From: an uncultured virus (IMG/VR IMGVR_UViG_3300034107_000607)
Taxonomy: Duplodnaviria; Heunggongvirae; Uroviricota; Caudoviricetes
Reading direction: 5' to 3' (one strand)
Virus record (IMG/VR): IMGVR_UViG_3300034107_000607
Length of the DNA: 20,000 nucleotides
Part shown: positions 1 to 20,000 of the stretch, piece after piece
Position numbering within the stretch: position 1 is the first letter of the stretch
Layout of the letters: each line of letters starts with the position of its first letter
Program-made: the position numbers and the translations under genes
The notes under the pieces: generated by a model
What the model saw: only the letters and a program-made list of their open reading frames with translations
Database searches by the model: none
Told to the model about the DNA's origin: nothing

Positions 1-1032
1 ACCAATAGTTTCATTAATGGCGTGAATACACGCCAAGGTGGAACCTATGTAGAATACCTCGTGAATAACGTGATTGATGAGGTTCTAGCACTTATCAAGA
101 AAAAGCACAAGGTCGAGGTTTCCAAGAGTGTTATCAAGAATGGTTTGACATTTGTTCTGTTTGCAAAGAATTTTGTCAATCCAAAGTTTGATAGCCAGAC
201 CAAGGAACGTCTGACCAATCCACTGTCAAACATCAAAGAACATCATGAGACTACCGATGTTCATGACTTCAAGCATATTGCCAAGCGGATCTTTGCTGCA
301 ACGGATATTATTGAACCAATTATTGCTGCACAACTTGCCAAAAAGATGGCAGATGATCGGCGCGACTCTATTGTTGCTCAGAAGAAACTCAAAAAGGTCA
401 AGGTTGCCAAACATATCTCGGCAAATAATGTCAATGCACTTCTTGCCCTTGTCGAGGGTGACTCTGCTATGGGGTTCCTTCTGAAAGTTCGTGATGCTTC
501 AAAGATCGGCGCATATCCACTTCGTGGTGTTATCATGAACACTTGGGATATGAAACCGTCCGATGTTCTTAAAAACAAGGAACTAGGTGAACTTGTTGCA
601 ATCCTTGGTCTTGATATCAATGATCCGAACAGTGTAGACAACATGACGTATCGTGGTGTGGCAACATTGACTGATGCGGATCACGACGGCGCTGGACATA
701 TTTCACCATTGATTGTGGCCTTCTTTTACAAGTTTTGGCCACGTCTCTTGACCGAAAAGCGTATTCATATTACCCGTTCACCGATCATGATCTCAACAAA
801 TGGTAAAGATGTCAAGTGGTTCTTTACATATGATGATGCAACAGAATTTAAATCTGATTGCAAAGGTTACACACACCGATATATCAAAGGCTTGGGATCA
901 TTGACCGAATCAGAATATGACCGTGTTATCAATGATCCGGTCCTTGATACTGTAACAATTGATGATGCAAATTACTTTCAGATCATGTTTGGTAATGACG
1001 TATCTCTTCGAAAGGAAATCATGACAAAATGA
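1..1032 (+). CDS. DNA topoisomerase II large subunit (T4 gp39+gp60 fused), 5'-truncated by the window
   Basis: Toprim motifs EGDSA, PLRG and DADHDG plus C-terminal YIKGLG. The frame is open from position 1. Confidence 0.95.
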   Translation, partial: TNSFINGVNTRQGGTYVEYLVNNVIDEVLALIKKKHKVEVSKSVIKNGLTFVLFAKNFVNPKFDSQTKERLTNPLSNIKEHHETTDVHDFKHIAKRIFAATDIIEPIIAAQLAKKMADDRRDSIVAQKKLKKVKVAKHISANNVNALLALVEGDSAMGFLLKVRDASKIGAYPLRGVIMNTWDMKPSDVLKNKELGELVAILGLDINDPNSVDNMTYRGVATLTDADHDGAGHISPLIVAFFYKFWPRLLTEKRIHITRSPIMISTNGKDVKWFFTYDDATEFKSDCKGYTHRYIKGLGSLTESEYDRVINDPVLDTVTIDDANYFQIMFGNDVSLRKEIMTK

Positions 1033-1244
1033 AAAAGTCAATTATCTTTATTCTATCTGAGCTATTAATGTATGCACTTACCTTGGGTGTAGTCATTATT
1101 GTCCATCCTGCAATTCCGATTCATCTATTGTTTATTGTAGCGGCCATTGTTTACGGTTTTGCAACATCGATGTCATTGTTGCTTGAGTTTACAACCAAGA
1201 TTGCCGTTAATTATTACTATGACCGAAAGGAAAAGAATAAATGA
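1029..1244 (+). CDS. small membrane protein
   Basis: 71 aa with two hydrophobic stretches. ATGA overlap with the upstream gene and overlap with the gp52 start. Confidence 0.7.
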   Translation: MKKSIIFILSELLMYALTLGVVIIVHPAIPIHLLFIVAAIVYGFATSMSLLLEFTTKIAVNYYYDRKEKNK

Positions 1245-2629
1245 GTGGGTTGACAAATTTCTTTGATGGTGATACAGTAGAATCAAATGGTAAAAAGGCT
1301 AAATCAATGATTCGGGAATATCCTATCTCCAAGGTTGCTCGTAACGAGTGGTTACAATTTGCTCTTTATACAGTAGAGGCTAGAGCTATTCCAAGTATGA
1401 TTGACGGTATGAAACCCGTAAATCGCTTTTATCTGTATTCATCTATCAAGAATAGCAAGACCGAATTTAAAAAAGTCAGTGCTGTTTCAGGTGTGTTAAG
1501 CGATTACGGGTATGCACACGGTGAAAGTTCTGCTGCTGGTGCCGGTCAACTAATGGCAGCTGATTGGTCTAACAACATCTGTCTTGTCGAAGGTCGAGGA
1601 TCATTTGGAACTCGTCTAGTTCAGTCTGCAGCCGCGGCCCGCTATACCTACACACGTCTCCACAAGAACTTCAATCGGTATATCAAGGACATTGATCTTG
1701 CTCCTGTGCACGACGATCCTGAACACGAACCACCTTCGTTCTATGTTCCTGTGATCCCTCTGGTTCTTGCCAATGGTGTCAAAGGTATTGCCACTGGTTT
1801 TGCAACAAATATTCTACCGCGTGATCCAGATGATCTTGTCCGTGCATGCCAAGAATACATTAAAACTGGAGACATCAAATCCAAAGTCAAGATCAAGTTT
1901 CCAGACTTCAAAGGAACCGTGACATATAATGCCGACGAAAACCGTTACTATTGTAATGGTATCTTCGAACGGAAGGGCAAGACAGTTCTGCTAATCACTG
2001 AGGTCCCATACGGTTATGATCGTGAAGGGTATGTCGAGGTTCTGGATAAACTAGAAGAAAAAGGCGACATTGTCGGATATGATGATCTCTGTGACAAGAC
2101 TGGCTTCAAGTTCGAAGTCAAACTGAAACAGAATACATCTGCAAACTGGGACGACCAAAAAATCATCTCTGCTTTCAAACTGGCAAAACCATTCAGTGAA
2201 AACTTGACTGTTATTGATAGTCGTGGTAAACTGAAAGAATATGACGATGAACGAAATCTGGTCCGTGACTTCTGCGATTATCGCACAACTATTCTTCAAA
2301 AACGGATTGACCTACGGAAGGTTGAAACAACAGAACTTGCCCGTTGGTTGACTGTCAAAATGCAATTTATCCAAGCTGTTCTTGAGGATAAAATCAAGTT
2401 CAAGAACAAGAAAAAGGATGAAGTTGCAAAACAGATCTTTGAAACCACCGATGCAATTCAAGATGATATTGATCGACTGCTTCGGATCAACATTCTGAGT
2501 TTGACTGCTGAAATGGTCAAGCAACTTGAAACTGAAATCAAAGATGCTCAAAAGGAACTTGTGTATTGGTCAAAAACAACACCCAAGGATCAATTCACCA
2601 AGGACCTTACTGAGTTGACAGCCGCCTGA
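1241..2629 (+). CDS. DNA topoisomerase II medium subunit (T4 gp52, GyrA/ParC-like)
   Basis: RAIPSMIDGMKPV, YAHGE, catalytic AAARY and NGVKGIATGF motifs. Confidence 0.97.
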   Translation: MSGLTNFFDGDTVESNGKKAKSMIREYPISKVARNEWLQFALYTVEARAIPSMIDGMKPVNRFYLYSSIKNSKTEFKKVSAVSGVLSDYGYAHGESSAAGAGQLMAADWSNNICLVEGRGSFGTRLVQSAAAARYTYTRLHKNFNRYIKDIDLAPVHDDPEHEPPSFYVPVIPLVLANGVKGIATGFATNILPRDPDDLVRACQEYIKTGDIKSKVKIKFPDFKGTVTYNADENRYYCNGIFERKGKTVLLITEVPYGYDREGYVEVLDKLEEKGDIVGYDDLCDKTGFKFEVKLKQNTSANWDDQKIISAFKLAKPFSENLTVIDSRGKLKEYDDERNLVRDFCDYRTTILQKRIDLRKVETTELARWLTVKMQFIQAVLEDKIKFKNKKKDEVAKQIFETTDAIQDDIDRLLRINILSLTAEMVKQLETEIKDAQKELVYWSKTTPKDQFTKDLTELTAA

Positions 2630-2635
2630 TAGCAC

Positions 2636-2654
2636 AAAGCCCGTTATGGGTTTT
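2636..2654 (+). terminator. possible weak intrinsic terminator
   Basis: AAAGCCCG-TTA-TGGGTTTT directly after the gp52 stop. Confidence 0.4.
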
Positions 2655-2708
2655 AGATAAAATCATACTAAGTGAACCAAGTATCAACTGACTAATGGAG
2701 ACTATATC

Positions 2709-3134
2709 ATGAATAGAGAACTTGCACTCGACAGACTAGTAATTACTGTACTTAAAGAGGGAGTCGAAACACTTCTTAGACTCGACGAAAAAGATAAAGA
2801 TAGTGATATGATTCTTTCGATACTTCGAGTGATTGAATATTACAGTGTACCAAGTGAATATGAAAACTACTATGCAGAAAACAAGGCTCGAATTGATACG
2901 GTGCTAGGTACCAAGAATTTGCCAGCCAACACGTTTACTATAACTTGTGTCAATGAAAATATTGACGGTTCTGCTGATATTGAAGTAGAAATGGGACCTG
3001 GTATGAAAGATAAAGTTCTAGACGCGGGACTTAACTTTCTTCTTGTGAAAGCAATTCTAGGTGGTACTACTGAGCAAATTCTTGAGTGGGCAACTCGCGG
3101 CAAACAAGAAGTTGAAAGTAAAATCAGTTTATAA
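2709..3134 (+). CDS. hypothetical protein
   Basis: 141-aa ORF with GGAG RBS. Confidence 0.8.
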   Translation: MNRELALDRLVITVLKEGVETLLRLDEKDKDSDMILSILRVIEYYSVPSEYENYYAENKARIDTVLGTKNLPANTFTITCVNENIDGSADIEVEMGPGMKDKVLDAGLNFLLVKAILGGTTEQILEWATRGKQEVESKISL

Positions 3135-3141
3135 CAAAACT

Positions 3142-3525
3142 ATGTTTTACGAAGTAGTAAACAAATCCAAACGAATCGAGACCGTGTTGCTAGACACCGC
3201 GGTCTCTTTTGCTTGTTCTTATCTTGACTTGAATAACGACATCGTGATTGAGTTCGAGAGACTTGAAAAACACCAGTATGGTTTCTGTGATTATGATGAA
3301 GATGAAGTTATAGTCACCATTGCAAAAAGACTGTCACAGAAAGATATTATTCGGACACTGTTTCATGAACTAGTGCATGTCAAACAATACGTGGATGGTC
3401 GACTAGATCACGGTCGCAAGTGGTTTGGTGTAGTCTATAAAGATGACTATGACAAACTCCCGTGGGAAATTGAAGCATATGAACTCGAAGAAAAGATGAT
3501 GAAGGTGTTTTATGGTATCAATTAA
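3142..3525 (+). CDS. putative zinc metallopeptidase (HExxH)
   Basis: HELVHVKQY and PWEIEAY. ATG 3142 is preferred to the overlapping 3061 start. Confidence 0.75.
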   Translation: MFYEVVNKSKRIETVLLDTAVSFACSYLDLNNDIVIEFERLEKHQYGFCDYDEDEVIVTIAKRLSQKDIIRTLFHELVHVKQYVDGRLDHGRKWFGVVYKDDYDKLPWEIEAYELEEKMMKVFYGIN

Positions 3526-3874
3526 ATCAACCGACAAAAGACTTTGTGATCGAGATATATGGCCGGGTCTTCCGTGGAATTGGAAAGACACACATCGCAT
3601 TCAAGATGAATGTCGACGGCGTGCTATAGAAACAGGAATTACCGAAGAACCCAATTTGTCTTTTGCTGCCTCCCGTGAATACTCGAAGTATATGAGTCAT
3701 TTTCCGTCATTTGGTGATCGACAGAAAATTATGTCAAAAATATATCCTATGAAACCAAGTAAACCAAAACTTGATTTTACCGAGGAAGAACTGAAATATC
3801 TTGCAGATCGACTATTTGGTGCAAATGATGAACTCGGCCAAAATATTTTGATAAAAATACAGTTGACTTTGTGA
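3512..3874 (+). CDS. hypothetical protein
   Basis: 120-aa ORF with AAGGT RBS, coupled to the upstream gene. Confidence 0.7.
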   Translation: MVSIKSTDKRLCDRDIWPGLPWNWKDTHRIQDECRRRAIETGITEEPNLSFAASREYSKYMSHFPSFGDRQKIMSKIYPMKPSKPKLDFTEEELKYLADRLFGANDELGQNILIKIQLTL

Positions 3875-3891
3875 TCTTAATAGTATATACT
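3863..3891 (+). promoter_or_regulatory. sigma70-type early promoter
   Basis: TTGACT-N17-TATACT followed by the shared GATTCTATAAGG leader. Confidence 0.85.
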
Positions 3892-3918
3892 GATTCTATA
3901 AGGTGAAAGGAACCTAAT

Positions 3919-4005
3919 ATGCTTAAGATTGATCTTTCTGACATTGCTTTGATTGCAGCTACTGCTTTTGCTTTCGGCATGATCATCTACGTACTTAGTC
4001 TCTAA
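3919..4005 (+). CDS. 28-aa single-TM peptide (MLKIDLSDIALIAATAFAFGMIIYVLSL)
   Basis: AAGGA RBS right after the promoter. Below the ORF-track size cutoff. Confidence 0.7.
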   Translation: MLKIDLSDIALIAATAFAFGMIIYVLSL

Positions 4006-4016
4006 AGGAATATAAA

Positions 4017-4913
4017 ATGGCATCACGTGTACAACTAATGAAACAGAAGGGACTTATCAGTCCGCCAAGGTGGCTACCTCAAAACATTCACTATGAAGTG
4101 ATCACCGGTTCTGTCAGCTATGCTGTAAGTTCAGACACTTCTGATATGGATGTTGTTGGTTTTTGTATGCCACCAAAAGATGACATCTTCCCGCACCTTC
4201 GTGGTGAGATTCCTGGTTTTGGTTTACAACACAAACGATTTGAATTATGGCAGGAACATCACATCATGGATAATGAATCTCGTCAAGAATACGACTTCAG
4301 TATCTATTCAATCGTGAAGTTTTTTCAACTTGCAATGGAAAATAATCCGAATATGGTTGACATTCTGTTTACTCCACAACGGTGTGTTTTGTATTGCTCT
4401 ACTGTTGCTCAGATTGTCCGTGATAACCGCAAACTATTCTTGACAAAGAATTCGTATCACAAGTTCCGCGGATATGCTTATGCTCAATTGCACAAGATCG
4501 GCACGAAGTCAAATAGTTCCAATCCTAAGCGCCAAGCTGACATCGAAAAACACGGCATGGATCTTAAGTTTGCTTATCATGTTATTCGTCTTGCTCTTGA
4601 GGGTGAACAGATCTTGATGGAGCATGATCTTGACATTGAACGAAATGCTGAAGTCCTGAAAGCAGTTCGTCGTGGTGACTGGAGTGAAGAGAAACTCCGG
4701 AGCTGGTTTGATGCTAAGGAGAAACATCTTGAAGAACTTTATACCAAGTCAACCCTTCGGCATGTGCCGGACGAAGATGCTATCAAGGATCTTCTTATGA
4801 CTTGTCTAGAACAGCACTATGGTTCTCTGGATCAAGCTGTCAAACGCGATGTTCCGGTAGAACGGCTTGTTGCTGAACTAAAGTCCGTCCTTGAAAAGTA
4901 TGAAGGTAGGTAA
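4017..4913 (+). CDS. Pol-beta superfamily nucleotidyltransferase (RlaP/YcgL-like)
   Basis: GSVSYA...SDMD (GS...DxD), NPNMVDIL and KFAYHVIRL motifs. Confidence 0.85.
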   Translation: MASRVQLMKQKGLISPPRWLPQNIHYEVITGSVSYAVSSDTSDMDVVGFCMPPKDDIFPHLRGEIPGFGLQHKRFELWQEHHIMDNESRQEYDFSIYSIVKFFQLAMENNPNMVDILFTPQRCVLYCSTVAQIVRDNRKLFLTKNSYHKFRGYAYAQLHKIGTKSNSSNPKRQADIEKHGMDLKFAYHVIRLALEGEQILMEHDLDIERNAEVLKAVRRGDWSEEKLRSWFDAKEKHLEELYTKSTLRHVPDEDAIKDLLMTCLEQHYGSLDQAVKRDVPVERLVAELKSVLEKYEGR

Positions 4914-5120
4914 ATGGAATTAGGTTATAGAGACCCATTTACCTACAAAAAACTTCCACTGCTCCCAAGTATGAGACTTACAACTCATGTATTGAATATA
5001 GAAAACCTTATTGAGAAACATATGAATGTAGCAGTTCATCAATATATTCATGAACTATCCAGTGGAATAGACCCTCAAGAGAGTAAATGGTACAAAAATA
5101 TTGTTGACAAATGCTTTTAA
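4914..5120 (+). CDS. hypothetical protein
   Basis: 68-aa ORF abutting the upstream stop. Confidence 0.6.
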   Translation: MELGYRDPFTYKKLPLLPSMRLTTHVLNIENLIEKHMNVAVHQYIHELSSGIDPQESKWYKNIVDKCF

Positions 5121-5132
5121 ATAGTTTATACT
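5104..5132 (+). promoter_or_regulatory. sigma70-type early promoter
   Basis: TTGACA-N17-TATACT followed by GATTCTATAAGG. Confidence 0.9.
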
Positions 5133-5157
5133 GATTCTATAAGGTAGAGGAAACCAG

Positions 5158-5262
5158 ATGAACGAAGATTACGAGTATGATGTCTACGATGAGCATGACT
5201 GGTATGCAATTCATTTCCCTGACGGTGATAATACTGACGCAGAAGAAGAGGAAACTGCATGA
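5158..5262 (+). CDS. 34-aa very acidic peptide (MNEDYEYDVYDEHDWYAIHFPDGDNTDAEEEETA)
   Basis: GAGGA RBS after the promoter. ATGA overlap with the next gene. Confidence 0.75.
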   Translation: MNEDYEYDVYDEHDWYAIHFPDGDNTDAEEEETA

Positions 5263-5468
5263 TAAACATAAACCGTGCAAAGACTGAATTTGAGAATCAC
5301 ACTAAAGAAACTCTCGATGTTCAATCACTAGGTGGTGCACTATATGCATTTGGTTCTGAACTTGCTTGTCTTCGTCTTGCAAAAGCATATCGACATTGCG
5401 GTGAACGAGCAGATTCCGGGTTTTCACAGAATCTGAAAACTTGGTACTTCCGTCTCGAAACTCTCTGA
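5259..5468 (+). CDS. hypothetical protein
   Basis: 69 aa with GAGGA RBS. Confidence 0.8.
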   Translation: MININRAKTEFENHTKETLDVQSLGGALYAFGSELACLRLAKAYRHCGERADSGFSQNLKTWYFRLETL

Positions 5469-5478
5469 GGAGAAAACA

Positions 5479-5766
5479 ATGGCTTACGCGCCTCTCGGTG
5501 TTATTTCTATTTCTGGCTCCTTTGTCGAGCGTTATTGTGGTCACACATTCGAGTATATTGAAAATCCTGAATATGTACTCCATACTCCTGCACATGGTGG
5601 CAAAAATGTACATTTTCCTCACTTGATCTTTGTCGGACCTTTTGGTCAAGAAACTCGTCGAGCTCTAGTCAAAGGTTCCGTAGTTCATGTTGTCACCGAT
5701 GAAACCGATAATGGATATACGATTGAAAAATGGAACATCAAAAATCACAGGAAATATGCCAAATGA
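5479..5766 (+). CDS. hypothetical protein
   Basis: 95 aa with GAGGAG RBS. Confidence 0.8.
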   Translation: MAYAPLGVISISGSFVERYCGHTFEYIENPEYVLHTPAHGGKNVHFPHLIFVGPFGQETRRALVKGSVVHVVTDETDNGYTIEKWNIKNHRKYAK

Positions 5767-5972
5767 AACTTGCAAATATCACTCTTGCCCGAGATGATCA
5801 TGCGACTGCGACAATTCTTGCAAAGCAATATATTGAGACAGTTCCATTTTGGAAGATCACATGGGCACCACAGCACGTCATTTTTCACACAAATATATCG
5901 GATGAAAACTGTATGATCGTATATCGTGCCGATAGAATTTTTGAAATTACAACGGAAGAACTTGAAAATTAG
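5763..5972 (+). CDS. hypothetical protein
   Basis: ATGA-coupled start at 5763. Ends in TAG. Confidence 0.7.
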   Translation: MKLANITLARDDHATATILAKQYIETVPFWKITWAPQHVIFHTNISDENCMIVYRADRIFEITTEELEN

Positions 5973-5974
5973 TG

Positions 5975-6003
5975 TTGACAAACAGGTTTAAATTGTTTAT
6001 ACT
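5975..6003 (+). promoter_or_regulatory. sigma70-type early promoter
   Basis: TTGACA-N17-TATACT followed by GATTCTATAAGG. Confidence 0.9.
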
Positions 6004-6031
6004 GATTCTATAAGGTAACACTGAGGAACCA

Positions 6032-6613
6032 ATGACAAATCTTGACCTGCAACAAGTCATCATCTACCGCAACAAGCGACTGAAGCTTGCTCACATTGCT
6101 GTAAACAATATGTTCACGAACAAAGGTCAGAGGAACTACTCTGCAACCTTGAACGGTGCATATAACAGTGCAAAGTATGCAGTTCGAGGTGCCGCAAACA
6201 ACCCTTCTACTGAATATCAGTTCGGTTCGGCCTTTGTGACTCGCTTGATGAATACCGGTATCTCTGAATGGTCGGAAACCGATCGTGTTGAAAACCTGAA
6301 TATGAACCCTGCACTTCGGCTTGCACGTGAACTTCGTGAAACTCTCGAGGCTGAAGGTTATGATGTCACCGGTTGTTTCCGCGGCAAAAGTATCCGCAAC
6401 ACCGGAATCAAAGGTATCACGAATTTCATTATCAAGAATGCGACTCAGGGTCGTATCTTTGATATTGTCGGCAAGTTGACTGTCGGGATCGAAGGTCTAA
6501 ACATCAACAAGACCCGAAACACCATTTACATGCAGTATATCAAAGATCAACTGCAAACTCGCCGTCAAATTTGGTTCTTCATTCAAGAAAATCTGGATAC
6601 CTTGACCCAATGA
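6032..6613 (+). CDS. hypothetical protein
   Basis: 193 aa with GAGGA RBS. Confidence 0.85.
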   Translation: MTNLDLQQVIIYRNKRLKLAHIAVNNMFTNKGQRNYSATLNGAYNSAKYAVRGAANNPSTEYQFGSAFVTRLMNTGISEWSETDRVENLNMNPALRLARELRETLEAEGYDVTGCFRGKSIRNTGIKGITNFIIKNATQGRIFDIVGKLTVGIEGLNINKTRNTIYMQYIKDQLQTRRQIWFFIQENLDTLTQ

Positions 6614-6990
6614 CCGTTATCAAAGCAGAAACTAGCTATCCTAAGTTTTTTGAAAAGTTTGCACAGTTTTTGTGTGTTGAACTTGATATTAGACCCGCAA
6701 AAGTTACTATTGTTCCCTATGAAATGAATGATGGAACTCTTGGTCTTTGTCTTGATGTAACCGAAGATGAATTTCTTGTATTCGTCAAGGAAAAAGATCG
6801 AGATATCGGTTGTATGTGCACGACCATTGCACATGAAATGATCCACGTGAAACAATTTCTGAAAGATAACTTGAACCACTGGATTCACACCTGCTGGGAT
6901 ACTCCATATGATGACCGTTGGTGGGAACAAGAGGCATATACTGACTCGATTCCACTAGTTGTAAAATATGCTGGGACACTTGGTAAATGA
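6610..6990 (+). CDS. putative zinc metallopeptidase (HExxH), paralogue of 3142-3525
   Basis: HEMIHVKQF and WWEQEAY. ATGA-coupled start. Confidence 0.75.
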   Translation: MTVIKAETSYPKFFEKFAQFLCVELDIRPAKVTIVPYEMNDGTLGLCLDVTEDEFLVFVKEKDRDIGCMCTTIAHEMIHVKQFLKDNLNHWIHTCWDTPYDDRWWEQEAYTDSIPLVVKYAGTLGK

Positions 6991-7373
6991 AACCAAAATA
7001 TAAACTTATCGTAGGTCCTACTCAAATGCGAGTAGAAAGGCAATTGTTCAAATCAGAACCAATTGATATCGGCGATGAATATATCACTGCCGACAATCAG
7101 AAAGCAAAAGATTTTTACTACGAGTTCATGCACCCTTCAGTTCAAGAATATGCCAGACTGTTGTGGACTACAAAAAGTATTCGTTGGAATACACTAAAAC
7201 AACAAGTAAAAGGACTTGCAGATATGCATACTATTCTGTACTTCGATGGTCCGTCTTGGATTGTTTCTACCGTGCCTTGGAAACAGGCAAAGTATGAAGA
7301 ATGGTTCGTGGTGCCAATGAAAGTAAAATGGCTTCTAAAGAAATTTTATTTTGAAAAAGTTGAAAAAGTTTGA
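6987..7373 (+). CDS. hypothetical protein
   Basis: 128 aa, ATGA-coupled. Confidence 0.75.
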   Translation: MKPKYKLIVGPTQMRVERQLFKSEPIDIGDEYITADNQKAKDFYYEFMHPSVQEYARLLWTTKSIRWNTLKQQVKGLADMHTILYFDGPSWIVSTVPWKQAKYEEWFVVPMKVKWLLKKFYFEKVEKV

Positions 7374-7402
7374 TCTTTTTTACGAAGTCAACGAAAGCGT
7401 GT

Positions 7403-7410
7403 TATAAATA
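7403..7410 (+). promoter_or_regulatory. T4-type late promoter
   Basis: Exact intergenic TATAAATA. Confidence 0.7.
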
Positions 7411-7439
7411 AAATTACAATTTAACCAACCGAGAGTATC

Positions 7440-7538
7440 ATGACTTCCCTACACGTCTCCTCATTATCAGCGCAATGGACACAGGATAATAATCCTGGTC
7501 GCCAAGTGCTCATAGGCAGAGGAAGTGGGCTGTTTTGA
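7440..7538 (+). CDS. putative 32-aa leader peptide (MTSLHVSSLSAQWTQDNNPGRQVLIGRGSGLF)
   Basis: GAGAG before the ATG. Lies between the late promoter and the terminator, and its stop is inside the putative antiterminator. Confidence 0.55.
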   Translation: MTSLHVSSLSAQWTQDNNPGRQVLIGRGSGLF

Positions 7539-7566
7539 CATAGAAATTCGATAAAAATTCTATCTC

Positions 7567-7605
7567 AAAAAGGCCCAGGAATAAAACCCTGGGCCTTTTT
7601 ATTTT
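7567..7605 (+). terminator. intrinsic terminator
   Basis: AAAAAGGCCCAGG-AATAAAAC-CCTGGGCCTTTTT-ATTTT. Confidence 0.9.
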
Positions 7606-7607
7606 GG

Positions 7608-7636
7608 TTGACAATATAAGAGAATCGGTTTATAAC
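7608..7636 (+). promoter_or_regulatory. sigma70-type promoter of the tRNA block
   Basis: TTGACA-N17 (AGAATCGGTT)-TATAAC. Confidence 0.75.
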
Positions 7637-7659
7637 TGACTTATAAAGGAAATCAAACC

Positions 7660-7670
7660 GCTCTTTGAAA
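7660..7670 (+). promoter_or_regulatory. boxA-like antitermination element
   Basis: GCTCTTTGAAA just after the promoter. Confidence 0.6.
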
Positions 7671-7788
7671 CTAATTACTCCTTGTGGTCTTAGAGGAAAC
7701 TCGATAATAGATCTGAAAAACAGAAGAACAAACTGACGAATGTGTCTGAATGTTCCTTTGTTAGAGGTATTCTTCGGAATACTGAAAA

Positions 7789-7891
7789 TTCTGTTTTCAC
7801 ATGCTCTTTAGTCCGTAATGTAGTACGGTTAACCTCGCCCATTTAGTTGGTTGGACTGGTTCGAATCCAAAAAGAGCAGCTGAAAACAGAA
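7789..7891 (+). ncRNA. stem-enclosed tRNA-like RNA (CTGTTTT family, copy 1)
   Basis: TTCTGTTTTCA/TGAAAACAGAA stem enclosing GCTCTTT/AAAGAGC and a GGTTCGAATCC T arm. Confidence 0.6.
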
Positions 7892-7896
7892 ATAAT

Positions 7897-7972
<76 letters not shown>

Positions 7973-7979
7973 AAATTAT

Positions 7980-8069
7980 GGAGTTGAGAGCTGTCAAGGT
8001 TGGCAGGTCTGCTTGGAAAGCAGAACGTGGTAGAAATACCATGGGAATCGTGCTCCCCCGACTCCGCCA
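7980..8069 (+). tRNA. tRNA-Ser(GGA), 8/4-like
   Basis: Loop TTGGAAA, long variable arm, G73, CCA, 6-bp D stem, T loop ATCGTGC. Confidence 0.85.
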
Positions 8070-8078
8070 AAATAATGG

Positions 8079-8107
8079 TTGACATTACTATAGAATCAGT
8101 ATATATT
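8079..8107 (+). promoter_or_regulatory. sigma70-type early promoter
   Basis: TTGACA-N17-TATATT. Confidence 0.85.
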
Positions 8108-8132
8108 GATTATATAAGGTAAAGGAAACCAA

Positions 8133-8255
8133 ATGAAACAAAATCTCGTCGGCAGCTTCTACAAAGGTCAGAAGATCATTGAAGATGATGGTTTCTTCAT
8201 TCGTGTTGAAGATGGGACTGTTTATTCTCGCTTGAAATCTGGTGGTTTTGCATAA
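8133..8255 (+). CDS. 40-aa hypothetical protein (MKQNLVGSFYKGQKIIEDDG...)
   Basis: AAGGA RBS, between two promoters. Confidence 0.75.
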   Translation: MKQNLVGSFYKGQKIIEDDGFFIRVEDGTVYSRLKSGGFA

Positions 8256-8260
8256 AACGG

Positions 8261-8289
8261 TTGACAAAACCACAGAATCAGTATAATAT
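8261..8289 (+). promoter_or_regulatory. sigma70-type promoter
   Basis: TTGACA-N17-TAATAT with AGAATCAGT in the spacer. Confidence 0.8.
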
Positions 8290-8341
8290 AAACTTATAAA
8301 TCAGGTTAGTTGATGAAACTGTAAACCCTGAATGACAAACC

Positions 8342-8353
8342 GCTCTTTGACAA
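8342..8353 (+). promoter_or_regulatory. boxA-like antitermination element
   Basis: GCTCTTTGACAA followed by TTTAGAA. Confidence 0.7.
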
Positions 8354-8375
8354 TTTAGAACTAAAACAGATTAAA

Positions 8376-8495
8376 TTCTGTTTTGACAGATATACATGGC
8401 GTGCACCAGTCGAAAGATGTAAGCGGGTAGACATGACAGTGTTGCTTGAAACACAGCAGAGAACATCGTGGCAATGTATATCGCTCAAAACAGAG
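8376..8495 (+). ncRNA. stem-enclosed RNA (CTGTTTT family, copy 2)
   Basis: TTCTGTTTTGA-CA-GATATACAT pairs with ATGTATATC-GC-TCAAAACAGAG. Confidence 0.6.
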
Positions 8496-8498
8496 TTT

Positions 8499-8575
8499 GG
8501 GGGATTAGAACAATTGGTTAGTTCAGCTTCCTCATAAGAAGACGGTTGGCGGTTCGAGTCCGTCATCCCCTACCA
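8499..8575 (+). tRNA. tRNA with CAT anticodon (Ile2 or elongator Met)
   Basis: Cloverleaf, loop CTCATAA, A73, CCA. Confidence 0.85.
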
Positions 8576-8579
8576 AACA

Positions 8580-8643
8580 TATCGGTACTGGTGTTAATCA
8601 AATCACCACCAGTTAAATCGCCCAAGAGCGGATGGGTAGAGCC
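8580..8643 (+). ncRNA. three-way-junction repeat, copy 1
   Basis: TATCGGT-[hairpin]-TAAATC-[hairpin]-AGAGCC, homologous to 8922-8986. Confidence 0.55.
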
Positions 8644-8652
8644 AAACACATT

Positions 8653-8729
8653 GGTTCCTTAGCTCAGTTGGATAGAGCATCCGCCTTCTAAGCGGAATGT
8701 CGTAGGTTCGAATCCTACAGGGACCACCA
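8653..8729 (+). tRNA. tRNA-Arg(TCT)
   Basis: Canonical cloverleaf, A20, CCA. Confidence 0.97.
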
Positions 8730-8734
8730 AATTT

Positions 8735-8915
8735 TTAGACCTCATCATTGAGGAAATAGGTAAAGTAGTGGAATGGTGCAACCCGGATAGCACGCCCGCG
8801 TGAAGCGGGAGACAAGGTTCGAATCCTTACCATGAAAAGCTGGGATCACTGGTTCGAAACAGTTCCCTAGTTTGGAGTAGCTAACCAACAATATTTCTTC
8901 AATTATGAGGTCTAA
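8735..8915 (+). ncRNA. long-stem RNA with tRNA-like D/T core, copy 1
   Basis: 23 of 24 bp terminal stem. Homologous to 14455-14624. Confidence 0.7.
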
Positions 8916-8921
8916 TAAACT

Positions 8922-8986
8922 TATCGGTATTGCTTCGGCCTGATCGAAGAAGCAACTAAGTCGCTCAACATAGCCTGAGCAGAGCC
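8922..8986 (+). ncRNA. three-way-junction repeat, copy 2
   Basis: TATCGGT-[hairpin]-TAAGTC-[hairpin]-AGAGCC. Confidence 0.55.
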
Positions 8987-8995
8987 AAAAACATT

Positions 8996-9070
8996 GCGGG
9001 TATGGTATAGAGGATGTGCCCTAGCCTTCCAAGCTAGAGAGGACCGGTTCGATGCCGGCTACCCGCTCCA
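8996..9070 (+). tRNA. tRNA-Gly(TCC)
   Basis: Loop CTTCCAA, U73, CCA. Confidence 0.9.
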
Positions 9071-9075
9071 AATAC

Positions 9076-9192
9076 ACACCATCGCCTATCACCAAGAGTA
9101 AAAGAGGGATGAGGTTGATAGGTTCTTAGCGGAATACTGCGATGAACTGATCCAAGGCAGCCCGAGCCAAGGTCAGAGAAGTAAGATGGTGT
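9076..9192 (+). ncRNA. unidentified multibranch RNA
   Basis: ACACCATC/GATGGTGT closing stem with three internal hairpins. Confidence 0.45.
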
Positions 9193-9220
9193 TAATTATA
9201 GTATTTTAAGAGGGCAATTT

Positions 9221-9850
9221 ATGTCTAGAAATGAAGATTGGGTTGCAACCGTAATAGCAAATTTAGAAGTAAATGAAAATGGAATTGCACTAGATATAGG
9301 AGCAAATCATGGAATTTACTCAAAATTACTTGCATCAAAATTTGGGAAAGTTTATTCATTTGAACCACACCCAGACAATGTAACAAAGATTAAAGCTAAA
9401 GTTACTGAACAAAATGTTCAAATAGAACAAAAAGTAATTGGAACATCAGATGGTGTTATTGATCTTTTTGTTTGTTCTGCAAATGATGGTGGTCACACTA
9501 TTATGGAAGGTTTGGCAAAACTCAAGAAATGGGGACATTCAGTAAACAATACTATACAAGTACAATCAATAACACTTGATACATTTTGTAAAGATATCAA
9601 AGTTGATTTTATTAAATGTGATATTGAAGGTGGTGAATATGAAATATTTTACCATGGACAAGAAATTCTTACTAGAGATTATCCTACAATTGTCTTAGAA
9701 ACACATCAAGTATCTGACATAAAAAGTGACCAAGTTAAACGTGACAAATTATTTAAATACTTCAAGGATTTGGGGTTTTCAATTCTAGATACCAAAAATA
9801 ATGAAGTTGTAGCATTTACATATGACACACACTATCTAATACAAAAATAA
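9221..9850 (+). CDS. FkbM-family SAM-dependent methyltransferase
   Basis: LDIGANHG, FEPHP, TLD and IKCDIEGGE motifs. Confidence 0.9.
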   Translation: MSRNEDWVATVIANLEVNENGIALDIGANHGIYSKLLASKFGKVYSFEPHPDNVTKIKAKVTEQNVQIEQKVIGTSDGVIDLFVCSANDGGHTIMEGLAKLKKWGHSVNNTIQVQSITLDTFCKDIKVDFIKCDIEGGEYEIFYHGQEILTRDYPTIVLETHQVSDIKSDQVKRDKLFKYFKDLGFSILDTKNNEVVAFTYDTHYLIQK

Positions 9851-9856
9851 AATTAA

Positions 9857-9983
9857 AGGATCATTTCAGCAACAAATATGCATATCATTCGGAGATCGAG
9901 TCGTAGGTGCAATTCCTACACCCCTGACCATACACTGACAGGGGTTAGTTTAGTAGTAAAACGCGTAGCAAAAAGTTGATCCT
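9857..9983 (+). ncRNA. CAGCAA-stem RNA 1 with circularly permuted tRNA-Pro-like module
   Basis: AGGATCA/TGATCCT stem. T arm, then ACCCCTG-A-CCA, then CAGGGGT-TA and D arm. Confidence 0.8.
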
Positions 9984-9994
9984 GATTAAATAAT

Positions 9995-10079
9995 GCCTCC
10001 TTGGTGGAATGGTAGACACAAGAGACTTAAAATCTCTAGCTGTTATGGCGTGCCGGTTCGAGTCCGGCAGGGGGTACCA
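9995..10079 (+). tRNA. tRNA-Leu(TAA)
   Basis: Class II cloverleaf, CCA. Confidence 0.95.
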
Positions 10080-10085
10080 AATTAT

Positions 10086-10176
10086 GGATGGTGCGGAAGC
10101 AGGTGCTTCGACTAGTCTTGAAAACTAGCGTGACGGCTGATACCCGTCAGGGGTTCGATACCTCCACCATCTGCCA
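10086..10176 (+). tRNA. tRNA-Ser(TGA), 8/4 type
   Basis: GGATGGTG/CACCATCT acceptor, 4-bp T stem, G73, CCA. Confidence 0.88.
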
Positions 10177-10202
10177 TCATAATTTAAAATGGAGAATATA
10201 CC

Positions 10203-10439
10203 ATGGATACTGTAGAAGAAGATGTCGACATCAAACTCGAAAAACCTTCACGTGCAACCCGCTGGAAACGATCTATTGCTGCTCGACTTCGCCGTCAAGT
10301 ATCAAGGTTTGCAAAAACAGCGCATCTCCAAAAAGACGAAGAAGATGCTTTGGCTCGTATCCGTGCCAAGAAACTTCTTGAAAAACAAAAGAAGCAAAGA
10401 CGCAACAAAGTGGTTGACAATCGTATGGAATCGGTATAG
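10203..10439 (+). CDS. basic hypothetical protein
   Basis: 78 aa with GGAG RBS. Confidence 0.75.
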   Translation: MDTVEEDVDIKLEKPSRATRWKRSIAARLRRQVSRFAKTAHLQKDEEDALARIRAKKLLEKQKKQRRNKVVDNRMESV

Positions 10440-10442
10440 TTT
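10414..10442 (+). promoter_or_regulatory. sigma70-type early promoter
   Basis: TTGACA-N17-TAGTTT with GAATCGGT in the spacer. Confidence 0.7.
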
Positions 10443-10475
10443 AAATATATAAGGTAACACAAAGGAAACCGAAAC

Positions 10476-10634
10476 ATGACAATGACCAAACTGATTGAAC
10501 GTCTTGCTCGTAATGCTGCTGATTTTCTCCTTGCAGGTGAGATTGAAAAATCCAATGCTTGCATGGAACTGTTGACCGTTATCAAAGATAAAGGTCTTGA
10601 AAATATCCGCGGAAAATTGGTTGACAATCTGTAA
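10476..10634 (+). CDS. 52-aa hypothetical protein (MTMTKLIERLARNAADF...)
   Basis: AAGGA RBS, between promoters. Confidence 0.75.
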   Translation: MTMTKLIERLARNAADFLLAGEIEKSNACMELLTVIKDKGLENIRGKLVDNL

Positions 10635-10649
10635 GAATCAGTTTATACT
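10621..10649 (+). promoter_or_regulatory. sigma70-type early promoter
   Basis: TTGACA-N17-TATACT. Confidence 0.9.
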
Positions 10650-10677
10650 AAACTTATAACCAACCAAAGGAAATAAT

Positions 10678-10839
10678 ATGGAAACCTACGTAATGCAAAA
10701 TGTAATTACTAAGGAAAAAGTTACTTGCTATTGGTATGAGGCGCTCTCGCTTCGCCAAAAAGGTTGGATCGAAGTGGAATATATCCCAGACTTTGACTAT
10801 GCTAATCTGGGTGATGAGTGTCTTGTTGATGAATGTTAA
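10678..10839 (+). CDS. 53-aa hypothetical protein (METYVMQNVITKEKV...)
   Basis: AAGGA RBS after the promoter. Confidence 0.75.
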   Translation: METYVMQNVITKEKVTCYWYEALSLRQKGWIEVEYIPDFDYANLGDECLVDEC

Positions 10840-10843
10840 TCTT

Positions 10844-10855
10844 GCTCTTTGACAA
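10844..10855 (+). promoter_or_regulatory. boxA-like antitermination element
   Basis: (T)GCTCTTTGACAA followed by TTTAGAA. Confidence 0.7.
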
Positions 10856-10960
10856 TTTAGAAATCTGATCACGTTAGTTGATGAAACTGTAAACCGTGAT
10901 TTACAAAAACAAAACAGAGATTATCTGGCTCGGACAAACCGATAAGACCAGATTGAATAC

Positions 10961-11085
10961 TCTCTGTTTTCACATGAGGGTCATGATGGTCCGTGAGTGC
11001 CCTAATCGTGTCGGCGATTTCGGCAGCTTCCGACAAAGTGAACGCAAGGTTCAATTCCTTGGTGACCCTTAGCTGAAAACAGAGA
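10961..11085 (+). ncRNA. stem-enclosed tRNA-like RNA (CTGTTTT family, copy 3)
   Basis: TCTCTGTTTTCA-CA-TGAGGGTCA pairs with TGACCCTTA-GC-TGAAAACAGAGA. T arm CAAGG-TTCAATT-CCTTG. Confidence 0.6.
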
Positions 11086-11091
11086 TAATGT

Positions 11092-11167
11092 TCCCAGTTA
11101 GCTCAGTTGGTAGAGCAAAGGATTGTTAATCCTTGGGTCGGCGGTTCGAGCCCGTCACTGGGAGCCA
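11092..11167 (+). tRNA. tRNA-Asn(GTT)
   Basis: Canonical cloverleaf, G73, CCA. Confidence 0.97.
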
Positions 11168-11178
11168 AAATTAAATGC

Positions 11179-11253
11179 AGGGGTCAGGGAAACCGGTAAT
11201 CCGCGGGCCTCCAAAACCTTGAGAAGCGAGTTCGACTCTCGCGGCCCCTGCCA
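11179..11253 (+). tRNA. tRNA-Trp(CCA)
   Basis: Loop CTCCAAA, G73, CCA. Weak anticodon stem. Confidence 0.8.
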
Positions 11254-11270
11254 AATATAGAAAGTATATT

Positions 11271-11786
11271 GTGAAGTTTGATAGTTTTATTTTTTATGAG
11301 ATGATTGAAACAGATGCATTGCCACCGAATGGTATATTTGATATTACCCATAGTATGAAAGAAGACTATGTATCTTTATATTCAAAATATTCTGGCAATG
11401 GTGATACAAAAACAAATTCTAATAAAAATTATGCTTTAAAATTAGCTGGTTTATCTTTGTTGAAATTAAATTTACAAAGAGAAGAAATAGAAGAAGTAAA
11501 AACTAATAAATCAAAGACAAAAACAAAAAGTGGAATTGTTTATTTAATTAGTAATCCTGCTTTTGATGGTTTTATTAAAATTGGTATGACCAAAAATCTC
11601 GTAAATCGTTTAAGATCTTATCAAACATATGATCCGATGAAAAGATATAAAGTTGAACATTACCGTGTTGTTGAAAATGCAAGAGAAGAAGAAAGATATT
11701 ATCTAACTCATTATAAAATTAACATTGCAAAAGGTGAATGGGTTTATAAAGAAAATATAAAAGAATTGTTCCTCAGTGGCCGATAG
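11271..11786 (+). CDS. GIY-YIG superfamily (T5orf172-like) endonuclease domain protein
   Basis: GIVYLI...IKIGMT...RL...GEW motifs. Start codon uncertain. Confidence 0.8.
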   Translation: MKFDSFIFYEMIETDALPPNGIFDITHSMKEDYVSLYSKYSGNGDTKTNSNKNYALKLAGLSLLKLNLQREEIEEVKTNKSKTKTKSGIVYLISNPAFDGFIKIGMTKNLVNRLRSYQTYDPMKRYKVEHYRVVENAREEERYYLTHYKINIAKGEWVYKENIKELFLSGR

Positions 11787-11844
11787 GTAAGGCTCCAGAT
11801 TGTTAATCTGTTCAATATAGGTTCGAATCCTGTCTGAGGAGCCA
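11770..11844 (+). tRNA. tRNA-Asn(GTT), second divergent copy
   Basis: Loop TTGTTAA, G73, CCA. Confidence 0.88.
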
Positions 11845-11853
11845 AAATACAAT

Positions 11854-11927
11854 GCACCTGTTGCCGTCAGGGAAGGCCGCGGTCTGTCTAACCGTGAAGG
11901 CGGGTTCGAGTCCCGTCAGGTGCGCCA
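11854..11927 (+). tRNA. tRNA-Asp(GTC)
   Basis: Loop CTGTCTA, G73, CCA. Confidence 0.9.
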
Positions 11928-12072
11928 ATCAATGGACTTTGGGTGGACGTGTTACTGGGACAATAGAGAGCGGTTGCCATGGCAACTTTCAACTTGAGTC
12001 AAAATCGGACAGAACCCAGATTGATTGGTTTAGCGGCTGTCAATCGAAAGGACTAGGTAACAAATAGATTTT

Positions 12073-12149
12073 TGCGGGATAGAGCAGTCCGGTAGCTCGC
12101 TTGGCTCATAACCAAGAGGTCGAAGGTTCAAATCCTTCTCCCGCAACCA
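12073..12149 (+). tRNA. tRNA-fMet(CAT)-like
   Basis: GAGC/GCTC D stem (A11-U24), loop CTCATAA, 3' end CCCGCAACCA. Confidence 0.9.
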
Positions 12150-12155
12150 AACATT

Positions 12156-12231
12156 GGGTCTTTAGCTTAAGATGGGTAAAGCACTGGGCGGAAGTCCGTG
12201 GTAATCAGTTCGAGACTGATAAGATCCACCA
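12156..12231 (+). ncRNA. tRNA-like RNA with abnormal anticodon arm (degenerate Phe GAA or GGAA tetraloop)
   Basis: Good acceptor, D and T arms and CCA. Anticodon region GGGC-GGAA-GTCC. Confidence 0.65.
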
Positions 12232-12233
12232 AA

Positions 12234-12307
12234 ATAGACTGGATATAGTCACCCCTTATGAGTGTGACCCTAGAGATAGGTCAAGTCGGCAAACCAGCCC
12301 AGTCTAT
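12234..12307 (+). ncRNA. D-armless tRNA-like element
   Basis: ATAGACTGG/CCAGTCTAT stem and CACCC-CTTATGA-GTGTG arm. Confidence 0.4.
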
Positions 12308-12361
12308 ATCAACTAAGTCCTATGCTCGCTTCCCATTTGGTCGAGGCAAACGTAGGCACCA

Positions 12362-12489
12362 ACGGGGTGATGATCCAAGTACCGCAGACTTTACCAGAGT
12401 TTGCAAGAAAGGTGGCGTCAGGCATGCATGATAATGATACTGGTAATATCGGTTCGTGCTGGTGGGTTCAACTTCCCGCTCCTTGTCCA
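12362..12489 (+). ncRNA. extended tRNA-like RNA ending in CCA
   Basis: ACGGGG/CCTTGT-CCA and GTGGG-TTCAACTT-CCCGC T arm. Confidence 0.4.
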
Positions 12490-12589
12490 ATTTGAGTTTG
12501 ATCTAGATACCTTAGATGCTGTAAATCCAGCACGGGTCGAAATTCTAGACAGCATTCGGTTCGACAACGTGAGAACCAGCAGAATTTAT

Positions 12590-12665
12590 GGGCCATTAGT
12601 GATAGAGGGTAGCACACCGCACTTGCAATGCGGAAGAGACGGATCGTTACCGTCATGGTCCACCA
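12590..12665 (+). tRNA. tRNA-Ala(TGC)
   Basis: G3-U70, loop CTTGCAA, CCA. T loop ATCGTTA. Confidence 0.9.
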
Positions 12666-12672
12666 ATAAACA

Positions 12673-12755
12673 TGTCAATGCAGGTTTGCTAACAGCACAG
12701 ATATCACAGGCGTCATGTCACGCTATGACAAGGTTCAATTCCTTGATTGACACCA
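12673..12755 (+). ncRNA. tRNA-like element without recognisable anticodon arm
   Basis: TGTCAAT/ATTGACA-CCA and CAAGG-TTCAATT-CCTTG. Confidence 0.5.
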
Positions 12756-12804
12756 TTAACGAGGCGATCCGGCGCCTGACTAAAGAATTTCCGGCTGAAA
12801 TTTT

Positions 12805-12880
12805 TGCCCCTTCGTCTATGCCGGTAGGACGCCTGACTCTGAATCAGGAAACCGTGGTTCGAGTCCACGAGGGGCAGCCA
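12805..12880 (+). tRNA. tRNA-Gln(CTG)
   Basis: U1-A72, loop CTCTGAA, G73, CCA. Confidence 0.93.
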
Positions 12881-12888
12881 AAGTTTAT

Positions 12889-12972
12889 GCGCTTGTGGTG
12901 TAATGGCAGCCACGCTGCACTTAGAATGCAGTGCCTTCGGGCGTGGGGGTTCAAGTCCCTCCAGGCGCACCA
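12889..12972 (+). tRNA. tRNA-Leu(TAG)
   Basis: Class II cloverleaf, CCA. Confidence 0.95.
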
Positions 12973-12979
12973 AAATAAC

Positions 12980-13054
12980 GGTCCGTTAGCTCAGCGATAG
13001 AGCAACTCCTTTACACGGAGAAGGTCAAAGGTTTGATCCCTTTACGGACTACCA
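12980..13054 (+). tRNA. tRNA-Val(TAC)
   Basis: Loop TTTACAC, CCA. Confidence 0.9.
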
Positions 13055-13080
13055 TTATACTTTGATATGAAGGAAAAAAT

Positions 13081-13326
13081 ATGGACGAAGAACTATTAGG
13101 TACTGTTAAACTTGTAGCATTTAATTATGCACCAGAAGGTTATCTACCATGTGATGGTAGACTTTTAAATGTAAATGAAGAACAAGCAATTTATGCTTTA
13201 GTTGGGAATACTTATGGTGGCACCGTCGGCCACAATTTTGCTCTTCCCAAACTACAAGCACCGATGGACGGACTGCACTACATTATTTGTATGCGTGGTC
13301 TATGGCCATCGCCGCGCATAATTTAA
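13081..13326 (+). CDS. stand-alone phage tail-collar domain protein
   Basis: FNYAPEGYLPCDGRLL...LVGNTYGG...FALPKL motif. Confidence 0.85.
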   Translation: MDEELLGTVKLVAFNYAPEGYLPCDGRLLNVNEEQAIYALVGNTYGGTVGHNFALPKLQAPMDGLHYIICMRGLWPSPRII

Positions 13327-13328
13327 AT

Positions 13329-13412
13329 GCCCAGGTGGTGAAACGGTAGACACACCATCTTGAGTAGGTGGCGCTTAATTGCGTGAGGGTTCAAATCCCT
13401 CTCTGGGCACCA
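13329..13412 (+). tRNA. tRNA-Leu(GAG)
   Basis: Class II cloverleaf, loop TTGAGTA, CCA. Confidence 0.93.
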
Positions 13413-13521
13413 ATTATTAGGAAGAAAAGCGCACTGACCCGAGCCTATTGTCTGTATTGGCTTTGAAGGTTATCCCTCTCTTCCTCGGCTCCCGAGATTC
13501 AGACCCTCGGAGTACGAATAT

Positions 13522-13596
13522 CAGTGTGTAGCTCAGTGGTAGAGTGCTAGTTTTGGAAACTAGAAGTCGCAAGTTCAATCCTTGTCACACTGACCA
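13522..13596 (+). tRNA. tRNA-Pro(TGG)
   Basis: C1-G72, A73, loop TTTGGAA, CCA. Confidence 0.92.
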
Positions 13597-13602
13597 ATCA
13601 AT

Positions 13603-13675
13603 GCGGGTAAGGTTATGGCAACCAATCAGATTTCCAATCTGCAGGAGACCGGTTCGATTCCGGCTACCCGCTCCA
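13603..13675 (+). tRNA. tRNA-Gly(TCC), second copy with reduced D arm
   Basis: Loop TTTCCAA, U73, CCA. Confidence 0.8.
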
Positions 13676-13783
13676 ATTCCTGACAGCCAGATGATAGCCA
13701 GGTATCATGGATTGAGTTTATATAGGTGACTATAGACATTCTATCCACGACACTGGTGACGCTCTGGCTTGACAAATACAAAA

Positions 13784-14003
13784 TGGATCATTACAGCAAC
13801 AAATTAGCATCCTTGAAATGGGCCGTGTCGGAGGTTCAAATCCTTCCTCTCCCACCACGGATACTGTTAGTTTATGACAACCTTTCTTGTATAAGATATT
13901 AATAGGCTTATATGGCGAGACAATTGGGTATAAACTAGCGTGCAGTATCTTTGATGGGAGAGTAGCTCAGGTAGTAGAGCAGGTTACGCAAAAAGTTGAT
14001 CCA
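13784..14003 (+). ncRNA. CAGCAA-stem RNA 2 with circularly permuted tRNA-Phe-like module
   Basis: TGGATCA/TGATCCA stem. T arm, CTCTCCC-A-CCA, 98-nt hairpin linker, GGGAGAG-TA-GCTC D arm. Confidence 0.8.
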
Positions 14004-14015
14004 GAAAAATAATGG

Positions 14016-14044
14016 TTGACATCCTTACAGAATCAGTATATATT
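14016..14044 (+). promoter_or_regulatory. sigma70-type early promoter
   Basis: TTGACA-N17-TATATT. Confidence 0.85.
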
Positions 14045-14069
14045 GATTATATAAGGAAAGGAACCGAAC

Positions 14070-14375
14070 ATGAACCAATACATCTTCGAAAAAGCTTCCG
14101 ATACTGCAATCCGTGTACTTTGGATTGAGTCTGATGAAGACGGTCGTAGATCGGTCGCCAATATCATGGAAATGTCTCATGATGGTTCTAAAGAAAGTCT
14201 GAAAGTCACCGTCAAATGTCTTTATGAAATGATGTTTATCGGTGAACAATCAGGTGATGAACTTGGTTATAAGGTTGAAGTTGCTTACAAAGACTATGAT
14301 GCTTCTCTTGAAGGTAAAGCTCGTAAGCAATCTTCGAAGGAAATTAACGTGATTACCGAACAACTTTTCGGTTGA
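14070..14375 (+). CDS. hypothetical protein
   Basis: 101 aa with AAGGA RBS. The stop lies within the next -35 box. Confidence 0.85.
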   Translation: MNQYIFEKASDTAIRVLWIESDEDGRRSVANIMEMSHDGSKESLKVTVKCLYEMMFIGEQSGDELGYKVEVAYKDYDASLEGKARKQSSKEINVITEQLFG

Positions 14376-14400
14376 CAAACACACAGAATCAGTATATGGT
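14372..14400 (+). promoter_or_regulatory. sigma70-type promoter
   Basis: TTGACA-N17-TATGGT. Confidence 0.8.
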
Positions 14401-14413
14401 AAACTTAATAACC

Positions 14414-14425
14414 GCTCTTTGACAA
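14414..14425 (+). promoter_or_regulatory. boxA-like antitermination element
   Basis: GCTCTTTGACAA followed by TTTAGAA. Confidence 0.7.
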
Positions 14426-14454
14426 TTTAGAAAAATAAACATAATAAATTACAG

Positions 14455-14624
14455 ACTTTATTATTGAAGGAACAGACAAGTAGCGTAAGGTGTAAATGGA
14501 TGCACGGCCTTTGCTGGCAGGGACAGTTCGAATCTGTAACACAAAAGTTAGGATCAAACGTTGGTTGCAAACAGCGTCCTCGAATAGGATTAATTACCCT
14601 ATAGCGTTCTTTCAATTATAAAGT
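14455..14624 (+). ncRNA. long-stem RNA with tRNA-like D/T core, copy 2
   Basis: 18 of 19 bp terminal stem. Homologous to 8735-8915. Confidence 0.7.
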
Positions 14625-14628
14625 TTAT

Positions 14629-14705
<77 letters not shown>

Positions 14706-14804
14706 AGATTACAATGGTTGTATCTGAGTTTTAGAAGTCTAGATACGGAAATTAACAAGATGATGGTTCGCTACCTCACTCATTATTCCATTGTATTTTA
14801 TATT

Positions 14805-14879
14805 GCGGACGTAGCTCAGTGGTAGAGCAGATGCTTGCCAAGCATCAGGTCGTGAGTTCGAATCTCATCGTCCGCTCCA
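14805..14879 (+). tRNA. tRNA-Gly(GCC)
   Basis: Canonical cloverleaf, U73, CCA. Confidence 0.97.
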
Positions 14880-14885
14880 AGTTTA

Positions 14886-14998
14886 AGGATCAATACAGCA
14901 ATTTTAACAACCAGTAGATTGTAGGTTCAAGTCCTACCTTAGATCACACAAGATCTTTGTGGCCAAATGGTAAAGGCAACCGGCAAATAAATGATCCT
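14886..14998 (+). ncRNA. CAGCAA-stem RNA 3 with permuted T/acceptor/D module
   Basis: AGGATCA/TGATCCT stem. GTAGG-TTCAAGT-CCTAC precedes GCC-AAATGGTAAA-GGC. Confidence 0.75.
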
Positions 14999-15110
14999 GA
15001 TATTAGAGTCTCTTAAAGAGAGACGATACCCTTGCATCGTGACCCTGAAACTGTGATGCAATATTATTTTATGGGTGGCAGTCTGGAGAGTGACAGACAA
15101 ACATTTTCTG

Positions 15111-15139
15111 TTGACATTCGTATAGAATCAGTTTATACT
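15111..15139 (+). promoter_or_regulatory. sigma70-type early promoter
   Basis: TTGACA-N17-TATACT. Confidence 0.9.
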
Positions 15140-15168
15140 AATAATATACGGAATGAAAAGGAAACACG

Positions 15169-15423
15169 ATGAAAGTCACTTCAATCTACGGTAAAGAATT
15201 TGATATTACTGTAGGAACCGAAGTATTTGTTCCATGCCGCAATCGTGGTGGTCACGGTGCTTGGGTTAAAGTGACAAAGGTGAATAAAATGTCTTTTAAA
15301 GGTGTTGAAGAAAAAGGTTCATACACACCAGGTACCAATTGGTCAGTTCATAAAGACTCGGTGTTTGCCGTTGTAGAACGACCTGAAGGTAAAGGTTGGA
15401 TGAAGAATTGGATTAACGATTGA
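15169..15423 (+). CDS. hypothetical protein
   Basis: 84 aa with AAGGA RBS. The stop lies within the next -35 box. Confidence 0.85.
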   Translation: MKVTSIYGKEFDITVGTEVFVPCRNRGGHGAWVKVTKVNKMSFKGVEEKGSYTPGTNWSVHKDSVFAVVERPEGKGWMKNWIND

Positions 15424-15448
15424 CATTTCTATAGAATCGGTTTATACT
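15420..15448 (+). promoter_or_regulatory. sigma70-type promoter
   Basis: TTGACA-N17-TATACT. Confidence 0.9.
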
Positions 15449-15474
15449 AATAATATAACCGAGTACCAATTCGT

Positions 15475-15549
15475 TGGGGGATAGTTCAGTGGTAGAGCGC
15501 CTGACTTTGAATCAGGATGTCGGAGGTTCGAGCCCTCCTCCCCCAGCCA
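15475..15549 (+). tRNA. tRNA-Gln(TTG)
   Basis: U1-A72, loop CTTTGAA, G73, CCA. Confidence 0.95.
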
Positions 15550-15581
15550 AATTTATATGATCATGAATAGAAAGAAAATAT

Positions 15582-15797
15582 ATGGAACTTTTAGTAATTC
15601 TAATTACAGCTGCTCTTATGGCATGGTTGAATCACTATCTTGCTACCGAACGTGGCCGTAATGCAATTGGATGGGCTGTAGGTGGTGCAATTTTTGGACT
15701 GCTATCTACAATTTTACTACTAATTCTTGGTAAAACAGAAGAGAAGCAGATTGAAATTGCAACACGAGTTGCTTCTGCTGTTAATAGCAAAGAGTAA
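15582..15797 (+). CDS. small two-TM membrane protein
   Basis: Hydrophobic helices flanking ATERGRNAIGW. Confidence 0.8.
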   Translation: MELLVILITAALMAWLNHYLATERGRNAIGWAVGGAIFGLLSTILLLILGKTEEKQIEIATRVASAVNSKE

Positions 15798-15806
15798 TAT
15801 TTTTAT

Positions 15807-15881
15807 CCTAGGTAAGGTGTAATGGTTGCACTCCTCACTGTGACTGAGGAAGATGAGGTTCGAATCCTCTACCTAGGACCA
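15807..15881 (+). tRNA. tRNA-His(GTG), 8/4 type, A73
   Basis: CCTAGGTA/TACCTAGG acceptor, GAGG/CCTC T stem, loop CTGTGAC. Confidence 0.9.
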
Positions 15882-15987
15882 AATTTAGAAGATTGTACAA
15901 TGGCGGTTTCGGGACACCGGTCCTACAGAGGTGATGCTCTGCGTCTAGTCAATCGGAAGCAGTTTTACGGTGTCTGCGACAAACCGA

Positions 15988-15995
15988 TATAAATA
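15988..15995 (+). promoter_or_regulatory. T4-type late promoter
   Basis: TATAAATA inside ATATAAATAATTCTA, 8 nt before CAGCAA-stem RNA 4. Confidence 0.7.
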
Positions 15996-16003
15996 ATTCT
16001 AAA

Positions 16004-16062
16004 AGGATCAGTTCCGCAAACAAGCGAAAATTTCAATTTTGGTTTGAAAAACAAATGATCCT
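16004..16062 (+). ncRNA. CAGCAA-stem RNA 4 (minimal, Gln-like anticodon hairpin)
   Basis: AGGATCA-GTT-CCGCAA...TGATCCT with TTTCAA-TTTTGGT-TTGAAA. Confidence 0.65.
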
Positions 16063-16071
16063 GCTTATAAT

Positions 16072-16153
16072 GCTCGCGTACGCCCCACCGCTACGAACGG
16101 TGCCAAAGCTAACTGGAGGTAAGATGTAGGTTCGAGTCCTATCGCGAGTACCA
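16072..16153 (+). ncRNA. D-armless or rearranged tRNA-Arg(ACG)-like RNA
   Basis: GCTCGCG/CGCGAGT-A-CCA, CACCG-CTACGAA-CGGTG and a normal T arm. Confidence 0.7.
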
Positions 16154-16243
16154 AAATCCAAAGGCTCTGCAAACATCGAAGCATCCTTTACGGTTGTAGA
16201 GACCGCTCTGCAAAGGTGTGACACCAGGGAGAGACCGACCAAA

Positions 16244-16251
16244 TATAAATA
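16244..16251 (+). promoter_or_regulatory. T4-type late promoter
   Basis: TATAAATA inside the same 15-mer as at 15987. Confidence 0.7.
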
Positions 16252-16263
16252 ATTCTATCCAAC

Positions 16264-16530
16264 ATGAAAGATAGTTTAATGTTTCAAGCTTTTGTGATTA
16301 TCTGTGCTGCAAGTACTACATTTCAAATATACGAAGACATGTGTTTTTTTTCAAATGATACATGGGGTCCATATAAAACAGAAGAAAATTGTGGTATTCG
16401 AGCTAGACAGATGGTTTTGGAAGTGACAGAAGGTTCATTAAATGAGACAACATTCTTCGTGCTTGGTTTCCCTGAACAAATTTATGCTGAAGGGTTTTGT
16501 AAAAAACTTGATGAAGATCCAGAAGCATAA
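16264..16530 (+). CDS. hypothetical protein with hydrophobic N-terminus and Cys residues
   Basis: 88-aa ORF after the late promoter. Start uncertain. Confidence 0.65.
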   Translation: MKDSLMFQAFVIICAASTTFQIYEDMCFFSNDTWGPYKTEENCGIRARQMVLEVTEGSLNETTFFVLGFPEQIYAEGFCKKLDEDPEA

Positions 16531-16602
16531 GTAAAAGAATTGTTGACATTTTGAAAATATTGTGGGCAAAGTCAAAAGAGGTATTGGTTCATATTAAATA
16601 AA

Positions 16603-16681
16603 AGGATCAGTTCAGTAAACAATCTGGATAAAAACAAATCTTCAAAATTTGAATAAGTGGTTCAATTCCACAATTGATCCT
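16603..16681 (+). ncRNA. CAGCAA-stem RNA 5 (UCA anticodon arm plus T arm)
   Basis: AGGATCAG/TTGATCCT stem enclosing CAAAT-CTTCAAA-ATTTG and GTGG-TTCAATT-CCAC. Confidence 0.7.
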
Positions 16682-16692
16682 GTAAAGACCCA

Positions 16693-16756
16693 AGGATGGG
16701 TTCAGCAAAAAAGAAAGCAACAAACATTTAATTTGTAAACGCTCAAAAACCATCCT
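16693..16756 (+). ncRNA. CAGCAA-stem RNA 6
   Basis: AGGATGG-GTT-CAGCAA...CCATCCT with compensatory stem changes. Confidence 0.65.
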
Positions 16757-16763
16757 GACTAAT

Positions 16764-16848
16764 GCCCCTATGGTGAAATTGGCAGTCGCGGCAGACTCAA
16801 AATTTGTTTCCGAAAGGAGTCCCGGTTCGAGTCCGGGTAGGGGCACCA
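16764..16848 (+). tRNA. tRNA-Leu(CAA)
   Basis: Class II cloverleaf, CCA. Confidence 0.95.
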
Positions 16849-16858
16849 CCAAATACAT

Positions 16859-16964
16859 GTTTCTGTAATTCAGCGGTAGAAGGGCACCCCAGCTATGATG
16901 GTAAGATACACCGAAAAAGAACTGGCTCTGCGGGACGTGGGTTCGAATCCCACCAGAAACCCCA
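16859..16964 (+). ncRNA. tRNA-like RNA with a long insertion in place of the anticodon loop
   Basis: GTTTCTG/CAGAAAC-C-CCA with normal D and T arms. Confidence 0.7.
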
Positions 16965-17001
16965 TAGCAATAATGCTAGCAACCCGCAAGGAGAATTAAA
17001 A

Positions 17002-17208
17002 ATGAGTTACCGTAAACTTGAAGTAGACGGCAATGTGTTCGAGTATTCCATTGGAAAAACTCACACGAAGATCAGAGGTGTTGGTGCATATCAAAACAAC
17101 GAGGTTGGATACGTAATATCGGACCGCGAAGTTCGCGTCCGCCCGAGTGACATTGCAACCTTCATCAAGCAAAATAAATTGAAAGTAAAAAGTGAAAACA
17201 CTAGATGA
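17002..17208 (+). CDS. hypothetical protein (MSYRKLEVDG...)
   Basis: AGGAG RBS before ATG 17002. The upstream extension in the ORF track runs over RNA genes. Confidence 0.8.
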   Translation: MSYRKLEVDGNVFEYSIGKTHTKIRGVGAYQNNEVGYVISDREVRVRPSDIATFIKQNKLKVKSENTR

Positions 17209-17440
17209 AAAGCGTGAGTTCTACGAGAACTGTGCTGAAATACTAAAAATAGATCATAATTACCATGATCCTGTTCCTAGAAGAACAAGATGGAACACGA
17301 GGTTTCTTGGTAATGGCCGTTACCCAGGTTTCGGTCTAGTCCAATGTTTCGGTTCTTCTGTGAGAGTGGTAAGTAAACATGGAACTAAATTGTTTAAAAC
17401 ATACGAAGAAACATACGAATATCTGAAAAGAATCGGTTGA
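17192..17440 (+). CDS. hypothetical protein
   Basis: 82 aa with GTG start. The stop lies within the next -35 box. Confidence 0.75.
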   Translation: MKTLDEKREFYENCAEILKIDHNYHDPVPRRTRWNTRFLGNGRYPGFGLVQCFGSSVRVVSKHGTKLFKTYEETYEYLKRIG

Positions 17441-17464
17441 CATTTCACAATTTTGGTATATATT
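17437..17464 (+). promoter_or_regulatory. sigma70-type promoter
   Basis: TTGACA-N16-TATATT. Confidence 0.7.
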
Positions 17465-17494
17465 AATAATATAAACACAAACAAAGGAAACCAA

Positions 17495-17668
17495 ATGAAA
17501 AATCTCGCAGTTGCTTTTAAAGTTCCAGCAGTTTTTGTCTCCATGCACGAGAAAACTCTTCTAGTCCCTTCAATGGTTCTATCGACTCTTTCTATCTGTA
17601 TTTTGACCACGTTCCTTCCGCAGTTGATGCCTCTCTGGATGCAACTTGCGACAGTGCCGAGTAAATGA
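17495..17668 (+). CDS. small hydrophobic protein
   Basis: AAGGA RBS before ATG 17495. Confidence 0.7.
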   Translation: MKNLAVAFKVPAVFVSMHEKTLLVPSMVLSTLSICILTTFLPQLMPLWMQLATVPSK

Positions 17669-17669
17669 A

Positions 17670-17978
17670 ATGAAAAAAGTATTTTTGGTGCTTGCAGTCA
17701 CACTATTTCCAATGCAAGCACCTGCACAGACATCATTTAGCACTTCAAATAGTGTTTCACAATTTGCATCAAACATTGGATCAAAGGTTACAATTCAACT
17801 TAGGTCTGATACTCCTTCTTCAAGTCGTGGAAATTTTTTACAAACATTTTCATATAACAACGGTGTGACCAATTTCAACCGAAGTTTTAATATTACTGGT
17901 AGTACAAACTTCAAGATTGATTCACAAATCAATAGTACTACAACTACATTCACAAACAACCCGAAGTTCAAGTGGTAA
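17670..17978 (+). CDS. putative exported Ser/Thr/Asn-rich protein
   Basis: Signal-peptide-like MKKVFLVLAVTLFPMQAPA. Confidence 0.65.
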   Translation: MKKVFLVLAVTLFPMQAPAQTSFSTSNSVSQFASNIGSKVTIQLRSDTPSSSRGNFLQTFSYNNGVTNFNRSFNITGSTNFKIDSQINSTTTTFTNNPKFKW

Positions 17979-18000
17979 TAAATAATTGAAAGACATAATC

Positions 18001-18117
18001 ATGACTAATCCAATTCAGCGTTACATTGATACTCCAAAGGCGGGTCGTCTTGCACCTCAACCTAATATGGATCTTGGTGTAACACATATTGTTAAATGGT
18101 TGCTTCGTTTGAAGTAA
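18001..18117 (+). CDS. 38-aa hypothetical peptide (MTNPIQRYIDTPKAG...)
   Basis: The ORF fills the spacer. Weak RBS. Confidence 0.5.
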   Translation: MTNPIQRYIDTPKAGRLAPQPNMDLGVTHIVKWLLRLK

Positions 18118-18125
18118 ACAATAAT

Positions 18126-18200
18126 GCTGATGTAGCACAGCGGTAGTGCACTTCATTGGTAATGAAGAGGTCATGAGTTCGATCCTCATCATCAGCACCA
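18126..18200 (+). tRNA. tRNA-Thr(GGT)
   Basis: Canonical cloverleaf, CCA. Confidence 0.96.
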
Positions 18201-18213
18201 AAACAAAATTTCA

Positions 18214-18319
18214 AGTTTGTGTACAGCAATCAATTAAAATCATAGCATAGGTCGTAAGCTTCGGCAACAAGATCACAACAGTTTTCGATTTTCTGTCCAA
18301 AAAAGTAGACACACAAACT
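18214..18319 (+). ncRNA. CAGCAA-stem RNA 7
   Basis: AGTTTGT-GTA-CAGCAA...ACAAACT-G. The stem is largely changed but still paired. Confidence 0.65.
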
Positions 18320-18325
18320 GTTAAT

Positions 18326-18401
18326 GATCCCGTAGCTCAGATGGTTAGAGCATGCTCTCTAAAAGCAAATGTCGTGGGTTCGAGTCCCACTGGGGTCACC
18401 A
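18326..18401 (+). tRNA. probable amber suppressor tRNA(CTA)
   Basis: TGCT-CTCTAAA-AGCA anticodon arm with normal D, T and acceptor arms, A73, CCA. One nucleotide short 5' of the anticodon stem. Confidence 0.7.
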
Positions 18402-18531
18402 TAAATTTCAGTGCTGAATGTGACGGCCAACTTAATATTAGCTCTCAGAGAGTCTCTGATATTAAGTGCTGAAACGCGAGCGGGGAGTGTTCACATACCC
18501 GAAACTTAACACTAAACGAAAGGGTAATACA

Positions 18532-18795
18532 ATGTCTTTATAGGTTGAACTGAGGTGTGATGATGTGGTTTTCCACTTCAACAAGAAACACCTCGAAGAT
18601 TCTAGCATACCGATGTGGGTGCTAAAAGCAAAAGGACAAACCTACTATGTCAATCATGTTGACTGTAACAAGTCCTGGAGCACAAAGGAATCACCTGATA
18701 ACCCAAGTACCAAAGGTGCTATCAAGGTTAAAAAGTGTATTCTGAAAATTGACGGTGATCATAATGCGATCATTGAAGATTGGGCACCTCCCTAA
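18532..18795 (+). CDS. hypothetical protein with in-frame TAG at codon 4 (alternative start GTG 18565)
   Basis: GAAAGGGT RBS, then ATG TCT TTA TAG GTT GAA..., in frame with the 18565 ORF. Confidence 0.65.
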
Positions 18796-18855
18796 CAGTA
18801 GTTTGAATATTAACACTACCAATGTTACAAATCAAATCAATGTTAGGAGAACATA

Positions 18856-19230
18856 ATGTCTATTGAACTAAAAGTAAAATCAAAGCACCTCAGTGTTGAA
18901 GCACGTATCATTCGTCACGAAGAGAACAAACTCAAGCGACAAATTGAATGGAAAAAGCAGAATGAGCAAGACCAAGAAGCTGAACGAAGCCAATGGTTCT
19001 CTCTAAACGAACACCGTCGATGGAACGTACGTAATGAGAATAGAGCAACATTTCTTGCCCGAGCTTACATCGCTGGTAAAGCATACAAGAATGTAGAACA
19101 GAAGAGAAAATATGATCGTGAAAATTTGTTTTACCAAAACATACTTCCTCGAGTTCTCACACTTGTAAAGAAATACTCTAACCCTAATCTCGATCTAAAG
19201 CATATCACTGCTTGGGTTGATGTAGACTAA
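18856..19230 (+). CDS. hypothetical protein
   Basis: 124 aa with AGGAG RBS. Confidence 0.85.
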   Translation: MSIELKVKSKHLSVEARIIRHEENKLKRQIEWKKQNEQDQEAERSQWFSLNEHRRWNVRNENRATFLARAYIAGKAYKNVEQKRKYDRENLFYQNILPRVLTLVKKYSNPNLDLKHITAWVDVD

Positions 19231-19311
19231 AGAGTCTTACTGCTCTTAAATCAGTAAGTGGTCGGAGCGAGATTCCTGGGCATGAAGTAAAACTGCCCAT
19301 TTATAGTTTTT

Positions 19312-19386
19312 GCTAGTGTAGCATAGAGGTAGTGCAACTGTCTCGTAAACAGTAGGTCGTGAGTTCAATTCTCACCACTAGCACCA
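19312..19386 (+). tRNA. tRNA-Thr(CGT)
   Basis: Canonical cloverleaf, CCA. Confidence 0.95.
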
Positions 19387-19388
19387 AA

Positions 19389-19513
19389 TTTGAGGTAAGT
19401 AAAGTCTGAATACGCCGGATTGGTACCCGTAGGCATAGGTTCAGAGCAGATCGGCCAATCTGCAAAAGGAGCATGGGCACCACACTTTGTGGAGATACCG
19501 CACCTGCCTCAAA
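19389..19513 (+). ncRNA. unidentified multibranch RNA
   Basis: TTTGAGGTA/TGCCTCAAA closing stem with three internal hairpins. Confidence 0.45.
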
Positions 19514-19521
19514 CTTTTATG

Positions 19522-19549
19522 TTGACATATCCACGTGGTAGTATATACT
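19522..19549 (+). promoter_or_regulatory. sigma70-type promoter
   Basis: TTGACA-N16-TATACT. Confidence 0.75.
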
Positions 19550-19586
19550 AAATAAGTGATAAACAATATAACCTAAAGGAAATACA

Positions 19587-19790
19587 TTGGGTAAAGCATC
19601 CGACTACAAAATTACGTCGTATTACAGCACTCTTGCACCAACTGTTGAAAAGTTTCAAATTATCTATGCTGGTAAACCATATGGCACATATAAGACATAT
19701 GATGAAGCAGCTTCAGCGGTTAAAAGTTTAGTAAAAGATGCGTGGTTTTTTGACCGCGGATATACAAGAAAAGATCGAGCTGCCTGGTAA
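19587..19790 (+). CDS. hypothetical protein
   Basis: TTG start with AAGGA RBS after the promoter. Confidence 0.7.
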   Translation: MGKASDYKITSYYSTLAPTVEKFQIIYAGKPYGTYKTYDEAASAVKSLVKDAWFFDRGYTRKDRAAW

Positions 19791-19819
19791 AAGGATAAAT
19801 ATATCTGAAGGTTAATTTG

Positions 19820-19911
19820 GGGGGTGAGAACTAGAGGGGCTCTAGGACCGCCTGCTAAGCGGATCGTGCCACTAATACTGGTATGGGAATCGTACTCCCC
19901 CGCCCCCGCCA
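19820..19911 (+). tRNA. tRNA-Ser(GCT), 8/4-like
   Basis: Loop CTGCTAA, long variable arm, G73, CCA, T loop ATCGTAC. Confidence 0.85.
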
Positions 19912-19928
19912 AACTTTGGAGATATTCG

Positions 19929-20000
19929 ATGTTTACAAACGAATTTGACTTTGATGAAACTGTGACAACCATAATGGACGAAGGTGCCGATTATGAAGAT
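19929..20000 (+). CDS. hypothetical protein, 3'-truncated (MFTNEFDFDETVTT...)
   Basis: GGAG RBS. The frame is open to the window end. Confidence 0.7.
   Translation, partial: MFTNEFDFDETVTTIMDEGADYED

Follow-up and report, generated by a model that had tools for sequence, protein, structure and literature searches.

The stretch of DNA analyzed here (20,000 nucleotides; hereafter, the window) is contained in an 80-kb IMG/VR contig (G000) that is estimated to be 40% complete, and its source is a divergent T4-like phage from lake water. Twenty-five tRNA genes were called in the window from position 7897 onward, and 35 in the whole contig. Between a gene for a protein of 128 amino acids (aa) and the first called tRNA gene lie a late-promoter octamer, a short open reading frame (the leader ORF), two overlapping hairpins, a second promoter, a boxA-like motif, and a structured RNA (Table 1). 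Among cultured phages, a distant-mode search of a phage collection returned no match to positions 7380 to 7660, and the neighboring 128-aa gene had no match in that collection. The stretch was present and unchanged in two DNA runs (contig-level data). In an RNA library, one contig spans 7251 to 7460 at a depth of 2.6; this contig may be DNA, and it is uninformative on transcript ends or expression.

Table 1. Features in and around the putative attenuator (positions in the window)
Feature	Position	Strand	Remarks
Topoisomerase II subunits	1-2629		At most ~45% identity to cultured T4-like phages
128-aa gene	6987-7373		Upstream of the putative attenuator
T4-type late-promoter octamer	7403-7410	+	Exact match
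Purine-rich, Shine-Dalgarno-like stretch	7431-7435	+	4 bases 5' of start codon; weak match to Shine-Dalgarno consensus
Leader ORF	7440-7538	+	ATG start, 32 codons; stop codon 7536-7538
Alternative (putative antiterminator) hairpin, 5' arm	7527-7545	+	Contains stop codon 7536-7538
Alternative hairpin, 3' arm	7558-7576	+	7567-7576 doubles as terminator 5' arm
Intrinsic terminator	7567-7605	+	Stem 7567-7579 with 7588-7600; U-run to 7605
Sigma-70-type promoter	7608-7636	+	Consensus -35 at 7608, 17-base spacer, -10 with 5/6 matches
boxA-like motif	7660-7670	+	Further exact copies at 8342, 10844, 14414
Structured leader RNA of tRNA operon, three hairpins	7686-7790	+	Core almost invariant; hairpins 1 and 3 covary
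First called tRNA gene, Thr (UGU), array 1	7897-7972	+	

The late-promoter octamer occurred three times in the window (1.18 expected) and, across the 80-kb contig, 14 times on the gene strand versus 3 times on the other, often 20 to 40 bases 5' of long ORFs. It was invariant in six of six aligned units from the window and its relatives and was also found in relatives L013 and L010 (see below). In this phage the octamer behaves like a late promoter and is a candidate −10 site for a gp55-type late sigma factor. The ORF that follows is unremarkable in length (222 ORFs of at least 30 codons occur within the window), and the 28 different codons among its 32 are close to the expectation for random codons. 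The alternative hairpin forms 17 of 19 pairs, including one G-U (mismatches 7532/7571 and 7539/7564; −17.1 kcal/mol alone), and the terminator forms 13 (−22.0 kcal/mol); positions 7567 to 7600 are the sole strong terminator-like site on the plus strand of the window. The two structures overlap by 10 bases, including five G+C-core bases (7572 to 7576). In relatives, the stop codon lies 5 bases deeper in the equivalent 5' arm than it does in the window, a placement that is partly forced, because all three frames close within ~25 bases there. The whole stretch folds well beyond shuffled sequences (−66.5 kcal/mol; z = −5.7). These results bear out the architecture proposed in a sequence-only reading of this locus, which had described a late promoter, a 32-codon ORF, a 17-of-19-pair hairpin carrying the stop codon in its 5' strand, and a terminator with which that hairpin would be mutually exclusive; each was recovered at its position, and the location of the stop codon within the hairpin is kept in relatives. 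Its description of the codon make-up held for the window, where 28 different codons, all four Gly codons and four Leu codons among them, are used, but the Gly and Leu sets were not kept in relatives.

The promoter directly past the terminator was missing from our promoter scan because its −10 element ends in C. Its −35 element is kept in relatives, and it belongs to the early-type promoter family of the array. The boxA-like motif was present in four exact copies, all on the plus strand, and was kept in six relatives. In rRNA operons, boxA is the NusB/NusE site, and 7660 to 7670 agree with the core that PMC3177189 implies for Escherichia coli. We regard the motif as a candidate boxA by sequence, with NusB/NusE binding and terminator-resistant transcription being putative. 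Assignment of the motif as a −35 element was rejected: no −10 element follows, and its variable base is the variable base of boxA. The structured RNA beyond it had no Rfam family match and is followed by a tRNA-like element and then by tRNA-Thr. Because a sigma-70-type promoter lies past the terminator, the array can be fed early without any switch at the hairpins; since the first tRNA is separated from the terminator by this promoter and the boxA-like motif, such a switch would gate upstream (late) transcripts only. Late in infection by T4-type phages, −35-dependent promoters are turned off, and read-through from 7403 would then matter. The earlier proposal that late transcription into the tRNA array is gated at this site would therefore apply to transcripts from upstream only, and the promoter after the terminator could supply the array without read-through.

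Relatives were found via homologues of the 128-aa gene (52 to 65% identity), by scanning IMG/VR and metagenome contigs with their alignment, and by a second route, a covariance model of hairpin plus terminator. Five divergent uncultured relatives (L008, L011, L012, L013, and L014) keep the promoter, ORF, alternative hairpin, and terminator; the L013 unit, which lay outside the training set, was found by the covariance model with 69.5 bits. In the other four, the 128-aa homologue is followed by two more small genes and then by the unit, which runs in the order octamer, ORF of 27 to 31 codons, stop-bearing hairpin, terminator, −35-like hexamer, and boxA-like motif. The start codon and the purine-rich stretch, at equal distance, were kept in all units. 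Of the remaining homologue-bearing loci, L009 is almost identical to the window (five differences over 1,290 bases, all in 7389 to 7448), L010 shares the promoter and the initial 19 codons but is divergent beyond, and L007 has no such unit behind its 128-aa homologue. Relatives at ~80% protein identity also exist (P0002 to P0008); the DNA comparison of units was made without these. Pattern searches of IMG/VR returned an identical contig as the sole match to the exact terminator, the L008 contig as the sole match to the hairpin, and six loci for a promoter-start-promoter pattern, two of them known and four of them chance matches without ORF or terminator. When the L008 and L011 units were compared with the phage collection, tRNA genes were the sole matches.

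Pairing was retained in both structures. Across six lineages, 94.4% of 90 cells in the 15 outer pairs of the alternative hairpin were paired, with 3 of 15 pairs changed on both sides, compared to 26 to 48% of cells paired in a control in which one arm was slid by 1 to 3 columns. Counting all 19 pairs, 86% of cells were paired and 5 pairs had changed on both sides. For the 10 terminator pairs in the same number of lineages, 96.7% of 60 cells were paired and 5 of 10 pairs had changed on both sides, a score that none of 500 shuffles reached. Column 56 of alignment A6, which is common to both structures, covaries with its partner in each, and the overlap of five core bases was kept in every lineage. 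Independent compensatory events are few, since the lineages are few, with about three clades for the unit found in the window (unit 1). The sequence-only reading would have been refuted by an antiterminator that is not conserved in relatives; five divergent relatives keep it together with the promoter, ORF, and terminator, with compensatory changes in both hairpins. Its claim that the locus has the geometry of ribosome-mediated attenuation is supported by this conserved layout and by the compensatory changes in both hairpins.

Conservation was also informative about the ORF itself. Frame 0 was free of stops in six of six lineages, while the other frames held one to three stops each; the chance of such openness across three clades is ~0.02. 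ORF length differs between L012 and L008 by 3 bases, in frame, an invariant Asn-x-Gly-Arg stretch carries third-position changes, and replacements between the L008 and L014 peptides are conservative. The codon adaptation of the leader (0.54) falls below that of genes (0.72) and resembles the value for out-of-frame sequence (0.53). Conservation does not extend to the C-terminal half of the peptide, and the hairpin arm is read in a different frame by the window than by relatives. No PHROGs homologue of the leader peptide was found. We rejected the idea that the leader is what remains of a once longer late gene: past residue 19, the long form in L010 is divergent, and its tail matches inner repeats of proteins of 477 and 711 residues rather than an N terminus. 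No match turned up in G000, G001, or G002, in a search that is blind to matches of 30 residues. Taken together, we infer that the ORF is translated.

When RNA was folded in silico only up to the end of the terminator 5' arm, the alternative hairpin formed in five of five lineages. With the upstream sequence shuffled, the terminator arm was captured equally well in 8 (window), 1, 1, 4, and 0 of 500 cases. In the full transcript, the terminator and alternative states had respective energies of −59.5 and −51.0 kcal/mol in the window, −50.5 and −52.2 kcal/mol in L012, −43.4 and −49.8 kcal/mol in L008, −48.4 and −49.1 kcal/mol in L014, and −53.1 and −56.7 kcal/mol in L011. The alternative state was therefore at least as stable as the terminator state in four of five lineages, the exception being the window, in which the terminator was favored by 8.5 kcal/mol. 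Because the alternative state is at least as stable, transcription in the relatives should read through when nothing interferes. The window ORF also folds as a rod in which the start region is paired with the stop region (z = −2.7). The rod was not conserved in four relatives (z = −0.48, 0.06, −0.28, and −1.24), and we rejected it as a conserved RNA (z of −1.2 to 0.1 in relatives). Given that the rod is not kept, the element has no conserved anti-antiterminator or pause (1:2) hairpin.

A second unit of unrelated sequence was detected in the same contig. Covariance model R1 scored weakly (17 bits) at a site in G000 that lies ~13 kb upstream of the window (contig positions 68092 to 68330, minus strand), and this hit led to a leader, alternative hairpin, and terminator placed before the other tRNA cluster (unit 2); the model gave no further copy in G001 or G002. 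In unit 2, an early-type and a late promoter overlap, the ribosome-binding site is good, and the ORF is 19 codons long. Its terminator is strong, and the hairpin captures all eight bases of the terminator 5' arm, which none of 500 shuffles equaled. A boxA-like motif lies directly behind the terminator, followed by eight tRNAs (Ile, Tyr, Phe, Glu, two Lys, Met, and Cys). Since no promoter lies between the unit 2 terminator and these tRNAs, their expression in G000 requires read-through. Unit 2 is also present in a complete relative, G001, where it heads 13 tRNAs of matching kinds. We then scanned for a U-run followed by a boxA-like motif, which yielded 33 loci, 7 of them with tRNAs behind; the remaining 26 were chance matches inside coding sequence. 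Two pairs among the tRNA-bearing loci are identical (L037 and L058; L062 and L065), and L063, which has another context, was left out of the leader analysis. In two unrelated phages, at L045 (G003) and at L065 (G005 array A; a complete genome of unrelated sequence), an ORF ends at the hairpin 5' arm, and the hairpin captures nine of nine and six of nine terminator-arm bases, respectively (0 of 500 shuffles each). A second tRNA array in G005 (array B) is preceded by a 48-codon ORF and a terminator, with a hairpin-terminator overlap of merely ~2 bases. In L042 (a fragment estimated to be 8% complete), an alternative hairpin was seen, with no clear leader or codon match.

Amino acid kinds are divided between the two tRNA groups in G000 and G001. 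Array 1, which unit 1 precedes, covers Ala, Asp, Gly, His, Leu, Asn, Pro, Gln, Arg, Ser, Thr, and Val (and Trp in G001), and cluster 2 covers Cys, Glu, Phe, Ile, Lys, and Tyr, with Met occurring in both groups. The leaders follow this division. Among the 31 residues that follow the start in the window leader, kinds served by array 1 alone account for 28, and kinds served by cluster 2 alone account for 2 (background for the latter, 0.31; P = 0.001); in the unit 2 leader, 10 of 18 residues are of cluster-2-only kinds. The two leaders are therefore complementary in make-up (Fisher test, P = 9.3 × 10−5 in G000 and 2.7 × 10−4 in G001).

At the level of codons, we matched each leader to the tRNAs behind it by conservative wobble rules, with 2,000 dinucleotide shuffles per leader as controls (Table 2). 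For unit 1, this enrichment test has little power, because over half of all codons are readable by array 1. Avoidance was the clearer signal here: the window leader has 1 cluster-2-only codon in 31 (7 of 2,000 shuffles as low), compared to 8 of 29 and 4 of 28 in its other two frames and 28 to 42% in eight ordinary window ORFs taken as controls. The five other unit-1 leaders have zero or one such codon (2 to 38 of 2,000 shuffles as low), the counts for L011 to L014 having been made with the G000 tRNA sets as stand-ins. In own-tRNA codons, the other two frames score far lower than the leader frame, except in G001 unit 1. The array B leader of G005 has 2 codons readable by the other array only (background, 0.39; P = 5 × 10−8). 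The codon hypothesis arose from unit 2, and G005 array B alone was both found and tested afterward; the G003 and G005 array A leaders were read before their statistics were computed. The window leader contains no run of one codon.

Table 2. Codons readable by the tRNAs of the following array (own-tRNA codons) in candidate leaders
Leader	Own-tRNA codons	Background	P	Shuffles as high
G000 unit 1 (window leader)	23/31	0.57	0.038	141/2000
G001 unit 1	24/29	0.71	0.11	420/2000
G000 unit 2	11/18	0.32	0.009	2/2000
G001 unit 2	11/18	0.25	0.0013	0/2000
G003	15/25	0.20	1e-5	1/2000
G005 array A	30/40	0.49	6e-4	5/2000
G005 array B	38/47	0.38	3e-9	0/2000

The suggestion in the sequence-only reading that the leader is a sensor of the tRNA pool is strengthened and made more specific by these data, in that codons read by the other cluster only are avoided and four other leaders are enriched for their own; enrichment in the window leader itself is weak (23 of 31 codons; 141 of 2,000 shuffles as high).

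Considering these data together, we think that positions 7403 to 7605 probably form a transcription attenuator of the leader-peptide (ribosome-mediated) type, placed before the main phage tRNA array, in which the position of the ribosome would decide the fold, termination would depend on translation of the leader, and tRNA shortage would be the signal. Late transcripts would start past the octamer at 7403, and transcripts from upstream would also cross the attenuator. The nascent RNA would fold the alternative hairpin first and thereby sequester the terminator 5' arm; with this arm tied up, the polymerase would continue past the boxA-like site and the structured leader into the tRNA genes. A fast ribosome on the 32-codon leader would reach the stop codon and melt the alternative hairpin, and the freed 3' arm would then pair with 7588 to 7600, such that transcription stops at the U-run. 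If the ribosome were slow or stalled earlier in the leader, the alternative hairpin would stay intact and read-through would follow. Since the leader uses the amino acid kinds of array 1 and avoids cluster-2 codons, the signal is most likely the speed at which array-1 codons are decoded, so that tRNA supply would be under negative feedback. More tentatively, each phage tRNA block may have its own codon-matched leader attenuator, opening when any codon of the block is decoded slowly, be it through heavy use of that codon by the phage itself or through defensive cleavage of tRNAs by anticodon nucleases of the host; the sorting of tRNA genes into blocks by amino acid kind would then reflect separate sensors.

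A related explanation is that the element is a ribosome-driven RNA switch which senses leader translation as such rather than particular tRNAs, its codon bias having another cause. Variants of this explanation include sensing of global translation capacity, of transcription-translation coupling, or of early versus late access to the start codon. The lack of any run of one codon and the weak enrichment of the window leader speak for such a switch; moreover, the antiterminator is the default fold in relatives, so that lost initiation alone would give read-through, and known antibiotic-sensing leaders act via general stalling. Nevertheless, we consider whole-translation sensing fairly unlikely in view of the frame-specific avoidance of other-cluster codons in six of six unit-1 leaders, the strong enrichment of own-cluster codons in five other leaders, and the complementarity of the two leaders of one genome in both G000 and G001.

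Two further explanations dispense with a switch. The stretch could be a small late gene for a functional peptide of ~30 residues, with an ordinary terminator that shields the next promoter and a hairpin that stabilizes or processes the mRNA, the overlap of the two being nonregulatory. This is unlikely: the overlap of five core bases is present in every lineage, with one column covarying in both structures, and because the alternative fold matches the terminator fold in stability in four of five lineages, a plain terminator would be pointlessly leaky. Although a promoter directly past the terminator needs insulation, unit 2 has no promoter in that position, and other tRNA blocks are preceded by the same architecture built from unrelated sequences. 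The conserved start, the third-position changes in the Asn-x-Gly-Arg stretch, and the conservative replacements between L008 and L014 do speak for a peptide gene; the absence of a PHROGs homologue and the tail of the L010 long form, which matches inner repeats and not an N terminus, speak against it. We consider it very improbable that the stretch is instead a noncoding late RNA of ~190 bases, running from the late promoter to the terminator, whose ORF is a chance frame in a stable fold. The marked stability of the whole stretch, the rod that pairs start and stop regions in the window, the noncoding-like codon adaptation, and the commonness of ORFs this long would all be expected of such an RNA. 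However, the rod is not conserved, frame 0 is the one frame that lacks stops in every lineage and the one that shows the codon bias, the start codon and purine-rich stretch are conserved, and the stretch has no Rfam family match.

Phage tRNA genes are usually viewed as constitutively expressed extras that suit the codon usage of the phage or make up for tRNAs cleaved by host defenses. If the leader-peptide attenuator proposed here is correct, an attenuator with the tRNA itself as its product would feed back directly on decoding capacity, extending a textbook mechanism to a new gene class and offering a testable reason for blocks of tRNA genes. Such elements would also be compact natural parts (~200 bases) that report the decoding speed of chosen codons. 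The boxA-like motif may further tie phage tRNA arrays to antitermination of the host rRNA type. A full-text literature search, with subscription journals mostly outside its coverage, returned no account of tRNA gene attenuation or of boxA in phage tRNA arrays.

Several known systems share parts of this architecture. Like the rrn boxA and lambda nut sites, which act in NusB/NusE-dependent processive antitermination (PMC3177189), the motif at 7660 to 7670 and its copies share the rrn boxA core and lie early in transcripts of structured, untranslated RNA; unlike those sites, the phage motif is downstream of the putative attenuator and outside the switch. Among leader attenuators that respond to antibiotic stalling, those of the erm, mef/msr, and vmlR type (PMC4335068) resemble the phage element in that stalling preserves an antiterminator, transcription continues, and no amino acid run is needed. 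However, the signal in erm-type systems is a drug on the ribosome, the products are resistance proteins, and leader codons have no link to the product. Also comparable are the pheST attenuator, with its pheM leader, and T-box riboswitches before aminoacyl-tRNA synthetase genes, in which transcription attenuation tunes the decoding apparatus to the state of tRNA. Unlike the phage element, pheM responds to a single amino acid and regulates a synthetase, and T-boxes bind uncharged tRNA directly without a leader peptide; a T-box covariance model had no match in 6500 to 9500 at E values up to 1.

A close parallel is with the amino acid attenuators of enterobacteria (trp, his, leu, thr, pheA, and ilv), which likewise combine a short leader, a terminator, and an exclusive upstream hairpin, with a stop codon placed so that a finishing ribosome melts the antiterminator. 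In the phage element, as in these attenuators, leader codons would be tied to the regulated product, and several kinds may be sensed together, as in the multivalent ilv leader. In contrast to these systems, the phage element would be driven by a late promoter and is followed by a boxA-like site, and it would regulate tRNAs rather than enzymes. Its leader samples many codon kinds without runs of one codon, and it has no conserved 1:2 hairpin, so that an absence of translation should give read-through and not superattenuation. On our best reading, what is new here is that tRNA genes would be the product of leader-peptide attenuation, and the departures from the classical amino acid attenuators would be the lack of codon runs, the lack of a 1:2 hairpin, and the product itself.

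An arrangement of leader ORF, alternative hairpin, and terminator was also found in the 80-kb contig that contains the window (G000), upstream of the window and in the same orientation. This unit 2, whose 19-codon leader is unrelated to the 32-codon leader of the window (7440 to 7538), lies immediately 5' of a boxA-like motif, which is followed in turn by eight tRNA genes (Ile, Tyr, Phe, Glu, two Lys, Met, and Cys). No promoter separates unit 2 from these genes, and the unit is conserved in the complete relative G001. The tRNA genes of G000, G001, and the complete but sequence-unrelated phage G005 fall into two blocks, between which the amino-acid kinds are divided with almost no overlap. Suppressor-type tRNAs were observed within the arrays (anticodon CUA in three phages; UUA in G005).

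Features of the tRNA arrays and their surroundings
Feature	Record	Position	Remark
Unit 2	G000	68092-68330	minus strand; ~13.1-13.3 kb from window
Suppressor-type tRNA	window	18326-18401	within array
Suppressor-type tRNA	L007	4460-4534	within array
Suppressor-type tRNA	L069	18139-18214	within array
Suppressor-type tRNA	L076	6390-6462	within array
tRNA-like stretch 1	window	7806-7880	
tRNA-like stretch 2	window	7983-8068	
Structured RNA	window	7686-7790	
Near-consensus promoters	window	5104, 5975, 8079, 10621, 14016, 15111, 15420, 17437, 19522	plus strand
boxA-like motif	window	7660-7670, 8342-8352, 10844-10854, 14414-14424	gene strand of tRNA array; rRNA-operon type
boxA-like motif	G000	68095-68109	same type
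Nucleotidyltransferase gene	window	4017-4913	PHROG 388
Leader variant	L010	2013-2192	short contig

Two further tRNA-like stretches in the window were called by neither ARAGORN nor Rfam. Inspected by eye, the second shows an acceptor stem of 7 pairs, an anticodon loop with GGA, a long variable arm, and a 3' CCA, but its T arm is odd; if real, this tRNA would read two of the unmatched Ser codons in the window's leader. Just upstream of the tRNA region, a nucleotidyltransferase gene, whose closest relatives are in Caulobacter jumbo phages (54 to 58% identity), may encode a tRNA CCA-adding or repair enzyme.

Between the window and the near-identical strain L009, all five differences over 1,290 bases fall within 7389 to 7448, from promoter to leader start, and they include a two-base change in leader codon 3 that weakens the rod pairing the start and stop regions of the ORF. 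In L010, the first 19 leader codons are followed by sequence that matches repeats within proteins of 477 and 711 residues; this extension arose either by recombination or as an artefactual chimera during assembly.

Around the array, we identified a family of sigma-70-type promoters (11 of 12 consensus matches) with a common spacer motif, most of them followed 3' by a tRNA or by a strong ribosome-binding site and small ORF. A structured RNA, nearly invariant and made up of three hairpins (two with covariation), separates a boxA-like motif from the first tRNA; it matched no Rfam family. Copies of the boxA-like motif lie shortly 3' of promoters or immediately 3' of a terminator, and five relatives (L008, L011, L012, L013, and L014) retain it. 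This recurrence, placement, and retention of a motif of the rRNA-operon type suggest that the phage borrows host Nus-dependent antitermination for its own tRNA operons.

Follow-up and report, generated by a model that had tools for sequence, protein, structure and literature searches.

The 127-nt element at positions 9857-9983 of the analysed DNA probably resembles the Y RNAs and partners with a divergent Ro60 protein of the phage; it is not expected to be a decoding tRNA. The window, i.e. the whole stretch of 20,000 nucleotides analysed here, comes from a virus record of 80,190 bases (G000) with an estimated completeness of 40%, which carries T4-like topoisomerase genes with best cultured matches at about 45% identity. 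The reading draws on the anatomy of the element, on covariation within a family of similar elements, on the Ro60-like fold of a protein model from the same record and on the co-occurrence of both partners in phage genomes. Since an architecture like that of YrlA RNAs is combined with departures from YrlA in the 5' motif, in the proximity of a TROVE gene and in the Rfam score, we treat the element as a variant of the Y RNAs.

Read from its sequence, the element holds a permuted tRNA-like fold in which the 3' half precedes the 5' half. A closing stem encloses a T arm, a 7-bp acceptor stem with an encoded ACCA, an 8-nt linker and a D arm; no piece of it is coding. The initial annotation had described a circularly permuted tRNA-Pro-like module with internal CCA at this place. 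Its T arm, acceptor strands, A73-CCA, linker and D arm were all correctly positioned, and the Pro-type acceptor end (C1:G72, A73) is present, but it had overlooked the closing stem (9857-9863/9977-9983) and the motif of the handle, as well as the Ro60-like gene and the sister cassettes. The parts of the element are:

9857-9863, + strand: 5' strand of the handle stem that closes the element with 7 bp, pairing with 9977-9983 (pair probability 0.72-1.0)
9867-9872, + strand: conserved, single-stranded CAGCAA motif, 3 nt past the closing stem; candidate binding site of the Ro60-like protein
9884-9896, + strand: V or anticodon-like hairpin of 3 bp with a 7-nt loop at 9887-9893 (U33, triplet UCG, G37, A38), from comparison
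9897-9902, + strand: top two bases of a split anticodon stem (pairing with 9964-9965) and a 4-nt variable loop ending in C48, from comparison
9903-9919, + strand: T arm with G55 replacing U55, from sequence and pair probability
9920-9930, + strand: acceptor 3' strand (9920-9926) followed by A73-CCA (9927-9930), from sequence
9931-9938, + strand: 8-nt linker closing the acceptor stem, read from sequence, with a predicted RNase P cut at 9938/9939
9939-9965, + strand: acceptor 5' strand (9939-9945, C1:G72), U8-A9 and D arm (9946-9962, A18-G19), G26 and positions 27-28, from sequence, parser and covariation
9977-9983, + strand: 3' strand of the closing stem with an A-rich strand just before it, from folding and pair probability

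Pair probabilities from ViennaRNA were as high for the T stem (0.93) and the acceptor (0.87-1.0) as for the closing stem, while the D stem was weak (0.29-0.38). The fold of the whole element had a z of -2.66. A strict parser that demands the handle together with both the T and the D arm, the acceptor and the closing stem recognised 2 elements in the window; in 200 dinucleotide shuffles it never recognised one. This upholds the permuted fold of the initial annotation. As written in the window the element received no call from ARAGORN, and an Rfam scan of the window returned no family at 9857-9983. The tertiary signatures of a tRNA are nevertheless present: U8, A14, G19 and C56 are in place, the comparative alignment adds a G15:C48 Levitt pair, and A18/G55 replaces G18/U55 at the elbow. 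The element is flanked by an ORF of the FkbM methyltransferase family on one side, and a tRNA-Leu begins 11 bases past its end.

A pattern composed of the handle and a T loop matched 99 stretches in viral contigs. Parsing of all loci provided 52 distinct full elements in phages, one of them with a mis-registered head; 49 have room for a 7-bp acceptor. For the covariation analysis 22 members of similar length were aligned with MAFFT (alignment A2). In this alignment 93.9% of the cells were paired, 22 of 30 pairs changed on both sides, and the covariation score was 0.584 compared to 0.170 for shuffled and 0.06-0.13 for slid alignments. RNAalifold recovered the same main helices unaided. Two-sided changes were seen in 6 of the 7 closing-stem pairs. 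CAGCA did not vary among the 22 members, for most of which it was imposed by the search pattern. Pairing of the T, D, acceptor and closing stems was part of the parser selection, such that the acceptor strands, paired in 44-49 of 49 members at each position, are partly selected for this property. The tertiary contacts lay outside the selection. Over the 52 elements the 18/55 elbow was G18/U55 in 39, A18/G55 in 12 (including the window element), A18/U55 in one and G18/G55 in none, i.e. G55 was accompanied by A18 in 12 of 12 members. The Levitt pair 15:48 was G-C or A-U in 48 of 52. As the family members are related, these counts overstate the number of independent events.

Cassettes beside the gene of the candidate protein partner (see below) occur in the cultured phages phiM19, JoeDirt, F370, Bas63 and VAfA18, and cultured phages with cassettes near this gene infect Sinorhizobium, Mycobacterium, Campylobacter, Listeria and E. 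coli. In Bas63 (MZ501086.1; L220:16781-16908) the strand opposite to the hypothetical CDS bas63_0137 encodes a full handle RNA that has its T, acceptor and D arms; two short cassettes are found near it, and the three handle cassettes of this phage belong to its tRNA cluster. The 82 matches in cellular genomes were mostly chance-like, with five loci in Lachnospiraceae that look genuine. A metagenome scan gave at least 105 distinct matches, of which 2 were permuted elements, one identical to that of the window. A blastn comparison of positions 9800-10100 to cultured phages gave matches in 454 records; the best 30 rows all fell on the adjacent tRNA-Leu, and in none of the records did the match extend over 80% of the query. 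A loose version of the handle pattern matched all 5 control records and did thus not discriminate. In the literature searched we found no description of the handle family; an earlier one may be contained in Burroughs and Aravind 2016 or Sim et al. 2020.

The handle itself (7-bp terminal stem, three nucleotides, CAGCAA) is shared by six further cassettes in the window, the one at 18214 being only probable. With up to 3 mismatches allowed, the window contains 9 recurrences of its motif, compared to 0.9 expected occurrences. The cassettes are:

13784-14003, + strand: sister handle RNA with a full permuted tRNA body (triplet GAA), encoded CCA and a hairpin linker of about 100 nt
14886-14998, + strand: sister handle RNA with T arm, short-looped acceptor-like stem and D arm, lacking CCA and anticodon hairpin (57.5 bits to model R1; missed by the strict parser)
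16004-16062, + strand: short handle cassette with a bare hairpin and a 7-nt anticodon-like loop
16603-16681, + strand: short handle cassette with a T-arm-like hairpin
16693-16756, + strand: short handle cassette
18214-18319, + strand: probable further handle cassette (weak; 16.8 bits to R1)

Across the family, 42 of 57 short cassettes contain a hairpin with a 7-nt loop (shuffled mean 18, maximum 28), and 21 of the 57 have U33 together with a purine at position 37 (shuffled mean 3, maximum 10). Short stems of similar sequence around T-arm-like hairpins or a whole tRNA were noticed at window positions 7802-7878, 11054-11074 and 19241-19473; some have the same downstream motif, possibly forming a second cassette type.

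The gene that accompanies the handle encodes, in G000, a 487-residue protein with DUF2828 and DUF7788 domains (phrog_850). It lies on the same strand as the element about 27.7 kb upstream and is directly preceded by a short handle cassette. The TROVE domain (PF05731) was found neither in G000, i.e. in a record that is 40% complete, nor in 5 relatives. We modelled the protein with AlphaFold from a 16-sequence alignment (pLDDT 78). Within this model it follows the Ro60/Rsr plan of a helical-repeat ring with a C-terminal vWA domain. All 12 matches listed by Foldseek at E<0.001 were Ro60/Rsr structures (E 8e-8 to 2e-6, TM 0.40-0.57). A second structure search gave VIA Z scores of 17.6, 13.6 and 13.5 for three Ro60s compared to at most 10.3 for bare vWA domains. 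The structural alignments to Ro60 span 383-395 residues at 13-16% identity, and phmmer of the protein against PDB sequences returned no Ro60. According to the model, the DUF2828/DUF7788 protein of G000 thus has a divergent Ro60-like ring fold.

To determine how often handle and gene occur together, we searched 43 records from 44 of 98 pattern loci, skipping near-duplicates and apparent chance matches. The DUF2828/DUF7788 protein was encoded in 29 of these 43 records and in 7 of 7 records that were at least 90% complete. All 28 proteins scanned were DUF2828/DUF7788 and none TROVE. In each of the 5 Lachnospiraceae loci the gene lies within 4 kb on the same strand; for viral elements in loci of at least 7 kb it was found within the examined flank in 16 of 42. 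The clade comprises matches in 705 of 50,697 phage records. Five near-complete relatives that were picked by their topoisomerase gave a mixed outcome: one combines gene and element, two are devoid of both, G001 (complete) has a full element and only a C-terminal remnant of the gene, and G048 (97% complete, linear) has full elements and no gene. The link between handle and gene is therefore strong, but not absolute. In G001 (L205:2456-3135) the leader cassette is separated from the C-terminal Ro60-like remnant by an unrelated ORF, with the full handle RNA retained. A further 22 relatives chosen by topoisomerase were mostly fragments, and the one complete record among them (G071) has neither gene nor element.

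The anticodon-like region differs from what had been proposed. The heptamer TTCGGAG (9888-9894), which the initial annotation considered anticodon-like, is not framed by a stem (1 of 5 pairs). Covariation places a conserved 3-bp hairpin around a loop that is shifted by one base (9887-9893), such that the triplet is UCG rather than CGG and the Pro anticodon reading is out of register; UGG is found in one orthologue. All 3 hairpin pairs change on both sides in the family alignment. In the single-sequence ensemble, hairpin and split stem have a probability of about zero, and the full model at -19.1 kcal/mol costs 12.8 kcal/mol over the minimum of -31.9 kcal/mol. The anticodon reading is thus a comparative one. 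In 24 of the 52 elements the loop combines U33 with a purine at position 37 and keeps the usual tRNA spacing to the T arm, with varied triplets; the hairpin is absent in 18. An intact 5-bp anticodon stem occurs in 5 of the 24. In 19 of the 19 remaining, split stems the bases after the D arm complete the 5 bp (random expectation 1.6, maximum 7), from which we infer that the handle interrupts the anticodon stem in its 5' strand. The graft point slides among 26/27, 27/28, 28/29 and 29/30 across members. A scan with a V-hairpin pattern gave mostly chance matches among 31 loci.

When the element was re-permuted by script, ARAGORN called it as a tRNA-Arg(TCG) with complete cloverleaf, and 32 of the 34 members having the hairpin were called after the same operation. 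The orthologue L034, which has the same acceptor and the triplet UGG, became a tRNA-Pro(TGG). In L087 the loop of the element is joined to a different acceptor, i.e. acceptor and loop are uncoupled.

The retained loops suggest a functional variant of the Y-RNA-like reading, in which Ro-stabilised handle RNAs would act as decoys or sponges absorbing host anticodon nucleases or tRNA-sensing defences. Besides the loops of the 24 full elements and the hairpins of the short cassettes, a report on Bas63 agrees with this idea: gp130, a DUF2828/DUF7788 protein of the same family as that of G000, is reported to counter the Ppl defence system (10.1101/2024.10.10.617714). However, more than a third of the full elements (18 of 52) miss the hairpin, which in the window element is thermodynamically unfavoured, the loops may be relics of the tRNA donors, and Ppl is not known to cleave tRNA. 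Overall we consider a decoy role conceivable but rather unlikely.

The CCA follows the acceptor at a distance of exactly one base in 16 of 49 members, while offsets of 0, 2, 3 and 4 bases occur in 1, 0, 0 and 0 members. It is absent in 33 of 49, including all 21 with linkers of at most 7 nt; with longer linkers it is present in 16 of 28. The linker varies in the family from a few to more than 100 nt. Both distinct orthologues of the element (L034/L176 and L266) retain the CCA though their linkers differ. Such retention fits selection for processing as well as inheritance from a donor tRNA gene. In the subfamily of 13784-14003, L025, L048, L060, L088 and L044 the CCA is followed by a hairpin insert of 70-110 nt in the acceptor loop; its sisters L007, L050 and L020 have drifted from CCA. 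Concerning expression, a 168-nt contig of a relative from an RNA library spans 9853-9924 with 5 differences; being an assembled contig, it cannot show transcription, ends or processing. Small word shares were found in 8 sequencing runs, and the 4 examined were all assembled contigs. A promoter scan gave no enrichment (12 compared to 9.8).

The initial annotation had envisaged that RNase P and trimming open the linker to yield a two-piece, CCA-ended mimic as in two-piece tmRNA. The opening is plausible and has a precedent in the YrlA RNA of Mycobacterium smegmatis (PMC4201824). The right comparison is a YrlA-type Y RNA and not tmRNA. In a stronger version of this idea, ProRS would charge the exposed CCA end, with a tmRNA-like or amino-acid-donor role of the product. 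The identity determinants of tRNA-Pro are C1:G72, A73 and the anticodon bases G35 and G36. This set is incomplete in the element: G72 and A73 are present on a 7-bp acceptor, whereas the triplet UCG has C35 in place of the G35 recognised by ProRS. The exact offset of the CCA, its retention in both orthologues, the Pro-type re-permutation of L034, and a CCA-adding-enzyme-family ORF and permuted tmRNA in G000 speak for a charged mimic. Against it stand the uncoupling of loop and acceptor in L087, the 33 members that lack CCA, the missing mRNA-like tag domain and the possibility that the CCA is a relic of the donor tRNA. We regard charging as improbable.

The element is embedded in a region devoted to tRNAs. 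ARAGORN detected 25 tRNAs on the + strand of the window, and 35 tRNAs plus a permuted tmRNA in the whole record. This tmRNA is of the two-piece type and lies outside the window at reverse-strand positions 53417-53828. Permuted two-piece tmRNAs are typical of alphaproteobacteria, which weakly hints at this host group. An ORF of the CCA-adding-enzyme/poly(A)-polymerase family (G000:C1:79857-80015, - strand), an RlaP RNA-repair nucleotidyltransferase (window 4017-4913) and, identified by eye only, TilS-like and Pth2-like ORFs point to a heavy investment of the phage in tRNA upkeep. We also noticed a tRNA with an amber-suppressor-like CUA anticodon at window positions 18326-18401, labelled Pyl by ARAGORN, and tRNA-like stretches detected by Rfam and not by ARAGORN at 16859-16961 (with about 30 extra bases), 8767-8835, 11179-11250 and 12156-12228. 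A T5orf172/MUG113-family, homing-endonuclease-like ORF lies among the tRNA genes at window positions 11271-11786.

Within such a cluster one may suspect that the element is left over from tandem tRNA genes that decayed, or that it acts in cis on the processing or regulation of the tRNA transcript, and that it has no RNA function of its own. In addition to the cluster of 25 tRNAs, the order of T arm, CCA, spacer and D arm corresponds to that of tandem tRNA genes, elements persist in two records that have no intact Ro-like gene, and short cassettes are often found just upstream of the gene. Decay or a cis signal is still very improbable, since pairing of the two acceptor strands is perfect and shows covariation (44-49 of 49 per position, partly parser-selected), elbow swap and Levitt pair covary, and phages that are only distantly related retain the closing stem and the motif. 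We find it hardly credible that the element is a permuted tRNA gene proper, of the kind found in red algae and some archaea, in which the handle would be excised, the ends ligated at 28/29 and the acceptor opened to give a decoding tRNA (the ligation alternative of the initial annotation): in spite of the ARAGORN calls for re-permuted members and of the same possibility having been raised for YrlA (10.1101/312249), the junction slides from 26/27 to 29/30 unlike a splice site, many members have no anticodon hairpin or no room for CCA, no splicing endonuclease is known in bacteria according to the same source (10.1101/312249), RtcB was not found in G000 (at 40% completeness its absence is not established), a tRNA that joins a Pro acceptor to an Arg triplet would cause mistranslation, normal genes for tRNA-Pro and tRNA-Arg(UCG) are present in the phage, and the same handle holds cassettes that have no tRNA body.

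In the Y-RNA-like reading that we prefer, the element would be an RNA of a T4-like phage in which a complete tRNA cloverleaf was circularly permuted, with the anticodon stem opened at 28/29 in its 5' strand. The handle, consisting of the 7-bp terminal stem and the single-stranded CAGCAA, would be grafted at this opening and most likely provides the predicted binding site of the DUF2828/DUF7788 protein. The tRNA-shaped head would be offered to tRNA-handling enzymes, by analogy to YrlA, through which Ro60 is tethered to factors of RNA decay or repair. The RNA would be released from a polycistronic tRNA transcript. A cut by RNase P at 9938/9939 and trimming to the encoded CCA, which would leave two pieces held together by the stems, we expect with about an even chance. 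The complex might protect or repair the tRNA pool during infection. The sequence comparison further suggests that the V arm of YrlA-type RNAs is a retained anticodon stem-loop.

Elements like that of the window are numerous, and an example of two-piece processing had already been published. For a large clade of Ro60-like DUF2828/DUF7788 proteins the analysis provides RNAs that are candidate partners, and a motif whose binding can be tested. Since Bas63 has a full element as well as gp130, the role of a phage Ro60-Y RNA particle can be tested in E. coli K-12. As a speculation that we think is doubtful, phages with a DUF2828-type Ro60 could carry a whole library of handle RNAs, in which one protein-binding handle presents different parts of tRNAs, either complete permuted tRNAs with an intact anticodon loop or bare anticodon hairpins. 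Loaded on the Ro ring, and some of them opened by RNase P and chargeable, these RNAs would counter host defences that cut tRNAs, as programmable decoys or as guides for repair. If true, the library would constitute an RNA-based counter-defence system.

Among known systems, YrlA RNAs provide the closest comparison. They have the order V, T, acceptor and D within a terminal stem (PMC4201824; 10.1101/312249), and most are described as circularly permuted tRNAs with closed acceptor stems and no anticodon loop (10.1101/312249). The element shares this order (its V hairpin being defined by covariation only), the paired 5' and 3' ends, the elbow and Levitt signatures, the variable acceptor loop, the presence of several Y-like RNAs per genome and a Ro60-fold gene in the genome. 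It differs in its A18-G55 elbow and its DNA-encoded CCA. The YrlA 5' motif GNCGAAN0-1G occurs in 0 of 52 elements, which have the stem, three nucleotides and CAGCAA in its place, and where YrlA is defined by a TROVE Ro60 gene within about 4 kb on the same strand, a DUF2828/DUF7788 gene is found here 27.7 kb away. The Rfam model RF02553 (YrlA, cut-off 69 bits) did not match the element even at E<=10. It gave 33-40 bits for 5 of 11 homologous loci and 30-36 bits, also below the cut-off, for published phage YrlAs, which in turn reached 50-51 bits with our model R1. The two published phage YrlA hosts that we checked have TROVE proteins and no such handle. Inspecting the published YrlA alignment and the CcrColossus YrlA (L216:2340-2450) by eye, we noticed a 3-bp hairpin with a 7-nt anticodon-like loop in several sequences, and in published YrlAs two bases past the D arm that complete a 5-bp stem. 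RNase P cleaves the YrlA of M. smegmatis both in vivo and in vitro, giving a 5' piece that ends in CCA (PMC4201824). This YrlA shares the 7-bp acceptor stem with the element and its two-piece, CCA-ended product is the precedent for the proposed opening; its CA is added after trimming, whereas the CCA of the element is templated, and handle and Ro clade differ.

Phage Ro60 proteins have been described before. The Ro60 of the Thermus phage phiLo, which gave the highest structural score with the G000 protein (Z 17.6), binds the phage RNAs Yrl1 and Yrl2 and the host PNPase (PMC12135203). These RNAs have CGAA motifs and simple hairpins, and the accessible part of that paper describes no tRNA-like head (PMC12135203). 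Y RNAs were suspected near Rsr-like phage genes, with neither RNAs nor motif named in the accessible parts of these sources (PMC12282133; 10.1101/2024.10.10.617714). For the Ro60-like CKA15_055 of the Listeria phage CKA15, the stand-in tested was a Pecentumvirus relative. Phage Ro proteins are merely mentioned in the accessible parts of PMC7824862 and PMC12363180.

With two-piece tmRNA the element shares a permuted gene, an internal CCA and an intervening segment that closes the acceptor stem. Unlike tmRNA it has no tag reading frame, it carries a D arm and an anticodon-like hairpin, and it was not called as tmRNA by ARAGORN or Rfam; G000 moreover carries its own, separate permuted tmRNA. The permuted tRNA genes of red algae and archaea likewise place the 3' half before the 5' half and have an acceptor that is initially closed by a loop (10.1101/312249). 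Compared to these genes, the element family has no fixed junction and no splice motif, and is characterized by a conserved handle that is a candidate for protein binding.

Follow-up and report, generated by a model that had tools for sequence, protein, structure and literature searches.

Positions 13784-14003 of the window, by which we mean the whole 20,000-nucleotide stretch of viral DNA analyzed, are, to judge from the sequence, a gene in a phage tRNA cluster that belongs to a multi-copy family of small structured RNAs. This gene, hereafter RNA 2, carries a tRNA-Phe-type body in circularly permuted order between two conserved strands that together form a handle, and since the cargo varies freely inside the handle, the family is defined by the handle. 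The family is large and so far undescribed; no description of the handle was found in a search of the literature on phage permuted tRNAs, phage tRNA introns, KVP40 pseudogenes, and T4 stable RNAs. On balance, we lean toward the view that these RNAs are modular tRNA mimics, in which a constant handle is combined with a tRNA-shaped, non-decoding cargo and which are built like YrlA with a different handle.

Structure of RNA 2

Read from 5′ to 3′ on the plus strand, RNA 2 consists of a 5′ flank, an anticodon hairpin, the dinucleotide CC, a variable loop, a T arm, the acceptor 3′ strand with ACCA, a linker, the acceptor 5′ strand, a D arm, and a 3′ flank. Every element named in an earlier sequence-only reading of this DNA was found at its position, base for base. 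The 5′ strand of the handle helix P1, U-GGAUCA (13784..13790), pairs with its 3′ strand, UGAUCC-A (13997..14003); the terminal helix is 7 bp and not 6 bp long, as T13784 pairs with A14003. The residue directly 3′ of P1, G14004, is a G in 42 of 42 family members. P1 is followed by the conserved 5′ handle strand UUACAGCAACAAAU and then UAGCA (13791..13809), which is the same or nearly the same in RNA 1, another handle RNA of the window, and in 12 viral contigs, and whose UAGCA end forms a short GC helix, P2, with 13987-13989. The 5′ flank GGATCATTACAGCAACAAAT spans 13785-13804 of this region. The anticodon-type hairpin UCC/UUGAAAU/GGG (13810..13822), with GAA at 13815-13817, equals tRNA positions 29-41, and its loop differs among the relatives of RNA 2. 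The adjoining CC (13823-13824; tRNA 42-43) pairs with GG at 13982-13983, and these pairs and the 3-bp hairpin together make up a 5-bp anticodon-type stem that is broken between positions 28 and 29. Next come the variable loop GUGUC (13825-13829), the T arm GGAGG/UUCAAAU/CCUUC (13830..13846), and the acceptor 3′ strand CUCUCCC with the discriminator A and CCA (13847..13857).

The 7-bp acceptor stem and ACCA are present, and the CCA continues straight into a linker of exactly 98 nt (13858..13955), an irregular hairpin that prolongs the acceptor stem and whose 3′ end provides a single-stranded leader, UUUGAU, before G1. The acceptor 5′ strand GGGAGAG, UA, the D arm GCUC/AGGUAGUA/GAGC, A26, and G27 G28 occupy 13956..13983, of which GGGAGAG-UA-GCUC-AGGTAGTA-GAGC covers 13956-13980. 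The 3′ handle strand UUACGCAAAAAGU (13984..13996) supplies the A-rich side of an internal loop, and the 3′ flank GCAAAAAGTTGATCC lies at 13988-14002. RNA 2 had an MFE of -63.9 kcal/mol (z = -2.86), a value equalled by 1 of 200 shuffles, and the corresponding z for RNA 1 was -2.30, with 4 of 200 shuffles as good. The predicted fold of RNA 2 contained the handle helix, the hairpin, the T arm, the acceptor stem prolonged by the linker hairpin, and the D arm. In this model, RNA 2 departs from a tRNA cloverleaf at two points: its anticodon stem is opened between 28 and 29, where the handle exits, and the acceptor end is not free but bridged by ACCA, the 98-nt hairpin, and UUUGAU.

The gene and its setting

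The window is contained in an 80-kb virus record rated approximately 40% complete. Among its genes are those for topoisomerase subunits of the gp39 and gp52 types, the gp52-type protein being 44.6% identical to the counterparts in Aeromonas T4-like phages, and the source is, as its proteins indicate, a T4-like (Straboviridae-type) lake phage. ARAGORN called 25 tRNAs in the window, all on the plus strand, and the Rfam tRNA model called 26. A run search for the stretch retrieved 24 lake-water DNA runs that contain 13784-14003, and no RNA runs. In an independent lake-water run, contig X21 spans 13650-14041 with 0 differences, and a second metagenome contig spans 13783-14041. Thus, 13784-14003 is real DNA and not an assembly artefact. 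The handle strands were covered by more metagenome contigs than the body was, and contig ends fell at the handle borders; one contig joined both handle strands around a different, 92-letter interior. The contig breaks at the handle and the swapped interior point to modularity in nature.

A family defined by its handle

The handle has the form 5′ N-GGAUCA pairing with UGAUCC-N′-G 3′ over 7 bp (P1), followed by a conserved, asymmetric internal loop in which UUNCAGCAAY(A)AAU stands opposite an A-rich AAAAAG strand, and by a GC helix of 2-3 bp. In the window, the 5′ flank occurs at 9858 and 13785 versus an expectation of 0.01 copies, two copies being reached in 0 of 200 shuffles, and the 3′ flank occurs exactly twice (9968 and 13988). 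As had been noticed from the sequence, the two flanks of RNA 2 also enclose RNA 1 (9857..9983, plus strand) around a different body, a permuted one with C1-G72, ACCA, an 8-nt linker, and the loop AUUCGGA.

At least seven handle RNAs were found in the window, all on the tRNA strand, that is, the plus strand. RNA 3 (14886..14998) has the handle GGAUCA AUACAGCAAU ... GGCAAAUAAA UGAUCC and a cargo of T arm, capped stem, and D arm without an anticodon-type hairpin. RNA 4 (16004..16062; z = -2.77), an orthologue of L003, is an "empty" handle that encloses a single small hairpin, and RNA 5 (16603..16681; z = -3.31) holds a T-arm-like hairpin only. RNA 6 (16693..16756) shows a covarying P1, GGAUGG/CCAUCC, and is without tRNA-like cargo. 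The last one, RNA 7 (18215..18318), contains the handle motifs ACAGCAAUCAAU ... AAAAAAGUAG and an 8-bp P1 of different sequence, GUUUGUGU/ACACAAAC; its interior fold was weak (z = -0.45).

Outside this record, the exact 5′ flank was present in 12 viral contigs with 8 different interiors. Three of these 12 loci were near-identical to the window, the others had the loops UGA, UGG, and CAU, and 2 of the 12 had only a small hairpin between the flanks. A scan with the 3′ flank yielded 105 stretches; a script run on 80 loci flagged 19, two of which were self-overlaps, leaving 17 loci with a 5′ handle upstream, and the remainder were chance 15-mer matches. We then applied an objective filter to all DNA collected. 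It required a 6-mer starting with G, an NTN spacer, CNG(C/T)AA, and, at most 270 nt away, a perfect complement of the 6-mer with an A-rich stretch before it. This filter returned 42 distinct elements versus 0 in a shuffled copy. P1 had 13 different sequences among the 42, and the pair at -1/+1 was Watson-Crick in 41 of them (24 A-U, 11 U-A, and 6 G-C). The near-invariance of the handles is partly built in, because most of them came from exact-match scans.

The 42 handle RNAs measure 49 to 225 nt, and a T-loop-like motif was present in 28. Their cargoes include full permuted tRNA bodies, a T arm alone, a plain hairpin, and normal-order bodies joined via the acceptor end (L096 208-302 and L072 428-543), and each genome carries 5-10 copies. 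At the gathering and E-value thresholds, Rfam gave only tRNA and weak YrlA or tmRNA matches. A search of the contig for antisense targets of the conserved loop strand revealed no interpretable enrichment.

The same handle as a capped hairpin in vibriophages

A megablast search of GenBank phages for near relatives returned a tRNA-Pro as its sole match, and a weak blastn match to Vibrio phage 6E35.1a led to KVP40, nt-1, VH7D, D479, and TCU-VP03. In these phages, tRNA-like genes in normal order carry an insertion of ~46-50 nt in the anticodon arm, which lies between 28 and 29 in one subfamily and replaces the anticodon loop in others. The insertion comprises an A-rich strand, then a helix of 7 bp with a GNNA-type tetraloop as its cap, and finally a spacer of 3 nt and CNGCAAY, and the motif YNC-N-GCAA-Y is common to the 5′ handle strand of the window and the vibriophage hairpin. 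In 13 hairpins drawn from 5 related genomes, 92.9% of the P1 positions were paired versus 70.2% in shuffles, a level reached by 0 of 500 shuffles; 5 of the 7 pairs change on both sides, and sliding the partner strand left at most 60% paired. GenBank labels these genes tRNA-Pseudo or tRNA-OTHER, and Rfam reads them as tRNAs with a large insertion.

The KVP40-type genes tRNA-Pseudo-4, tRNA-Pseudo-5, and tRNA-OTHER share with the window RNAs the A-rich strand, the 7-bp P1, the NUN spacer, and CNGCAAY, and both sit in the tRNA cluster of a T4-like phage; they differ in that the vibriophage genes have the normal 5′-to-3′ order, a capped handle, and an open acceptor end. We regard the two as members of the same RNA family, which is conserved in freshwater and marine T4-like phages alike. 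Since the vibriophage genes keep the normal order with the handle as a capped hairpin in the anticodon arm, the window form and the vibriophage form are circular permutations of a single RNA shape. In one vibriophage subfamily, leader-trailer pairing extends the acceptor stem to 13 bp, 8 of these 13 pairs show compensatory changes, and selection in this subfamily keeps the acceptor end from being free, leaving it closed or extended.

A tRNA shape that probably does not decode

When L009, a Phe-type orthologue, was compared with RNA 2, compensatory changes were detected at pairs 4-69, 5-68, and 51-63, with an A-U to U-A exchange in its T arm. The L009 linker is 105 nt long with an interior unlike that of RNA 2, and the linker base and the UUUGAY leader are kept; L009 was the one distant orthologue compared for linker conservation. 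The linker might, as had been suggested, be released as a separate small RNA. ACCA persists despite differing linkers among L007a, L014, L066, and L025, in RNA 1 and L041, and in RNA 2, L009, and L139. When 13 permuted members were aligned with MAFFT, the T and D stems of one subgroup were placed wrongly, and the alignment was for this reason kept out of the pair counts. From the three compensatory pairs by which L009 departs from RNA 2, we conclude that the tRNA shape is under selection; decoding, by contrast, probably is not.

In native order, neither ARAGORN nor the Rfam tRNA model called a tRNA at 13784-14003; both recognize the body only once it is un-permuted and stripped of the handle. 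After the halves were swapped and the handle was cut out in silico, ARAGORN named RNA 2 and L009 as Phe-gaa, RNA 1 as Arg-tcg, L041 and L007a as Pro-tgg, and L010 as Met-cat, and Ser-tga was obtained as well. These calls bear out the suggestion that different tRNAs were captured in the same handle, which also encloses non-tRNA cargo. For RNA 2, the Phe-gaa call was made in 35 of 120 in-silico cut combinations. Once the handle is removed, RNA 2 has a perfect 5-bp anticodon stem, a 7-nt loop, U33, a purine at 37, a 7-bp acceptor stem, and ACCA at exactly the right place; the intact anticodon arm and acceptor stem and the kept ACCA would suit a real tRNA. Of the contig's own tRNAs, the best match to the body of RNA 2 was tRNA-Gln, at 0.75, a result uninformative as to where the body came from.

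The reading of RNA 2 as the phage's tRNA-Phe, which had been implied, was not supported. No canonical tRNA-Phe is found in the window, as had been stated, but one with the anticodon GAA is present elsewhere on the contig (G000:C1:67850-67925), as is a canonical tRNA-Arg(UCG) gene, also outside the window. The GAA loop was seen in 2 of 3 Phe-type orthologues, RNA 2 and L009; on reading, the G001 orthologue (L139 1501-1674) showed no hairpin with a GAA loop. Orthologous permuted bodies have the loops AUUCGGA versus UUUGGGA; another body type has AUUGGAA, AUGGAA, AUUGAAA, or none; and the orthologous bodies of vibriophages have AUUCUAA, AUUCAUAA, AUUUCCAA, or AUAGGGA. Loop lengths of 6 and 8 nt are found among the orthologous bodies. 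The acceptor ends of related members also oppose the tRNA-Phe reading, as the acceptor stems of L004, L006, and L011 are capped by tetraloops, and some stems are bulged. In the RNA 2 D loop, AGGUAGUA, UAG occurs where tRNAs have UGG, with A at the expected G18, and the T loop UGCAA (G55) was present in 5 handle RNAs versus 0 of 35 canonical tRNAs of the contig. Neither the G18 G19 / U55 C56 elbow of a decoding tRNA-Phe nor a conserved GAA and a need for it in the genome was found. A decoding role is thus unlikely, and RNA 2 is probably a tRNA look-alike and not a working tRNA.

Relation to known RNAs

Permuted tRNA genes occur in Cyanidioschyzon merolae and in some other algae and archaea, where the 3′ half lies upstream and a linker is placed between CCA and position 1. 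With the help of a bulge-helix-bulge motif and a splicing endonuclease, the transcripts pass through a circular intermediate and become decoding tRNAs. RNA 2 resembles these genes in that a single transcription unit holds both halves with the 3′ half first, and differs from them in that its junction lies at 28/29 of the anticodon stem and its flanks are a conserved multi-copy module. This junction is a three-way junction with the 7-bp helix and the conserved internal loop. No bulge-helix-bulge motif was read there, and a search of 5 records for the tRNA-splicing endonuclease (PF01974) gave no match, with the positive controls matched in 4 archaea; both hallmarks of the Cyanidioschyzon type were missing from what was searched.

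The closest likeness in design is to YrlA (RF02553; bacteria and mycobacteriophages), with which the handle RNAs share a terminal stem formed by the ends and the succession of T arm, capped acceptor, and D arm, as well as a varying acceptor stem length. YrlA has been described as a circularly permuted tRNA mimic, and for the M. smegmatis RNA, a 7-bp acceptor stem, an RNase P cut, and CCA addition are described (Chen 2014, PMC4201824; Wang 2018, 10.1101/312249). In our searches, the YrlA core model matched the second element of L007 (557-652; match 581-648) with 31.9 bits and E = 7e-5, and this score, that of the best relative, is below the RF02553 gathering threshold of 69 bits. RF02553 gave no match on RNA 1 or RNA 2 at E <= 1, nor in the contig at E <= 10. 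The handle sequence is unlike YrlA, and no GNCGAAN0-1G motif was read in it; the handle RNAs, unlike YrlA, have an anticodon-type hairpin, an encoded ACCA, and a cargo that is exchangeable or absent. Nor was a Ro60 gene seen in their phages, as a search for TROVE/Ro60 (PF05731) came back empty for all 9 phage records examined, one of them rated 100% complete. With the RF02553 score below threshold, no YrlA motif, and no Ro60 gene, we therefore claim that the handle RNAs may work like YrlA, not that they are YrlA.

T4 encodes two small stable RNAs, rnaC and rnaD (species 1 and 2 RNA), which lie at the end of its tRNA cluster and have a partly tRNA-like 3′ end; a motif scan of the rnaC/rnaD region revealed no handle. 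By eye alone, rnaD showed some resemblance, in the form of a hairpin with CAGCAGAAAC after it. We also considered and rejected a two-piece (permuted) tmRNA, as the acceptor pair 3-70 of RNA 2 is G3-C70 and not G3-U70, ARAGORN reported no tmRNA, and the tmRNA_permuted model reached 11.1 bits versus a threshold of 47, on L007 only. Engineered tRNA scaffolds hold a functional RNA motif in the anticodon arm, the tRNA body providing folding, processing, and stability. The vibriophage form resembles such scaffolds, but is natural and exists in two permutations.

Alternative explanations

Given the tRNA-like geometry, RNA 2 could be a permuted pre-tRNA, the acceptor end of which would be opened by RNase P and trimming and from which the handle would be removed and 28 ligated to 29 by phage RNA-repair enzymes, yielding a chargeable tRNA-Phe as a counterpart of the permuted genes of Cyanidioschyzon merolae. 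The exact tRNA geometry, with ARAGORN calls after in-silico handle removal, and the conserved ACCA and single-stranded leader favor this explanation, as do Rnl-family RNA ligase genes in 4 of the 5 records searched and a gene for the RlaP repair nucleotidyltransferase in the window (4017-4913), 9 kb upstream of RNA 2; RlaP and Rnl are, however, described as common in large phages (Iyer 2021, PMC7824862). We consider it improbable, since canonical tRNAs of the same anticodons are on the contig, neither RtcB nor the splicing endonuclease was found in any of 5 records, and no bulge-helix-bulge was read at the junction. The same handle moreover carries cargo that can never be tRNA, the acceptor ends of three members are sealed by tetraloops, anticodons change within one body type, some loops have 6 or 8 nt, and the handle is conserved far beyond the need of an excised spacer. 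Still less credible, in our estimate, is that the handle is a self-contained joining module, cut away after RNase P and CCA-end maturation with 28-29 sealed by an Rnl-type ligase and RlaP, so that permuted and "pseudo" genes alike would yield chargeable tRNAs. If this were true, no bacterial virus before would have been shown to have permuted tRNA genes, and the joining would represent a new, protein-based route of tRNA splicing in such a virus.

The handle could instead be a processing or stability cassette, that is, an RNase signal or exonuclease clamp that releases and protects the interior of the tRNA-cluster transcript, the tRNA-like cargo having no function beyond stability. Consistent with this are the fixed 7-bp length of P1 in both topologies, the A/U-rich flanks, and the location of the elements between tRNA genes without a clear promoter or terminator of their own; in a consensus scan, promoter-like sites (19 versus 14.2 +/- 4.1 in shuffles) and terminator-like sites (5 versus 4.6 +/- 3.0) were not above the shuffled level. 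A cassette that releases nothing useful, however, would not persist at 5-10 copies per genome, and it leaves unexplained both the compensatory changes in the cargo stems and the strong conservation of single-stranded loop sequences, and the vibriophage handle is internal to the RNA and not at its ends. We therefore rate this as unlikely. An origin at the DNA level, without RNA function, as miniature mobile elements ending in short inverted repeats, recombination scars, or decaying pseudogenes of a tRNA array, would account for many copies with near-identical ends and different interiors, for metagenome contigs that break at the repeat, for a T5orf172/MUG113-type nuclease gene inside the array (11271-11786), and for the annotation of the vibriophage forms as pseudogenes in GenBank. 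Yet all copies are co-oriented with the tRNAs, the handle strands are inverted repeats over 7 bp only while each strand is conserved, P1 covaries across its 13 sequences, the vibriophage helix is a capped hairpin inside the RNA, and the family is kept across freshwater and marine T4-like phages. This origin is therefore very unlikely.

Possible function and implications

As a modular tRNA mimic, RNA 2 would not decode. It would be a two-module RNA of the YrlA type, whose constant handle might dock a partner or provide processing and stability, and whose tRNA-shaped module would be recognized by tRNA-binding enzymes. As in M. smegmatis YrlA, cleavage by RNase P could take place ahead of G13956, leaving ...ACCA, and would yield an RNA in two pieces that the handle keeps joined. 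Such an RNA would most plausibly serve as a decoy or sponge in the contest between phage and host over tRNAs. Phage tRNA clusters are now viewed as weapons against host defenses that cut tRNAs, and a decoy role would fit with the RlaP repair enzyme encoded 9 kb upstream.

Phage tRNA clusters would thus also carry a second, unannotated class of genes, with one handle and an exchangeable, tRNA-shaped cargo, and the Y-RNA design of a docking stem plus a tRNA mimic would extend to phages without Ro60. The KVP40-type "tRNA pseudogenes" would be reinterpreted as conserved structured RNAs. One RNA shape in two circular permutations is a rare natural case that may show which parts matter, and KVP40 on Vibrio would offer a cultivable model in which to seek the partner of the handle.

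tRNA-like elements and tRNA matches within and outside the handle RNAs

The handle, namely two conserved flanks that form a 7-bp terminal helix and a conserved internal loop around a variable cargo, was found to enclose a normal-order tRNA without an acceptor stem at two of the other loci, L096 (208-302) and L072 (428-543). The anticodon arm of the L096 cargo reads UCUGA-CUUUUAA-UCAGA and is of the lysine UUU type; tRNA of this type is the target cleaved by several known anticodon nucleases.

tRNA-like stretches were also found next to handles or tRNA genes. Immediately 3′ of RNA 4, the "empty" handle that carries only one small hairpin, lies an odd tRNA-like stretch (window 16071-16153) with a T arm, an irregular front half and the terminus GAGUACCA. 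The same pairing of an empty handle with an odd tRNA-like gene was seen in L003, which carries the RNA 4 orthologue, and in L005. Furthermore, an end-paired element immediately upstream of tRNA-Thr (window 7802-7878) comprises a hairpin and the T-arm-like GGUUCGAAUCC within an 8-bp terminal helix (UGCUCUUU/AAAGAGCA). Its fold z-score was only -1.11; it may be a further kind of end-clamped tRNA fragment.

Two further tRNA matches lie in the window. The gene at 18326-18401 (anticodon CUA; Rfam tRNA, 54.3 bits), which ARAGORN labeled "tRNA-Pyl," is an amber-suppressor-type tRNA within the phage array. The other, a 103-nt Rfam tRNA match ending in CCA (16859-16961; 41.3 bits), is interrupted in its anticodon region by a long insertion, and no recognizable handle motif was present in it.

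In phage T4, rnaD (L134, 2054-2172, minus strand) terminates in the hairpin UGAUG...CAUCA, after which come CAGCAGAAAC and GGCGCACCA. By eye only, this end faintly resembles a hairpin-form handle (the capped form within the anticodon arm of normal-order tRNA-like genes of KVP40-type vibriophages) placed beside an acceptor 3′ strand; the handle-motif scan did not detect it.

Promoter-like sites and protein genes

Four strong sigma-70-like sites (TTGACA-17-TATAxT, matching at 10-11 of 12 positions) were found at window 14016-14044, 14372-14400, 15111-15139 and 10621-10649. These repeated sites are located immediately 3′ of handle RNAs or upstream of small ORFs, and two of the four share the longer motif GGTTGACA...CAGAATCAGTATAT.

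Among the protein genes, an FkbM-type methyltransferase (9221-9850; E = 1.7e-19) ends 8 bases before RNA 1, an ORF with T5orf172/MUG113 domains of a homing-nuclease-like family (11271-11786) lies within the tRNA array, and an RlaP-family RNA-repair nucleotidyltransferase is encoded at 4017-4913 (E = 3.7e-19). Genes annotated as 57B "RNA ligase," including those at L129 (KVP40) 1-446 and L132 378-833, lie 0.7-1.7 kb from a handle-tRNA or tRNA cluster in KVP40, TCU-VP03-AIR1 and T4.
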